A DNA stretch of 64,000 bases, from contig CAYHBZ010000002.1 of the NCBI GenBank assembly GCA_964355175.1, positions 204,537 through 268,536 of the forward strand, read 5' to 3'. The notes beneath the pieces are model-generated. The model saw nothing but the letters and a program-made list of their open reading frames with translations. It did no database searches and had not been told where the DNA came from. This DNA comes from an uncultured Gammaproteobacteria bacterium. GTDB taxonomy: Bacteria; Patescibacteriota; Patescibacteriia; Magasanikbacterales; GWA2-37-8. Below are positions 1 through 64,000 of this stretch, in pieces. The position numbers and the translations under genes were made by a program. Within the stretch, counting starts at the first letter, position 1; the number at the start of each line of letters is the position of its first letter.

Positions 1-29
1 GCAGAGCGCGAATTAAATCTTCTTATTTT

Positions 30-974
30 TTATTTAATCTCACAGCGTCTTTTTAGTTCCTCTATGTCAGCTGGAGCCAATTTTGCGTTTATACCATTAT
101 TGAGATAAAACATTATTGCCTCGGTGCTGGATACATGTTCCAATCCCAAAGCGTGACCGAACTCATGGGCAAGCACGCGTACTAGTTTGGTAGTGTCGTC
201 AAATTGATAGATATTGATTTGTTGGCCCGTCGCGGAGCTAATATATGTACCCTCTTCAAATTCATCGCCGCGACTGGTGCTAATGGTATTATAGTGAGCC
301 ACTGAAATATTTAAAGTTTTTGCCAGCCGATTTAGAGTATCGGCCAGGGCGTTTAGTTCATCCACTTTATCGTTAAATATTTTTTGTTGGTTTTTAAATT
401 CAGCGACTAATATATTTATTGCCTGTCTTTGTTCTTCCAGGCGTTGCAATTCTTTTTCTGAAGCCCCGCCGCGGCTATTGGACATTTCTACTTCGGCATT
501 GTAGGTAGCTGTGCGGGCAGTTATCTCAGATGTCAATCTGTCCAAGTTTGCTTTGCCGGTAACATGATATTTTTCTAGAGCCAGATACTCAGAGCGAAGT
601 TTTTCATAGGTGGTTTGATTATCTTCTACCACGGTGTCCAATTGGCGCAATTTCAAAGTAGCGTCTTGGCGATAATCATAAATTAAATTAATTTTTAAAG
701 TACCGGTGGGCGAATATTGAAATAGGTTTATGACGGTTGGTTGTTCCCAAATTAGCTCGGCTTGGTCGGCGGCGGCTAAAAAAGTTTTTTGGCTTAGGCC
801 AAATTGTGAATCAAATTTGTCTATTCGGTAGGTGATTGGTATTTGGCAGGTAGCAAATTGTGGATAAAGACGATTTCGGAGATTTAATAAATCAACACGA
901 AAAAAGTAAGCCAGGCCGCTGAGGATAGCGACAACAAAGAGTTGGCCTAAAAATTTATTTAAAGCATTATTCAT
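30..974 (-). CDS. membrane-anchored zinc metalloprotease, matrixin-like (HEFGHALGLEH ... IMFY Met-turn) with central coiled coil
   Basis: N-terminal TM helix, long coiled-coil segment, C-terminal HExxHxxGxxH plus Met-turn motif seen in translation. Confidence 0.7.
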   Translation of the reverse strand: MNNALNKFLGQLFVVAILSGLAYFFRVDLLNLRNRLYPQFATCQIPITYRIDKFDSQFGLSQKTFLAAADQAELIWEQPTVINLFQYSPTGTLKINLIYDYRQDATLKLRQLDTVVEDNQTTYEKLRSEYLALEKYHVTGKANLDRLTSEITARTATYNAEVEMSNSRGGASEKELQRLEEQRQAINILVAEFKNQQKIFNDKVDELNALADTLNRLAKTLNISVAHYNTISTSRGDEFEEGTYISSATGQQINIYQFDDTTKLVRVLAHEFGHALGLEHVSSTEAIMFYLNNGINAKLAPADIEELKRRCEIK

Positions 975-981
975 TAGATTT

Positions 982-1848
982 TTATTTGCAGTTTTCCCAG
1001 CTCACCGGTGTGGCGGTAATAATATTTTTCCAAGCGCCGGCCGGTACTTCATTTTCAGTTACAAATTTCCAGGAAATTTTGGCGTCGCTGTGAGCGTATA
1101 CTTTATCGTTGGCATCATACATTCCCAAACAAGTGCTAAGTGCCGGTGAAACGTCGATGCCTGGATGAGTGGGGGTGGAGTTGCCAAAGACATAATCAAA
1201 ATAATTTGGTGTGCCGTAGTCAATTCTTTTGCCGTTGGCATCAAGAATATCGGGAGTGAGAGAATCTTCCCACTGACCGTAGCAAATTTTATCACCCCGT
1301 TTTAGTTGCACCCAACGATTTTTTACAAAAGAATAATTTTCGCCGGTATCCAATTTTGAATCATACCAAGGAATATCTTTTTTATGTGCGCCAACTTGGC
1401 CGATATCAGTATAAGGTAGTGCCAGATAGAACGGATTTTCTTTCGGAATAAAAGTAGGCAGATAGCCGTTGCGACCAAAAGGAGAATCAATACCGCCATA
1501 ATGATTTACCGCGTGACAATCCCAAGCGGTAGTGCCGTTTGGTCCGGTTTCGCCGATATAAAATTGAGTGGCCAAGACATTGTCGTGCCAAATATATGAG
1601 ATGAGTGTAGATGCCGGTGGTGTTGCCGTGGTTAGAGGTTGTGTTGAAGTTGGTGTTAATTTTGGTTTTGGAGTTGGTTTGGATGTCGAGATTATTTTTT
1701 TGGACGGTGGTAATTTTTTTATTATTTGCACCGGAGATTTTTTTGCATTCTTGGCCATTGGCTTTTTAGCGGCTTGCGCGCCCACGATAAGCATAGTGCA
1801 TAGCGTTACAACTAATAGTGCAAACGCAATTCGGTGGGCAATTTTCAT
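982..1848 (-). CDS. secreted hypothetical protein (signal peptide, Pro/Thr/Lys-rich linker, globular C-terminal domain)
   Basis: signal peptide MKIAHRIAFALLVVTLCTMLIVGAQA, KPTPKPKLTPTST linker; no recognisable catalytic motif. Confidence 0.5.
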   Translation of the reverse strand: MKIAHRIAFALLVVTLCTMLIVGAQAAKKPMAKNAKKSPVQIIKKLPPSKKIISTSKPTPKPKLTPTSTQPLTTATPPASTLISYIWHDNVLATQFYIGETGPNGTTAWDCHAVNHYGGIDSPFGRNGYLPTFIPKENPFYLALPYTDIGQVGAHKKDIPWYDSKLDTGENYSFVKNRWVQLKRGDKICYGQWEDSLTPDILDANGKRIDYGTPNYFDYVFGNSTPTHPGIDVSPALSTCLGMYDANDKVYAHSDAKISWKFVTENEVPAGAWKNIITATPVSWENCK

Positions 1849-1850
1849 AA

Positions 1851-3803
1851 TTAATAAATTATATTATTATCCTCAATTAAATTATTTCTGATAATCAAAT
1901 CGGACGCCTGCACGGCGCTGGTCTGAGCATCATACAGGGTGCGGCATTTTTCTACGGGGAGTCTTTTTTTACTTGGCAATTCTACACAAATACCGTCTTC
2001 AAATCGTCCTTCGCCTCCAGCATGATAATCAATTTTATCGGTGAGAATGCCTTTTATAGTACCAGAAATCAAATTACGTAGAGTCGCTACGGGATTTTTG
2101 GTGTTGATCACATCCTGTCCAAACATGGTGGTGCCGCTCGTATTGATACCTAGTAAATTAGTTATGGTTGGGTATAGATCAATATGGCTGGCTGGGGCTT
2201 TGCTGACGCCGCGCAGTTTGGTGTTTGGTGCCAAAATAATCAGTGGCACCTGTGAATTTTGGAAATCGGCAAAGATGGCTTTGTCCGTGGTGGTGAGAGT
2301 CAATCCGATGTTGGTGAAACTGCCGTGGTCTCCAAAAATAATTATTAAAGAATTATCATACAGTCCGGTTTGTTTTAGCTGTTCAATAAATTTGGCTATG
2401 GCCTGATCGGTATAATGAACGCTCTGAACATAATTTTGTTGTAAGGTGTTTAAATTGGTGGAGGTTGGCATGGCAAAGGTATTGAGATCATTCGGCAATT
2501 TATAAGGAGTGTGTGAAGTCAGCGTAATGAGGGTGGTCATAAATGGCTGTGGCAAAGATTGCAATTTGGGAATAGATTGATCAAAAAAATCTTCATCGCC
2601 CAAATCATAAGCTCCGATTGAGCGCGAAATAGTATAATCTTCTTCGTCAAATGATCTTTCGTATCCCAGGCGCGGATAAATATTCGCGCGATTCCAAAAA
2701 CTGGAAACATCACCGTGCATAGAATAAGCGCGGTATCCGTTTTTTGTCAGTAAGGTCGGCAAAGCGGAAAAATTATTGTAAGCGTGTTTGATAAAGGCGA
2801 CCGTATCCGGCAGAGGATAAAGAGAATTCAGGGTGGAAAATTCGGCGTCGGCCGTAGTGCCGGGGCCTATTTGGGTATAGTAATTTGAGAAGTACAGCCC
2901 CTCTTTGGCCAGTTTATTTAAGTTGGGAGTAATTTCCTGGCCAGCTATTTTTTCATTAATAACCGCATTTTCCAGAGATTCTACTTGTATAATAATTAAG
3001 TTTCTGCCCTTGGTTAATCCAAAATTTTTGGCTGGTTCGCTGTTTTGTTTGTTCTCCTTGATCCATGATTTTGCGAAATTTATTTCTTCGGCCGATGCTT
3101 CCTGTGTGCCAATTGATGTCGATAAAATATCTCCCAGAGAAAAATTTACAATTCCAACTTTGCCTACCATGGCGTTCACATCAAAGAGGCGGTTGTATTG
3201 ATAAATATGGGAGACATTGCCGGCCTCCATATATTCGCGTAGGAATAAATAACTATAGCCGCTTACAATCATAACTATCATGCAAGCGCCAATAACAATT
3301 TTATCTTTTTTGGATAATAAGTTTTCAATAATTTTTCCTTTTATTTCCAGTATAAAGGCAATGATTACCGCTAGTGGCCCAAGTGTAAAAAATATTAAAT
3401 GATAACTTAGTAATGTTTTTACGGTACTCATTACTGTCAATCCTTCGCTGGCATATAAAAAAGCCGACACTTGTAAAAAGCCGCCGGAGTAAGAATGATA
3501 AAGAAATTGCGCGATAAAGAGAAAGGAAACAATTAGCGAGATTATCAGAAGATATAAATATCTATTTATTTTTTTTAAAAATATCGCCGGCCCAAAAAAT
3601 AATAAACCAAAAGCAATCGTCACTATCGTACGACGAATTATATAATGAGTAGGAAAAAGGTGGAGCCAGAGATTAAATAAATGAATCTGCGCTACCGAAA
3701 TAATAATCAGCGCTATTGGCAACCAAGCGCAGAGGATATAGCGGTATAAATTTATGAAAAATAAATTACAATTTTTTTTCAAGTTGGTGATAAAATTTTG
3801 CAT
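1851..3803 (-). CDS. LTA-synthase-like sulfatase / phosphoglycerol-transferase family membrane protein
   Basis: 5 N-terminal TM helices followed by alkaline-phosphatase/sulfatase fold motifs (IIQVESLE, GPGTTADAEF, FGDHGS). Confidence 0.75.
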   Translation of the reverse strand: MQNFITNLKKNCNLFFINLYRYILCAWLPIALIIISVAQIHLFNLWLHLFPTHYIIRRTIVTIAFGLLFFGPAIFLKKINRYLYLLIISLIVSFLFIAQFLYHSYSGGFLQVSAFLYASEGLTVMSTVKTLLSYHLIFFTLGPLAVIIAFILEIKGKIIENLLSKKDKIVIGACMIVMIVSGYSYLFLREYMEAGNVSHIYQYNRLFDVNAMVGKVGIVNFSLGDILSTSIGTQEASAEEINFAKSWIKENKQNSEPAKNFGLTKGRNLIIIQVESLENAVINEKIAGQEITPNLNKLAKEGLYFSNYYTQIGPGTTADAEFSTLNSLYPLPDTVAFIKHAYNNFSALPTLLTKNGYRAYSMHGDVSSFWNRANIYPRLGYERSFDEEDYTISRSIGAYDLGDEDFFDQSIPKLQSLPQPFMTTLITLTSHTPYKLPNDLNTFAMPTSTNLNTLQQNYVQSVHYTDQAIAKFIEQLKQTGLYDNSLIIIFGDHGSFTNIGLTLTTTDKAIFADFQNSQVPLIILAPNTKLRGVSKAPASHIDLYPTITNLLGINTSGTTMFGQDVINTKNPVATLRNLISGTIKGILTDKIDYHAGGEGRFEDGICVELPSKKRLPVEKCRTLYDAQTSAVQASDLIIRNNLIEDNNIIY

Positions 3804-4092
3804 ATCAAGTTTGGTATAAGTTGGAACTAAAGACGATTTATTTTATCACATTCCATATTATAAATACAATAAAAATCGAATCGGTATTTCTATGGATAAA
3901 AAAGCCGGTTTTTCATTGGTTTTATTGGGTGTGTAACTGCTGTTGCTATTGGCTAAAAGGGTGTATAGTAAATTACAGAGAGAGGGCGGGCTTTATTAGG
4001 CCCCTATATATTGTAGAGGCGCGGTGCGTATTAATTAAAAGGTCGGCACTTCATTTAACTACTGCTCGCTGATTATTTTTAATTCTACATAT

Positions 4093-4242
4093 ATGTTGTG
4101 GACTATCGTTCTTATATTAGTAATTTTATGGCTACTCGGCATGGTAAGCTCGTATACACTAGGCGGGTTTATCCATCTTTTGCTCATTATAGCTATAATT
4201 ATTATTCTGATTAGATTGATTAGAGGTGAAAAAGTCTTATGA
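4093..4242 (+). CDS. 49-aa hydrophobic two-helix peptide (Lmo0937-like small membrane protein)
   Basis: ATG at 4093, MLWTIVLILVILWLLGMVSSYTLGGFIHLLLIIAIIIILIRLIRGEKVL; stop overlaps ATG of next gene (ATGA); below ORF-track size cutoff. Confidence 0.55.
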   Translation: MLWTIVLILVILWLLGMVSSYTLGGFIHLLLIIAIIIILIRLIRGEKVL

Positions 4243-4538
4243 GCCCGGAGATTCTAGAAACATTAAAAATCTTTGGCGCCAACATGGGTCTGCCCGATAC
4301 TGATCCAAGAATTATTTTTGCGCGCTTGATACGCTCGGCGATGGGATTCGTCGGCATAGTGATGCTGGTAATGATTCTTTGGAGTGGACTGCTCTTTATG
4401 ACTTCCGGTGGTGATGAAGATAAAGTAAAGCGCGCCAAGATGACGTTTTTCAATGCTATTATCGGGCTGATAATAATATTGTCTGCCTACAGTATCGTAG
4501 CCTTCGTGCTACAGGCGTTGAGCGCGGCCAATACTTAA
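4239..4538 (+). CDS. VirB2/TrbC-like type IV secretion pilin-like protein (two TM helices flanking charged loop)
   Basis: IVMLVMILWSGLLFMTSGGDEDKVKRAKMTFFNAIIGLIIILSAYSIV architecture typical of T4SS pilins common in CPR genomes. Confidence 0.55.
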   Translation: MSPEILETLKIFGANMGLPDTDPRIIFARLIRSAMGFVGIVMLVMILWSGLLFMTSGGDEDKVKRAKMTFFNAIIGLIIILSAYSIVAFVLQALSAANT

Positions 4539-4555
4539 TTTTAATTTTTAAATAT

Positions 4556-5056
4556 ATGGATAAAAATACCAAAATCCTCCTAGGAGTTGTCGCTGTGGTT
4601 ATCGTGCTCGGCGGTTTAATTTGGGTGGTATTTTCCAATAACTCGGCCGGCTGGAATTCTTCAAACAGCACTTCTTCTGATTATCTCAAATCTATCCAGT
4701 CAATTCCTACTTCTACAGCAGTCAATACGACCGGCGGTACTGGCACAAGTACTCCTAGGGTTGGTGATGCGGATAAAAATATTGCTCTGTATGTAGAAAT
4801 GGTAAAAAAGTTTCCCGGCGTACGTTTTGAATTTTCTAAAAATTGTACTTTAGTTACCCCGACTGATTTTGTGATAAAAAAAGGTAACCAGTTTATGATT
4901 GATAATCGTGACTCAAAAAGCCATGTATTCACTTTTGCTGGACAGAAATATACCGTATCTGATTATGGTTATGCCATAGTTTCTACTCCAAAAGTCGGTA
5001 TCCAGTCGGTATTCTGTGATGGTGTGCAAAGGTCAAAGGTAAATGTACAAAGATAG
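4556..5056 (+). CDS. membrane-anchored hypothetical protein (N-terminal TM, Ser/Thr/Asn-rich linker, C-terminal domain)
   Basis: ORF with TM anchor LLGVVAVVIVLGGLIWVVF; co-directional with pilin gene. Confidence 0.45.
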   Translation: MDKNTKILLGVVAVVIVLGGLIWVVFSNNSAGWNSSNSTSSDYLKSIQSIPTSTAVNTTGGTGTSTPRVGDADKNIALYVEMVKKFPGVRFEFSKNCTLVTPTDFVIKKGNQFMIDNRDSKSHVFTFAGQKYTVSDYGYAIVSTPKVGIQSVFCDGVQRSKVNVQR

Positions 5057-5216
5057 GAAATCAGCCCAATACGCCTTCCTATTGACAAAATCGCTGTTTT
5101 ATGCTATACTTAAGTGTTTTTAACAACTAGCCGTGACTTTCGCGGCCTTAGACTCGAATCTCTTTTTAGTGTCGCATTTATGTGGCCCAAGTGAAGTCGG
5201 GTCACATAAATGTCAT

Positions 5217-6509
5217 ATGACACAGGTGCAAAAAAATATCACCAGTTTTGGTGAATTGGGCCTCGCGCCCAAGCTACTCTCGGTCCTTGAGACCAATGGT
5301 TTTATTCATCCTACTCCTATTCAGCAGAGGGCTATCCCTGTTGCTTTGGAAGGTAAGGATGTAGTCGGAATAGCGCAAACCGGTACCGGCAAAACGCTGG
5401 CTTTTGGTTTACCGATGATCCAAAGTATTTCTCGTAACAAGGGTCAGGGTTTGGTATTGGTACCGACTCGCGAGCTTGCTATTCAGGTAGAAGAAACTCT
5501 ACAAAAAATTGGCCGCGCGATTGGTCTACAAACCGTAGTGCTGATTGGTGGCGCGCCCATGTATATGCAGACCAAAGCTCTGCGTCACAGTCCGCATATT
5601 ATTATTGCTACTCCAGGACGTCTGATGGACCATATGGAACAAAAGACTGTGAGTTTACAAAATATTAAAGTGGTGGTGCTCGATGAAGCCGATCGTATGT
5701 ATGATATTGGTTTCGCTCCACAAGTAAAACAAATTTTGCGCGCGGTTCCAAGCGATCGTCAGAGCATGTTGTTTTCGGCTACGATGCCGGCCGCCATTGC
5801 TTCTATCGCTACTCACTCGATGAAAAATCCGGTGCGTATCGAAGTAGCTCCGGTTGGTACTACTGCCAAGCTGATTGATCAGGCGATATATATGGTGGGC
5901 AAAGAATTACGCCTGCAATTACTGGATCTGTTGCTCGAAAAAGAATCTGGCACAGTATTGGTATTTTCTCGCACCAAACATGGCGCCAAAAAAATCGCTT
6001 CCTCTATCCGCAACATGAATCATACGGCGATGGAAATCCACAGTGATCGTTCGTTGGCTCAGCGCCGCGCCGCTCTTAGTGGTTTTAAATCTGGTGCGCA
6101 TCGTGTACTGGTGGCTACTGATATTGCCGCTCGCGGTATTGATGTTACCGGAATTTCTTTGGTAATCAATTTTGATTTGCCAAATAATTCTGAAGATTAT
6201 GTGCATCGCATTGGCCGTACCGGTCGTGCTGGTGCTTCTGGTAGAGCGGTATCTTTCGCTACACCGGATGAACGCGGCGTATTGCGTGATATTGAACGCC
6301 TTATCAAAAAACCTTTGCCAATTTTGGCTTTGCCGGTATTGCCGCAAAAGCGTGCGCAGTCCAATTCAGCTCATCTCATGGGTCATGAACCGCGTGCGTA
6401 TAACCAAGGCAATAGCCGACCAAGATGGGGCAATAATCAACGCAGCGGTGGCAGTGGTCAGCGCGTGAATAAATTTTCCAACCCTCGTCACGCCCGCAGT
6501 CGCTACTAA
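5217..6509 (+). CDS. DEAD-box ATP-dependent RNA helicase with RG-rich C-terminal tail
   Basis: Q-motif, AQTGTGKT, DEAD, SAT, HRIGRTGRAG motifs; start taken at internal Met (MTQVQKNITSFGELG) of the 5133 ORF. Confidence 0.9.
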   Translation: MTQVQKNITSFGELGLAPKLLSVLETNGFIHPTPIQQRAIPVALEGKDVVGIAQTGTGKTLAFGLPMIQSISRNKGQGLVLVPTRELAIQVEETLQKIGRAIGLQTVVLIGGAPMYMQTKALRHSPHIIIATPGRLMDHMEQKTVSLQNIKVVVLDEADRMYDIGFAPQVKQILRAVPSDRQSMLFSATMPAAIASIATHSMKNPVRIEVAPVGTTAKLIDQAIYMVGKELRLQLLDLLLEKESGTVLVFSRTKHGAKKIASSIRNMNHTAMEIHSDRSLAQRRAALSGFKSGAHRVLVATDIAARGIDVTGISLVINFDLPNNSEDYVHRIGRTGRAGASGRAVSFATPDERGVLRDIERLIKKPLPILALPVLPQKRAQSNSAHLMGHEPRAYNQGNSRPRWGNNQRSGGSGQRVNKFSNPRHARSRY

Positions 6510-6520
6510 TTTATAAGTTC

Positions 6521-6558
6521 AAAAAAAATATCCCTATTCCGTAGGGATATTTTTTTTG
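6521..6558 (+). terminator. rho-independent terminator (ATATCCCTATTCCGTAGGGATAT + T-run)
   Basis: GC hairpin followed by T8 immediately after helicase stop. Confidence 0.7.
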
Positions 6559-6643
6559 CTATACTATGTCTATTATTAATAAATTTTTGCGCCACCACTA
6601 AAGTTTAGGTGGCACGCGGCCATTTCATTCGGAATGACATTAT

Positions 6644-7690
6644 ATGTATAAAAATTTCATCTTTCCTATCCTTTCAAAATTTGATGCTGAAGACGCGCAT
6701 GATTTTATTTTTTCTTCTCTCAAAATACTTTTTTATATTCCGGGAGCGCGCTGGCTCACCAAAAAAATTTATACTATTGAAGATAAAGAATTGGAGCGTA
6801 AGGTTTTTGGTTTGACCTTCAAAAATCCCGTAGGTTTGGCCGCTGGCCTGGACAAAGGCGCCAAGCTTTTTGATGAGTTGGCTTATTTTGGTTTTGGATT
6901 TATTGAAATTGGTACCGTGACGCCGCTAGCTCAGCCTGGCAATGATCAGCCGCGACTATTTCGTCTGAAAATGGACGAAGCCCTGATCAATCGCATGGGC
7001 TTCAACGGCGAAGGAGTAAAGGTGGTAGTGGAGAGACTGAAAAAAAGAAGTAATTATAAAATAATTATTGGCGGTAATATTGGAAAAAATAAAATTACTA
7101 GTAATGAAGAGGCGATAAAAGATTATGAAATTTGTTTTAACGAAATGTTTTCGTGGGTGGATTATTTTGTAATCAATGTGAGCTCTCCTAATACGCCCGG
7201 ACTGCGTGCTTTGCAGGATAGAGAGCCGTTGACCAAATTGTTGGTTAGTTTACAGGAGCTAAATTGGCAAAGAGAAAACCCCAAACCGATTTTATTGAAA
7301 ATCGCGCCCGATCTTACTAATGAACAGCTCGATGATATTATCGCGATTGTGAAAGAAACAAAAATTGACGGAGTAATAGCGACCAACACTACCATTTCTA
7401 GACATAGACTAAAAACGCCGCCAGAAATAATTGAACAAATTGGCGCAGGCGGACTAAGCGGCAAACCTCTCACTGTCCGTAGTACCGAAGTGGTACGCTA
7501 TTTGGTGGAAAAATCCGGCCATACTTTTCCTGTGATCGCTGTGGGTGGAGTTCACAGCGCGGCCGACGCCATAGAAAAAATAAAAGCGGGCGCCGCTTTA
7601 GTACAGATATATACGGGATTTATTTATGAAGGTCCGGCTTTGATTAAAAAAATCAACAAAGAGATTTTGGATGAATTGAAAACAGTCTAA
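6644..7690 (+). CDS. pyrD: dihydroorotate dehydrogenase (quinone-type, class 2)
   Basis: [49 protein letters not shown] motifs. Confidence 0.85.
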
Positions 7691-7696
7691 GGCGAT

Positions 7697-7726
7697 AAAA
7701 CACCTTATTTAAAGGTGTTTTTTTAA
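7697..7726 (+). terminator. rho-independent terminator after pyrD
   Basis: AAACACCTT-ATTT-AAAGGTGTTT hairpin plus T-run. Confidence 0.65.
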
Positions 7727-8036
7727 TTAAAAAATTTGTCCACATTTTTAATTTGACCTTCTTAAAATTTACTATTACTATACTCGTAGTTCTTTAGGTA
7801 TTAAACTCTATCAAACGTGGAAGTGAGGTGTGATTCCTCCACTGTGCCGCAACGGTAAAGCCCCGACTGAATCGGGGATAAGTCCGGTCTTCGTATGATA
7901 TGGTTTGTAGCTATCCTCGAGCAAGGACGAGCGAAAACAGGCCCCAAGAAAGTGCACTTATCTGTATTTTCTTGGGTTCTGATTCTCGGCGTCCTTGTTG
8001 TTTCAAGGACGCTTTTGTTTTCTCTGGAGGTGCACG

Positions 8037-8387
8037 ATGAATCGTAGGTGGTTTCTGGGTCTGTGTGGCGGTGTGGCGTTGGTGTTGGTCGGGTGTGAGT
8101 CTTCGCCCCCGATGACGCTGCTCGAGCTGCTCCAGCGGCAGGATGGAAAGGAGTTCTTGGCTGAGCGGCGGATGCTCAACGGTCACGAGACGCTGTACGT
8201 GATCGGTGTCCGGGATCAGGGCGTACAAGAGTACAGGCTGGAAGACCGGGTCAAGGGGTATTCCTGGATCTTCTACGTCGGTGACGAATACCAGCGGGTG
8301 CTGGTGGACAAGTCGCCCAGCGAATACCTGGTGGCTCCGGGTACGCGGGTCTACGTGGCCTACGAGCCCTGGCAGTCCTGGGCGTGA
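8037..8387 (+). CDS. GC-rich (about 60%) lipoprotein of unknown function (lipobox LVGC)
   Basis: MNRRWFLGLCGGVALVLVGCESS signal/lipobox; coding GC far above surrounding genome. Confidence 0.6.
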   Translation: MNRRWFLGLCGGVALVLVGCESSPPMTLLELLQRQDGKEFLAERRMLNGHETLYVIGVRDQGVQEYRLEDRVKGYSWIFYVGDEYQRVLVDKSPSEYLVAPGTRVYVAYEPWQSWA

Positions 8388-8437
8388 GCCTGTGTTCCGT
8401 CCTGAAATATGGATGGATAGGAAGGCACGAGCGGAAT

Positions 8438-8515
8438 AAAAAACCGTTCGCTACCAACCTATTTTGTTTCTAATTTTTTAGAGATAGAATAGGGTAGCGA
8501 ACGGTTTTCTTTTTT
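8438..8515. terminator. long bidirectional hairpin (16-bp perfect stem AAAACCGTTCGCTACC / GGTAGCGAACGGTTTT)
   Basis: perfect inverted repeat between convergent genes, T/A runs both sides. Confidence 0.6.
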
Positions 8516-9109
8516 ATAAATTCCGACAGCTATGAGCGCGCCGATAAAACTTCCCGCGGCACCACCGATAATATCATATTTGGTATCAAGGTTTATTTCC
8601 GTGCCGTAGATTCCAAACAGGCGAGTATTAAAGATGGTATCCATAGTATATTCATAGAATTCCCAATCGATCACACAGCTCATTACCGTCATCGTTGCCA
8701 GCGCGATGGAATAGTATGGTCGTATTTCCAAATGTTGATGTAGTACCAGAGATAAAATTATCACACTTAAAAGCGGCATCAAAAAATGTAGGAATTTATC
8801 AAATGGCAAACCGATAATATATAGTTGGTAAAGTCCAATGTCGCCCAAGGCGTTACTTAAAAATATAGTTGATAATAAAAATTCAAACATAGTGGCGGCG
8901 TGATTTTTTTGGTGAGCCTGGGCATGAGTCGTTTCAACTTTGATAAGTTTTGGCAGGACGATTATCATCAGGGCGGCGCTGAGCGTGCCGACGCCCAAAT
9001 AGCGGACATCATAAAAATCTGGGAACCAACGGACCGGCAATATTAAAGCAACAATACCGATGCTAAATAGGATATATAGAGATATCTTCACAAACATCTT
9101 GATAGTCAT
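8459..9109 (-). CDS. polytopic integral membrane protein, unknown function
   Basis: 6 predicted TM helices, no catalytic motif recognised. Confidence 0.5.
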   Translation of the reverse strand: MTIKMFVKISLYILFSIGIVALILPVRWFPDFYDVRYLGVGTLSAALMIIVLPKLIKVETTHAQAHQKNHAATMFEFLLSTIFLSNALGDIGLYQLYIIGLPFDKFLHFLMPLLSVIILSLVLHQHLEIRPYYSIALATMTVMSCVIDWEFYEYTMDTIFNTRLFGIYGTEINLDTKYDIIGGAAGSFIGALIAVGIYKKENRSLPYSISKKLETK

Positions 9110-9250
9110 ATAGGGGGCTTAAAATTTAGATCCTCTCGTATCTATATCATAATCCTTTGATAAATTTTTTTCTATAGAGTTATTAACTTTGACTATTTAC
9201 GTTTTGACTGGTAGATTATATATATAAATTTGATTTTTTTAATATGAGCT

Positions 9251-9670
9251 ATGAATAATCCGATCTGCGATCAAAAACTATCTTCGTGGGCTCCGTTGGT
9301 TTTGCGTTTAGGTATGGCCGCGGTAGTAGGCTGGTTTGGTATTTCACAAGTCTATAGTCCCGATGATTGGGTAGGCGTGGTGCCACAATGGGCGTCGAAT
9401 TTGTCTGGCCTGAGTAACTTTTTAATTGTTAGTATTAATGGTTGGTTTGAGATTATTGCCGCTTTATTGTTAGTTTTGGGTTTTTGGGTGCGCTGGGTGG
9501 GATTACTTTTATCAGCCCATTTGTTTGTGATTGCTTCAAGCTTCGGAATTACTAGTCCCACCGGTATTCGTGATTTTGGTTTGAGCTTTGCTCTGCTCGC
9601 GATATTTTTTGCCGGTCAAGATAAGCATTGTCTTGATTATAAAGACCCTGTCCCAGCGGTAATTAAATAA
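9251..9670 (+). CDS. DoxX-family membrane protein
   Basis: LVLRLGMAAVVGWFGISQV and 4-TM layout typical of DoxX. Confidence 0.5.
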   Translation: MNNPICDQKLSSWAPLVLRLGMAAVVGWFGISQVYSPDDWVGVVPQWASNLSGLSNFLIVSINGWFEIIAALLLVLGFWVRWVGLLLSAHLFVIASSFGITSPTGIRDFGLSFALLAIFFAGQDKHCLDYKDPVPAVIK

Positions 9671-9783
9671 GTTTTTAGTTCAAAAACTCTCGATTTATTC
9701 GGGAGTTTTTTTATTCTATTTGTGCTTGCATTTTGCCGGTTTTTATTCTACACTATACCAAGATTACTCATTATTTTTATTAC

Positions 9784-11424
9784 ATGAAAGCATCAGATTT
9801 ATTCGTAAAATGTCTGGAGGCCGAGGGGGTAAAATATGTGTTTGGGGTGCCGGGGGAAGAAAATTTGGACTTGCTTGAATCCATGCGTAAATCCAGTATC
9901 CGATTTATCACCACTCGTCATGAACAGGCGGCGGTTTTTATGGCCGCGACTTTTGGGCGTTTGACTGGAAAAGCCGGCGTGGCCTTGTCTACCTTGGGGC
10001 CCGGAGCTACCAATTTGGTCACCGGTGTAGCTTATGCTCAGCTGGGCGGAATGCCGCTGCTCGTGATTACCGGACAAAAGCCAATTCGTAAAAGTAAACA
10101 AGGAAGATTTCAGATTGTGGATATTGTCCAGATGATGACTCCGCTTACCAAAATGTCTGAAACAATTGTGAGCGCCGATAGAATTCCATCTCTGGTTCGT
10201 CAGGCTTTCAAATTGGCTGAATCAGAATTGCCAGGAGCCGTTCATTTGGAATTGCCGGAAGATATTGCGGCCGAAGACAGCGATACCGCCCCAATAGTGC
10301 CGGTAAAAATTCGTCGTGCCGGTCCTGATCCCAAGGCGATAAACATGACTTTGGAATTATTAAAAAAAGCCAAATCGCCAATTGTGTTGGTAGCGGCCGG
10401 AGCCAATCGTAAATTAGTGCGCAAACATTTGCAGGCCTTTTTGGATAAAACTAAAATTCCGTTTATTTCCACTCAGATGGGCAAAGGTGTTATTGATGAA
10501 GCCTCCGAACTTTATCTTGGTACCACAGCTTTAAGCGCTGGAGATTTTGTGCATAAAATGCTTGAGAAATCTGATTGTGTATTGGTGGTGGGACATAATC
10601 TCAATGAAAAGCCGCCGGTAGTTTTGAGTTCCCAAGAACGCGATGTTATTCATCTGAATTTTAACGAAGCGGATGTGGATGATGTGTATATTCCTACTTT
10701 GGAATTAATTGGAGATCTAGCTCATTCTATCTGGGCTTTGACTGAAGATATTACACCTTCGCCACATTGGAATTTTGAATATTTTTATAATTTAAAAAAT
10801 AAGTTGCAGGAACATATCAATGAAAAAAGTACGGATAATAGTTTTCCACTCAAGCCACAAAGATTGGTGGCTGACCTGGAAGCAACCTTGCCGTGTGATG
10901 GTATTTTGGCGCTCGATAATGGTATGTATAAGCTCTGGGTTGCTCGCAATTATACTGCTCATGAACAAAATTCCGTGTTGCTCGATAACGCCTTGGCGAC
11001 AATGGGAGCGGGTTTGCCCGGAGCGATGGGTGCCAAGATTTTATTTCCGAATAAAGCGGTGGTGGCCTTGGTGGGTGATGGTGGTCTGATGATGTCGTCG
11101 CAAGAAATTGAAACCGCTATTCGTCTGAAACTCAATCTCGTAGTGGTGATTGTAAATGACAGCGGCTATGGAATGATCAAATGGAAACAAGAAGGGGCAG
11201 AGTTTAATAATTTTGCTTTGGAATTTGGCAATCCTGATTTCGTGAAATTTGCCGAAAGTTTTGGCGCTCACGGCGCGCGTGTAGAGAGCGCGGCTGATTT
11301 TAAAGAAAAATTAAAACACGCTTTGGGGGCGGGAGGTGTTTGGCTTATTGATTGTCCGATAGACTATAGTGAAAATAATTTAGTTTTTGATAAAGAGCTA
11401 AAAGAAAAAACTAAAAATCTTTAA
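9784..11424 (+). CDS. thiamine-pyrophosphate-dependent enzyme, acetolactate-synthase-like large subunit family
   Basis: N-terminal TPP_enzyme_N motifs (GVPGEENLDL, TRHEQAAVFMA, STLGPGATNLVTG), C-terminal GDGG TPP-binding motif (LVGDGGLMMS); start at MKASDLF. Confidence 0.75.
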   Translation: MKASDLFVKCLEAEGVKYVFGVPGEENLDLLESMRKSSIRFITTRHEQAAVFMAATFGRLTGKAGVALSTLGPGATNLVTGVAYAQLGGMPLLVITGQKPIRKSKQGRFQIVDIVQMMTPLTKMSETIVSADRIPSLVRQAFKLAESELPGAVHLELPEDIAAEDSDTAPIVPVKIRRAGPDPKAINMTLELLKKAKSPIVLVAAGANRKLVRKHLQAFLDKTKIPFISTQMGKGVIDEASELYLGTTALSAGDFVHKMLEKSDCVLVVGHNLNEKPPVVLSSQERDVIHLNFNEADVDDVYIPTLELIGDLAHSIWALTEDITPSPHWNFEYFYNLKNKLQEHINEKSTDNSFPLKPQRLVADLEATLPCDGILALDNGMYKLWVARNYTAHEQNSVLLDNALATMGAGLPGAMGAKILFPNKAVVALVGDGGLMMSSQEIETAIRLKLNLVVVIVNDSGYGMIKWKQEGAEFNNFALEFGNPDFVKFAESFGAHGARVESAADFKEKLKHALGAGGVWLIDCPIDYSENNLVFDKELKEKTKNL

Positions 11425-11512
11425 AAAATATATAAATATATATAAATATATATTTTTCATTCATTCGGAAGTTAATTTATAAATAAATTAACTTCTCTCA
11501 TTCATTTATAAT

Positions 11513-12883
11513 ATGGCCATAATTTCTCAAAGTCCGGCAACCGGTGAAGTGTTTGCTCGATTTACTGAATTAAATAGTGATGAAATAGAAAAAAAATTGG
11601 TGCTGTCCCAAAGTGCTTTTGGCCTTTGGCGTCAGACCAATATGGAAGAGCGCGCGGTTTTGATGAAAAAAGTAGCCGCAAAATTGCGTGAACAAAAAAA
11701 TGATCTGGCCGTGCTGATGGCTCAGGAGATGGGCAAAGTGCTCAAAGCCGGTCAGGCCGAAGTGGAAAAATGCGTCGCGGTGTGTGATTTTTATGCCGAT
11801 AATGCAGCTAAATTTTTGGCTGAAGATTTTATTGCCACTGAAGCCAAAGAAAGTTTTGTGCGTTTTGATCCGCTAGGCGCCGTGCTTGCGGTGATGCCTT
11901 GGAATTTTCCTTTTTGGCAGGTGTTTCGTTTTGCCGCGCCGGCTCTAATGGCTGGAAATATCGGTCTGCTCAAACACGCCTCCAATGTGCCGCGTTGTGC
12001 CGTGAGAATGGAAGAAATTTTTTCGGAATGTGGATTTCCAGCGGGAGTTTTTCAGACTTTATTAATTGGCTCAGGAGCAATAGAAAAAATAGTTTTGGAT
12101 GATAGAATAGCGGCCGTCACTTTGACGGGCAGTGAATTTGCCGGAAGTCAGGTAGCTGCCGCGGCCGGTAAAGCTTTAAAAAAATGTGTATTGGAATTGG
12201 GTGGTAGCGATCCTTTTATTGTGTTGTCTGATGCTGATTTGGCCGGTGCGATAAAAGCGGCCGTTACCGCCAGAATGCAGAATAATGTGGGACAAAGTTG
12301 TATTGCTTCCAAAAGATTTATTGTGGAGGAATCAGTGGCGACTGAATTTACTGCCGGAATGGTGAAAGCCTTTTCTGAATTTAAAGTAGGCAATCCTTTG
12401 GCGGATGATACCAATGTGGGGCCGCTGGTAAACGAAAGCTCTCTAAAAGAAATTGACAGTCAGGTGCAGAAAACTTTGGCGATGGGCGCCAAGTTGGAAT
12501 TTGGTGGTAGTAGGATGGGGGAAGTAGGAAGTTTTTATTTGCCTACGGTTGTCAGTGGAGTGACCAAAGGCATGCCGCTGTGCGATGAAGAAGTGTTTGG
12601 TCCGGTAGCACCAATTATTGTGGTAAAAAATTCTGATGAAGCGATAAAAATTGCCAATGATTCTCCGTATGGTCTGGGAGCTACGATTTGGACTGCTGAT
12701 TTGGACAAAGCCAAAAAGATGGCGGCTCAATTGGAGAGCGGCAGTATCTATATCAATGGGGCGATGAAATCTGATGTGCGGTTGCCTTTTGGCGGTATCA
12801 AAAAATCTGGTTTTGGACGAGAGCTCGGGTCCTATGGTATTCGTGAATTTGTGAATGTGAAGACCGTTGTAATTGAAAAATAG
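11513..12883 (+). CDS. NAD(P)-dependent aldehyde dehydrogenase (succinate-semialdehyde-DH-like)
   Basis: ALDH family motifs: LELGGSDPFIV, catalytic Cys region GQSCIASKRF, EEVFGPV. Confidence 0.8.
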   Translation: MAIISQSPATGEVFARFTELNSDEIEKKLVLSQSAFGLWRQTNMEERAVLMKKVAAKLREQKNDLAVLMAQEMGKVLKAGQAEVEKCVAVCDFYADNAAKFLAEDFIATEAKESFVRFDPLGAVLAVMPWNFPFWQVFRFAAPALMAGNIGLLKHASNVPRCAVRMEEIFSECGFPAGVFQTLLIGSGAIEKIVLDDRIAAVTLTGSEFAGSQVAAAAGKALKKCVLELGGSDPFIVLSDADLAGAIKAAVTARMQNNVGQSCIASKRFIVEESVATEFTAGMVKAFSEFKVGNPLADDTNVGPLVNESSLKEIDSQVQKTLAMGAKLEFGGSRMGEVGSFYLPTVVSGVTKGMPLCDEEVFGPVAPIIVVKNSDEAIKIANDSPYGLGATIWTADLDKAKKMAAQLESGSIYINGAMKSDVRLPFGGIKKSGFGRELGSYGIREFVNVKTVVIEK

Positions 12884-12906
12884 GCTAACATTAGCTAAAT
12901 TTAGTC

Positions 12907-12935
12907 TTGACAAAAACACTAAAATGTGGTATAAT
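12907..12935 (+). promoter_or_regulatory. consensus sigma70 promoter TTGACA-N17-TATAAT
   Basis: perfect -35 and -10 hexamers with 17-bp spacer upstream of small ORF 12960. Confidence 0.6.
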
Positions 12936-12959
12936 AATAGGGTACTTTATTAAAAATTT

Positions 12960-13169
12960 ATGTCTGAATCTCAATCAGGGCCTATGGAAATGCAAGCAGA
13001 GGGCGTAGTGGCAGAGTTGGCAGCAGGATTTGGATTTGACCAGGCCGCTCGCGATGAGGTAAGACAAAAATTATTGGCGATGAAGCCAGGCGACACTTTG
13101 GCAGAAATAAATTTTACAGTGACGGCTGATAAAAATGGCTTTCATCTTCAAACAGGAGAGGAAAAATAA
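12960..13169 (+). CDS. 69-aa acidic hypothetical protein
   Basis: ORF downstream of consensus promoter, followed by terminator; no homolog recognised. Confidence 0.35.
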   Translation: MSESQSGPMEMQAEGVVAELAAGFGFDQAARDEVRQKLLAMKPGDTLAEINFTVTADKNGFHLQTGEEK

Positions 13170-13180
13170 AAACAAAAATA

Positions 13181-13212
13181 AAAAATCCCGACTCAGTCGG
13201 GATTTTTTATTT
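13181..13212. terminator. bidirectional terminator ATCCCGACTCAGTCGGGAT flanked by A-run and T-run
   Basis: member of the CCCGAC-loop-GTCGGG hairpin family between convergent genes. Confidence 0.7.
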
Positions 13213-13228
13213 TAAATTATTTTAATAT

Positions 13229-13810
13229 TTATTTTACTATTAAAGTGCCGTTCATATCCATGTGGCCTGATCCACAAGGAATGCCACAGCGGAATTTAAA
13301 TGAGCCGGCTTTGTCAGCGGTGAATTCTATCACCTGAGTATTGTCGACTTCCAATTTTGAACTTACATTAAAATCCGCCAAGACAAAGCTGTGAATCCCG
13401 TCGGTGCTAGTAATTTTTAAACGAACTTTGTCACCTTTGTTTACGGTAATGGCGGAAGGAGAAAATTCCCAATTTTTGGCAGTAATAGTAAACTCTTTTA
13501 CGGTAGCGGCGGCTGGAGTTTTGATATTTATATCTACGATAGTTCCGCCAGGAGTTTCTTTTTCTACAGAAACTACGCCTTTGACGCTAGTAGTATTTCC
13601 AGTCTTGGTCTCGTTTTTATTTTCAGGCTCCTTCTTTTCTTTATCCTCATTTTCCACCTGAGTTTGGCTAGTGGCGGTTTGTTCTGTTTGTAGATTACTG
13701 TCGTCGGTTTTGATATTACTTGAAATATTCAATTTATTATTACAGCCCGCTCCGGTCAAAAGTAGAACCAGTGCCAAACTGCTGGCTACAGAAAAATATT
13801 TTTTGCGCAT
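13229..13810 (-). CDS. cupredoxin-domain lipoprotein (type-1 copper site ligands H...C-x3-H-x2-M)
   Basis: lipobox LTGAGC; C-terminal DGIHSF ... FRCGIPCGSGHMDM plastocyanin-like motif. Confidence 0.65.
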   Translation of the reverse strand: MRKKYFSVASSLALVLLLTGAGCNNKLNISSNIKTDDSNLQTEQTATSQTQVENEDKEKKEPENKNETKTGNTTSVKGVVSVEKETPGGTIVDINIKTPAAATVKEFTITAKNWEFSPSAITVNKGDKVRLKITSTDGIHSFVLADFNVSSKLEVDNTQVIEFTADKAGSFKFRCGIPCGSGHMDMNGTLIVK

Positions 13811-14028
13811 ATTTTAAAAGTTAATTAATTATAACTTTATTATATTACTGGCTGTGGCAAAAGGCAAATTTATTTTATTATAAGTCAAGACCCTTGCGGA
13901 AATAATGTGGATACTGATGTTTACCGAGCAGTCTTTCTCTGTTATAATTAGACCTAATAACTTAGTTTAATAATTAACTATACACTATGTGTAACAAATC
14001 AGACGCAATGTCTTGCGTGCACGGAAAA

Positions 14029-14538
14029 ATGAAGGATTTTGGCTTGTTGGCTTTGCGCCTAGCTTTGGGTGCAATCTTTATCTACGCCGGTTACAGCAAG
14101 CTCGGCGCCAACCACGCTTTGGTCAGCGGAATGATGGGCAAAATGATCGGACCTGAATCTGCCGGTTCTTTCTGGGCATATTTTGTAGGTTTGGCTGAAT
14201 TAGTCGGTGGAGTTATGTTGGTACTAGGTGTTTTTGCTTCTTATGCCGCCGCTTGGTTGTCGGTGATTATGATTGTGGCTCTGTTGGTAGTGCATGCCAG
14301 CGGTCCATTTTCTGGTATGACTGCTCCTTTGGCTATTCTTGGTGGTACTTTGGCCTTGCTAGGTACTGGCGCCGGTCGCTTCCGTTTGGTAAAGACTGAA
14401 TGTCATTGCCCAAAATGCAAAGCGATGTGCGCAGATGAAAAATGTGAACCAAAGTCCGATAAGCCTGAAATGGCTGGTATGTCTGCAAAAGCTATGGGTG
14501 GATGCTGTGGTGGTGGGGCTTGCGGGGATAAGAAATAG
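14029..14538 (+). CDS. DoxX-family membrane protein fused to C-terminal Cys-rich (metallothionein-like) tail
   Basis: LLALRLALGAIFIYAGYSKL DoxX core; tail CHCPKCKAMCADEKCEP...GGCCGGGACGDKK. Confidence 0.55.
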   Translation: MKDFGLLALRLALGAIFIYAGYSKLGANHALVSGMMGKMIGPESAGSFWAYFVGLAELVGGVMLVLGVFASYAAAWLSVIMIVALLVVHASGPFSGMTAPLAILGGTLALLGTGAGRFRLVKTECHCPKCKAMCADEKCEPKSDKPEMAGMSAKAMGGCCGGGACGDKK

Positions 14539-14550
14539 TTTCAAAAATAG

Positions 14551-14735
14551 AAAACTAAAAACAAAAATACCTCGGATTTTTTACCTGATAAAAGTTCGCA
14601 TAATTGGCTATAAATTTTCGTTACGGCTCTAAGGGTAGAGCCGTTGCCCTATCGGGCATCACTCAAATTTATCACGCCAATTAGGGGCTCACTTTTATGC
14701 GGTAAAAAATCCGAGGTATTTTTGTTTTTAGTTTT
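14551..14735. repeat. 33-bp perfect inverted repeat arms enclosing a 119-nt internally structured core (candidate MITE or structured ncRNA)
   Basis: AAAACTAAAAACAAAAATACCTCGGATTTTTTA at 14551-14583 is the exact reverse complement of 14703-14735; nested helices inside (ACGGCTCTA-AGGG-TAGAGCCGT; GCATAATTGGC / GCCAATTA..TTATGC). Confidence 0.5.
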
Positions 14736-16485
14736 CTATTTTTTCTTGCAGAGACAACCATTCATTTTCTTTGTTTTTTATTTCTTTGTCGAGGTCGCCT
14801 AGGTGGCGGTAGTCGGCTAGTTCAAATTTTTTAGGATCTTTGGCTTGTTTGCGTAAGAGTTTAGTTTTAACTTTTTCCATTTCACAGATATCTTCTTCGA
14901 TTTTTTGGAGTTTCTTTTTTTCAGCTTTTATTTCTTCGTGGCGCTGTCTTTTTTCTTCGTCGGTTTTTTCTGGTAGCTCAATCTCTTTTTCTTGTTCTGG
15001 TTCTATGGATTGCTCTAGGTTGTAGATATATTCTTCGTAATTACCAGGATAGCGGCGCACCTCGCCGTTTTTGACCTCGATAATCATAGTGGCGACCGAG
15101 TTTACAAAGGTGCGGTTGTGACTGATAAATAACACGGTGCCATTGAAATCTTCCAAGGCCAAGCCAAGCGCCTCGACTGTTTCAAAATCTAAATGGTTGG
15201 TTGGTTCATCCAGTAGTAATACTTTGCTTTTGGAAAGTAAAATACTGGCCAAGCATAAACGAGCTTTTTCGCCGCCGCTAAGCATGGAGATATATTTTTC
15301 TAGATCACTATCGCGAAATAAAAAGTTGCCGGCCATTTTGAGGATTTCTTCGTCGTTGATATCGCTTGGTGCATTGCCGCGCAAGTGGGTCCACACTTTA
15401 TCTTCCGGATTCAGAGCGTTTGGTACATGTTGGGCGTAGTAAGCAAAAGTGGTATCTACCGCCCATTTGAATTTGCCGCCAATGGCTGATAGTTCACCGG
15501 CTAGAGTTTTTAAAAAAGTGGTTTTACCTTGGCCGTTATCGCCAAGTATGGCTACATGTTCGCCGCGGTCAATGTCCAGCGTGATATTTTCGGCGATGGT
15601 TTTATTTGGATAACCGATAGCGAGTTTTTCAGTTCTAAATAGTAGGCCTTTTTTTGTTTCCACATTGGGGATATGAATTTTTACCGTGGAGAGAGGGCTT
15701 TGGATATCCAGTTTTTTTAATTTTTCTATGGCTTTGAGTTTGCTCTGGGCCTGACTGGCTTTGCTAGCCTTGTAGCGAAATTTATCGACAAAATTTTGCA
15801 GGTGTCTTTGTTCGCGTTCAATTTTTTTATTGTATAATTTCGCAAAGGCCAGACGTTCTTCTTTGTATTCCAAATATTCATCAATGGGACGCGGAAATAA
15901 TGTAATACTGCCTTGTTCAATTTCCAAAGTTTGCTCGCAGGTGCGTTTGAGGAATTCACGGTCATGCGAAATTATTAAAAATGAATCGCTATAATCGCGT
16001 AAAAATTTTTCTAATAATAATTGGGTGTGAACATCCAGATAGTTGGTGGGCTCATCCAACAAAAAAAGATTTGGTTCTTTGAGCAACATCGAAGACAGGC
16101 GGACGCGCATTTGGTAGCCGCCAGAAAGAGAGGAGAGTTTGGAGTTTAATAGATCATTTTTAATTTCAAACTTTCCGGCTACTTTGGCGCACTGCCAATT
16201 TTCTTTGTCGGTGGTGCGCTCTAAAAATTCGAGTACAGTTTCCTCTGGATTTATTTTTTGATGTTGTTCTAGGTATCCAAGACGAGTGACCGGTTGGATA
16301 GCGATAGTACCGGAGTCTTGAGTTTCTTGGCCGACCAACATGCGAAAGAGAGTGGATTTGCCGGCACCGTTGCGGCCGATGACGCCGATTTTTTGTTTGC
16401 TATGAATGGCCAAATCAGCATCTTTAAAAAGTGTTTGTTGGTGGTAGGATTTGTTTAGTTTTTCGATTGTTAGCAAAGTGGCCAT
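14728..16485 (-). CDS. ABC-F family ATPase (tandem ABC domains, C-terminal coiled coil; EttA/Uup-like translation factor)
   Basis: two Walker A (GRNGAGKST, GDNGQGKTT), two signature LSGG motifs, no TM domain. Confidence 0.85.
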   Translation of the reverse strand: MATLLTIEKLNKSYHQQTLFKDADLAIHSKQKIGVIGRNGAGKSTLFRMLVGQETQDSGTIAIQPVTRLGYLEQHQKINPEETVLEFLERTTDKENWQCAKVAGKFEIKNDLLNSKLSSLSGGYQMRVRLSSMLLKEPNLFLLDEPTNYLDVHTQLLLEKFLRDYSDSFLIISHDREFLKRTCEQTLEIEQGSITLFPRPIDEYLEYKEERLAFAKLYNKKIEREQRHLQNFVDKFRYKASKASQAQSKLKAIEKLKKLDIQSPLSTVKIHIPNVETKKGLLFRTEKLAIGYPNKTIAENITLDIDRGEHVAILGDNGQGKTTFLKTLAGELSAIGGKFKWAVDTTFAYYAQHVPNALNPEDKVWTHLRGNAPSDINDEEILKMAGNFLFRDSDLEKYISMLSGGEKARLCLASILLSKSKVLLLDEPTNHLDFETVEALGLALEDFNGTVLFISHNRTFVNSVATMIIEVKNGEVRRYPGNYEEYIYNLEQSIEPEQEKEIELPEKTDEEKRQRHEEIKAEKKKLQKIEEDICEMEKVKTKLLRKQAKDPKKFELADYRHLGDLDKEIKNKENEWLSLQEKIEN

Positions 16486-16570
16486 AGTGCAGACAGAGTA
16501 TCAAAAAAAGAGGGATTTGTAAATAAAAAACACCCGAATATTTTCGAATGTTTTTAATTTAAAGCGGGTA

Positions 16571-16624
16571 ATCACTCGCGCAATCTGAAAACAAATTTTA
16601 TTTTCAGATTGCGAGGCGAGTGAT
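16571..16624 (-). terminator. long hairpin downstream of GC-rich phosphatase gene
   Basis: ATCACTCGCGCAATCTGAAAA / TTTTCAGATTGCGAGGCGAGTGAT inverted repeat. Confidence 0.4.
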
Positions 16625-16680
16625 ATTTCATAGTGCCTGCGTCCCACGGCCCGCTTTTGGCGAGTGGGACATGTTGGCGG

Positions 16681-17505
16681 TTAGCCGGCCAGCACCCGGC
16701 GAACGTAGGCCGAAACTTCAGGAGAGTCAGCGAAGAGCAAGGGCGGCATCTTCACTTTATCCCACGGAACCTTCGAACCGTCGAGACATTCCACCACCCC
16801 GCCCAGCGCGAGGATCATCGGCGCGGTAGCGGCCACATCCCAGATCATGGCCCGGTCAGAAACCCAAGCCCGAGTTCGACCCACCGCCAACTCCCAGCCG
16901 CTGTACACGCTCGGGAGATTGCGCGGATAGCGGAACGCGTTGCGCAGGGGCGTGATGACCGTGTCCCGAAAGTGGGACGGGACAGCCTTGCAGTCGTCCA
17001 GGCCGATCATGGACATCCTGGGCTCATTACGCCTCAGCCGCCGCGGCTGTTCGCCCATGAAGACGAGGCCCTTATCGGGGGAAACCATTGCCCCGACATT
17101 GAATTCCGGCATGTAGACGACGCCGCCGATTGGATGACCAGCCTGCTTGTACCCGATACTCACAGAGTATTCCGGACAGCCGTTGGTGGCCAGTGCTGAA
17201 CCATCGCGGGGATCTACGATGAAACAGGTTTCAGGCACCAGTGTGTCGAGCCCGCCCTGTTTGGGTACAGTGACGAGCTTGACGCCTGGACATTCTCTCA
17301 TGATTTCCGTCACGATCGCCTCGAGGCCTTCTTCCACCACGATCGGGATCTCCGGCCAATGCCGATGGAGAGCCCGCACAATCACGAGTTGGGCGTCAGC
17401 GTCGCCGCTGGCCGTGTGTTCGTCGATGTACCGTTCGCCGTGGTCGAAGCTTCCTTTCAACACTTTTCCGGCCTCGACGGCAGTCTCAAGCAAATGATTC
17501 CACAT
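16681..17505 (-). CDS. GC-rich (about 62%) inositol-monophosphatase / CysQ-family phosphatase
   Basis: IMPase signature FIVDPRDGS and WDVAATAPMILALGG; coding GC about 20 points above flanks. Confidence 0.75.
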   Translation of the reverse strand: MWNHLLETAVEAGKVLKGSFDHGERYIDEHTASGDADAQLVIVRALHRHWPEIPIVVEEGLEAIVTEIMRECPGVKLVTVPKQGGLDTLVPETCFIVDPRDGSALATNGCPEYSVSIGYKQAGHPIGGVVYMPEFNVGAMVSPDKGLVFMGEQPRRLRRNEPRMSMIGLDDCKAVPSHFRDTVITPLRNAFRYPRNLPSVYSGWELAVGRTRAWVSDRAMIWDVAATAPMILALGGVVECLDGSKVPWDKVKMPPLLFADSPEVSAYVRRVLAG

Positions 17506-17697
17506 GGATTCCTCCGAGATGTTGAGAGAGTTGATTTTAAGAGCAGTTGGTTAGTTCAAAATAATACTCTCATTATTAATTTGAATTAGTAAATATAATA
17601 TAAAAAACAGGTTTTGTCAATGTTTTGCACACACGGTTTTCATAGTAATAAAAATTGACTTTTTGGGTTAAATATAGGATAATGACCCAATATTTAT

Positions 17698-18678
17698 ATG
17701 ATAAAAGGATTTTGGGGAAAATTGAAAAAACCGATAATGGTACTCGCGCCCATGGCCAATGTTACGGACTGTGCTTTTCGTCGCATCATTGCCAAACATG
17801 GCAAGCCAGATGTGATGTGGACCGAGTTTGTGGCTTGTGACGGCCTGATGTCGCGCGGTCGTGAGCATCTCATGATTGATCTCAAATACAGTGAAAGTGA
17901 GCGTCCAATTGTGGCGCAGATTTTTGGCAGTAAACTGGAGAATTTTTTTAAGACTGCACAACTAATAAAAGAATTAGGATTTGATGGTATTGATATTAAT
18001 ATGGGCTGTCCCGACAGAAATGTAGAAAAGCAGGGAGCGGGGGCGTGTATGATAAAAAGTCCTGAACTAGCCAAAGAAGTAATTTTGGCCACGATGGCTG
18101 GGGCGCCGGATTTACCTGTGTCGGTAAAAACTAGAATTGGATATAACAAAAATATGTTGGCTGAATGGTTACCGGCGTTGCTGTCTACCAATGTAGCGGC
18201 TATTACAGTGCATGCGCGTACACGCAAAGAGATGTCGCTGGTGCCCGCTCGCTGGGAGCATATAAAAGAAGCGGTACAGATTCGCGACTCTATTCAGACT
18301 GGAGAAAATAAAACTTTGATACTTGGAAACGGTGATGTAAAAAATCTTACCGAAGCATATCAGAGAGTAGAAGAAACGGGTTGTGACGGCGTGATGATTG
18401 GTCGTGGTATTTTTGGCAATCCTTGGCTCTTTAATAAAGATATGATTGGTCAAGAAATTCCGACCAAAGAAAAATTAAAAGTAATGGTGGAGCATACCAA
18501 ACTTTTTGAAGAATTACTCGGTGAACATAAAGGGTTTGAGCTGATGAAAAAACATTACAAAGCCTATGTAAACGGTTTTGATAATGCTAAAGAGCTCCGT
18601 ATTGAATTGATGGAAAAAGCTGAAAACGCGGCGGCGGTAGAGGGGATAGTAAATGACTTTGTTGCTAAAAATTTTTAG
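17698..18678 (+). CDS. dus: tRNA-dihydrouridine synthase
   Basis: LAPMANVTDCAFRR, IDINMGCP, FMN-binding TIM-barrel motifs. Confidence 0.85.
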   Translation: MIKGFWGKLKKPIMVLAPMANVTDCAFRRIIAKHGKPDVMWTEFVACDGLMSRGREHLMIDLKYSESERPIVAQIFGSKLENFFKTAQLIKELGFDGIDINMGCPDRNVEKQGAGACMIKSPELAKEVILATMAGAPDLPVSVKTRIGYNKNMLAEWLPALLSTNVAAITVHARTRKEMSLVPARWEHIKEAVQIRDSIQTGENKTLILGNGDVKNLTEAYQRVEETGCDGVMIGRGIFGNPWLFNKDMIGQEIPTKEKLKVMVEHTKLFEELLGEHKGFELMKKHYKAYVNGFDNAKELRIELMEKAENAAAVEGIVNDFVAKNF

Positions 18679-18714
18679 AGTTGATATACTTATTCTATAA
18701 TAAAAATAGCTAAA

Positions 18715-19182
18715 TTGAATATGTTTGAGAGATTTTTTGGTAGAGCGGAAGCGGCCAGACGAGAGGCCTTAAAGCCCGATGAAAAAGCCGATGCCCGTGG
18801 TCCTATGGCCAGAGGGGGAGATTTAAAAACAGACGCGAACTTAACCGATCAGCCAACCAGGAAAAATCCTGGATTTGAAAATTGGGCGAAAGAAGCCGGC
18901 GACGAAGGTAGTAAAAGTTTGGAAGGTACTAAGGAATTTGTTTATGACGGTGGTCCAGCTGACGCTGGGAGTGCTGAAAGTTTGCGACCACATTTGGAAT
19001 TGGTGGCCGCTAATATTGATTCTGAACCTGAGGAGGAAGTAGATTTAAAAGAAGTTGAATTGCAACAGAGATTTGAGGCCGCTCAGGCAAAAGTCGCCGC
19101 CGCCGCCGCTGAATTGGAAGCCGCTAGTAGAGAATTAACCGCTTACCAAGCGGCCAAAGACAGCGTGGAAAAAGCTGCCTAG
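18715..19182 (+). CDS. acidic hypothetical protein with C-terminal Ala-rich helix
   Basis: ORF only; no motif recognised. Confidence 0.4.
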   Translation: MNMFERFFGRAEAARREALKPDEKADARGPMARGGDLKTDANLTDQPTRKNPGFENWAKEAGDEGSKSLEGTKEFVYDGGPADAGSAESLRPHLELVAANIDSEPEEEVDLKEVELQQRFEAAQAKVAAAAAELEAASRELTAYQAAKDSVEKAA

Positions 19183-19331
19183 TTTTTAAAGTAAATAGTT
19201 AAGATTTTAAAACCGTTTGGCGTGTGCGTACCGCGGTTTTTAATTTGCTTTATTATTTCGCCTATCTTTATTAAGTAAATACTGGATTTATATTGACTTT
19301 TTGATTTTTTTTTGTTAGTATATCAATCACT

Positions 19332-19404
19332 TGTCAGGGTAGCTCAGCTGGTTAGAGCACGGCATTCATAACGCCGAGGTCGGGAGTTCGAGCCTCCCCT
19401 CTGA
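19332..19404 (+). tRNA. tRNA-Met (anticodon CAU; could be initiator or lysidine-Ile type)
   Basis: cloverleaf folded by hand: acceptor GTCAGGG/CTCTGAC, D-stem GCTC/GAGC, anticodon loop TTCATAA, T-stem GGGAG/CTCCC; preceded by TTGACT-N17-TAGTAT promoter. Confidence 0.8.
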
Positions 19405-19433
19405 CACAAATTATCTAAAATTTGAATAGTTTA

Positions 19434-19468
19434 AAAAACCAGAATTAAAATCTCTGGTTTTTTATTTG
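19434..19468 (+). terminator. rho-independent terminator after tRNA
   Basis: AACCAGA-loop-TCTGGTT plus T-run. Confidence 0.65.
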
Positions 19469-19541
19469 ACTTTTATCTAGATCTATTCTAGGCTAATTTC
19501 AGCCTAGCTCTATTCCAGGGCATCAAAGGCGAGGAGGGGCC

Positions 19542-19733
19542 ATGCCCAGTCACAACAGCGGCCGGAAGGGGGATCAAGTCAAGACCAAGAAGAAGCGCAA
19601 AGCCGAAAAAGGCAAGCGGGTGCGCGTCAACAAGTACGAGAAGTACTCGCATGCTGGCCAGGAGCAGGACAAGATCGCTCGTGAAGGCGCGCGAGTCTTG
19701 GACTCTCAGGGAGGGAGGTCTGGGCGGTGGTAG
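19542..19733 (+). CDS. GC-rich 63-aa highly basic (Lys/Arg-rich) small protein
   Basis: strong SD GGAGGGG 5 nt upstream of ATG; about 62% GC coding in AT-rich flank, immediately downstream of tRNA. Confidence 0.45.
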   Translation: MPSHNSGRKGDQVKTKKKRKAEKGKRVRVNKYEKYSHAGQEQDKIAREGARVLDSQGGRSGRW

Positions 19734-19852
19734 CCGTAGGTGGAATTCGTTTCCGCCGAGGTAGTGCTGGCGAACCCTGCTCGTACTACCTGTTTTTTAT
19801 AAAATATTTTTATACAAAACAGGGAGATTTTTTACGAGCAGGGTTTTAAAAA

Positions 19853-19886
19853 CAAAAAACCGTCATAAGACGGTTTTTTGTTTTTA
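19853..19886. terminator. bidirectional terminator AAAAAACCGTCATAAGACGGTTTTTT
   Basis: hairpin flanked by A-run and T-run between convergent genes. Confidence 0.7.
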
Positions 19887-19897
19887 ATGTGAGAATG

Positions 19898-20179
19898 TTA
19901 GCTCGCCTTCAGCGCATCCTTCAAAGCTTTTCCGGCTTTGAATTTTGGTACCTTCACAGCTGGGATTTGAATTTTTTCAGTTGGCTTTTGTGGGTTGACA
20001 CCGGTGCGAGCGGCACGAGTCTTGGCACTAAAAGCACCAAAACCGGTGAGGACTACTTCTTCGTCTTTTTTCAAAGTGGCGATAGTGAGCTCCACAAAAG
20101 CGTTGAGCATGTCTTCGGCTTCACGCTTGGAAATATTTAATTTTTCAGATAGCGCTTGAGCTAATTCAGCTTTGTTCAT
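19898..20179 (-). CDS. hup: DNA-binding protein HU
   Basis: MNKAELAQALSEKLNISKREAEDMLNAF...GFGAFSAKTRAARTGVNPQ HU/IHF signature; start at internal Met of ORF. Confidence 0.85.
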   Translation of the reverse strand: MNKAELAQALSEKLNISKREAEDMLNAFVELTIATLKKDEEVVLTGFGAFSAKTRAARTGVNPQKPTEKIQIPAVKVPKFKAGKALKDALKAS

Positions 20180-20272
20180 ATGTTTATAAATAAATATTAT
20201 TTCTATATGATTATTATACCACAGTAGCTTTTTTTTCGCTACAATAGGCAATAATTACTTTTCCACAGCGCC

Positions 20273-21799
20273 TTAGCGAGCGTATTCGATGATGCGGGAT
20301 TCGCGGATCACGTTGATGCGAATTTCACCAGGATACTGCAAGTCTTCCTCTACTTTGTGAGCAATATCTTTGGCCAATTGGTAGGCGCCGTAGTCATCGA
20401 TTTCATTTGGTTTTACAAATACACGTACTTCACGGCCAGCTTGAATAGCATAAACTTTATCGATGCCAGGGAAAGACATTGCTGTCTTTTCCAATTCTTC
20501 GAGACGAGCGACAAACTGCTCGACACTGTCGCGACGAGCGCCGATGCGGGCACCGGAGATAGCGTCAGCGGCTTTGGCGATACAAGCATAAATACTTTGT
20601 GGTTTGTCCAAATGGTGATCGCGAGCGGCCTGACAAACATCATCGTCAATATTAAATTTTTTCAAAATTGCATAACCAATTTCTGGATGTGAACCTTGGG
20701 TTTCTTGGTCCACGGCTTTACCGATATCATGGAAGAAGCCGGCCTTCTTGGCTTTGGATTGATCCAGGCCAAGCTCGGCGGCCATGATGCCAGCGAGGTA
20801 TCCGGTTTCCATGGAGTGGTTCATAATGTTTTGACCGTAACTAGTACGGTATTTGAGACGACCGACAATGCCTACTAATTTTGGATCAATACCAACGATA
20901 TTCATTTTGTAGAGAGCTTCTTCGCCGGCTTTTTTAATAGCTAAAGATAATTCTTGTTTAGCTTTTTCTACAAATTCTTCAATACGAGCGGGCTGGATAC
21001 GTCCGTCGGCCATAAGTTTTTCCAAAGCCAAACGAGCCACTTCACGACGAATCGGGGAGAAACAAGAAATAATAATAGATTCCGGAGTGTCATCAATAAC
21101 GATTTCACAGCCGGTAAGTTTCTCGATAGTTTTAATATTGCGACCTTCTTTACCGATGATGCGGCCTTTCATTTCTTCGCTTGGAAGGTGAATTACTGAG
21201 CCGGTAGTTTCAGCGGAATGAGAAGAAGCGGTGCGCTGAATAGCTTCGGTCAAAAGATTACGAGCTTTTTCTTCGTAGTGTTCGGTAGCTTCTTTTTCCA
21301 ATTTAGTAATACGAGCGTAAAGATCGTTCTTGCTTTCTTCTTCTACAATAGCCAATAATTCCAATTTTGCCTCTTCTCTGGTAAGAGCGGACAATTGAGT
21401 CAGTCTTTCAGTTTGCTGTAATTTCAAATCTTCAACTTCTTGTTTGATGGCTTTGACGCGCTCCACTTTTTCTTGGAGTTTGGTCTGAGTATCTTGGAAT
21501 TCAAGCAACTTTTGGTCAAACATTGTTTCGCGTTTTTCTAGACGCTGTTGGGCACTATGTAATTCAGCGCGGATTTGCTTTTCCTCAGTTTTGGCATCCT
21601 CAATAATTTTTTGAGCCTTTTCTTTACCTTCAATTACCAATTCCTGTTGTTTGGTTTTGGCCTCGGTAAGCATTTTGTCTGCTCTGGCTTCCATGGAGTT
21701 GGCTTGGGCTTGGGCTAATTTCTTGCGTAAAAAGTATCCGCAAGCACCACCTATTAGCACTGCCACTACGGCCACGGCTAGCATGATCAACGAATTCAT
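20273..21799 (-). CDS. rny: ribonuclease Y
   Basis: N-terminal TM, coiled coil, KH domain (GRIIGKEGRNIK), HD domain (HDIGK). Confidence 0.9.
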   Translation of the reverse strand: MNSLIMLAVAVVAVLIGGACGYFLRKKLAQAQANSMEARADKMLTEAKTKQQELVIEGKEKAQKIIEDAKTEEKQIRAELHSAQQRLEKRETMFDQKLLEFQDTQTKLQEKVERVKAIKQEVEDLKLQQTERLTQLSALTREEAKLELLAIVEEESKNDLYARITKLEKEATEHYEEKARNLLTEAIQRTASSHSAETTGSVIHLPSEEMKGRIIGKEGRNIKTIEKLTGCEIVIDDTPESIIISCFSPIRREVARLALEKLMADGRIQPARIEEFVEKAKQELSLAIKKAGEEALYKMNIVGIDPKLVGIVGRLKYRTSYGQNIMNHSMETGYLAGIMAAELGLDQSKAKKAGFFHDIGKAVDQETQGSHPEIGYAILKKFNIDDDVCQAARDHHLDKPQSIYACIAKAADAISGARIGARRDSVEQFVARLEELEKTAMSFPGIDKVYAIQAGREVRVFVKPNEIDDYGAYQLAKDIAHKVEEDLQYPGEIRINVIRESRIIEYAR

Positions 21800-22048
21800 A
21801 TATAAAAAATCTTTCAGAGTGAACTGAAAGACAGCTTTTTGCCAATTAGTGGCAAAATAGGAAGAATTTTGGTTGGAATTACAAATTATCCCGAATCAAT
21901 CGGGGCGGCATCTATATGGTCAGAGAAAAAGTCGATTTTGAAGCGATATTTTCTGTCAATCTAACCGATAAAATGTTGAAATTTGTAGTCATTTTAGCCA
22001 AATTTTACGTATTCTTCCAAATGCTGTTTTCAGAGTCAGCTCAGTTGG

Positions 22049-22822
22049 TTATTTAAGTGCTTTTATCATAGCACAAATGTTCCCAAATGTCAATTTAAGC
22101 CAATTTTGAGTAGGGGATTTTTTACTATGATCTTTTTGCTCAAAATAGTCTTTTAAATTTTTTATTTGTATGGCTTGGTCTATGCTATAGTCGCCGATTT
22201 TGGTACGGCGTAGGGCGCTGCAATAAGCACCTGTCCCCAGCTGTCTGCCAATATCGTCAGCCAAAGTGCGGATATAGGTACCCGCTGAGCTGTGGACCTG
22301 GATGGTAAGCTGGGGGTAGGAATAATCCAAAAGTTTAATTTCAAAAATGGTGATATGGCTTGGTTCGCGCTTCACTTCTTTACCTTTGCGCGCCAACTTG
22401 TAGAGTCTTTGGCCGTTTACCTTTTTGGCGGAAAACATGGGTGGGAGTTGGTCTTGGGGGCCGATAAAATTCTTTAGTACTCTTTCTATTTCCGCCACAG
22501 CTACCGGTTTGGATTCGGGATTTTTTACTATGGTGCCAGTGCTATCAAAGGTATCAGAAGTAGAGCCTAGTTCTAAAGTGGCGATATAAGTTTTGGAAAG
22601 ATGGGTGAATTGGTCTATTTTTTTGGTATTTTCACGACCGACGGCAATAAGTAATAAGCCAGTAGCAAAGGGATCAAGAGTGCCGGTATGGCCTACTTTT
22701 ACATTCTTTATCCCATTGGTATGGTAAAGCTGTGAGCGAATAAAATTAACCGCGTCAAAACTGGTCCAGGTGGCTGGTTTATCAATTAATATTAGATCTT
22801 TATTTAAAAATTCATTATTCAT
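22049..22822 (-). CDS. truB: tRNA pseudouridine(55) synthase
   Basis: LIDKPATWTSFDAV, GHTGTLDPFATGLL catalytic Asp motif. Confidence 0.9.
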   Translation of the reverse strand: MNNEFLNKDLILIDKPATWTSFDAVNFIRSQLYHTNGIKNVKVGHTGTLDPFATGLLLIAVGRENTKKIDQFTHLSKTYIATLELGSTSDTFDSTGTIVKNPESKPVAVAEIERVLKNFIGPQDQLPPMFSAKKVNGQRLYKLARKGKEVKREPSHITIFEIKLLDYSYPQLTIQVHSSAGTYIRTLADDIGRQLGTGAYCSALRRTKIGDYSIDQAIQIKNLKDYFEQKDHSKKSPTQNWLKLTFGNICAMIKALK

Positions 22823-22990
22823 TGGGGAAGGATGCGGGACGGCGCGCGCTGGTCAGGAGGGGGTCCTGTGCGCGCGCCGTCCCAATGTCATCATTGTGAA
22901 ATGCTCTTGGTCCCGCCGCGCGGGCAGGGAAGAGTCAATAGACTCTGCGAAAAACGGCAGTGAGCCTTCAAGACGACATAGGGTAAAGTA
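22823..22990. other. GC-rich (about 65%) non-coding structured element between divergent truB and infB
   Basis: 14-bp stem GGGACGGCGCGCGC / GCGCGCGCCGTCCC with nested CAGGA/TCCTG hairpin; followed by AAAGTCAA-loop-TTGACTTT hairpin. Confidence 0.4.
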
Positions 22991-23070
22991 GTCTAAATTT
23001 TTATAAAAGTCAATCGCGGTCCAGGGTTTGACTTTCTGATGAATTTGCATTATAATAAAGCAATAATAAT

Positions 23071-25086
23071 ATGAATGTTAGTGAATTAGCCCGACAACTT
23101 CGCGTTCATCCCGCAAAGCTCCTGCAAATCCTGCCGGAGTTTGGTTTTGATATCGGCGCCCGCGCGGTGAAAATTGATGATCGTGTGGCGGCTCAAATTC
23201 AACGCGATTGGCGCCGAATAAAATTTGTGCTCGAAGACCGTGAACTCAAAGCTAAAGAAAAAGAAAAAGAATTGGAACGCCAGCTTCGTAAAGAAAGTGG
23301 CGCGACTGTAGAAATACCAAATGTCCTGACGGTACGTGAACTTTCGGATATTCTAAATATTCCAATCAACAAATTAATTTTGGAATTAATGAAGAATGGC
23401 ATCTTGTCTACTCAAAATGAAAAAATAGATCGCGAAACTGCGGTGTTGATGGCGCAAGAACTGGGTTTTTCCGCGGTGCTCAAAGAAGAAAAAGCTGACA
23501 TCGAAGATTCCACTCATTTAGAAAATTTAGAAAAAATATTAGCTTCCGGAAATGATACCCCGCGTCCACCGGTGGTAGTGGTAATGGGTCATGTGGACCA
23601 TGGTAAAACAAAATTACTTGATTCGATTCGCTCTACCGACGTAGTATCTGGTGAAGCCGGTGGTATTACCCAGCATATTGGTGCTTATCAAGTAATTTGG
23701 AATAATCCAAAAACCAAAGAAAAATCTCCGCTTACTTTTATTGATACTCCTGGTCACGAAGCTTTTACGGTAATGCGGTCTCGCGGTGCCAAAGTGGCTG
23801 ATATTGCTATTTTGGTAGTAGCCGCTGACGATGGTGTGAAGCCACAAACCGTGGAAGCAATCAATATTATTAAAGCGGCCAAATTGCCGGTAATTGTGGC
23901 TATCAATAAAATTGATAAACCGGCCGCCGATGCGCAGAAAGTACGCTCTGAAGTTTCTCAATATGGATTGATTCCAGATGATTGGGGTGGCGAGGTGCCG
24001 ATGATTGAAATTTCTGCCAAAAATAATTTGAATATTGATAAACTTTTGGATTCGATATTGTTATTGGCTGAATTAAATGCTGGTACGATAAAAGCCGACG
24101 CTACTCGCGCCGCGGCTGGTACGGTGATTGAAGCTCACGTCGACAAAGGTCAGGGTCCGGTAGCGACCGTATTGGTGCAGACCGGTACTTTGAAAGTAAA
24201 TGATCCGCTCGTAGTGAATGGTGAAATTTACGGCAAAGTGCGTGCCATGAAAAATTATCGTGGTGAAGATATCAAGACCGCTGTGCCTAGTACGCCGGTG
24301 AGAATTCTTGGTTTTAAATTAGCACCACGCGTAGGGGATGTATTGGATGTAGGTAGTGTGGGTGAAGCGACAGAAATTAATTTGAAAAATAAGCGTGTTC
24401 AAAATACCGGTGCCGAACAGCGTCCGGTGGTATCGACCGGTGACACCGAAGCGGATGAAGCGCGTAAGACTTTTAACATTGTTATCAAAACCGACGTGCT
24501 TGGATCGCTGGAAGCCATTACTGCTTCGCTTGAAAAGATTAAAAATGAAGAAGTGAGCGTGAAAGTAGTAGGCAAAGGTTTGGGTAATATTACGGCTGAC
24601 GATGTATCTTTGGCCTCGGCTACGGGTGCACAAGTATTTGCTTTCAACGTGGCCTCTAGTTCTTTGGCCAATGAAATGATGGGCAATACCGGCGTAGTAT
24701 TTAAGCAGTTCAAAATTATTTACGATCTTTTTGATTATGTCAAAGAAGAATTGGAAAAACTTTTGAATCCAGAATTAATTATTACCGAACTTGGCAATCT
24801 CAAAATCATGGCTATTTTTCGTACGGACAAAGGCTATATGATCGTCGGTGGCCGCGTAGAAATGGGCAAATTACAAAAAGATTGCAAAGTGCGCGTGAAA
24901 CGCAACAAAGAAATTATTGGCAAAGGCGCACTGTCTCATCTGCAGACCGGTAAACAGGAAGTAAAAGAAATTCCTGAAGGTACGGAATGTGGTGTGCAGT
25001 TTGATGGGAAGCTTCGTCTAGAAGAAGGGGATATATTAGAGGCTTACAAGGAAGAAAAGAAGGAGAAGAAATTGGTTTTGAGTTAG
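23071..25086 (+). CDS. infB: translation initiation factor IF-2
   Basis: GTPase G-domain [29 protein letters not shown]. Confidence 0.9.
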
Positions 25087-25121
25087 TGCACATTTTTTCG
25101 ATAAAATATTTTCCACTCGTT

Positions 25122-25230
25122 CACAGTGAAAATACTCGGATAATTTGTAACTCGCTCAGCTCTGGCCCTGAACTCGTCGCTTGGCTCCTCAAACAGCAGG
25201 GCCAGCCACGCTTCACGACTCACAAATTAT
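25122..25230 (+). repeat. about 110-nt interspersed structured repeat, copy 1
   Basis: about 85% identical to 46931-47041; internal stem CTGGCCCTG ... CAGGGCCAG. Confidence 0.6.
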
Positions 25231-25309
25231 TTCCTCGTATTTTCAATGTTCACTCGTTGGAAAATGTTTTATCTCTAAAAACATTTAAATAATTTTTAAC
25301 TTTTTTTAT

Positions 25310-25630
25310 ATGGAACATATATTTACTGACGGAAATTTTAAAGTTGAGGTTTTGGAAAGCCAAGTGCCGGTGTTTGTGGATTTTTGGGCTCCTTGGTGCG
25401 GGCCTTGTCAGATGATGGGGCCGGTGGTGGAAGAATTGGCCAAAGAGCTGGAAGGTAAGAATATCAAAATTGGCAAATTGAATGTGGATGAAAATAATGA
25501 TACTTCTACGGCTTATAGCGTAATGAGTATCCCAACTTTTCTTATTTTCAAAGGCGGAGAAGTGGTGGATCAAATTACCGGTGGTGTGCAAAAGGAAAAG
25601 TTGAAGGAAATGATGTCTAAATATTTGTAA
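25310..25630 (+). CDS. trxA: thioredoxin
   Basis: WAPWCGPC active site. Confidence 0.9.
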   Translation: MEHIFTDGNFKVEVLESQVPVFVDFWAPWCGPCQMMGPVVEELAKELEGKNIKIGKLNVDENNDTSTAYSVMSIPTFLIFKGGEVVDQITGGVQKEKLKEMMSKYL

Positions 25631-25633
25631 ATT

Positions 25634-25660
25634 AATCCCGACTACGGTCGGGATTTTTTT
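25634..25660 (+). terminator. terminator/attenuator AATCCCGACTACGGTCGGGATT + T7
   Basis: CCCGAC hairpin family member abutting next start codon. Confidence 0.6.
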
Positions 25661-25975
25661 ATGTTTCCTATTGTCCTACTATTTATTGGGGGAGTGGTGC
25701 TCACCGTTGGTGATATTGTGATGAAAAAATGGGTGGTGAGCAGGGCCAATTCTTGGTATTTTTTCGGTTTGCTAATTTATATGATCGGATTAAATTTTTT
25801 GGCGCAGAGTTTTAGGTATAAGAATATTGCCGCCGCTTCTACTATTTTTGTAATTTTTAACGTGATTACTCTATCATTGGTGAGCTGGTTTTATTTTAAA
25901 GAAACTTTGTCTCCATTTCAGATTATAGGTATAGCGCTTGGTATCATAGCGATTTTATTTTTAGAGATGGCTTGA
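25661..25975 (+). CDS. small 4-TM membrane protein, SMR/DMT-like
   Basis: 104 aa, four hydrophobic helices, topology like small multidrug resistance proteins. Confidence 0.5.
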   Translation: MFPIVLLFIGGVVLTVGDIVMKKWVVSRANSWYFFGLLIYMIGLNFLAQSFRYKNIAAASTIFVIFNVITLSLVSWFYFKETLSPFQIIGIALGIIAILFLEMA

Positions 25976-26040
25976 TATTGTTGATTCTTAACTTAAATTA
26001 AGGTATAATTTATTTAATTAAAATTAATTTAACAAAATAT

Positions 26041-26409
26041 ATGAATTACTATCGAGCAGTTTTAAATAAGTATGCGGAATTCAGTGGTCGTGCTCAGAGA
26101 GCGGAATATTGGTATTTTGTTTTATGTAATTTTTTAATTGGCCTTGGTCTTATTATTATCGGCAGTATTATTTTTAGTAAAGGCGTTGGTCAAGCACTAA
26201 ATACTTTGTATAGCTTGGCAGTACTTATTCCTAGTTTGGCGGTTGGGGTAAGAAGATTACATGATATCGGGAAAAGCGGTTGGTGGTTATTTTTGGTGTT
26301 GATACCGCTAGTTGGTCCAATCTGGCTTTTGGTGTTGATGATTACTGATAGTAATCCTGGTGATAATCAGTACGGTCCAAATCCAAAAGGCGTAGTAGTG
26401 GCCAAATAA
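26041..26409 (+). CDS. DUF805 (YhaI-like) inner membrane protein
   Basis: FSGRAQRAEYWYF ... GVRRLHDIGKSGWWLFL signature. Confidence 0.75.
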   Translation: MNYYRAVLNKYAEFSGRAQRAEYWYFVLCNFLIGLGLIIIGSIIFSKGVGQALNTLYSLAVLIPSLAVGVRRLHDIGKSGWWLFLVLIPLVGPIWLLVLMITDSNPGDNQYGPNPKGVVVAK

Positions 26410-26538
26410 AAATAATTAATAATAAAATTTTTTAAAACATTCCAATTTAATTGGGATGTTTTTTGTTAATTTGCAAGGATTTTAGTGGATAATTTGCAGG
26501 TTGATTTCGCCTGCCAGATAGGGTAAAATAACCCCGCT

Positions 26539-29500
26539 ATGAAAGACTTTGTTCATCTCCATGTCCATTCGCATTATTCGCTTCTAGAAGGCTTGGCCAA
26601 GGTGCCGGAGCTTGTAAAAGCTGCCAAAAAGCGTGGTTTTTCGGCGTTGGCGCTGACTGATCATGGGAATATGTACGGGGCGATTGAGTTTTATCAGGAG
26701 TGTGAAAAAAATGATATTAAGCCAATTATTGGCACGGAAGTATATGTGGCTCCCAAAAGCCATCTCGACAGAGATGAACACGAAAATTATTCACGCTTGG
26801 TATTGCTCGCGATGGACAACGAGGGCTATCATAATTTGGTAATCCTTACTTCAATTTCTCAGACCGATGGTTTGCATATCAAGCCACGCGTGGACAAAGA
26901 ATTATTAAAAAAACACAGTGCCGGTATTGTGGCGCTCTCGGGTGGCTATGATGGCGAAGTGGCTTTGGCTATCCGCAAAGAAAATGATTTGAAAAAAGCT
27001 AAGAAGATCGCCTTGGAGTATAATAATATTTTTGGACAAGATAATTTTTATTTGGAATTAATGGATTTGCCGGCGCGTGAAGGGCAGACCGAATTAAATT
27101 CTACTTTGATTGATCTAGGTCAAGATACTGGTATCCCGCTGGTAGTCACGCGCGATGTACATTATCTAAATCCCGACGATGCGGAAGCGCAGGATGTGCT
27201 TACCTGTATTCGCGATGGTAAAAACGTGGAAGATGTTAGTCGTTATTCCATGGTGGGTTTGGATTATTCTTTTTGCAAAGCCGAAGATGTAATCAGTCGG
27301 TTTGGACACATTAAAAGTGCTATTGAGAATACCGCAAAAATCGCGGAGCGTGCCAATTTAAAATTGATTTTAAACAAGTGGCATTTCCCGCATATTGATT
27401 TGCCGCCCGGTAAAAATGCTGATGAGTATCTTAGTGATCTGGTGTATGAGCGCCTGGCAAAATTAATTAATATTGATGATAAGGCGCGCGAGCGTATTGA
27501 ATATGAACTGGGTATTATTAAAACTAAAGGCTATTCGCCATATTTTATTGTAGTGGCGGACTATGTGAATTATGCCCATGATCACGGTATTGTAGAAACT
27601 ACTCGTGGTTCTGGTGCTGGTTCTATCGTGGCTTATGGCATGGGTATTACCACTGTAAATCCGCTTTATTTTAAATTACCGTTTGAGCGTTTTTTAAATC
27701 CTTACCGTCCGAGTGCGCCGGATTTTGATGCGGATTTTGCCGATGATCGCCGTGATGAAATGATAGCGTATGTAACCAAAAAATATGGCGCTGATAAAGT
27801 GGCGCAGATTATTACTTTTGGTACTATGGCGGCGCGCGGAGCAATTCGTGATGTTGGGCGTGCTTTGGGTTATTCTTATTCTTTTTGTGACCAAGTCTCC
27901 AAGATGATCCCGATGGGTGCGCAAGGTTTTCAAATGACTTTGGATAAAGCTATGACTTTGGAAAAAGATTTAGGTGAGCTTTATAAGAAAAATCCGCAAG
28001 TACAAAGATTGATTGATTTGGCTAAAAAAATTGAAGGCTGCGCGCGTCACACTTCGATGCATGCGGCTGGTGTGGTAATTTCGCCAACAGCCCTGACCGA
28101 CTTCACTCCTATCCAATATGAAACCGGTGGTGGAAAAATTACTACACAATATGAAATGCACGCGGTAGAAGCGGCTGGTCTGCTCAAGATGGATTTTCTT
28201 GGTATTCGTAACCTTTCTATCTTGGGACGCGCTGTCGAAATCGTAGAAAAAACTACTGGCAAAAAAATTGATATTTTCAAAATTCCCTGGGACGATCAAA
28301 AAACTTATGATATGCTGTCGCGCGGTGAAACCAACAGTGTGTTTCAATTGTCTGGCTCGGGCATTACTCGCTACCTCAAAGAACTAAAGCCGTCTACTAT
28401 TTTTGATATCACCGCGATGGTGGCACTGTTTCGTCCTGGCCCGATGGAACAGATTCCAGAATATATTCGCCGTAAACATCATCCGGAAATGGTGGATTAT
28501 TTGGATCCACGCATGAAAGAATATTTGGATCAGTCTTTGGGTTTGATTGTGTATCAGGACGATGTTTTGCTTACCTCTATTCATCTGGCTGGATACAACT
28601 GGGAAGAAGCGGATAAATTTCGCAAAGCCATGGGTAAGAAAATTCCAGAAGAAATGGCGAAGCAAAAAGAAAAATTTGTAAAAGGCTGTCGCGAATTTGG
28701 TAAATTGCCGGAAGCAAAAATTCATTTGCTGTGGGAAATGATTGAACCGTTTGCGGCATATGGTTTTAATAAAGCCCATGCGGCCAGCTATGGGGTGGTG
28801 GCGTATCAGACCGCCTATATGAAGGCTAATTTCCCGGTACAGTATATGACCGCGGTGCTTATCGCGGAAAGTGGGGACATGGATAAAGTGCCGGAAATTA
28901 TCCGTGAATGTGAGCGTATGGGGGTAAAGGTAAAACCACCGGATGTAAATGAAAGTATGAAAACTTTCGCCATGATTGGTTGGGAAAATGGTGGGGAAGC
29001 GCATATTCGTTTTGGTCTAAGCGGTGTGAAAAATCTCGGCGAACACATTGCCGAAGCGATTTATAATGAGCGTCAAAATAATGGACCCTATAAAGATCTG
29101 ACTGACTTCTTGCAACGAGTGCAACATAAAGATCTGAACAAAAAGTCACTCGAGAGTCTGGCCAAATGTGGAGCTCTGGATTATTTTGGATTTGATCGTG
29201 GTGTTCTTTTGGCTAATACCGAAAATTTATTATATTTTTCCAAGAATTTTGGTGAACAACAAAGAACTTCTCAAAATTCTCTTTTTGCCGGTACTGGAAT
29301 AGACTTTTCTTCCAAGCTCCATCTAGCAAAGGCACCTAATGCCACTCAAGATGAGGTGTTGATCTGGGAAAAAGAATTGTTGGGTTTGTATGTGACTGCG
29401 CATCCGTTTGCGCCGTTTGCAGAGCAGCTGTCCTCATGTCTGACCAATATCAAAGATTTGGGTGGCTATAGCCGTAATGAATGGATTATTGTAGGCGGTA

Positions 29501-30000
29501 TCATTGATAGTGTAAAGAAAAAAATTACGCGCAGTGGTTCGCCGATGAGTTTCGTAAATATTCAGGACACTACGGATCGTCTGGAACTTTTGGTATTTCC
29601 AAAAGTTTATGAAAGAACCAAAGAGATTTGGGCCGAAGGCAGAATGGTAGTGGTAGTAGGTAAAACTTCACAGGAAGAAGGGGATAACAAACTTTTTGTA
29701 GAAAAGGCTTATGCTCTGAGTATGGAAAACGCGCCTCAGTTGGCCGCGCAGCTGGGTGGTAGCAAAAATAATTCTATCCGCCAGTATGTGTCTCCAGAAT
29801 TGGCGGAAAAAAGTTTTGAAATTAATATTGCTGCCGATCGTTTAAAAATTAAAGCCGATGGTATTAAAGCCCTGTTGGCTTCAATGCCGGGAGAGGAAGC
29901 GGTGTATTTGGTGGTAGGGGATAAGAAGATAAAAACTTCTTACAAGATACAATCAAGCCAAGAATTTAAAGACAAGCTCAGGATAATTTTAGAAAGTTGA
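26539..30000 (+). CDS. dnaE: DNA polymerase III alpha subunit
   Basis: PHP domain HLHVHSHYSLLEG, polymerase core and OB-fold; 1153 aa. Confidence 0.92.
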   Translation: MKDFVHLHVHSHYSLLEGLAKVPELVKAAKKRGFSALALTDHGNMYGAIEFYQECEKNDIKPIIGTEVYVAPKSHLDRDEHENYSRLVLLAMDNEGYHNLVILTSISQTDGLHIKPRVDKELLKKHSAGIVALSGGYDGEVALAIRKENDLKKAKKIALEYNNIFGQDNFYLELMDLPAREGQTELNSTLIDLGQDTGIPLVVTRDVHYLNPDDAEAQDVLTCIRDGKNVEDVSRYSMVGLDYSFCKAEDVISRFGHIKSAIENTAKIAERANLKLILNKWHFPHIDLPPGKNADEYLSDLVYERLAKLINIDDKARERIEYELGIIKTKGYSPYFIVVADYVNYAHDHGIVETTRGSGAGSIVAYGMGITTVNPLYFKLPFERFLNPYRPSAPDFDADFADDRRDEMIAYVTKKYGADKVAQIITFGTMAARGAIRDVGRALGYSYSFCDQVSKMIPMGAQGFQMTLDKAMTLEKDLGELYKKNPQVQRLIDLAKKIEGCARHTSMHAAGVVISPTALTDFTPIQYETGGGKITTQYEMHAVEAAGLLKMDFLGIRNLSILGRAVEIVEKTTGKKIDIFKIPWDDQKTYDMLSRGETNSVFQLSGSGITRYLKELKPSTIFDITAMVALFRPGPMEQIPEYIRRKHHPEMVDYLDPRMKEYLDQSLGLIVYQDDVLLTSIHLAGYNWEEADKFRKAMGKKIPEEMAKQKEKFVKGCREFGKLPEAKIHLLWEMIEPFAAYGFNKAHAASYGVVAYQTAYMKANFPVQYMTAVLIAESGDMDKVPEIIRECERMGVKVKPPDVNESMKTFAMIGWENGGEAHIRFGLSGVKNLGEHIAEAIYNERQNNGPYKDLTDFLQRVQHKDLNKKSLESLAKCGALDYFGFDRGVLLANTENLLYFSKNFGEQQRTSQNSLFAGTGIDFSSKLHLAKAPNATQDEVLIWEKELLGLYVTAHPFAPFAEQLSSCLTNIKDLGGYSRNEWIIVGGIIDSVKKKITRSGSPMSFVNIQDTTDRLELLVFPKVYERTKEIWAEGRMVVVVGKTSQEEGDNKLFVEKAYALSMENAPQLAAQLGGSKNNSIRQYVSPELAEKSFEINIAADRLKIKADGIKALLASMPGEEAVYLVVGDKKIKTSYKIQSSQEFKDKLRIILES

Positions 30001-30007
30001 ATGTGAT

Positions 30008-30070
30008 AAAAAGATTCTTCGCTCTGCTCGGGATGACAGTGGTGTGAAAGGGATCCTTCGCTGGCGCTCA
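30008..30070. repeat. REP-like hairpin repeat units (GATYCTTCGCT..GCTCRGGATGA), two tandem units
   Basis: related units also at 34460-34560 and 37795-37840. Confidence 0.5.
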
Positions 30071-30078
30071 GGATGAAT

Positions 30079-30110
30079 TAAAAAACCCGACTTGGTCGGG
30101 ATTTTTTAAT
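30079..30110. terminator. bidirectional terminator AAACCCGACTTGGTCGGGATTT
   Basis: CCCGAC hairpin family; between convergent dnaE and rel. Confidence 0.7.
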
Positions 30111-31623
30111 TCATTTTTTTCTCAAACAAGTCTTTTATCCAGCTGGTTCTCGAACTGTTCAGGGCGGATTTTATATGGCTTTTGGCCGCGTGAGTTTTCA
30201 CAAATTTGAGCCAGTCTGGGCTTGGGCCTTTGCGATTTTTATCAATAATGATATCCACTACATCACCACTTTTTAGCACTGAATCCAAGCTTACCATCTG
30301 ATCGTTAATCTTAGCGCCGTTACATTTATTACCTACCTCGGTATGGATATGATAAGCGAAATCAATTGGAGTGGCGTCTTCGGGCAGGTCAATCACATCA
30401 CCTTTGGGAGTAAAAACAAAAATATGATTGCGGAAAAAATCCACTTTCATTTCTTCTAGGTCTTTGAGATTGTTTAGAATTTCTTTTTGCATTTTGGCCA
30501 GTTCTTTGGCCCAATTGTAATCTTTTTTGGACGGACCTTGGCCGTGGCTATTTTTGTCATAGTTCCAATGTCCGACCGTGGCCCCGTACTCGGCTTCTTC
30601 ATGCATGGCTAGGGTACGAATTTGAAATTCTACGATTTTGCCTTCATCACAAAAAACCGTAGTGTGTAAACATTGGTATCCGTTTGGTTTTGGCTGGGCG
30701 ATATAATCTTTGATGCGGCCTTTGAGCGGCGGCCAGAGTTTGTGAATTACCCCAAGGGTGGCATAGCAATCGCCAACATCTTTTACGATGATTCTCACGG
30801 CCACGATATCGTAGATGATATTGATGTCTCCGTTTTTACGGATTAATTTTTTGTATAGACTGTATAGACTTTTTTCACGACCGTGAATATTTATGAATTT
30901 TACTTCGGCACTCTTGGATTCTTCTTCCAATCTGTCCATGATTTTTTTAAGATAAATATTGGTTTCCGCCACCTTTTCTTCGCGCATTTTTTTTACGCGT
31001 TCATATTCTTTTGGCTCCAGATATTTAAAAGAAAGATCCTCCAGTAAACTTTTGAATTCACCCATGCCTAGGCGGTTGGCAATTGGGGCGTATATCTCCA
31101 TGCTCTCCAGAGCAATGCGTTGACGTTTTTTTTCTGGCAAAGAATCTAGGGTGCTGAGATTGTGAATACGGTCGGCAAATTTGATAATCATTACACGGAT
31201 ATCTTCGGCCATGGCCACGAAAAGTTTGCGGAGATTTTCGATATAGCGCTCCATGCCACGGTATTTTAGTTTACCCAGTTTGGTAATGCCGTTTATCATG
31301 TTGGCAATATCAGGACCAAAATTTTTCTCAATTTCTTCTAGAGTCACTTCAGTGTCTTCCGGCACATCGTGCATGAGGGTAGCGATAATGATGTTTGGCT
31401 CAGCCTGGATCTGGGATAATATAAAGGCGGCGGTGGTAGGATGAACAATGTAGGGTTCGCCTGATTTTCGGAATTGTCCGGAGTGGGCTTGGGCCGCGAA
31501 ATCATAAGCTAAGCGGACGGTTTCAATGTCGCTGTCGGTGCAGTATTTTTGGAGATTTTTCACTACTTCCTCAATGGTAGAGGATCTGGGAATAGTGAGG
31601 TGGGAAATCAGAAATTTATCCAT
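30106..31623 (-). CDS. rel: bifunctional (p)ppGpp synthetase/hydrolase Rel/SpoT homolog (HD + synthetase + TGS)
   Basis: HD motif HDVPEDT, RelA/SpoT synthetase domain, C-terminal TGS-like region. Confidence 0.85.
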   Translation of the reverse strand: MDKFLISHLTIPRSSTIEEVVKNLQKYCTDSDIETVRLAYDFAAQAHSGQFRKSGEPYIVHPTTAAFILSQIQAEPNIIIATLMHDVPEDTEVTLEEIEKNFGPDIANMINGITKLGKLKYRGMERYIENLRKLFVAMAEDIRVMIIKFADRIHNLSTLDSLPEKKRQRIALESMEIYAPIANRLGMGEFKSLLEDLSFKYLEPKEYERVKKMREEKVAETNIYLKKIMDRLEEESKSAEVKFINIHGREKSLYSLYKKLIRKNGDINIIYDIVAVRIIVKDVGDCYATLGVIHKLWPPLKGRIKDYIAQPKPNGYQCLHTTVFCDEGKIVEFQIRTLAMHEEAEYGATVGHWNYDKNSHGQGPSKKDYNWAKELAKMQKEILNNLKDLEEMKVDFFRNHIFVFTPKGDVIDLPEDATPIDFAYHIHTEVGNKCNGAKINDQMVSLDSVLKSGDVVDIIIDKNRKGPSPDWLKFVKTHAAKSHIKSALNSSRTSWIKDLFEKKMN

Positions 31624-31694
31624 ATTTTTTGATGTATTAATTATATCATTTATTTGGCTAATTGCAACTGAAACTTGACAAAAGGCCTATTTAG

Positions 31695-32095
31695 TGGTAG
31701 TATTAGTCCTGTTTATAGTGGATGATCGTCCCCGACCTAGTCGGGGGAGGAAAGTCCGAACACTTTCTTTGAAAAAAGAAAAAAGGCAGTGGGTAACGCC
31801 CACCGGTTTGGCGGCAACGTCAAACAAGGGAAAGCGGCACAGAGACAATACTACCCCGACTCAGTCGGGGGAAAGGTGAAAAGAATATGGAAGTTCTGAC
31901 TCTAGAACAGAGCTACCATATACCGACCGTTGTGAGACGGTCTGGTGCCAAGCCCTGCCTGGGTGCAAGAGCAGCCTATGAGAGAGACATAGGAAAAGTT
32001 CGCTCGCTTGATTTTGGTAGCAATACCAGAGCTAGATAAATGATCGTCGTGTCTTGCTAAACACAAGATTTACAGAATTCGGCTTATAGCTGTAA
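31695..32095 (+). ncRNA. rnpB: RNase P RNA (bacterial type A)
   Basis: P4 halves GAGGAAAGTCCG and ACAGAATTCGGCTTAT; GGGTAACGCC, ACAGAGACAAT, GGTGAAAAG conserved blocks; P3 hairpin CCCCGACCTAGTCGGGG; ends approximate. Confidence 0.8.
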
Positions 32096-32103
32096 ACAAA
32101 AAA

Positions 32104-32132
32104 GACCTTTGAGAAATCGAAGGTCTTTTTAT
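32104..32132 (+). terminator. terminator hairpin AAAGACCTTTGAGAAATCGAAGGTCTTTTT after rnpB
   Basis: hairpin plus T-run. Confidence 0.6.
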
Positions 32133-32234
32133 TTTTTTACAATAAAACTTGCTTTTCTAGTCTATTTATGATAAAACCTATGCTAGTTGTCTCACTGCCT
32201 GAGATCGGTTGTCGGTCTCGTGGAGGGCATCGCC

Positions 32235-32450
32235 ATGGGTAACTGGACGGACTTCGCCATTTTAGGTTTGCTGATCATCTTGGCTAGCGCGGTGTTTCCG
32301 GAGCTCGGCTTGGTTGCGTTCTTGACGGGCATCGTCTTGTTGCTCGTCGCGGCCAACATCGTGTTCAAGGATTGGGCCTTGCGCCAGGGCTGGCTGAAGC
32401 ACCTCAATGAGGATCAGCGTCGGCTCGTGATCGCGATGGAGGAGGACTAG
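32235..32450 (+). CDS. GC-rich (about 58%) 71-aa two-TM membrane protein
   Basis: SD GGAGGG upstream of ATG (MGNWTDFAILG...); GC-rich cassette in AT-rich flank. Confidence 0.5.
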   Translation: MGNWTDFAILGLLIILASAVFPELGLVAFLTGIVLLLVAANIVFKDWALRQGWLKHLNEDQRRLVIAMEED

Positions 32451-32508
32451 TTCCTTCTGACTCTTCCTAGGGAACCCAGCTTCGGCCAGTGGGCGTAGGG
32501 GGGATAAT

Positions 32509-32577
32509 AAAAAACCACCTGCGACCTGCTCTAGGATTAAATATTTTTTAATCTTGGAGCAGCAGGTGGTTTTTTTG
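32509..32577 (+). terminator. long terminator hairpin (ACCACCTGC...GCAGGTGGT) with T-run
   Basis: seen in sequence. Confidence 0.6.
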
Positions 32578-32591
32578 TTTCTAAATTTATT

Positions 32592-34445
32592 TTAGACTTC
32601 GATAATAACTGGTAAAATCATTGGACGCTTTTCGGTTTTGGTATAAAGAAATTGTCCAACATAATCACGAATTTTATTGCGGATATTATTGGTATCAGCC
32701 CAAGTGAGCGGATCGGATTCGGTAACAATTTTTTTCACACGATGGCGTAGATCTTCGATTAGTTCTTTGTGTTCCTTGAGGAAAATAAAGCCACGGGAAA
32801 TAATATCAGGATTCTGGATTAGTTTGCCACTCTTGGAATCGACAGTAGCAATAATTACTACCATGCCGTCTTCTGCTAATACTTGGCGATCACGCAAGAC
32901 TACATTGGTTTCATCCGATACGCCGAGGCCGTCTACAAATACATAATCAGAAGGAATTTTTTCTTTGGTCAAAGTCCCAACACCATTTTGGAATTCCATT
33001 ACCTGGCCATTGTCGGCAATAAACACATTTTCTTTTGGCATGCCAATAGAAGTAGCGATACGACCATTATAGTGCAGAAGGAAATGGTTGCCGTGAATAG
33101 GCACAAAATATTTTGGCGCGACCAAACGCAACATTAATTTCACATCATCAGCTTTGGCGTGACCACCAGCGTGCACGTCCATCATTTGATAATGGATAAC
33201 TTCGGCGCCGCGGCGGAAAAGAGTATCTTTGAGTCTTTGCACGGTGCGTTCGTTGCCCGGAATTACCGAAGATGAAAACACGATAGTGTCACCAGGAATT
33301 AATTTGATAAAGCGATGTTCGCCATTGGCAATACGCATCAAGGCCGCATTTTTTTCTCCTTGCGCGCCGGTACAGATAATCATCGTTTTATTTTTTGGAT
33401 AATTATCCAATTGTTTGATATCAACAATTGTTTTGGAATTAAATTTCATGTAGCCAAGTTCTTTGGCAATCTCAATATTATTTTTCATAGAGTAGCCTTC
33501 GATAGCTACTACCTTGCCGGCTTTTTCGGCTATTTCGATCATCTGTTTGATGCGAGATAAAAGCGAAGCAAAAGTACCAATAATCAAACGACCAGGAACT
33601 TTTTTAATAATTTCTTCGAGGTTTGTGCCGATTTCTGATTCAGAAATTTGGTGACCAGGCTGGGAAGCATTGGTGGAATCGGAAAGTAAAGCCAATACAC
33701 CTTCGCTACCAATTTTAGCAATCTTCTGTAGATCCGCTGGTTCGTCGCCCGATACCGGTTGGTAGTCAAATTTCCAGTCACCGGTATGAATGACCACACC
33801 TTCTGGTGTGCCCACTTTGATACCCATGGAGTCGGGAATATTGTGATTGAGGTGAAAAAATTCTACTTCAAAAATACCAAGCTTGAGTTTATTTTCCAAG
33901 CTGACATTGTGGATAGAAAGAGGACGCAGGCCTTTGTAATCTTCTTGGCGTTTTTTGATAATCGCGTTGGTCAAAGGCAGGCCGTAAATTGGAGGATATC
34001 CCAAGGCTGGAATACAGTGAGGGATAGCGCCAATATGATCATAGTGACCATGAGTAATAATTACACCACGTATATTCTTTTCTTTGCCTTTGAGATAATT
34101 CATGTTTGGGATGATGTAATCAATACCAGGCATGTCTTCTTCCGGAAATTGTAGGCCCAAATCGATGAGAATAATATCGTCACCGTATTCGAGAATAGTG
34201 CAGTTGCGGCCGATCTCTTCGAGACCGCCGACTACCATTACGCGTAATTTTTTCCCAAGGTTGGTGGCTGGAGCAGTCGCTGGAGCAGTCGTGCGTACTC
34301 TGGAAAAAGAGGGACGAAAATTACTTCGGACGCCATTAAATGATTGGGCTCCGGCCGGTTTGGCTAGAGGAGCGGAAGTATTTGGCGTTCTGTTTGGTCG
34401 CGCGCTATTGGCGCTGGCAAACGAACTTCTTGGTTGTGAAATCAT
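32592..34445 (-). CDS. rnj: ribonuclease J (metallo-beta-lactamase/beta-CASP) with low-complexity N-terminal extension
   Basis: HGHYDHIG motif, beta-CASP and C-terminal domains; N-term TAPATAPAT encoded by tandem CTGGAGCAGTCG repeat. Confidence 0.85.
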   Translation of the reverse strand: MISQPRSSFASANSARPNRTPNTSAPLAKPAGAQSFNGVRSNFRPSFSRVRTTAPATAPATNLGKKLRVMVVGGLEEIGRNCTILEYGDDIILIDLGLQFPEEDMPGIDYIIPNMNYLKGKEKNIRGVIITHGHYDHIGAIPHCIPALGYPPIYGLPLTNAIIKKRQEDYKGLRPLSIHNVSLENKLKLGIFEVEFFHLNHNIPDSMGIKVGTPEGVVIHTGDWKFDYQPVSGDEPADLQKIAKIGSEGVLALLSDSTNASQPGHQISESEIGTNLEEIIKKVPGRLIIGTFASLLSRIKQMIEIAEKAGKVVAIEGYSMKNNIEIAKELGYMKFNSKTIVDIKQLDNYPKNKTMIICTGAQGEKNAALMRIANGEHRFIKLIPGDTIVFSSSVIPGNERTVQRLKDTLFRRGAEVIHYQMMDVHAGGHAKADDVKLMLRLVAPKYFVPIHGNHFLLHYNGRIATSIGMPKENVFIADNGQVMEFQNGVGTLTKEKIPSDYVFVDGLGVSDETNVVLRDRQVLAEDGMVVIIATVDSKSGKLIQNPDIISRGFIFLKEHKELIEDLRHRVKKIVTESDPLTWADTNNIRNKIRDYVGQFLYTKTEKRPMILPVIIEV

Positions 34446-34459
34446 AAATGATTTTCTTT

Positions 34460-34560
34460 ATATAAATTAATCTGTCATCCCGAACGAATACTGTCATTCC
34501 GAATTTAATGAGGAATCTTTTAATAAGATCCCTCTCTACGCTCGGGATGACAAAGTAGCA
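34460..34560. repeat. cluster of REP-like hairpin units (TGTCATCCCGARCG..) in both orientations
   Basis: units TGTCATCCCGAACGAAT, TGTCATTCCGAAT..., and GATCCCTCTCTACGCTCGGGATGACA. Confidence 0.5.
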
Positions 34561-34613
34561 TTCAAAATGACAAAGAGTGTCCCGACTAAGTCGGGGTAAA
34601 TAATATTGTATCG

Positions 34614-34697
34614 TGGGCGAGAGAGGACTCGAACCTCCACAGGATTGCTCCCACAGGCTTCTGAGACCTGCGCGTCTACCAATTCCGCCACTCACCC
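34614..34697 (-). tRNA. tRNA-Leu (anticodon CAG), long variable arm
   Basis: hand-folded: acceptor GGGTGAG/CTCGCCC, anticodon loop CTCAGAA, T-arm GGAGGTTCGAGTCCTCT. Confidence 0.75.
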
Positions 34698-34702
34698 GAT
34701 TT

Positions 34703-36655
34703 TTAGAATTTAATTTTTCTGGTAGTTTTTGTATACCAGTAATTAAGGTTGGCCAGTCGATCATGTGGATTGGCTAGGTTGCCGGTTTCAATGCCTTGGA
34801 TATCTTTGCTCACCGCCATGATATAGGTAGGTGAATAAAGAAATATAGCCGGTAAATCATCAACTAAAATACCTTGAAATTTTTGATAAAGTTTGGCGCG
34901 ACTGTCCGGATTGAGCGTGGTGCGGGCTGACTCCAATAATTTGTCGGCATCACGATTACTAAATTTGGCCAGATTTAGACCAGGATAATCACTCTGGGTG
35001 GAATGCCAGAAAGAATATAAATCCGGATCGGCACCGATCATTTCCCCATAAATCAAAATTTCGTAGTTACGATTTTTCAAAACATCACGCACTATCTGGT
35101 GGGTGCTGACCGAAATCACATTGGTTTGTATTCCCAAAGCGCGCCACATTTTGGCTACCTGCTCGGCGGTTTGGATATATTCCGGAGTATCGGCGGTAGT
35201 AATAGACAGACGCAAAACATCATTTTTACCGTTTTGACGATAAAAGCTTTGTCCCGAACTCATTTCCGCGCGGATAGTTTCGTTGAGGTTTTTTTCATCA
35301 TTTGGTGAAATTGGTTGGGTTTCGGTAGCTGTTGTTTTGCTATTGGCGGTGGAAGTAGTAACCGGTGTCAAACTTTTGAGTATTTGGTCGTAACGAATTT
35401 TGAAGTAGTCTTCCGGCTGGATGCGCGGCCATTTTTTATCTAATAGAGTATTGGCGGCATTCAAGTCAAAAGGAATTTTTTTCACCGCATCATGGTATCC
35501 TAAATTTCCGGGTAAAATCGGACTGTCTAGAGCAATACCGTCGCCATCGAGAGCTTCGTCGATAAGAGTCTTTTTATCGATGGCTTTAGCCAAAGCTAGG
35601 CGCAGATTATCATCTTTAAGTTCAACCGTACTTTGATTAAAAAATATAGCGGTATATTGTGGGAGTTGCAACCCAAAATTGTTTAAACTTTTTCCATCTA
35701 CTTTTTCTTTTAAATTATGTGGTACAAAACTGAGACCGGAAATATTTTGACTGCGCAGGGCGGATACGGCGTCACTGTAGTTGTCAAAAAATTTAAAAGT
35801 AACATTATTTAGATATGGTTTCTGGCCGTAGTAATTATTATTTGGCACCAAAGAATAACTCTGTAGGTTGCCGCCGCTGTCTTTGACCATTTTTTCAAAT
35901 TTCCACGGACCGGATCCCACCGGCTGAAGATTGAATTGTGCCAGACGCATATTGGCAGGAGTAATTTCCGACCAAGTATGTTCAGGCAAAATTCCCAAAG
36001 TCAGACTGTCCAAAAAAGGAGCATAAGGAGTCTTGAGGGTAAAGCGGATAGTATTTTCGGCAATTTTATCTATTTGCACTCCTTGGAAAGCCACAATCAG
36101 TGGACTGCCCACTTCGGCATTTTGGAGAGTTTCAAAAGTAAATAGAATATCATTGGCGGTAAGCGGTTCGCCGTCGGACCATTTGAGGTTTGGTTTTAGT
36201 TCAATGTTGTAGGTTTTTTGATCAGCGCCTACTACGAATTTGGCAGCTAGATCTGGTACTAGCTGTTTGTTCGAGTCATATTTGAAAAGTCCGGAATATA
36301 CCAAGGAAGAAATGTCGGTATCGATATCATTGGTAGAAGAAAAAATTGGGTTGACGTATTTTGGACTACCAATCAAGCCTTCGGAATATTCGCCACCATT
36401 TTTTGGAGAAAGCACCGAATGGGTGGAGGCAAAATAACTGGTCCAGCCTACAATTGTAATGACAAGTAAGATGGTAGCGACAATTAGAGTCTTTTTTTCA
36501 CTACCACTTAAAAAATTGCCCAAGTATTTTATTTGGGTCAGATTGGGGAATTTGTCGAATTTCATCCGGTGTCGGAGTTTTTTGTCCAAGTAATTGCTTG
36601 GGTTGGACTTGGAACGTTTAAAACGCTCCAAATACGAAGAAAGATTCCAACTCAT
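34703..36655 (-). CDS. membrane-anchored ABC transporter substrate-binding protein, family 5 (peptide/nickel, OppA-like)
   Basis: N-terminal TM anchor then SBP_bac_5-like domain. Confidence 0.65.
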   Translation of the reverse strand: MSWNLSSYLERFKRSKSNPSNYLDKKLRHRMKFDKFPNLTQIKYLGNFLSGSEKKTLIVATILLVITIVGWTSYFASTHSVLSPKNGGEYSEGLIGSPKYVNPIFSSTNDIDTDISSLVYSGLFKYDSNKQLVPDLAAKFVVGADQKTYNIELKPNLKWSDGEPLTANDILFTFETLQNAEVGSPLIVAFQGVQIDKIAENTIRFTLKTPYAPFLDSLTLGILPEHTWSEITPANMRLAQFNLQPVGSGPWKFEKMVKDSGGNLQSYSLVPNNNYYGQKPYLNNVTFKFFDNYSDAVSALRSQNISGLSFVPHNLKEKVDGKSLNNFGLQLPQYTAIFFNQSTVELKDDNLRLALAKAIDKKTLIDEALDGDGIALDSPILPGNLGYHDAVKKIPFDLNAANTLLDKKWPRIQPEDYFKIRYDQILKSLTPVTTSTANSKTTATETQPISPNDEKNLNETIRAEMSSGQSFYRQNGKNDVLRLSITTADTPEYIQTAEQVAKMWRALGIQTNVISVSTHQIVRDVLKNRNYEILIYGEMIGADPDLYSFWHSTQSDYPGLNLAKFSNRDADKLLESARTTLNPDSRAKLYQKFQGILVDDLPAIFLYSPTYIMAVSKDIQGIETGNLANPHDRLANLNYWYTKTTRKIKF

Positions 36656-36680
36656 TGAAAAATTATTAAGTCGCCCGGGT

Positions 36681-36902
36681 TTATTGGATAACCAAGCGAA
36701 CTAAAGAGATGATGAAGAAAATAGTGGTGGCGGCAATAGTAATATAGTGCAAAATCTTGTCCAAACCGCGTTTGGTGCTGTAGATATTGCCTGAACCACC
36801 GAAAACACCACTAAGACCAGTACCTTTTTGTTGTAGTAAGACTACCAAAATGAGTACAATGGCCAAAACTAACTGAATAATATTGAAGATAGTTTCTTTC
36901 AT
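36681..36902 (-). CDS. secG: preprotein translocase subunit SecG
   Basis: two-TM 73 aa, LLQQKGTGLSGVFGG...TKRG motif. Confidence 0.8.
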   Translation of the reverse strand: MKETIFNIIQLVLAIVLILVVLLQQKGTGLSGVFGGSGNIYSTKRGLDKILHYITIAATTIFFIISLVRLVIQ

Positions 36903-37033
36903 AAACTGAAAATTTAAGCCTATAATATAGAGCTTATAGTGGTTATAATTATATCATGAACGACTGACAGTGTCAATGGCAGTATTGATTTATTTTAAAT
37001 TGTGGTATAATATGACTGCTTAATATATAACCT

Positions 37034-37789
37034 ATGGCTTTTAATAATTCGCCGCTGGGATTGCGCTGGTATCAGCGTTTTGGAGGAGTATTAGGAATAG
37101 CGCTCAGTGCCACTGTAGTCGCTATTGTTTTATTTTTTGGCGGTTCGGTGTGGTATTATTATCATCAAATTCAAAATGGTAATGGTGAATTATTGTTACA
37201 AAATTTTTATGGAGGGTTTACCGCTGTGGGCAAAAATGACAAGGTGGCTCAGACTGAGGTGGATAGAAAGGAAGTGGAATTGGTCAGTGCTCCGGCGATT
37301 GGCACAAATAGCCCTAAAGTAACTGTCGTGGAATTTGTAGATTTTAAATGTCCCAACTGTAAAGCCGAAGCGCCGATCCTGCGTCAGGTAATGCAAAAAT
37401 ACGGAAGCAAGGTAAAGCTAATTGTGCGTAATTTCCCGATAGAAAGCACTCATCCTGGTGCCAATCAATTGGCTATCTTGGCTCAGTGCGCCTACTATCA
37501 AGGCTGGTATTGGCCACTACATGATTGGCTTTATGACAATCAAGATGTCTTGGGTAGTAGTTTTACAGCGGCTGATATTGATGACCTAAATTCTGTTTTT
37601 GCTTGGGACGCCAAAAAAATGAAAGAATGTTTCAAAAGTCAGGAGGCCAAAGTTTTGGTAAATAAAGATTATTCCGACGCGAGTCGTTTTGGTGTGGCCG
37701 GCACGCCCACATTTTTTATTAATGGTAAAAAAGTAGAGGGTGTTGTCCCATTTGAAGTTTGGGATAATTTTTTAAGAAATGTTAAATGA
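37034..37789 (+). CDS. membrane-anchored DsbA-family thiol:disulfide oxidoreductase
   Basis: thioredoxin-fold CPNC active site (FVDFKCPNCKAEAP). Confidence 0.75.
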   Translation: MAFNNSPLGLRWYQRFGGVLGIALSATVVAIVLFFGGSVWYYYHQIQNGNGELLLQNFYGGFTAVGKNDKVAQTEVDRKEVELVSAPAIGTNSPKVTVVEFVDFKCPNCKAEAPILRQVMQKYGSKVKLIVRNFPIESTHPGANQLAILAQCAYYQGWYWPLHDWLYDNQDVLGSSFTAADIDDLNSVFAWDAKKMKECFKSQEAKVLVNKDYSDASRFGVAGTPTFFINGKKVEGVVPFEVWDNFLRNVK

Positions 37790-37847
37790 CAGCTTTAACT
37801 GTCATCCTGAGGGAGTTGAAACGACCGAAGGATCCCTATTGTATATT

Positions 37848-39314
37848 ATGAAAAAAATTTTATTGGCAGTTTTATTTTTTACTTTGTTTGCGCCGGTGTA
37901 TGTTTCGGCGGCCAACAGTACTTTGGCTCCGGATTTTAATCCGGTTTGTTGGAATTTAGATCAATGTAATAATAGCCGTGCTTTTTTCTTGGGCAAAACC
38001 CCACAAGAATTAAAAGGTAATAAAGACGGTTGGCTGGAGAATGAAGATCCTTGTAATAAACCTGGTTGGGGTAAATGTCTGCCGGGCGGAATCACGAAGA
38101 CCACGATCGCCTTTGGTGGTAAAAAAACTTTTACCGATATCGGGGAATTTTTGAAATATAATTATAATTTTGGTCTGAGTATCGCTGGTATTTTGGCCGT
38201 AATTATGATTGTAGTGGCTGGAATCCAGTGGGCAACATCCGGTGGAAACAGTGAAGCGATAAGCAGTTCCAAAAAAAGAATTGGGGGAGCGCTGATTGGT
38301 CTGCTGATTGCTTATCTATCTTACACAATTTTAAGCATTGTTAATCCGGCTTTGGTAAATTTGCGTCTGCCTCAGGTGTATATGATTCGTCCGATAAATG
38401 TGGTGCCGCAGTTTTGTAAAGATGTGGAATCTCCTACTAGTACGCAATTTGCTGTCGCTGCTGAAAAAGGAGCGGTGGTGGACAAGACTAAATTTCCGGA
38501 TGCGAAATTGCAAAGTATGGAGCTGTCTGCTATGTCTTGTGGCAAACAATATTTTGTTGGCGGAGCGGCCGGTGCCACTTGTATGGGTGCCACTTGTGAT
38601 AAGAAACAGCAATCTTGTTTACCGGTTACTATTACCAGCGACAATATTACATTGACTCCCGGACAAGTGCTTAAAACTACCCCTGGATGTATGAATGCAC
38701 AATTGGTATTTCATTTTACGATCGAAAATAGTTTAGAAAATTTTATAATAGAAAAAACACCTCTTGTGGCTAAGATTGGAGGTAAGGATTGGCTGGATAA
38801 AGATGGTTTTTTGGATTTCGAAAATCCTTTCCTGCTTTGGCCGGTTTGTTCTGGTGCCAATGGAAATTATATCGGTAAATTAGGCTCAGAGCAGTGGGAT
38901 GCAAATGATACAGAGATTACGAGCTATCAAAGAATAGAGAAGAGTCTGTTTTATGAATATTATCTTTCATTTAATAATGTGGCTACGACTTTGCCAACAG
39001 CCGCTCATCCGGATGCTTATTGGAAATGTGAAAATAGTGATAAAGTCGCTGGTTTTGTTTTTAAATTTGAATTGGATAGTAATTGGTCTATGACCGACCC
39101 TAATTTTTATGTAAGTAAGAGTCATGTTGGGTCATGGAAATCTATTTCAACTAATGGGTTTATTACTAATGCTGATTTGGAAAAGGGTGTGTATGTAGAA
39201 GCGTTAATCTCAGCCCAAGTATTACAAGAATTAGAAGAAAATACAGGCACACAGCCATTTGTTGGCACCCAGAATCCAGACGGTGTCAGTTGGAAAAAAG
39301 CGGCGGGAATATAA
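37848..39314 (+). CDS. secreted large protein with internal VirB2-like pilin two-helix module and Cys-rich C-terminal ectodomain
   Basis: signal peptide MKKILLAVLFFTLFAPVYVSA; segment FGLSIAGILAVIMIVVAGIQWATSGGNSEAISSSKKRIGGALIGLLIAYLSYTIL resembles pilin at 4239. Confidence 0.5.
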   Translation: MKKILLAVLFFTLFAPVYVSAANSTLAPDFNPVCWNLDQCNNSRAFFLGKTPQELKGNKDGWLENEDPCNKPGWGKCLPGGITKTTIAFGGKKTFTDIGEFLKYNYNFGLSIAGILAVIMIVVAGIQWATSGGNSEAISSSKKRIGGALIGLLIAYLSYTILSIVNPALVNLRLPQVYMIRPINVVPQFCKDVESPTSTQFAVAAEKGAVVDKTKFPDAKLQSMELSAMSCGKQYFVGGAAGATCMGATCDKKQQSCLPVTITSDNITLTPGQVLKTTPGCMNAQLVFHFTIENSLENFIIEKTPLVAKIGGKDWLDKDGFLDFENPFLLWPVCSGANGNYIGKLGSEQWDANDTEITSYQRIEKSLFYEYYLSFNNVATTLPTAAHPDAYWKCENSDKVAGFVFKFELDSNWSMTDPNFYVSKSHVGSWKSISTNGFITNADLEKGVYVEALISAQVLQELEENTGTQPFVGTQNPDGVSWKKAAGI

Positions 39315-39324
39315 ATAAATTTAT

Positions 39325-42165
39325 ATGCAAAAAAATAATCACGATAAACTCATTATCAAGGGTGCCCGTGTGCACAATCTCAAAAATATCAGTATTGAGA
39401 TTCCAAAAAATAAATTGGTGGTTTTGACCGGTCTTTCCGGCTCCGGTAAATCTTCGCTCGCTTTTGATACCATCTATGCTGAGGGTCAGCGTCGTTATGC
39501 GGAGTCGCTGTCGGCCTACGCGCGTCAATTTATGGATGTGCAGGATAAGCCGGCCGTGGACTCTATTGATGGCTTGTCGCCAACTATCGCGATTGATCAG
39601 AAAATTTCCACCCAAAATCCTAGATCGACCGTAGGTACTACTACGGAGATTTATGATTATATGCGCTTGTTGTTCGCTCGTGCCGGTACGCAATACTGTC
39701 CGGATTGTCACGAAGTGGCGCAATCCAACACCACCGGTGAAATCGTGGAACAGGCCAGAAAATTGGCGCGCACCAGTGCCCCGGTTTTAATTTTGTGTCC
39801 TTTGGTTCGTAATAATGTGGTAGATTTGAAAAGCGCACTCGAAATAGTAGAACGCTCTGGCTATGATACTGTGCGTCTAGATGGCAAATCTCTCAAAATT
39901 CATGATTTGATAAAATGTCATTTTGAACCAAATGAAAAACACGACTTGGAAATAATCGTGGGCAAAATAGCCGATGTCAAAAAGGATGATCCTTTCAAGG
40001 CTGTGAATATAGCGATTGATTTGAGTAATGGTAGCTGTGTGCTTTCGGCCGATGGGGATGATCATTTCTTTACCACTTTTGCTTATTGCAGTAAGTGCGG
40101 CCGCAAGATGCCGGAATTGGATGTGCGCAGTTTTAGTTTTAATAGTCCGTTTGGGGCTTGTCCGCGCTGTACCGGTTTGGGTGTCACTATGGAAGTGGAC
40201 GCGGAGCTCGTGATGCCAAATACCAGACTGTCTTTGTCTGAAGGAGCGATTCAGCCTTGGATGCGTATTACCGGTAATCAAGTTTGGTATACCAAATTAT
40301 TGCACGCCGTCGCCGCTAAACAAAATTTTTCTCTGGATTTGCCGGTGGCTGATTTGCCTTCGCGCGTGCTTGATATGATTTTATATGGTACCGGTAGTGA
40401 TATATATGAGATTGAAAATAAAAAAGTTAGTTTTAGTGGGGTAGTGTCGGATCTGCTCAAGCGCCATCTCGAAACCACTTCGGAATATGTGCGCAAAGAG
40501 ATCGAGCAATATATGCGCGAAAAGACTTGTCCGGTTTGTCAGGGCAAGCGTTTGCGTCAGGAATCGCTATGGGTAAAAATTAAGGATTTTAATGTCGCTG
40601 ATTTGTCGGCTCTGAGTATTGATGAAGATATAGAGATGTTAAAAAAATACGAAGACAATGATAAAAATAAAGATAATATTAAAGGAAAGATTTTTGAAAC
40701 TATAATAAAAGAATTAAAACCGCGTTTGCGTAATTTGTCGCAAGTTGGTTTGGGCTATTTGAGTCTGGACCGCTCTATGAATACACTGTCGGGCGGTGAA
40801 GTGACCCGTGTGCGTCTGGCTACCCAGTTGTCTTCGGGATTGACGGGAGTTATTTATGTATTGGATGAACCATCGGTTGGTCTGCATTCTCGCGATAATG
40901 AAAAATTGATTTCTACTCTGAAATATTTGCGTGATTTGGGAAATAGCGTGCTCGTCGTAGAGCATGACAGCGCGATGATGGCCGCGGCTGATTATCTGAT
41001 TGATGTTGGTCCTGGTGCTGGAATTTATGGCGGTAAAATTATTGCCGAAGGTACTTATGAACAGATAAAGAAAAATAAAAATTCTCTTACCGGCGCGTAT
41101 CTCAGCGGTCGTGAATCAATTTATGAAAAACCGACCAAAGCTAAAGTCGCCAAAGACGCGGCTGATAAAAAGAATAAAAAAGAAAAGTTTCTGTCTTTGA
41201 TTGGCGCCTCGGCTTTTAATTTAAAAAATATTTCGGTGGATATTCCTCTCAATAAGACCGTGTGCGTGACGGGTGTTTCCGGTTCCGGTAAATCAACCTT
41301 GGTTATCAATATTTTGGCCGCGGCTTTGAACAAACATTTTTTCCGCAGTAAAGAAGAGCCGGGAGCTTATAAAGAAATAAAAGGTTTGGAAAATATTGAT
41401 AAAGTAATTTCAATTGATCAAGTGCCAATTGGGCGCACGCCGCGCTCCAATCCGGCTACATATACCGGTATTTTCACTTTGATTCGTGATTTATTTTCGG
41501 CATTGCCAGAAGCACGCATGCGCGGCTATGATGCCGGTAAATTTAGTTTCAATGTCAAAGGCGGCGGTCGTTGTGAAGCTTGTGCCGGCGAAGGCTATGT
41601 GCGCATTCCGATGCAATTTTTGGCGGATGTGTTTATGACCTGTAATGAATGTAATGGTACGCGATATAATCAAGAAGTGTTGGAAGTGCATTATCTAGAT
41701 AAAAATATTGCCGAGGTTTTGGGCATGACCGTAGAAGAAGCCTATAAATTTTTTAGCGCTGTGCCGACTTTGGCAGAAAAATTAAATATTTTACGTAATG
41801 TCGGTTTGGGTTATTTGGCTTTGGGTCAGCCGGCCACCACTTTGTCTGGCGGTGAAGCTCAGCGTATCAAGCTCGCTACCGAATTGGCGCGAGTTTCTAC
41901 CGGTAATACTTTATATATTTTGGATGAGCCTACCACTGGTTTGCATTTTGAAGATATTAAAAGATTGCTCGCGGTATTGAAACAACTTTCCGATAAAGGT
42001 AATACCGTGCTGATCATCGAACATAATACCGATGTGATAAAATCTTGTGATTGGGTAATCGAGCTTGGTCCTGAGGGTGGTAAAGGTGGCGGTGAATTGG
42101 TGTTTGCCGGTTTGCCGGAAGATCTAAAGAAAAGTAAAAATAGTTGGACTGCGAAGTATCTGTAA
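39325..42165 (+). CDS. uvrA: excinuclease ABC subunit A
   Basis: two ABC ATPase modules, zinc fingers, LSGGE signatures; 946 aa. Confidence 0.92.
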
Positions 42166-42174
42166 TCACAAAAA

Positions 42175-42210
42175 TAAAAAAATCCCTCTTAAATAAGAGG
42201 GATTTTTGTT
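42175..42210. terminator. bidirectional terminator AAATCCCTCTTAAATAAGAGGGATTT
   Basis: hairpin with A- and T-runs between convergent uvrA and rplS. Confidence 0.7.
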
Positions 42211-42215
42211 TAATT

Positions 42216-42566
42216 TTATTTCTTTACTTCTTTCTTTTTCACGTCGCTTAGTTTGCGTTTGAAGTCTTTGTTGCGGAGGTAGTTGAGGCGAGCGCGGCGC
42301 ACTGCCAATTGTTTTACTACTTCGATCTTTTCTACTACTGGAGAGTAAATAGGGAAGATTTTTTCTACGCCGATACCTTCAGAAACTTTGCGAACAGTGA
42401 TGGTAGAGCCGGTTTCGTTTCCATGACGAGCGGCGATAATAGTGCCTTCGTAGATCTGGACACGTTCTTTTTCTTCACCTTTGGTGTTGGTTTCTTTAAT
42501 TTTTTGGTGAACTTTTACCACCATGCCCGGCTTGTAGATCATAGCCGTTTTAGTATTTTCAGTCAT
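42216..42566 (-). CDS. rplS: 50S ribosomal protein L19
   Basis: [27 protein letters not shown] signature. Confidence 0.85.
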
Positions 42567-42639
42567 AAGATTATTTTAGCTTTTAACAGTGGGCTTATTT
42601 TAGCCGATTTTTTTGATTTTGTCAATATCTCTGGGTCGA

Positions 42640-43209
42640 TTAACCTTTTTTGTGGTAAGAAGTGATAATTTTGGCTACGTTGTCAATAGTTTCGTCCAAA
42701 TTCCCGGCCTGGTTCACTACCTGAAATTGGTATTCATCGGCCGCCTGAATCTCTTTTTTGGCAGTTTCTAGGCGCAGAGCCAGCTCGGCTTCGTTCACGC
42801 CACCGCGATTGAGGATGCGCTTTTTGAGGTCATCTAAATTGTTTGGAACCAAAAATATGGATAAATTTTCTATGCCGGACTCAGTGTAATTGCGTCGTCC
42901 TTGGATATCCACATTGGAGAACACAACATCAAAATTTTGTAATTTATTTTCTAGTTCGGATTTTTGTACGCCATAATAATTTTCGGCATAGGTGGCGTAT
43001 TCCATCATCTCGCCATTTTTTATTTTATTTTCAAAATCAGCTCGGCTGATGAAATAATAAGTCGTACCTTCGCTGTCTTCGGGGCGAGGCGATCGGGTGG
43101 TGGTGGTGACCAATTTGGCCGAGTGCGGAATTATTTTTATCAATTCACGAATTACGGCGTCTTTGCCGCCGCCCGATGGTGAAGAAATGATGACAAATAA
43201 TCCGGCCAT
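42640..43209 (-). CDS. gmk: guanylate kinase
   Basis: P-loop SSPSGGGKD, TTTRSPRPEDSEGTTYYF, YGVQ motif. Confidence 0.8.
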   Translation of the reverse strand: MAGLFVIISSPSGGGKDAVIRELIKIIPHSAKLVTTTTRSPRPEDSEGTTYYFISRADFENKIKNGEMMEYATYAENYYGVQKSELENKLQNFDVVFSNVDIQGRRNYTESGIENLSIFLVPNNLDDLKKRILNRGGVNEAELALRLETAKKEIQAADEYQFQVVNQAGNLDETIDNVAKIITSYHKKG

Positions 43210-43210
43210 A

Positions 43211-44176
43211 TTATTTTAGCAAAAGCAAAAAGTCAGCGAGTGGTTTTGGTAGAGTAGATTGGAATTCTTGTCGGTCGCCGTCGAGGTCCACAAAAGCCAA
43301 TCGGACACAATGTAAAAATAATCGTCCGCAAACTTTGTCCCAGCGGTCTTTGCGTTTTTTCTGAAAGTATAAAGGGTCGCCCACGACCGGGTGATTGTAG
43401 GCCAAAAGATGGGCGCGAATTTGGTGCATGCGACCGGTATGAATTTTTACTTTGAGCAGAGTGAAATTAATAAAACGTTTTTCTACATCAAAGTCGGTGA
43501 GGGCTTCTTTGCCCAAAGTATTTACTCGGCCATATTCAGTGGCGGGCAGAGCAGACATTCTTTCCACATTACGGCCACGTTCGAGCGGGAAATTGATACT
43601 ATCAAAATCTTTGCTCGTTTTTCCGTGGGCCAATACGAGGTATTCTTTTTCTACGGTACGGTTTTTAAATTGATCTTTGAGGTGTTCAAACATTTTTTGG
43701 GTGCGGGCTACCACCAAAAGACCGGAAGCTTCTTTATCGAGGCGGTGCACGATGCCGGGACGCTTGGGATCGTCGCCGACTTTTTTTAAACCAGGATATT
43801 TTTTGGCCAGCATACTAGCCAATGAATCCGGTTCATTTTTGTCGGTAGAGTGGGTGAGTAGGCCGTAAGGTTTTTCTACCACCAGATAATCCGGAGTTTC
43901 TTTAATAATATTAATATGGAATTTTTCTTTTTTTACTTTCTCCTCTTTAACGGTAAGTTTTTTTTCTGGCTCAGCTTTGTTTACTATTACTTTGTCGGTG
44001 GCGCGGATAGAGCCGCCGGTTTTGGTGACTATTTTTCCATTTACAGTTACTTGGGCGTTATCAATTAATTTTTTTATTTGTGAACGCGAAATTTTTAGTT
44101 TGGCGGATAAAAAAAGATCGAGGCGTTGTGAAGGCATGGCTTTCTGCTCGTGATTTTTTTTGGCAATTTTTTTCAT
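43211..44176 (-). CDS. rluD: RluA-family 23S rRNA pseudouridine synthase (RluD-like) with S4 domain
   Basis: S4 RNA-binding N-term, HRLDKEASGLLVVA catalytic motif. Confidence 0.8.
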   Translation of the reverse strand: MKKIAKKNHEQKAMPSQRLDLFLSAKLKISRSQIKKLIDNAQVTVNGKIVTKTGGSIRATDKVIVNKAEPEKKLTVKEEKVKKEKFHINIIKETPDYLVVEKPYGLLTHSTDKNEPDSLASMLAKKYPGLKKVGDDPKRPGIVHRLDKEASGLLVVARTQKMFEHLKDQFKNRTVEKEYLVLAHGKTSKDFDSINFPLERGRNVERMSALPATEYGRVNTLGKEALTDFDVEKRFINFTLLKVKIHTGRMHQIRAHLLAYNHPVVGDPLYFQKKRKDRWDKVCGRLFLHCVRLAFVDLDGDRQEFQSTLPKPLADFLLLLK

Positions 44177-44761
44177 TTAGATAGATAGTTTGATCCGTGG
44201 AGGAGCAGGTCTCATCCCTCCTTTTGGTAAATTGGAAATAAGAGGATTATTTTTATTTCTAATGGAGCTGGCAATGCCGCCGGAAGCTTGAATTGTTTGA
44301 CCGGCCGAGATCATCCTGGTCTGATCGCCGATCTGACTGACCTTGGCCGATTTCTGTATGCCGGCAATTGAGGTGACGCCATGCGATTGGATGTCATCTT
44401 CGGCGCGAATTATTTCGCGGCGAATCACCGGTTTCATCAGGTGGTGGCTGAGTTTTTTTACAGCTTCGTGTTCGGTGGCACTGAGGTGTTCGCCTTTCAT
44501 CGCCGCTTCGTGACTGATTTTGTGCATCATATTTTCGGCCTGATGTTTGGACAGACCGCCGCGTCGAATTAGGTGCTGATTTTTTAGAACTATAGAATTT
44601 ATGGCTTCTACCGCTATTTTATTTTCCCTTAGCGTGCCCATGCCGTGATAATTATTATTGATGGCACTGTGAAGTTTGCCGGCAAAGCCGGAAGTATTTT
44701 TAGCATGAAATGACAAGCCTGGTTTGGCGGTAGATGTATTGAAATGTTCTAAAATTGACAT
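44177..44761 (-). CDS. hypothetical His/Lys-rich protein
   Basis: ORF abuts rluD; start trimmed to MSILEHFN to avoid tRNA overlap. Confidence 0.35.
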   Translation of the reverse strand: MSILEHFNTSTAKPGLSFHAKNTSGFAGKLHSAINNNYHGMGTLRENKIAVEAINSIVLKNQHLIRRGGLSKHQAENMMHKISHEAAMKGEHLSATEHEAVKKLSHHLMKPVIRREIIRAEDDIQSHGVTSIAGIQKSAKVSQIGDQTRMISAGQTIQASGGIASSIRNKNNPLISNLPKGGMRPAPPRIKLSI

Positions 44762-44776
44762 ATATAAAAAATATTG

Positions 44777-44849
44777 TGCGCCCAGATGGGATTGAACCAT
44801 CGACCTATTGCTTATAAGACAATTGCTCTAACCACTGAGCTATGGGCGC
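44777..44849 (-). tRNA. tRNA-Ile (anticodon UAU)
   Basis: hand-folded: acceptor GCGCCCA/TGGGCGC, D-arm TAGCTCAGTGGTTAGAGCA, anticodon loop CTTATAA, T-arm GGTCGATGGTTCAATCCCATC. Confidence 0.75.
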
Positions 44850-45514
44850 GTTTTAATGTAGTTATCTCTAATTGATTTCAAGGCCATCATTACTTTTTCA
44901 TTTAATCTTGCGTCACCAATTTTCACATTACAAGTACCATGTCCGAAACCACCTTTATGAGTTATGTTTTTTAATAAAGTTTTTTTAATATATGGTTTTA
45001 CAAATTGTTTTGTTGGGATGTTTAGAGTTTCCGACCAATAATTAGTTTCTGTTTCTATTTTCATATCTTCGTATAAGTGAAGATATACTTTTAATTCTGT
45101 TTTTGGGACATTCAAAATTGTTGTAAGCCAAATAATAAAAAATTTTATTAAAGCAGGGTCGGTATTCGACATATTTAAATCAGCAGTGTGTGTTTTTGTA
45201 CCTTCTCCCCAATATAGAAATAGACCGCACAGATATAGAGCCTTTTTTTGTATAGGAAAGATATTCTTTTTCTCAATTAAATAAGTATTTTTTAATCGAG
45301 CATCCCTTTTGGCCTTCATTGTTTCTCGAAATCTTTCAATCCTTAATTCGTTCGTGTCTCTTAATTCCCGGATGCGTTCTTTGGACAAAGGGTATTCTCT
45401 GAGCCAATAACTTAGTGTGCCTTTACTGACATTTAGTTTATTTTTTATTTGACTATAGCTCATTCCTTCTTTTCTTAGGTCCATAGCCATTTTTCGTTTT
45501 ATACCTAGAGACAT
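44840..45514 (-). CDS. HTH-domain protein with LAGLIDADG-like motif (possible degenerate homing-endonuclease-like protein)
   Basis: N-terminal HTH (MSYSQIKNKLNVSKGTLSYWLREY), central LYLCGLFLYWGEGTK resembles LAGLIDADG motif; 3' end overlaps tRNA-Ile by about 10 nt. Confidence 0.4.
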   Translation of the reverse strand: MSLGIKRKMAMDLRKEGMSYSQIKNKLNVSKGTLSYWLREYPLSKERIRELRDTNELRIERFRETMKAKRDARLKNTYLIEKKNIFPIQKKALYLCGLFLYWGEGTKTHTADLNMSNTDPALIKFFIIWLTTILNVPKTELKVYLHLYEDMKIETETNYWSETLNIPTKQFVKPYIKKTLLKNITHKGGFGHGTCNVKIGDARLNEKVMMALKSIRDNYIKTRP

Positions 45515-45670
45515 AATTGAACTATCAATATTAATGAATTATTAGTATTCATTAGTTCATTTTACCACATTAATTTTGAAAGAACAAGAAGTTGTAGGGG
45601 CATTATACCAGTTTTGAGCAAAAATTCAAGGGTTGCCAAGCGGGTGGAAAATTGGTAAAATTAGAGCACT

Positions 45671-46204
45671 ATGAATTGGAATACGAAGTTATTTTTGAAG
45701 ATTAACACCCTGGTAGGCAAGAATCGCTGGCTGGATGCTTTTGGGCGTGCCGGAGCGGAATGGGTGATCATTGGAATGGGTGGTTGGTATGTGGCGATTA
45801 GTTTTATTTTGCATTACGGCAATCCTTATCTGATGTGGCTGCCAATTTTTACCCTGGCCGGTGCCGAATTGGTCGGATTATTTTTCAGTAACATGATTGG
45901 TCTGATCGTGCATGAAGTACGTCCTCGCTTAAGTATTCCTGAGATCAAAATTTTATTTATGCCGGCGTCTTTATGGAAATCTTTTCCATCCGATCACGCG
46001 ATGTCGGCGTTTTTGATTTTTTTAATGGCAATTATTTTCGGGTTTCCGACCGCGCTTGGACTTTTACCTCTGGTACTGTGGGTTTGCTGGGGTAGAGTTT
46101 ATAGCGGCGTGCATTATCCCGGCGATATTTTGGGCGGGCTGACTTTGGCGGCCTTTGTATCGGTCTTGGCCTGCGCGGTTTTATTGCGTTTTAATTTTAT
46201 TTAA
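45671..46204 (+). CDS. PAP2-family membrane phosphatase (undecaprenyl-diphosphatase-like)
   Basis: PAP2 motifs: KxxxxxxRP (HEVRPRL), PSDH (SFPSDHAMS), SGVHYPGD. Confidence 0.75.
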   Translation: MNWNTKLFLKINTLVGKNRWLDAFGRAGAEWVIIGMGGWYVAISFILHYGNPYLMWLPIFTLAGAELVGLFFSNMIGLIVHEVRPRLSIPEIKILFMPASLWKSFPSDHAMSAFLIFLMAIIFGFPTALGLLPLVLWVCWGRVYSGVHYPGDILGGLTLAAFVSVLACAVLLRFNFI

Positions 46205-46205
46205 T

Positions 46206-46898
46206 ATGAAAGCGATTATTTTGGCCGGAGGACTGGGTACACGGTTGCGTCCTTTGACGGATAATACACCAAAACCATTATTACCGGTAAAAGGAAAACC
46301 AATAATTGAGCACGCGATTTTGAATTTTAAAAAACACGGAATTGAAGATATTATTTTGTCGATTGGCTATAAGGCCGATATTATCAAAGAATATTTTGGT
46401 GATGGCAGTAAATACGGAGTAAAGATTAGTTATTGTATTGAAGATCAGCCGATGGGTACTGGCGGTGCTTTGAAAATGGCCTCGGCCGGGATAGATGAAA
46501 CTTTCGTAGCTATCAATGGTGATAATTTGGCGGACTTTGATTGGACAGCGGCGATTGAAACTCATAAGAAAAATAATGCCAAAGTGACTCTGCAACTTTT
46601 TCCGGTGGAGGATGTGACCAAGTTTGGTATCGCTCGTTTGGATGATGGCCGAATTATAGAATTTATTGAAAAGCCGACAGTAGAGCAGGCACCGTCCAAT
46701 CTCAATAATGCGGGCGGGTATATTTTGGAGCCGGAAGTTTTGGCTGTTTTGTCAGATGGGTTTTGTATGATTGAGAGGGATTGTTTTGAGAAGTTGGCGG
46801 CGACTGGCGTGGTGTATGCGCATCATCATATTGGGCAGTGGTTTCCGACGGATACGATTGAGAAATATTCTTTGGCTGACAGGGAGTTTAATCCATAG
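46206..46898 (+). CDS. sugar-phosphate nucleotidyltransferase (mannose-1-P guanylyl / glucose-1-P thymidylyl-transferase-like)
   Basis: MKAIILAGGLGTRLRPLT signature; start at internal Met of ORF. Confidence 0.75.
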   Translation: MKAIILAGGLGTRLRPLTDNTPKPLLPVKGKPIIEHAILNFKKHGIEDIILSIGYKADIIKEYFGDGSKYGVKISYCIEDQPMGTGGALKMASAGIDETFVAINGDNLADFDWTAAIETHKKNNAKVTLQLFPVEDVTKFGIARLDDGRIIEFIEKPTVEQAPSNLNNAGGYILEPEVLAVLSDGFCMIERDCFEKLAATGVVYAHHHIGQWFPTDTIEKYSLADREFNP

Positions 46899-46930
46899 TT
46901 TCGTCGGCCGTAAATATCTGCCTGTTCTCT

Positions 46931-47041
46931 CACTGTGAAAATATTTGAATAATTTGCAACTCCCTGAGCCTCTGGCCGTGAACTCGTCGCTTGGCTCCTC
47001 AGACAGCACGGCCAGCCACGGCTCTGGGACTCACAAATTAT
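46931..47041 (+). repeat. about 110-nt interspersed structured repeat, copy 2
   Basis: homologous to 25122-25230; stem CTGGCCGTG ... CACGGCCAG carries compensatory changes relative to copy 1. Confidence 0.6.
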
Positions 47042-47117
47042 AGTCGAATATTTTCAGCGGTTCGTTCGGAAAGATTATCTACGGCCTCCTCTAAGTTTTT
47101 AAATTTAATATAGATAA

Positions 47118-47996
47118 ATGGAATTCTTTTTTCAGAAATATAAATTTCTTTTAGTGCCTGTCGTATTAGCCATCTTTCTATTTGGAGGATTATTTTTGTT
47201 TTATCAGCGCTCTCATCCGAAGAGAACGATGATACCGTCGCGTCCGGAAATTACTTTGACTATTATTCCGGGTTGGAATTTGCGTCAGGTGGCGGATTAT
47301 TTGGTGCTCAAGGGAGTGGCGACCAGTACGGAGGCGGTATATGCGATTACCGGTGAACCTGCGTATTATTATGATTGGAAAAATGATTATCCATTAATAA
47401 TAAATAAAAAATATCGATTGGAAATGGCACACGATCAAAGTTACGAGGGATTTTTGGCACCGGAAACTTATAGAGTATTTGCCGATGCTAAATTAGTAGA
47501 TGTTATTGAGAAATTTTACGCGCACAGAGACAGCGAATTTACCGATGATTTATTATACAATCAAATTAGCAATTTGAAATATGTGAAATCTAATAAATGG
47601 TTTATCCAAGTAGGAAAGGTGCTCACGGTGGCTAGTATTGTAGAAAAAGAAACTAAACACGATGCCGATCGAGCGCTTGTTGCCGATATTCTATGGCGTC
47701 GTTTGCAGAAAAATTGGGCACTACAAGTGGATTCGTCGGTGCATTATGCGGTGGATAGGACGGGTGATGTTTTTACTACCAGCAAAGAGCGACAAATTGA
47801 TTCTCTTTGGAATACTTATAAATATCCAGGCTTGCCACCAGGACCGATTTGCAATCCTTCGATTGAGTCTATAAAGGCTACCATTAATCCCAGTCCTAAT
47901 GACTATTGGTATTTTCTCAGTGATATGGATGGCAATATGCATTACGCTAGTACGCTAGAACAACACAATCAAAATAAATATAAATATCTTAGATAA
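47118..47996 (+). CDS. mltG: endolytic murein transglycosylase MltG/YceG family
   Basis: N-terminal TM, YceG-like motifs (LTVASIVEKE, YPGLPPGPICNPS). Confidence 0.7.
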   Translation: MEFFFQKYKFLLVPVVLAIFLFGGLFLFYQRSHPKRTMIPSRPEITLTIIPGWNLRQVADYLVLKGVATSTEAVYAITGEPAYYYDWKNDYPLIINKKYRLEMAHDQSYEGFLAPETYRVFADAKLVDVIEKFYAHRDSEFTDDLLYNQISNLKYVKSNKWFIQVGKVLTVASIVEKETKHDADRALVADILWRRLQKNWALQVDSSVHYAVDRTGDVFTTSKERQIDSLWNTYKYPGLPPGPICNPSIESIKATINPSPNDYWYFLSDMDGNMHYASTLEQHNQNKYKYLR

Positions 47997-48021
47997 AATT
48001 TTTGAGAGATATATAAAAAAT

Positions 48022-49119
48022 ATGAAAACTTCGGATTTTGATTACAATTTACCGACAGATTTAATCGCTCAAACACCGGTGGAGCCGCGTGATTCTTCGC
48101 GCCTGATGGTGGTGGATAGAGATACTCATCAGATGAAGGAGCAAAAATTTTTGGATATCATAAATTTTTTACAAGAAGGGGATCTGCTCGTATGGAATAA
48201 TTCCAAAGTTTTCAAAGCGCGTTTGCGCGGCACATTGGTGTTGGATGAAACTACATCGGACACAAAAATTCCGGCCAATGCCACGGATAAAATTCTCAAT
48301 GCCGCGACAGTAGAAATATTTTTGGTGCGTCCAATGGAAAATCCGGGAGTGTGGAAAGCGCTGGCCAAGCCGGGTAGAAAATTACGCCTGGGAATAAAAA
48401 TAATTTTTGCCAAAGATTTTGCGGCCGAAGTAATTTCCAAAGAAAATGACGGGACATTTTTGTTGCAATTCAATGAAGACGATATGGAAGTGCGCGCCAA
48501 AGCGAATCAGTATGGCGAAGTGCCGACTCCGCCGTATATCAAAAGCCAACAATTGGCCAATCTGGATAAGCGCTATCAGACGGTATATGCCAAACACGAA
48601 GGCTCGGTAGCCGCACCGACAGCCGGATTTCATTTCACTCCGGAGCTTATAGAAAAACTAGAAAAAAAAGGAGTGCAATTTGCCGAGGTGACATTACATG
48701 TGGGGCTGGGGACATTTTTGCCAGTAAAGACCGACGCCGTAGAGGATCATAAAATGCACAGTGAGTGGGTAGAGCTTTCCGATAAAAATGCCCACTTAAT
48801 AAATAACGCCAAAGCTGAGGGGCGGCGCGTGATCGCGGTGGGTACTACTACTGTGCGCACACTCGAAGGCTTGGCGATGAAATTTGGCAAAGGAGAGCTC
48901 GAGCCATATCAGGGCGACATAAATATTTTTATTACCCCTGGATTTAAATTCAAAATTATTGACGCGCTCATTACTAATTTTCATCTTCCTCAGTCCACAC
49001 TTCTCATGCTTGTTTCTGCTTTTGTGAAAGATAGAGAGTTTATGCTCAAATGCTATGAAGAAGCAGTAAAAGAAAAATATCGTTTTTTTAGTTTCGGTGA
49101 CGCTATGTTGATAAAATAG
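48022..49119 (+). CDS. queA: S-adenosylmethionine:tRNA ribosyltransferase-isomerase
   Basis: MKTSDFDYNLPTDLIAQTPVEPRDSSRLMVV N-terminus and conserved C-terminal region. Confidence 0.85.
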   Translation: MKTSDFDYNLPTDLIAQTPVEPRDSSRLMVVDRDTHQMKEQKFLDIINFLQEGDLLVWNNSKVFKARLRGTLVLDETTSDTKIPANATDKILNAATVEIFLVRPMENPGVWKALAKPGRKLRLGIKIIFAKDFAAEVISKENDGTFLLQFNEDDMEVRAKANQYGEVPTPPYIKSQQLANLDKRYQTVYAKHEGSVAAPTAGFHFTPELIEKLEKKGVQFAEVTLHVGLGTFLPVKTDAVEDHKMHSEWVELSDKNAHLINNAKAEGRRVIAVGTTTVRTLEGLAMKFGKGELEPYQGDINIFITPGFKFKIIDALITNFHLPQSTLLMLVSAFVKDREFMLKCYEEAVKEKYRFFSFGDAMLIK

Positions 49120-49154
49120 AGGTAAAAATATTTTTGTTCCTCTATTTTGAATAA

Positions 49155-49192
49155 TAAAAAAATCCCTCGATTTAACTCGGGGGATTTTTAAT
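49155..49192. terminator. bidirectional terminator ATCCCTCGATTTAACTCGGGGGAT
   Basis: hairpin flanked by A7 and T5 between convergent queA and rplK. Confidence 0.65.
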
Positions 49193-49197
49193 TTGTT

Positions 49198-49620
49198 TTA
49201 TTCGATTACTACACCCATCTGGCGGGCAGTACCTTCTACCATTTTCATTGCGGCCTCAATGCTGTTCACTTTGAGATCCGGCAATTTCTTTTCAGCGATT
49301 TCTTTCAATTGAGCTTTAGTCAATTTGCCAACCTTTTCGCGCAAAGGGTTTCCAGATCCTTTTTCGATTTTGGCGGCTTTTTTGATCAATTCAGAAACCG
49401 GAGCAATCTTCATAATAAAGCTGAAACTGTGATCGGCGTAAACAGTAATTACTACTGGCACGACTTCACCTTTTCTGTCCTGAGTCTTGTCATTGAATTC
49501 TTTACAGAATCCTTGGATGTTGACACCATGCTGACCAAGAGCGGGACCGACTGGAGGCGCAGGGTTAGCGGCTCCACCCATGATTTGTAATTTGATTTGG
49601 GTTAGAACTTTTTTTGCCAT
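49198..49620 (-). CDS. rplK: 50S ribosomal protein L11
   Basis: [28 protein letters not shown] signature. Confidence 0.9.
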
Positions 49621-49691
49621 ATTATTATAATTATTTGTTAAGTCTCCGAGAAGCGCCTTTGGGGCCGAAGATTTTAACTTTTATATACTAC

Positions 49692-50237
49692 TTAAATTTT
49701 CTTCACTTGTAAAGCGTCGAGCTCGACAGGGGTCTCGCGACCAAACATGGTCACCATGACTTTTACCTTGCCGCGTTCTGGATCCACATGAGATACTTTA
49801 CCTTCAAAATTCTTAAATGGACCATCGGTAATACGCACTACGCTGTTTACTTCCACATCGATCTTGTGAGTAGCGCCTTCACCGGCCGCGCGTTTGATCA
49901 GCTGTTCAACTTCTTTCTGATCGATAGGAGTAGGAGTAGTACCGGATCCGATAAACCCAGTCACATTTGGGGTGTTGCGCACTACATACCAGCTGTCATC
50001 GGTCACAACCATTTCTACCAACACATAACCTGGAAAGATTTTTTCATCCACGGTGGTGCGTTTACCATTTTTGATTTTAATTTTTTGTTCTTTGGGTACC
50101 ATCACGGCAAAGATTTTATCCTGCATCATGAATGATTCCACACGCTGTTCGAGGTTGCGTTTTACATTTTCCTCGTAGCCAGAGTAGGTGTGTAGCACAT
50201 ACCAGCGGCGTCCGAGGTTTAGGGTTTGTTTTGCCAT
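49692..50237 (-). CDS. nusG: transcription termination/antitermination factor NusG
   Basis: NGN domain RWYVLHTYSGYE and KOW motif. Confidence 0.9.
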   Translation of the reverse strand: MAKQTLNLGRRWYVLHTYSGYEENVKRNLEQRVESFMMQDKIFAVMVPKEQKIKIKNGKRTTVDEKIFPGYVLVEMVVTDDSWYVVRNTPNVTGFIGSGTTPTPIDQKEVEQLIKRAAGEGATHKIDVEVNSVVRITDGPFKNFEGKVSHVDPERGKVKVMVTMFGRETPVELDALQVKKI

Positions 50238-50250
50238 AGTAGTACTTTAA

Positions 50251-50445
50251 TTAGCGGTTAATTAAAGTCTGGATACCAAGGTTGAACATATAGTCGAGCG
50301 CTGTGAAAAACAAAGCGACGCCTACGCTCAAAGCCACCACAACTAGGCTGTAGTTGATAGTCTGCTGTTTGGTTGGCCAGGTGACTTTCGTCATTTCGGC
50401 ATAAGAGCCGAGCAAATAATTTTTGATTTTACCAAAAATGTTCAT
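50251..50445 (-). CDS. secE: preprotein translocase subunit SecE
   Basis: 64 aa single TM, position immediately upstream of nusG. Confidence 0.8.
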   Translation of the reverse strand: MNIFGKIKNYLLGSYAEMTKVTWPTKQQTINYSLVVVALSVGVALFFTALDYMFNLGIQTLINR

Positions 50446-50622
50446 AAATAAGGGTTATTTGGCTAATATTAGCCAAAGTTAATATTTTTTGATTTTTAAA
50501 ACAGCCTTGCGGCTGATTTATGTTCTTATAATATCATAAATATGGTAAAAGTCAATAGCGGGTATGCACAGGGTATTTTGGCTAATATGAGGGATTTATT
50601 GGAATTTATCGCTGTAAACCTC

Positions 50623-50651
50623 TTGACAAGAATGCCTAAAAGTAGTATAAT
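50623..50651 (+). promoter_or_regulatory. consensus sigma70 promoter TTGACA-N17-TATAAT
   Basis: perfect hexamers, 17-bp spacer. Confidence 0.55.
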
Positions 50652-50657
50652 TATCTG

Positions 50658-50777
50658 TTATTTAAAAATAACACAAATACCCAAGTCGTGCCTACTGTTA
50701 CTTTTTTAGAGAGAAGTAAACAATTGGTCTGGTGTATTGTTGTATATAAACTCTCTCTAATCGGAGAGTTTTTTTAT
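50658..50777 (+). ncRNA. candidate about 120-nt small RNA (promoter to intrinsic terminator CTCTC-TAATCG-GAGAG + T7)
   Basis: consensus promoter followed 100 nt later by hairpin + U-run; no ORF. Confidence 0.3.
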
Positions 50778-50780
50778 TCT

Positions 50781-50822
50781 GTTCTTTACAAAAGATATTG
50801 AGTCGATACTAAACAAAGAAGA
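50781..50822 (+). promoter_or_regulatory. island promoter module GTTCTTTACAAA (first of four TTCTTTACAAT-type copies)
   Basis: motif repeated at 52055, 54416, 55792, each upstream of an island gene. Confidence 0.45.
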
Positions 50823-50943
50823 ATCTTTGCTTGGTATCGGCTCGGTGTCCAAGATCAACGCCGGGCCACAGGTGTGGCAATCTAAAGTCGCAAAACGCGA
50901 CAGGTTTCGACCCCACCTAGTGGGTCTTGTGTTGGAGTACATC

Positions 50944-51279
50944 ATGAACTGTGCTATCCTGATTTCCCTCGTCGCCTTGTTCTGTATCGTGATCATCATC
51001 CGCGCCAAGGAATTTTCATGGCATGCATACGGCCTGGTGCTCGCCGTTGAGTTCGTCGCGGAAATCTTTCGCGAGAACAACAAGATCGGGGACACCGCCG
51101 AGAACGCCATGTTCTGGGCGGCCATGTTCGGTCTCCTCGTCCCGCTTTTCTTGGCGGTGTGGTTTCGTACTGGCAAGAAGGCCGGTCTCACTCCTCGCGA
51201 GCGTGGCCTGGCACTGGCGGCTAATGCTGCCTTGGCAGATAAGGATGCCAGCGTCCATTCCGACAGCAGGCGTCTCTAG
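50944..51279 (+). CDS. GC-rich small 3-TM membrane protein, paralog A
   Basis: SD GGAG before ATG; paralogous to 51565-51894 (shared R-x-KEFSW-x-A...LVLAV-FV core); upstream part of the 50827 ORF is hairpin-dense and probably 5'UTR. Confidence 0.5.
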   Translation: MNCAILISLVALFCIVIIIRAKEFSWHAYGLVLAVEFVAEIFRENNKIGDTAENAMFWAAMFGLLVPLFLAVWFRTGKKAGLTPRERGLALAANAALADKDASVHSDSRRL

Positions 51280-51287
51280 TAGGTTTA

Positions 51288-51367
51288 GGACTTTGCCTGC
51301 GCAAAGCGCACAGATTATCAAAGGTTGAGCTAGAAAAAGTAGCTCCTGATGATATCTGAAAAAGTCT
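51288..51367 (+). ncRNA. structured RNA motif A (GGACUUUG ... CUGAAAAAGUC closing helix with two internal hairpins)
   Basis: paralogous to motif B with compensatory changes in internal hairpins. Confidence 0.45.
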
Positions 51368-51478
51368 ATCCCCAAGTGTCTGAAGGGCGAAAGTCGCCCA
51401 ACATTACGATGACAGTCGTAATGATTATCAACACGAAGTGAGGGATAAAAAATCCGAAGCGCTGTCACGCTTCGGAAC

Positions 51479-51528
51479 CCTGTCTGCGAATTTTGTTCGC
51501 ACTGATGAGTCCTTTAGGACGAAACAGG
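51479..51528 (+). ncRNA. hammerhead ribozyme, type III (copy 1)
   Basis: CCUGU-C|UGCGAA-UUUUG-UUCGCA-CUGAUGA-GUCC-UUUA-GGAC-GAA-ACAGG: complete catalytic core, GUC cleavage triplet, stems I/II/III. Confidence 0.85.
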
Positions 51529-51564
51529 AAAGATCTTTCACAAACGGCGCGTGCGCCTTATAGG

Positions 51565-51894
51565 ATGGATGCTGTCATGGTCATGCATGGTTTTTTCGTT
51601 GAGTACGGGTTCCTCGTGCTCGTCTTCATGGCGGTCTTCTGTGGGATCATCACTTACCGTGGCCGCGAGTTTTCGTGGCCGGCGTTTCTGGTGCTTCTTG
51701 CGGTGGACTTCGTGGTCAGCTTTTTTCAGAATCGAGAAGAGGCCAACCTCATTTTCGCCTGGGATTTTCTGGCCAACTGGACGGTTGTGATCGGGATCAT
51801 GGTCCAGATCGGCATGGGACTTTGGTTCAATACACATCCTCCTCGTTGCCCGAAATGTGGGTATAGCCTCCATTTGAGGCCCCCACCATCGTAG
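51565..51894 (+). CDS. GC-rich small 3-TM membrane protein, paralog B, ending in C-x2-C
   Basis: start at MDAVMVM after the ribozyme; C-terminal CPKCGY. Confidence 0.5.
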   Translation: MDAVMVMHGFFVEYGFLVLVFMAVFCGIITYRGREFSWPAFLVLLAVDFVVSFFQNREEANLIFAWDFLANWTVVIGIMVQIGMGLWFNTHPPRCPKCGYSLHLRPPPS

Positions 51895-51899
51895 GTTTT

Positions 51900-51987
51900 G
51901 GACTTTTCCTTCTCGAGTAAAATCGAGAACAGTATTGCAGACAGTTGAGACGATTAAATTCGCTCCTGTCGGGATCTGAAAAAGTCC
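51900..51987 (+). ncRNA. structured RNA motif B (GGACUUUU ... CUGAAAAAGUCC closing helix)
   Basis: same architecture as motif A; hairpins TCTCGAG-TAAAA-TCGAGA and GAGACGA..TCGCTC replace those of A. Confidence 0.45.
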
Positions 51988-52025
51988 ACAATCCCTTAGT
52001 TTCCAAAATTTGGAAATTGAGAGAT

Positions 52026-52046
52026 GAAAATCACTCTGTGGTTTTC
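52026..52046 (+). terminator. island hairpin module GAAAATCAC-NNN-GTGGTTTTC (copy 1 of 3)
   Basis: same hairpin at 54387-54407 and 56741-56762, each just upstream of a TTCTTTACAAT promoter or the island edge. Confidence 0.45.
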
Positions 52047-52054
52047 ATTAAATG

Positions 52055-52086
52055 GTTCTTTACAATTTATATCTACGCTAAAAAAT
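52055..52086 (+). promoter_or_regulatory. island promoter module GTTCTTTACAATTTA ... TAAAAAAT
   Basis: repeated motif. Confidence 0.45.
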
Positions 52087-52290
52087 AAATGGCCTCCGCT
52101 ATCTATATCTTTTTGTTTCAAGAAAATATAGACAGCGGAGGTCAAAGAGACAGCCGTGGTGAAGGTTGGGGCCGACGGGCCTCCATCCTCCTTATTAAGG
52201 GGAAAACAGGATGGGGGTCGCAAGTTGCGTCCCCAACTAAGTTCATCGCGGCGTTGACGGACGCCAAATTTCCAAGTTCCGGAGGATGCC

Positions 52291-54219
52291 ATGTTCAAGA
52301 ATTTCTTCAATCTCACGCTCTACACCAACACCTCCACCAAGGGTCCGATCGTCGAAAACTTCTTCCGGCGGATCGTCATCGCGATCTGCTGTCAGGGGAC
52401 CTTCGACTGGATCATGTGGTACTTCGCCTTGGTGTTCGCCATGCACAACAGCGTGCTGGCGGCCATCTTGGCGACGGTGATCGTGCTGGGCGTGGTCCAG
52501 CTCGACATCGCGATCGTGACCGCCGACGACAAGGATGTCAACGTGAAGCGGCGTTGGGCCAGCCTGGCCTGGCGTTTCCTCTTCACGTTCCTGGTCGCGG
52601 GCATCACGTCGGTGCCGCTCGAGCTGAACTGGTTTCAGAGTGAGATCACGCACAGGCTCGACGCCAAACAGAAGAAGGAGATCGACCAGATCCGGACGTC
52701 CGCCATGGTCCAGGAGAAGGCGCGCATCGACAAGGAGATCGAAGACGTCACCGCCCAACTGGCACACGAAGCGTCCTCGACGCAGGGCGCCGCGGTGGCT
52801 GACCTGCAGAAGTACGAAGGTGATCGGGCGGCGATACTGGCGCAGATGGTGACGAAGGAGAGCGACGAAGAGGCGGCGTTCCTGAAGCGAATCGATGATA
52901 AGGAGAAAGACGCGTACGAGGAGTCGGCTGGTAAGGGAGCGAGTGGCCAGAGGGGCTGCAAGGACTCATGCAGGCTGAAGCTCGGGCAGGCGAAACAATG
53001 GCGTGAGGATCTCGCCAACAAGAAGATCGCTCACTCCCAGGCGGTCATCGACTTCAACAAGGAAACCCAAGACCACCTCGTTTCGCTGCGCGCGAAGCGG
53101 GACACGACCACTGGCTCCAGCCTCAAAGACATGAAAGAGCAGTTGGGGGGGCTCCGCAAGGAGCGCAAGGACAAGGTCGAAGAACTCCGCAAGATGGACC
53201 CCGAACGGGTTGCCGACCTCTATGGCGGCAAATTCCAGAAGGAATTCGGCTTCCAAGACAGGTACGATACTCTCGAACAGATGCGTTTGGAAAGCTCGGC
53301 CGTCAACTGGGCAATCTGGGCATGCCGCGTCATTGCGGCCATCATGGGGTTTCTCGTGCTTGGTATGGCGCTCTCGGCGCCTACGGAAGTGAAGGAGTAC
53401 TTCTCAGTGGCAGCACAGGCGGAGGCTGGCGATCCGTACGCCAAGAAGGTCATGGGCATCATGGGCTACGAGAATTTCAAGGACGCCGCCCTGACTCCGA
53501 AGGCCCGCAAGGCTCTCGTGGAACTGTTCATGGTTCGTCAAGAACTGTGGGCCGTCGTGATGGAGCTGGAACAGCAACTGGTCAGCGTCGTCGTCCCCGA
53601 CGAACGCACCGGACTGTATCTGAGCAAGCTCCGGATCGAAGGTATGATCCATGCCATGTGGGTGCAGAAAGGCGCCGACGCGATGAAAAAGCTCGGCAAG
53701 GCTGAAGAAGAGGTGCGGCGTGCCGGTCAGAAGGTCCCGTCGTGGCCGACGGACAAGCTGGGTCAGGACCCGCGCCTGACCGACCCGTGGAAGATCGACG
53801 AACGGCGACTGGCCAGCTTCGGCTGGGAGTCTCCCGAGGAGATCATCACCGCGGGCAAGCTGGGTCTCAAGAATATCACTGGCCATCGCCTCATGCTGCG
53901 TCAGCGGCTCGAGGAGATGGAGGCGACCCTCCAGGAGAAGATCAGTGGCAACTCCACGGTCAGCTTCGAAGAGATCCGTCGCCATCAGAACCAGGGATAT
54001 CGCGAGAAGATCCTGCCGACGTTGAACGACATCCGGTCCAGCGAGGACGCCGTCCTCAAGGCGCACTTCGAGGTGCCCACCTGGCCGGATGACTTCGCCG
54101 ATCCGCGCGGTGGACTCTACCAGCGGCTCTGCCTGCTCTCGGAAGACGAGCTGCGTCAGCGCTATGACTGGAAGGGGATCGCCATGCCGGGACTGACCAC
54201 CCCGACCGCTACAGCGTAG
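52291..54219 (+). CDS. GC-rich 642-aa membrane protein: 3 N-terminal TM helices, about 230-aa coiled coil, 4th TM, C-terminal globular region (DUF4407-like architecture, tentative)
   Basis: SD GGAGG 5 nt upstream; TM and heptad-rich segments read from translation; 230-nt hairpin-rich 5'UTR. Confidence 0.6.
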   Translation: MFKNFFNLTLYTNTSTKGPIVENFFRRIVIAICCQGTFDWIMWYFALVFAMHNSVLAAILATVIVLGVVQLDIAIVTADDKDVNVKRRWASLAWRFLFTFLVAGITSVPLELNWFQSEITHRLDAKQKKEIDQIRTSAMVQEKARIDKEIEDVTAQLAHEASSTQGAAVADLQKYEGDRAAILAQMVTKESDEEAAFLKRIDDKEKDAYEESAGKGASGQRGCKDSCRLKLGQAKQWREDLANKKIAHSQAVIDFNKETQDHLVSLRAKRDTTTGSSLKDMKEQLGGLRKERKDKVEELRKMDPERVADLYGGKFQKEFGFQDRYDTLEQMRLESSAVNWAIWACRVIAAIMGFLVLGMALSAPTEVKEYFSVAAQAEAGDPYAKKVMGIMGYENFKDAALTPKARKALVELFMVRQELWAVVMELEQQLVSVVVPDERTGLYLSKLRIEGMIHAMWVQKGADAMKKLGKAEEEVRRAGQKVPSWPTDKLGQDPRLTDPWKIDERRLASFGWESPEEIITAGKLGLKNITGHRLMLRQRLEEMEATLQEKISGNSTVSFEEIRRHQNQGYREKILPTLNDIRSSEDAVLKAHFEVPTWPDDFADPRGGLYQRLCLLSEDELRQRYDWKGIAMPGLTTPTATA

Positions 54220-54386
54220 ATAGAGTGGAATCGCTCAAGTGCACAATGTCGCAGACAATTTCGCGACACGGTGACGAAGAGCAATTCTCAAAGGGTTAGG
54301 ACGCCCTGGTCCGAGCAGTGTCGAAAGATACTGCTCGGACCAAAGTCCTTCACTTAGTAGCTAAAAATATTTGGATACTGAGTGAA

Positions 54387-54407
54387 GAAAATCACTTTGT
54401 GGTTTTC
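54387..54407 (+). terminator. island hairpin module GAAAATCAC-TTT-GTGGTTTTC (copy 2)
   Basis: repeat of 52026-52046. Confidence 0.45.
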
Positions 54408-54415
54408 TTAAAAAA

Positions 54416-54455
54416 GTTCTTTACAATTTAGGTTATGGTAAAAATTGATTTTCAA
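54416..54455 (+). promoter_or_regulatory. island promoter module GTTCTTTACAATTTAGG
   Basis: repeated motif. Confidence 0.45.
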
Positions 54456-54581
54456 ATCTCGTACGCTTTGTGAGCATATTTTTTGTGCTTAAAAAGCGTA
54501 CGAGATCTTTTCCGTAGCGCCAACAATTTCTCAAAGATGCGCCCGAGATGTTATCGGATGTGCTTAGGGAAAATTCCAAAG

Positions 54582-55646
54582 AGGAACCTGATGCCAAAAT
54601 TTTGGCTTCTCGTCGCTCTCGTCTGCGCCATTGGGTGTGGACGCGAAGAGCGTCGATTCAATCAACCCGATCCCGCTTCGGTCGAACTGCAGAATTCTAT
54701 CGACGAGCGTGCCAAGCTGGCGCGTGAGAACAAGGAATTGCGCAAGAAGCTCGAAGCGGCGCAGCAGGTCAAGAAGCCCGTCGAAGATGATGAGCGCCTC
54801 TGCACTCTGGAGTACGCCAAGGCCAAGGATCCTGGGAAACTCGAAGCCATCACGGCCAAGTGGGCGGCGGCAAAGGCGGAATACGAGAAGCAGCTCGCCG
54901 AGCGGGAGAAGAAGATTTCAGAAGCGGAATCGTTGCCTAGTGACCCGCTTCCGGATTTCCCCTTTTCTCCTCCTTTGAATTGGGACATCAGTGTGCCCAG
55001 TCCGGGCATGAAGGCCATTTATGGAGAGGATAAACTCTGCCATTTGAAGGAGGTGGCGCAAGAACCGTTCCGGTCTTTCGGCGGCACGAACAACCATTGG
55101 AGGATGTTTATCCGCGAGGCCATGGACAACTTCCAGGACAACGACATCGAAGATGATCTAGAGTACGACGACTTTCGGTCATCCGTACGGACCATCGAGA
55201 TGCTGAAGGATCCGGGCGAAGGTCGCCAACTGGCCGATAATCTTCTAAGCGTCTTGGTCAAGAGTCCTACGTCCATGCAGTGGGCGGTTGGCTTGATCTT
55301 GCGCCTGGAAAATCAGGACTTCTTGAAGGTGCGTCTGCGGCGGCTCTACAAGGCCTCCAAGACTGACTTCGCGAAGCTCGACGCTGACATGCTGACCGCG
55401 CTCGGAAAGTACATGAAGGAGCATCCCGAGATCAAGGTGATGCAAAACCCCGGGAGCGATGTTTACGGTCCGGAGTTCGACTTCGGCCCTTTTGCCCAGG
55501 ACGGCAACTACTACAAGGGTCTGCTTTTCCGGTATTGGCGCTACAAGGAAGAAGTCCAGGGACGTGGCAAGGGAGACAAGTTCATTCGTGATCTGCAGAA
55601 GACCATGAAGGAGGTGGCCAAGGGCATGAAAGTCAATTTGCAATGA
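54582..55646 (+). CDS. GC-rich lipoprotein (lipobox AIGCG) with N-terminal coiled coil, unknown function
   Basis: start MPKFWLLVALVCAIGCG; heptad region ARENKELRKKLEAAQQ... Confidence 0.55.
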   Translation, partial: RNLMPKFWLLVALVCAIGCGREERRFNQPDPASVELQNSIDERAKLARENKELRKKLEAAQQVKKPVEDDERLCTLEYAKAKDPGKLEAITAKWAAAKAEYEKQLAEREKKISEAESLPSDPLPDFPFSPPLNWDISVPSPGMKAIYGEDKLCHLKEVAQEPFRSFGGTNNHWRMFIREAMDNFQDNDIEDDLEYDDFRSSVRTIEMLKDPGEGRQLADNLLSVLVKSPTSMQWAVGLILRLENQDFLKVRLRRLYKASKTDFAKLDADMLTALGKYMKEHPEIKVMQNPGSDVYGPEFDFGPFAQDGNYYKGLLFRYWRYKEEVQGRGKGDKFIRDLQKTMKEVAKGMKVNLQ

Positions 55647-55716
55647 CCGAAGCGACAATCGTCGCGTCGGTCTGCGCCATAACCTCGTGGGGGCCGATGC
55701 GAAAGTGTCGGTCCCC

Positions 55717-55777
55717 GGAGTCTGCCGGTTTTGCCGGCACTGATGAGTCCAGAAATTTATTTTCAAGGACGAAACTC
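55717..55777 (+). ncRNA. hammerhead ribozyme, type III (copy 2)
   Basis: GGAGU-C|UGCCGG-UUUUG-CCGGCA-CUGAUGA-GUCC-(16-nt loop)-GGAC-GAA-ACUC. Confidence 0.85.
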
Positions 55778-55791
55778 AAGTATAATAAATT

Positions 55792-55826
55792 GTTCTTTAC
55801 AATGTAGGTTGTGTAAAATAAATTTC
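55792..55826 (+). promoter_or_regulatory. island promoter module TGTTCTTTACAATGTAGG ... TAAAAT
   Basis: repeated motif. Confidence 0.45.
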
Positions 55827-55970
55827 TTGAAAAAGAAATGCGAGTACAATGTTTATTTTTACAAGTAAATAATGCACTCGTATTTCCAAAAGATGTTGTC
55901 TAGTTGGCCACGATGGTCAGCTGTGCAAGCATCGCGAGATCCCTCACCAATCGGGTGAGAGGAGGGTGCC

Positions 55971-56558
55971 ATGGTTCGTGGTTTCTGGTTTCTGGTGGTT
56001 CTGGCGGTGCTGATGGCGAGCTGCAACGGCAAGGGCGAGCGCGAGAAGCGGGATCAGAAGACCCACGAGGAGCTGATGAAGGGGCTCGATGGCGAGAACG
56101 AAGCCTGGAAGAAGCTCCCTGCTGAACCGCTCAAGCCTGTGGTGAACGAGGGCTTGCTCTTGCGGCACTCGCGCCCCCAGCCGCGTCCGTGGGTGGATCT
56201 GCCAGGTATGGCGACGCCTGTGGAGCTCGCAAAAGCGGCGACGTTGCACGACGGGGAACCCCGGGATCTGCTGGAGACGGTCCACAAATCCGTCCATCCG
56301 TCAGAATTCCTGGAAGGCGACCCGTCCCCGTACCTGGAGTTCAATGTCAGTGATCGGGTGGGTCGTAGCCAATACAGCCTGAAGCGTATCAAGGTGCTTG
56401 AGCGGAGTTGCCGCGCTGAAACCGTGGAGAGCCTCGAGATGTGCTTGTCGGAGCAGATCAGCATCCTCCTCATGCATGTCGAGGCTCTCGAGAAAGAGAA
56501 CGAGCGTCGGCACAAGGCGACGGCGAAGCTCAGGAATGCGATCAAGAAAAAGCGTTGA
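55971..56558 (+). CDS. GC-rich lipoprotein (lipobox MASCNG) with C-terminal coiled coil/basic tail
   Basis: MVRGFWFLVVLAVLMASCNGKGE; C-term EALEKENERRHKATAKLRNAIKKKR. Confidence 0.55.
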   Translation: MVRGFWFLVVLAVLMASCNGKGEREKRDQKTHEELMKGLDGENEAWKKLPAEPLKPVVNEGLLLRHSRPQPRPWVDLPGMATPVELAKAATLHDGEPRDLLETVHKSVHPSEFLEGDPSPYLEFNVSDRVGRSQYSLKRIKVLERSCRAETVESLEMCLSEQISILLMHVEALEKENERRHKATAKLRNAIKKKR

Positions 56559-56639
56559 GCCGTGCGACGAAATTCGTCGCGAAGTTCACCTACAACCTCA
56601 ACGGGATCAGGCGCGCGAAGTACGCGTGTCTGGTCCCAA

Positions 56640-56700
56640 GGAGTCTGCCGGTTTTGCCGGCACTGATGAGTCCAAAGAATTTTGTCTAGGACGAAACTCA
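56640..56700 (+). ncRNA. hammerhead ribozyme, type III (copy 3)
   Basis: GGAGU-C|UGCCGG-UUUUG-CCGGCA-CUGAUGA-GUCC-(15-nt loop)-GGAC-GAA-ACUCA; stem I/III identical to copy 2, loop II differs. Confidence 0.85.
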
Positions 56701-56767
56701 AAAATAAAATCCTTTAGTCTCTGTTCGGAGATTGAGGGATGAAAATCACGCAAGTGGTTTTTGTCAA

Positions 56768-56812
56768 AACAAAAAAACCACCGATTCTCTAAACGGCGGT
56801 TTTTTGTTTTTA
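56768..56812. terminator. bidirectional terminator at island/gyrB junction
   Basis: ACCACCG-loop-CGGCGGT hairpin flanked by A7 and T6. Confidence 0.65.
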
Positions 56813-56816
56813 TTTT

Positions 56817-58904
<2,088 letters not shown>

Positions 58905-59052
58905 TTATTTGAAAATTCAAACTTATGAGGCTGATAACTGAAGAATATTTTATCATAGATACTCACAGACGACAAGGTTTGGAAAAAGGGCAAAAATGGG
59001 GTATAATATGTAGTGTCCTAGATTTCCGCGTTCGCGGAAAAGACAATGTGGT

Positions 59053-60009
59053 ATGCTCAATATTTATAATCAACAAAATCCGGATCGCGAAAATGGTGTC
59101 GCGCCTGGCGCGGTGCCAAAGAAATTACACGCTGACTTCAATAAATACGAAGATCCTAGCGGTGAATTTACTGCCGGCGAATTCAAACAGAGTTTGTGGT
59201 ATGTAAAGCACAAACTTTTATTGTATAAAATACTGGTTGGTTTTTTAATTGCCTGGATTGTGATTTTTGGCGGCTACGCTTTGATCACTTTGGCGGATTA
59301 TTTGATTTTTGGGATTGCCAGCGATATAAATTTGCACAAACAGCTTAGCAGTTTTCCAAATTATACCAATGTTCAGCCAAAATACGCGCCAATTCCTCTG
59401 CAAATACAAGGAGTGAGCTCTTTGCCGGGCGGCAGTACTTCTTTTGATCTGATCGCTCAGGTGGCCAATCCTAATAAAAATTTTATTGTCTACTTTGATT
59501 ATTATTTTGTGGCCGGCGAAGAAAAGACTCCGATTCAGCATGGATTTTTGATGGCAGGGGAGACAAAACCGCTGGTGTATTTTGGTATGAAGGGCGGCTA
59601 TCCCGGCGATGTGAATTTTGCGCTGGAAAATCTCACTTGGAAACGTTTGCGCGCTCAAGAAATAAAAGATCCTCTGAGTTTCCAAGCGCAAAGATTGAAT
59701 TTCACACCTAGTAATTTTAACTTTGTTTCTCAAGCGGCTTCGGATGGTCTGGCGGCCAATGTGATAACATTTGATATTAAAAATAATTCAGCCTACGGCT
59801 ATCGCGACGCGAATTTTGTGGTCGGGCTGATGAATGGCGGCGGCGGATTGTCGGCGGTGATGCCTCTGCTTTTGCGGGATTTCAAATCCGGTGAAACTAG
59901 AAATATTGATCTGCGTAATTTTGTATTAAATTTGCCGGTAGAAAGCATACAGCTTTTTCCTTTGATTGACACCTACAATAAAGACGTGTATCTTGCCCCT
60001 GAAAAGTAG
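59053..60009 (+). CDS. hypothetical membrane-anchored protein with extracytoplasmic domain
   Basis: single TM (ILVGFLIAWIVIFGGYALITLADYLIFGIA) then about 230-aa domain; no motif recognised. Confidence 0.45.
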   Translation: MLNIYNQQNPDRENGVAPGAVPKKLHADFNKYEDPSGEFTAGEFKQSLWYVKHKLLLYKILVGFLIAWIVIFGGYALITLADYLIFGIASDINLHKQLSSFPNYTNVQPKYAPIPLQIQGVSSLPGGSTSFDLIAQVANPNKNFIVYFDYYFVAGEEKTPIQHGFLMAGETKPLVYFGMKGGYPGDVNFALENLTWKRLRAQEIKDPLSFQAQRLNFTPSNFNFVSQAASDGLAANVITFDIKNNSAYGYRDANFVVGLMNGGGGLSAVMPLLLRDFKSGETRNIDLRNFVLNLPVESIQLFPLIDTYNKDVYLAPEK

Positions 60010-60010
60010 T

Positions 60011-61105
60011 ATGTTTAAATTATCCAAATTCTCCACGCGCAGTTTCGATTGGCTGTTGTTTTTTTCAGCTTTGCTTTTGTGTTTGCTTGGGTTGGCTGCG
60101 GTATACAGCGTGGGTTTGTCGCGCGGACCGCAAGATGCTTATTTTCGTAAACAATTAATCGCTTTGGGCATTGGGTTGACGGGACTATTTTTGGCCAGTT
60201 GGATGCAGCCGAGCTTTTTTCGATTGGGAGCAAAACCGTTTTATTTTTTGTCGATTTGTTTGATGGTGGCGGTGCTCGTGTTTGGGACTACCATTCGTGG
60301 TACGCGTGGTTGGTTTACTTTTGGCGGATTTTCTTTTCAGCCGGTGGAATTGGCCAAAGCCGCTTTGATTTTAATTTTAGGTTATTCTATTTCTAATTTT
60401 GGCCGGCGTTTTGAGCGGCCGCTTTATTTTTTTGGCACCTTGATAATCTCTCTTTTGTTAATAGGTTTGACCATGTTGCAACCGGATTTGGGATCGGCCG
60501 TATTGCTCGGCACTATTTGGTTTGGGCTTATGCTTCTCACCAAAGCCCGTCGGCTTTATATTTTTTCTTTTGTTGGTGCTGGTATTTTATTTTCGGTAGT
60601 GGCGTGGTTTTTTCTTTTACAGCCTTATCAGAAAGAGCGTGTTTTGACTTTTATCAATCCGGAGCGTGATCCGCTGGGGGCTGGTTATAATACGACGCAG
60701 GCGATTATTGCGGTGGGATCAGGACAATTTTTTGGCAAAGGACTTGGTTTTGGTTCCCAATCTCAGCTCCGATTTTTGCCGGAAGCTCAGACTGACTTTG
60801 TGTTTTCGGTGATTGGTGAGGAGCTCGGCTTTGCCGGAGTGGCCGTAATGTTGATTTTATTTGCGATTTTATTATGGCGGCTGTTGCTCTTGGCCGAAAA
60901 ATCTGATGATGATTTTGCTAGTGTGGTAGTCAGCGGGATTGCGGTTTTGTTTGCCGCGCAATTATTTATTAATGTAGGTGCCAATTTGGGTTTGTTGCCG
61001 GTGACTGGTGTGACTCTGCCGCTGGTAAGCTACGGTGGCTCATCTCTGATTATTAATCTGATTTTGGTGGGGGTGGCTCAGAGTATGGTGGTGAGAAGAT
61101 ATTAG
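60011..61105 (+). CDS. SEDS-family peptidoglycan glycosyltransferase (RodA/FtsW)
   Basis: 10-TM layout, FQPVELAKAALIL and PLVSYGGSSLI motifs; start at MFKLSKF. Confidence 0.8.
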   Translation: MFKLSKFSTRSFDWLLFFSALLLCLLGLAAVYSVGLSRGPQDAYFRKQLIALGIGLTGLFLASWMQPSFFRLGAKPFYFLSICLMVAVLVFGTTIRGTRGWFTFGGFSFQPVELAKAALILILGYSISNFGRRFERPLYFFGTLIISLLLIGLTMLQPDLGSAVLLGTIWFGLMLLTKARRLYIFSFVGAGILFSVVAWFFLLQPYQKERVLTFINPERDPLGAGYNTTQAIIAVGSGQFFGKGLGFGSQSQLRFLPEAQTDFVFSVIGEELGFAGVAVMLILFAILLWRLLLLAEKSDDDFASVVVSGIAVLFAAQLFINVGANLGLLPVTGVTLPLVSYGGSSLIINLILVGVAQSMVVRRY

Positions 61106-61106
61106 T

Positions 61107-62333
61107 ATGAATACAAAAAGTGTTCAAGAACGTAAAAAGAAATTGTCCGGTAATTTTCGCCGAATGTTTTTTGTACAAGCATTTTTGAGCGTGCGTACTT
61201 TAAATGTAGTGGCCGTTCTTTTTTATTTGGCCCGCGGTTTGAGTTTGTCGCAAGTGTTTTTTCTCTCTATCTTGTGGGCGGTGGTGAATATTTTATTTGA
61301 AGTTCCGTCGAGTTATCTGGCTGATCGCTGGGGGAGAAAGAAAACTATTATATTAAGTTCAATCTTGTTCTGTGTTTATAGTGTTTTGTTGATTTTCTCT
61401 CATTCGTTTGTAATGTTTAGTTTGAGTATATTTATGTTTGCTTTGGCCTACGCGTGTTTTTCCGGGACAGACGAAGCGCTGGTATACGACACTAGCCGCG
61501 AATTGGGAGAAAGCGAAGATAGTCTGCGTCGATTGGGGCAATATTCGGCGGCGGAGAAAATTTTTAAGATAATCACCCCGTTGATTGGGGTATTTGTGGC
61601 CAAAGATTTGGTAGAGTGGCAATTTGATTTATTGTTGGTCATTGATTCCCTAGCGGCTTTTTCTGGGCTGATTATTTCTTTATTTTTGGTCGAGCCAAAA
61701 CAATTTTTTGAAGTGGAAAAAGTGGAATCTGGAGTTTTTCATGACGCGTTAAAATTGGTCAAAAACAACCCCAATTTGATGAGGGCAATCTGTAACAGGG
61801 CTTTGGCCTTTACCAGTGTTTTTATTATCTGGCGTTATCATCAGGAATTATTTACCCGCATTGGCGCTCCGATTGTGGTGCTTGGTATCGGTTGGTCGGT
61901 GTTTAATATGATTGTGACCTTGATAAATTATTATATTGATCGTTTGTGGCCAAGTAAAAGTTTGACCACAAAAATTAATTATTTAAATTTTATAACGGTA
62001 TTTTTAATTGGTTTATTTTTGGTGATTTGGCATTTTTCTGCTCATTATTATTGGGTGCTTCTGGTATATTTTGGTATTAACATGGCGGAAAATGCGCGTT
62101 GGCCAATTTTTTCTGATTTGTTTAATAAATATAGTAATTCTTTTAATCGGGCCACCACTTTATCTTTATCCAATTTGGTAAAAAGTATTGGGGATATTCC
62201 GTTGTTGGCTGTGGCCAGTTTTTTGGTGGCGCGGGATTTGATTTATCCGGTATATTTTTTGTTAATAATTATTCTGCTGTCGAGTGTTATTTTTTATCTG
62301 CCAAAAAATTTGAAGTTTGAAAATAAATTTTAG
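61107..62333 (+). CDS. MFS transporter
   Basis: 12 predicted TM helices, ADRWGRKK motif between TM2-3. Confidence 0.7.
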   Translation: MNTKSVQERKKKLSGNFRRMFFVQAFLSVRTLNVVAVLFYLARGLSLSQVFFLSILWAVVNILFEVPSSYLADRWGRKKTIILSSILFCVYSVLLIFSHSFVMFSLSIFMFALAYACFSGTDEALVYDTSRELGESEDSLRRLGQYSAAEKIFKIITPLIGVFVAKDLVEWQFDLLLVIDSLAAFSGLIISLFLVEPKQFFEVEKVESGVFHDALKLVKNNPNLMRAICNRALAFTSVFIIWRYHQELFTRIGAPIVVLGIGWSVFNMIVTLINYYIDRLWPSKSLTTKINYLNFITVFLIGLFLVIWHFSAHYYWVLLVYFGINMAENARWPIFSDLFNKYSNSFNRATTLSLSNLVKSIGDIPLLAVASFLVARDLIYPVYFLLIIILLSSVIFYLPKNLKFENKF

Positions 62334-62351
62334 AAATGGTAGTTTATAGTC

Positions 62352-64000
62352 ATGTCCAAATTTAAAATACAATCCAAAATGAAACCAGCCGGCGATCAGC
62401 CCAAGGCGATAGAGCAGTTGGTGGAGGGAGTAAATAAAGGGTTTGCCAAACAGACCTTACTTGGTGTTACCGGTTCGGGTAAAACTTTTACGGTGGCGAA
62501 TGTAATTGAGCAGACGCAGAAGCCGACTTTGGTGATAGCGCACAACAAAACTTTGGCCGCTCAGCTTTGTAATGAATTTCGTGAATTGTTTCCAGATAGC
62601 GCGGTGGAATATTTTGTTTCTTTTTATGATTACTATCAGCCCGAGGCATACATGCCGCACACCGATACATATATTGAAAAAGAAGCGGTGATAAATGAAG
62701 AGATCGATCGTTTGCGCCATGCTTGTACGCAAGCTTTGTTGTCGCGTAAGGATGTGATTATTGTGTCTTCGGTTTCAGCTATTTATAATCTTGGTTCACC
62801 GACCGAATATGAACGCACCGTGATGCATTTGCGCGTGGGAGATGAATTGGATCGTCGCCAGATGATGGAAAAATTAATCGAGATGCAATTTGAGCGCACC
62901 AATAGTGATCTCAAGCGTGGTTTGTTTCGTATGACCGGACAGGTGTTTGAAATTGTGCCGGTGAATGAAGAAAAAATTTATCGTTTTGAAATTTCCAATC
63001 GCATTGAGCGAATCGAGCGACTGGATCCGGTGACACGCAAAGTAGAAAGAGAGCAAGAAGATATTTGGTTTTTTCCGGCCAAACATTATGTCGCTAGTCC
63101 GGCAGTAAAAGACCAAGCCTTTAAAGATATTAAGGCTGAATTGGAAGATCGTCTGAAAGAATTTGAGATGCAAGGAAAATTGCTCGAAGCGGAAAGATTG
63201 AAGCGACGTGTGAATTATGATTTGGAATTGATTCAGAATTTGGGATATTGTAGCGGTATTGAAAATTATTCTCGCCATTTTGATGGCCGCGCTCCCGGAC
63301 AGCCGGCTTTTACTTTGCTCGATTATTTCTTGCATTGTGATCCCAATTTTCTCACGGTAGTGGATGAATCGCATGTGACTATTCCGCAGGTACGTGGCAT
63401 GTATTTTGGTGATAAGGCACGTAAAGATGTTTTGATTGAACATGGTTTTCGTTTGCCTAGCGCGATTGATAATCGTCCACTGAAATACGATGAATTCGAA
63501 GCCCGCACCAAACAGATGATTTATGTATCCGCTACGCCGACTGAATTTGAAATTCAAAATAGTGAGCAGGTGGTACAGCAGGTAGTGCGTCCGACCGGTT
63601 TGATTGATCCGGAAATTTTGGTGTTGCCAGTGACCGGCAAAGGCAGTGTAAAATCTCAAATTGAAGATCTAGTCGTTCGTATCGATGAGCGAATAAAAAT
63701 AAATGAACGCGTGCTGGTAACAACTTTGACCAAAAAGATGGCCGAAGATCTTACCGGATATTTGGAAAAGAAAAAAGTAAAAGTGAGATATTTACACAGT
63801 GATATTGAAACACTCGAGCGTATTGAAATTATCACCTCGTTGCGCCGTGGTGAAATTGATGTAATCGTGGGTGTAAATCTTTTGCGTGAAGGTCTCGATA
63901 TGCCGGAAGTTTCTTTGGTTGCTATTTTGGATGCCGACAAAGAAGGTTTTTTGCGCAGTGAGACCAGTCTTATTCAGACTATCGGTCGTGCGGCTAGAAA
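62352..64000 (+). CDS. uvrB: excinuclease ABC subunit B (5' partial in window, continues past end)
   Basis: [10 protein letters not shown] Walker [16 protein letters not shown], helicase motifs; no stop before window end. Confidence 0.9.

Follow-up and report, generated by a model that had tools for sequence, protein, structure and literature searches.

The 64,000-nucleotide stretch of DNA analysed here (the window) contains three genuine type III hammerhead ribozymes (HH1, HH2 and HH3), each of them with the complete core and three helices, on the coding strand of a GC-rich chromosomal island. RNA processing is the most reasonable role for them and, in particular, we consider it fairly likely that they end the transcript of each gene, giving accessory-island mRNAs with self-cleaved 3' ends.

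Three canonical hammerheads

51477..51530, + strand: HH1, type III hammerhead, core 51479-51528, RF00008 52.1 bits (E 1.3e-8, whole window)
55715..55780, + strand: HH2, type III hammerhead, core 55718-55777, RF00008 40.0 bits (E 5e-6)
56638..56702, + strand: HH3, type III hammerhead, core 56641-56699, RF00008 35.3 bits (E 1e-4)

The bases at all three sites read as the original prediction had claimed: the hammerheads are of type III and lie on the coding strand, their core is invariant, and stems I and III show compensatory differences between the first copy and the other two. HH1 (51479-51528) reads CCUGU-C^UGCGAA-UUUUG-UUCGCA-CUGAUGA-GUCC-UUUA-GGAC-GAA-ACAGG, and HH2 and HH3 share the reading GAGU-C^UGCCGG-UUUUG-CCGGCA-CUGAUGA-GUCC-(16 or 15 nt)-GGAC-GAA-ACUC, the two being 93% identical across the first 42 nt. 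Loop II, for which a variation of 4-16 nt had been described, measures 4, 16 and 15 nt in HH1, HH2 and HH3, respectively. C17 lies at 51484, 55722 and 56645, with cleavage predicted 3' of each, in agreement with the 5'-OH nucleotides that had been proposed (51485, 55723 and 56646). The scan suggested along with the prediction, against Rfam RF00008 (Hammerhead_3), gave + strand matches at all three sites; the gathering score of the family is 48.5 bits, which is exceeded by HH1 and not reached by HH2 and HH3 because of their long loop II and 4-bp stem III, their cores being canonical and not defective despite the sub-threshold scores. The pattern CTGATGA-N(4-34)-GAAA occurs seven times in the 64 kb, against 1.3 expected, and only HH1, HH2 and HH3 among these seven have the full CUGAUGAG...CGAAAC core together with all three stems. 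An Rfam scan of 49-59 kb gave no match to other ribozyme families, even at E<=10. The three hammerheads are very probably catalytically competent.

An island of membrane-protein and lipoprotein genes

The ribozymes are located within a GC-rich, hypervariable island of roughly 6 kb (about 50.8-56.8 kb), between secE and gyrB, whose genes encode membrane proteins and lipoproteins, so that the description of it as an envelope-protein island was accurate.

50623..50778, + strand: left island edge, with consensus promoter, structured leader and intrinsic terminator
50944..51279, + strand: paralog A, first island gene, 111-aa multi-TM protein, GC3 0.73
51565..51894, + strand: paralog B, 109-aa multi-TM protein with a C-terminal CPxCG motif, GC3 0.67
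52291..54219, + strand: 642-aa membrane and coiled-coil protein, DUF4407 (Pfam PF14362, E 8.5e-19), GC3 0.82
54483..55646, + strand: 387-aa ORF, lipoprotein, GC3 0.69
55971..56558, + strand: 195-aa lipoprotein, signal sequence LMASC, GC3 0.77
56771..56812, strandless: bidirectional terminator (A-run, hairpin, T-run) at the right island edge, read from the sequence

GC3 is 67-82% in the island genes versus 42-47% in the flanking genes, and in related genomes the flanks keep 85-98% protein identity, with the island genes lost, replaced or just 25-87% identical. The closest genome match is a Candidatus Magasanikbacteria MAG, and the host is an AT-rich, Magasanikbacteria-like CPR genome, as had been supposed. 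The true start of paralog B may be the ATG at 51577; its homologues are 88% identical in L005 and 35-48% in L004, L006 and L058 (L numbers denote related loci). Relatives of the DUF4407 protein at the same island site show 87%, 63% and 48% identity, and a search for phage or plasmid matches to this protein found none. The 387-aa ORF is probably a 351-aa lipoprotein from the ATG at 54591 (MPKFWLLVALVCAIGC), 351 aa being the length that one gene caller gives, and homologues of the 195-aa lipoprotein (44-67% identity) adjoin the same hammerhead in L036/L038.

In the left-edge element, conserved in L004, L005, L006, L038 and L040, a promoter (TTGACA-17-TATAAT, 50623-50651) is followed by a leader about 95 nt long and then by an intrinsic terminator (50748-50778); AGAGAGA and UCUCUCU might pair as an antiterminator. 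The right-edge terminator is common to the island and the convergent gyrB, and in L004 and L036/L038 the same bidirectional terminator comes immediately after the last hammerhead. The prophage-like context evoked in the original prediction does not apply to this island, near which no integrase or phage genes were found: the setting is a non-prophage chromosomal one.

Position of the ribozymes relative to the genes

51453..51476, + strand: anchor hairpin of HH1, directly 5' of stem III, UCCGAAGCG-loop-CGCUUCGGA, -15.3 kcal/mol, z -3.8
55689..55716, + strand: anchor hairpin of HH2, directly 5' of it, -23.8 kcal/mol, z -3.1
56603..56637, + strand: anchor hairpin of HH3, directly 5' of it, -29.1 kcal/mol, z -7.0

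HH1 sits between paralog A and paralog B. Stop codons are found 72 nt before HH2 (387-aa lipoprotein gene) and 83 nt before HH3 (195-aa lipoprotein gene), HH3 itself preceding the terminator that the island has in common with gyrB. These gene positions had been given correctly, but rather than as 5'-UTR elements of the gene downstream, the ribozymes are better seen as closing the unit of the gene upstream, because in every window copy the stop codon is 70-200 nt upstream, the hairpin on the 5' side is conserved and the downstream element is variable. Taking together the three window copies and about 30 related ones, a gene ends 58-262 nt upstream of the hammerhead, and stem III is preceded, at 1-4 nt, by the end of a hairpin whose sequence varies and whose mean energy is -16.9 kcal/mol versus -10.5 kcal/mol in control windows (mean z -3.5). 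The anchor hairpin of HH1 is found at an unchanged position in L004, L005 and L006, the L006 copy carrying a compensated change (CUCAAGCG/CGCUUGAG), and that of HH2, unlike its HH3 and L004 counterparts in sequence, retains both position and pairing. In the type II relatives, stem III itself forms a hairpin terminating at the cleavage site, so the 5' product is hairpin-capped in both topologies. Downstream of 29 distinct type III pattern hits, strict criteria detected a promoter-like box in 9/29 and a terminator in 7/29; several additional terminators were recognised by eye, and other hits have the next ribosome-binding site downstream.

50781..50791, + strand: promoter-like box GTTCTTTACAA, upstream of paralog A, exact 11-mer repeat
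51277..51379, + strand: post-stop module P, copy 1, structured ~95-nt element (nhmmer, pair covariation)
51889..51999, + strand: post-stop module P, copy 2, after paralog B (nhmmer, pair covariation)

Module P, whose copy 1 starts at an AGGTT overlapping the stop codon, has no family match in Rfam; nhmmer gives at least 16 copies (E 1e-13 to 1e-27), all of them within secE-gyrB islands, with a compensatory change in 11 of the 18 predicted pairs. The exact GTTCTTTACAA 11-mer occurs four times in the 64 kb, always within the island, the other three boxes being found upstream of the DUF4407 gene (52055), the 387-aa gene (54416) and the 195-aa gene (55792), and it follows hammerheads or hairpins in L004, L005, L006, L040, L060 and L065. 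In a promoter scan, these sites come out as TTTACA-N16/17-A/T-rich hexamers, which are weak (9/12 consensus positions); if the box were no promoter, HH1 and HH2 would lie within a polycistronic RNA, as first proposed.

How transcripts would be ended

The ribozymes would be part of the + strand mRNAs of the island, which consists of gene units, each comprising a promoter-like box and a GC-rich membrane-protein or lipoprotein ORF, with structured UTRs on both sides of the ORF. Three of the five units have a 3' UTR that closes with a stable hairpin and, immediately after it, a hammerhead that would fold after transcription and, we infer, also cut in vivo, 3' of its C17. The cut would free the upstream mRNA, with a 3' end formed by the hairpin, 5-8 nt and a 2',3'-cyclic phosphate, and thereby uncouple it from the RNA transcribed after it. 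The hairpin would protect the new 3' end, and the downstream RNA would begin with a 5'-OH and might be the next cistron, a read-through into the next unit or an antisense gyrB RNA. For clustered bacterial hammerheads, cleavage has been observed in vitro and in vivo and mRNA processing has been suggested as their role (PMC3088659; PMC6765202).

The self-cleavage into monocistronic units foreseen in the original prediction stands as a role in RNA processing, but not for every junction. The hammerhead is missing after paralog B and after the DUF4407 gene (2/5 window units), and the related islands have one to three copies each and several junctions without any, so that the term "monocistronic units" holds partly and the ribozyme is dispensable for the expression of a unit. 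In addition, Felletti and colleagues reportedly saw in 2016, with E. coli reporters, that the removal of the terminator by 3'-UTR ribozyme cleavage lowers expression, so the net effect of cleavage on stability could be negative.

Conservation and the exchange of genes

Covariation of the helices is strong: when 30 distinct type III relatives from other contigs are aligned, 98.2% of the cells are paired and 12/17 pairs have changes on both sides, versus 29-50% paired when the 3' partner is slid 1-3 columns as a control. When raw pattern hits were tested without bias, all three unconstrained stem I positions were paired in 86 of 89 distinct instances, with 21 different triplets in use, against a mean of 15 and a maximum of 26 after shuffling. 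The orthologous copies of HH1 in L004, L005 and L006 have changes only in the loops and in one compensated stem I pair, HH1 being kept, with loop changes only, where the DUF4407 protein of the island has 87% and 63% identity. In the HH2 homologues of L004 (4823-4887) and L036/L038, the stems are maintained and loop II varies. The DNA homology between the window and L004 is made up of the spacers 51310-51544, 55690-55779 and 56635-56708 (87-90% identity) and stops at the hairpin/hammerhead edges, the genes in between being unalignable or missing. The hairpin-plus-hammerhead blocks are the best-conserved DNA of the island.

This homology, restricted to the spacers, also speaks for another explanation, which we regard as unlikely: the hammerhead-bearing spacers might be the joints of an exchangeable gene-cassette system, with units of GC-rich ORF, structured spacer and hammerhead being gained, lost and swapped through recombination between conserved spacers or through an RNA intermediate excised by two flanking ribozymes in the manner of retrozymes, which would make RNA processing secondary. 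Gene content does differ among related genomes at the secE-gyrB site between well-preserved flanks, the cargo is compositionally foreign (GC3 0.63-0.99 against a contig GC of 40-54%, both for the window and for about 25 other loci), a homologous cargo gene (40% identity, E 9e-22) appears in two chromosomal contexts (L058 and L068), and HH2 and HH3 are near-identical direct repeats bounding a 923-nt unit. Nevertheless, no integrase, transposase or reverse transcriptase was found within 10 kb on either side, several junctions have no hammerhead, the HH2-HH3 unit is protein-coding and not rod-like, and neither target-site duplications nor integron-type core sites came to light. Moreover, homologous recombination at conserved spacers plus strong functional-RNA selection gives the same pattern with no mobility role for the ribozyme.

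Folding in the native flanks

With its native flanks, HH1 adopts the full hammerhead as its minimum-energy fold, whereas in the minimum-energy folds of HH2 and HH3 the GGAG pairs with an upstream CCUC, beating the 4-bp stem III. Stem III is short (4-6 bp) in the type III copies, which favours product release. The alternative fold would suit a regulated switch, an idea that we find quite improbable, in which HH2 and HH3 are conditional ribozymes whose stem III 5' strand, GGAGU, pairs either with the upstream CCUC (anchor hairpin extended, ribozyme off) or with ACUC (on), a factor or condition tuning cleavage and hence the half-life of the lipoprotein mRNA. The L004 and L036 homologues do have CUC or CCUC at the same position upstream of the hairpin; however, the alternative pairing comprises only 3-4 bp, with no covariation to draw on, it is absent from HH1 and most other family members, and the tertiary contacts by which hammerheads are stabilised are not part of energy models. 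Finally, that the motifs are inactive relics of a degraded phage or mobile element, kept merely through the close kinship of the genomes, is very hard to believe, since, although HH2 and HH3 miss the RF00008 cut-off and the composition of the island is foreign, the core is invariant and the loop and stem changes are compensated across loci whose neighbour proteins are just 25-63% identical, the best-conserved DNA is that of the ribozyme blocks, and phage genes are lacking nearby.

Comparison with known systems

The arrangement has several relatives among known systems, and the novelty originally ascribed to it was overstated. Perreault et al. 2011 already described multiple bacterial hammerheads flanking single genes or short blocks of changing identity, with cleavage in vitro, in examples such as Clostridium scindens, Azorhizobium caulinodans and Agrobacterium tumefaciens (PMC3088659). 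As in those clustered or prophage hammerheads, several copies with canonical cores lie on one strand next to inconstant genes, and the role proposed for those arrays was likewise the cutting of long transcripts into gene-length mRNAs (PMC3088659). Unlike them, which belong to prophages and are near integrases, the copies described here are in a non-prophage island of an AT-rich CPR genome. Among the collection hits, the phage-like copies are mostly type II and lie about 21 nt ahead of a ribosome-binding site and start codon, in GC-rich contigs, whereas the window copies are type III, have an extra 5' hairpin and are placed 3' of genes.

The open stem III, the loop-capped stems I and II, the CUGAUGA...GAAA core and the GUC cleavage triplet are those of RF00008, but HH2 and HH3 differ from its viroid, satellite and genomic members in the 15-16-nt loop II, the 4-bp stem III and the resulting 35-40 bits, and are DNA-encoded within mRNAs, outside any circular RNA replicon. 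Retrozymes also have type III hammerheads as direct repeats bounding a unit of roughly 0.6-1 kb (923 nt here), and double cleavage is predicted to yield an RNA able to re-form the hammerhead once circularised; in contrast, their units are non-coding and mobilised by the reverse transcriptase of a retrotransposon (PMC4918200), and the HH2-HH3 unit encodes a lipoprotein with no reverse transcriptase found nearby. With integron cassette arrays, the island shares same-strand, diverse and compositionally foreign ORFs, structured repeats from the stop codon onwards and a content that varies among related strains at a fixed site. However, IntI integrase was not found within 10 kb on each side, the repeats are of RNA type (G·U pairs on the + strand, ribozyme) without RYYYAAC/GTTRRRY cores, and, unlike integron cassettes, the island units appear to bear their own promoter-like boxes.

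RiboJ-type parts are synthetic ribozyme insulators. In bacterial 3'-UTR ribozymes (Felletti et al. 2016, as cited in PMC6765202 and PMC5502269), self-cleavage within the UTR resets the transcript end and uncouples a gene's expression from the neighbouring sequence. Such 3'-UTR ribozymes and insulators are engineered reporters or single natural cases, whereas the combination of hairpin and type III hammerhead is natural and recurrent, with about 30 distinct metagenomic copies. The clustered-hammerhead arrangement has been known in bacteria since 2011; new here are the lineage and the non-phage setting and, as details, the CPR host, the hairpin on the 5' side and a GC-rich cargo.

Three type III hammerheads on one strand

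Within 5.2 kb of the + strand of the window stand three hammerhead ribozymes (HH1, HH2 and HH3), all of them in a GC-rich gene block between secE and gyrB (hereafter, the island), and three are likewise found in L004, a Candidatus Magasanikbacteria MAG (L-numbers designate contigs from genome, metagenome and viral collections). No other full hammerhead core is present in the 64-kb window. The sequence elements, the C17 and the cleavage positions agree with the original prediction, and the Rfam family RF00008 (Hammerhead_3) matches all three sites.

Hammerhead cores of the window (cleavage predicted at ^)
51479-51528, + strand, HH1: CCUGU-C^-UGCGAA-UUUUG-UUCGCA-CUGAUGA-GUCC-UUUA-GGAC-GAA-ACAGG; C17 at 51484, predicted first 5'-OH nucleotide at 51485
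55718-55777, + strand, HH2: GAGU-C^-UGCCGG-UUUUG-CCGGCA-CUGAUGA-GUCC-(16 nt)-GGAC-GAA-ACUC; C17 at 55722, predicted first 5'-OH nucleotide at 55723
56641-56699, + strand, HH3: elements as in HH2, with a loop II of 15 nt; C17 at 56645, predicted first 5'-OH nucleotide at 56646

With RF00008, HH1 reaches 52.1 bits, above the gathering threshold of 48.5, whereas in a 10-kb scan HH2 (40.0 bits, E 5e-6) and HH3 (35.3 bits, E 1e-4) fall below it, due to their long loop II and short stem III and not to any fault in the core. The catalytic core (C3-U4-G5-A6-N7-G8-A9, G12-A13-A14, A15.1-U16.1, H17) is complete in the three copies, in the form CUGAUGA...GAA-A with U16.1 and C17, and the cmscan alignments contain three helices in each, stem III being open and the other two capped by loops (6-7, 4-5 and 4-5 bp for stems I, II and III, respectively). 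The minimum-energy structure of HH1 in its native flanks is the entire hammerhead fold; stem I is also present in the minimum-energy folds of HH2 and HH3, and stem II in that of HH2 only, since its strands pair elsewhere in HH3. By eye, the UUUUG of loop I could pair with A-runs in loop II of HH2 and HH3, a candidate for the loop-loop contact that would permit fast cleavage at physiological Mg2+; loop II of HH1 is only UUUA. A chance motif is ruled out by the Rfam E-values (2e-9 to 1e-4 over 10 kb) and by covariation. We conclude, on the grounds of sequence, that HH1-HH3 are genuine hammerheads for which catalysis is predicted. Other ribozyme families (twister, twister-sister, pistol, hatchet, HDV-like, Drum) gave no Rfam match at E<=10 in 49-59 kb, including the hammerhead-free spacers.

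Related copies and covariation

With loop I fixed as UUUUG, the search pattern of this exact subtype matched one genome only, that of L004, whose three type III hammerheads lie at the same chromosomal site, and it gave no match in viral contigs or JGI metagenomes. Leaving loop I free retrieved 103 metagenome and 20 viral stretches. Two contigs with relatives of the island's DUF4407 gene (L005 and L006, 87% and 63% identical) retain HH1 in place, with an unchanged core and differences confined to loops I and II.

When 30 distinct type III copies are aligned, the core columns show no variation, standard pairs occupy 98.2% of the cells and 12 of the 17 pairs have changed on both sides; the covariation score was reached by none of 500 shuffles, and slid controls pair at 29-50%. 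Part of that pairing is forced by the way the copies were selected, and for this reason an unbiased test was run on raw pattern hits whose three inner stem I pairs had been left as unconstrained N's. All three positions pair in 86 of 89 distinct instances, comprising 21 different triplets (shuffle mean 15, maximum 26).

A hypervariable island of foreign composition

The island (~50.8-56.8 kb) is bounded by the minus-strand secE/nusG/rplK genes on one side and by the convergent gyrB on the other. Its GC content is 51-60%, versus ~41% elsewhere, and the GC3 of its five + strand ORFs is 0.67-0.82, versus 0.42-0.47 for gyrB, nusG, rplK and queA; the island spacers have just 36-46% GC. These ORFs encode two paralogous 3-TM proteins of ~110 aa (paralogs A and B), a 642-aa DUF4407 membrane/coiled-coil protein (Pfam E 8.5e-19) and two lipoproteins, of 387 and 195 aa. 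Searches with the DUF4407 protein and with paralog B returned three relatives and one, respectively, all very close and too few for a deep protein family.

A prophage or plasmid origin is disfavoured on several grounds. No integrase, transposase or reverse transcriptase is among the genes called within 10 kb either side of the island, PHROG gave nothing credible (the best hit, E 9e-4, is a coiled-coil-like segment of 62 residues in the DUF4407 protein), PADLOC returned no noteworthy match and the DUF4407 protein had no tblastn match in 50,697 phage or 72,556 plasmid records. An assembly artefact is ruled out by identical junctions in independent ENA, NCBI and Logan assemblies. Two independent short-read Logan contigs (L002 and L003) both stop at window position 55746, inside HH2; HH2 and HH3 share 32 identical bases and then 93% identity over 42 nt, and this common sequence likely disrupted k-mer assembly. 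Hammerhead repeats may fragment such islands systematically in metagenome assemblies.

Syntenic contigs, spanning one or both flanks of the secE-gyrB site, comprise about seven distinct versions of the island. Throughout them, the flanking proteins are 74-98% identical (mostly at least 85%), and the island genes are missing, have been replaced or show 25-87% identity. In L004, for instance, rplK, nusG and gyrB are at 97%, 98% and 92%, paralog B is at 35%, and two other TM genes occupy the place of the DUF4407 and lipoprotein genes; in L038 the flanks are at 92% (rplK), 95% (nusG) and 74% (gyrB, partial), DUF4407 is at 48% and the 195-aa lipoprotein at 44%, and the paralogs are lacking. What the window and L004 share as DNA inside the island is the spacers (51310-51544, 55690-55779 and 56635-56708, at 87-90% identity), and the shared blocks stop at the hairpin and hammerhead edges. 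The label Magasanikbacteria-like is used only for contigs syntenic with L004.

The window also holds other RNA genes, listed here as a side observation; an AdoCbl-like match slightly under the cut-off occurs in L068 as well.

Other RNA genes of the window
7792-7936: AdoCbl riboswitch (63.3 bits)
31710-32102: bacterial class A RNase P RNA (177 bits)
19333-19406: tRNA
34614-34697: tRNA
44777-44849: tRNA

Anatomy of the spacers

The spacers are built from a small number of recurring elements.

Spacer and edge features of the island
50623-50785: left edge with promoter, leader and terminator
50781: GTTCTTTACAA box
51277-51379: post-stop module (nhmmer)
51453-51476, + strand: anchor hairpin of HH1
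near 51533: degenerate GTTCTTTACAA box
51889-51999: post-stop module (nhmmer)
52009-52049: repeated element TTYGGARATTGAGRGATGAAAATCAC...GTGGTTTT
52055: GTTCTTTACAA box
54292-54356: post-stop module, reduced variant
54370-54410: repeated element TTYGGARATTGAGRGATGAAAATCAC...GTGGTTTT
54416: GTTCTTTACAA box
55689-55716, + strand: anchor hairpin of HH2
55792: GTTCTTTACAA box
56603-56637, + strand: anchor hairpin of HH3
56724-56765: repeated element TTYGGARATTGAGRGATGAAAATCAC...GTGGTTTT

In every hammerhead a stable hairpin (the anchor hairpin) ends 1-4 nt short of stem III; its position is constant and its sequence variable, and its mean folding energy in 34 related copies is -16.9 kcal/mol, versus -10.5 in control windows (mean z -3.5). 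That of HH1, read on the minus strand (51476-51453), is followed by TTTTTT and is the top-scoring terminator-like site of the region, and may additionally act as a stop for antisense transcription.

The post-stop module, of ~95 nt, starts at an AGGTT overlapping the stop codon and follows paralogs A and B as well as at least 14 genes of related islands (L004 3040-3142, 3948-4054 and 4638-4746; also L005, L006, L009, L017, L040/L058 and L081). At least 16 copies were detected by nhmmer (E 1e-13 to 1e-27), compensatory changes are seen in 11 of the 18 pairs predicted for the module, GGACUUU and AAAGUC may form an outer helix, and no counterpart exists in Rfam.

Exact matches to the 11-mer GTTCTTTACAA number four in the 64 kb, and all fall inside the island; each directly follows a hairpin, terminator or hammerhead and precedes an island gene by 160-240 nt, a placement that is repeated in related loci. 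The box scans as a weak promoter (TTTACA-N16/17-A/T-rich), and may serve as a promoter particular to the island or as a site bound by a protein. The AT-rich hairpin TTYGGARATTGAGRGATGAAAATCAC...GTGGTTTT is placed just before a GTTCTTTACAA box or the final terminator, and may serve as a weak terminator for the hammerhead-free units. At the left edge, a consensus sigma-70 promoter (TTGACA-17-TATAAT) is followed first by ~95 nt of conserved, structured leader and then by an intrinsic terminator, an arrangement also found in L004 (2340-2502), L005 (1540-1668), L006 (296-425), L038 (8665-8800) and L040 (425-560). The conserved AGAGAGA of the leader's central hairpin could pair with the UCUCUCU 5' arm of the terminator. 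By its sequence, the leader, for which there is no Rfam family, looks like an attenuator, a riboswitch-like leader or a small RNA.

Two context classes among the hammerhead hits

Among the pattern hits, type II and type III hammerheads differ in their surroundings. Of the 77 distinct type II hits (median contig GC 59%), often two to four per contig, 70 end ~21 nt ahead of a ribosome-binding site with its start codon, as do all 20 hits in viral contigs, every one of them type II. The 29 distinct type III hits (median contig GC 44%; one to three per contig) always lie 58-262 nt past a stop codon, after an anchor hairpin, and what comes downstream of them is an intrinsic terminator, a promoter-like box or the ribosome-binding site of the next gene. 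The ORF upstream of a type III hammerhead is strikingly GC-rich for its contig (GC3 0.63-0.99), and its products are diverse: TM proteins, acidic soluble proteins, a DeoC-like enzyme. In both topologies the predicted 5' cleavage product ends in a hairpin, which is stem III itself in type II and the added anchor hairpin in type III. GC-rich phage-like contigs carry type II arrays with this same spacing, the classical clustered arrangement, with four copies in L024, three each in L033, L101 and L113, and two each in L080, L105 and L124.

In AT-rich metagenome contigs (40-54% GC; L022/L089, L047, L053, L057, L065, L068, L076, L077, L097 and L110), single genes or pairs of diverse functions and a GC3 of 0.7-0.99 end 58-150 nt before a hairpin and type III hammerhead, often with a terminator next. 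The association between GC-rich cargo and hammerhead therefore reaches beyond the secE-gyrB island.

Proposed role and alternatives

The original prediction had placed the hammerheads with the downstream genes, one of them in a 5'-UTR, and had the transcripts cut into monocistronic units. They stand instead at the 3' ends of units, after the stop codon and behind the anchor hairpin, and they are missing from two of the five units of the window and from several junctions of related islands, which counts against a strict need for the ribozyme. What holds of that interpretation is that the ribozymes are real, judging from their sequence, and that a part in RNA processing is plausible.

Given this anatomy, the hammerhead is best read as the element that closes a gene unit at its 3' end. 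Cleavage after C17 during transcription would free the upstream mRNA with a hairpin-capped 2',3'-cyclic phosphate end, and the RNA transcribed downstream would have a 5'-OH at its start. This would separate the gene from the unit that follows or, in the case of HH3, from antisense transcription running into gyrB. If the GTTCTTTACAA boxes are not promoters, HH1 and HH2 would merely divide cistrons, as first proposed. Such a 3'-end role refines the standard idea of polycistronic processing without contradicting it. Identity, covariation, conservation and context statistics are observed here; cleavage in vivo and its effects on mRNA stability are predicted.

Could the spacers do more than process mRNA? 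We put forward, as a speculative and rather unlikely reading, an undescribed gene-cassette architecture of CPR bacteria, in which foreign GC-rich ORFs of diverse function are set in AT-rich adaptors (box, post-stop module, anchor hairpin and type III hammerhead), forming a hypervariable secE-gyrB array in Magasanikbacteria-like genomes and single islets elsewhere, and in which the adaptor would help in the capture, exchange or expression of foreign genes.

That the cassettes are themselves mobile appears unlikely, even if the content varies at a fixed site, the joints are conserved, the cargo is foreign in composition and one cargo family is found in two chromosomal contexts: L058 (847-1269, minus strand) and L068 (4085-4528, + strand) carry homologous GC-rich genes (40% identity over 139 aa, E 9e-22), one in a secE-gyrB island and the other elsewhere, each in a hammerhead-bearing islet. 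Against mobility, no recombinase or reverse transcriptase was found within 10 kb either side, and homologous recombination between spacers would be enough to explain the pattern. An integron-like array is ruled out by the lack, over the same 10 kb on each side, of IntI (no recombinase domain) and by the absence from the island spacers of attC cores (RYYYAAC / GTTRRRY), the spacers instead starting with AGGTT and being closed by GGACUUU/AAAGUC. Nor is the HH2-HH3 unit a retrozyme, in which direct repeats with hammerheads flank a non-coding unit that accumulates as circular RNA and is reverse-transcribed, since the HH2-HH3 unit encodes the 195-aa lipoprotein and has no reverse transcriptase within 10 kb; and an Obelisk- or viroid-like nature is rejected because its fold is branched and not rod-like, with 15% of the minimum-energy base pairs on one diagonal.

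A regulated switch is very doubtful. In silico, the 4-bp stem III of HH2 and HH3 loses to a CCUC:GGAG pairing between upstream sequence (55684-55687 in HH2, 56597-56600 in HH3) and the GGAG of the stem III 5' strand (within 55717-55721 and 56640-56644), and the homologues in L004 and L036 have CUC at the equivalent position. As modelled, this could be a regulatory (on/off) alternative helix or a limit of energy models that are blind to tertiary contacts; its basis is just 3-4 bp. That the hammerheads are relics is highly improbable: covariation speaks against it, and so does the fact that no other DNA of the island is as well conserved as the spacers.

Relation to known hammerhead arrays and significance

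Canonical hammerheads between bacterial genes are unsurprising in themselves, and arrays of this kind have been known since 2011 (Perreault et al. 2011, PMC3088659), so that the locus is not new in kind. Those clustered hammerheads, of which two or more share a strand and bracket single genes or short blocks, as in the window and L004, cleave (three in vitro and one in vivo), and their arrangement is that of our type II class. Unlike the loci of that study, near integrase or phage genes, the present one lies beside secE/nusG/rplK and gyrB, and no integrase was called in the 10 kb on either side. The anchor hairpin is not mentioned there, and no paper joining a hammerhead with DUF4407, the Candidate Phyla Radiation or Patescibacteria was found in the literature searched, relative to which the CPR host, the non-phage island, the anchor hairpin, the association with GC-rich cargo and the post-stop module appear new.

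According to a 2019 review (PMC6765202), the function and shared gene associations of the hundreds of bacterial hammerheads are unexplained, although roles in 3'-UTR and polycistronic processing have been proposed. To that question the locus and its ~30 relatives from metagenomes bring a context of unusual regularity, with the hammerhead always 3' of a GC-rich accessory gene, always after a hairpin and often before a terminator or promoter-like box, which leads to a testable hypothesis, namely that ribozyme-set, hairpin-capped mRNA 3' ends insulate accessory genes from their neighbours. The adaptor reading, if true, would give bacterial hammerheads a concrete biological role. The locus documents hammerheads, as read from sequence, in CPR bacteria, and its hypervariable envelope-protein island may bear on the episymbiotic lifestyle of these hosts or on their interaction with phages.
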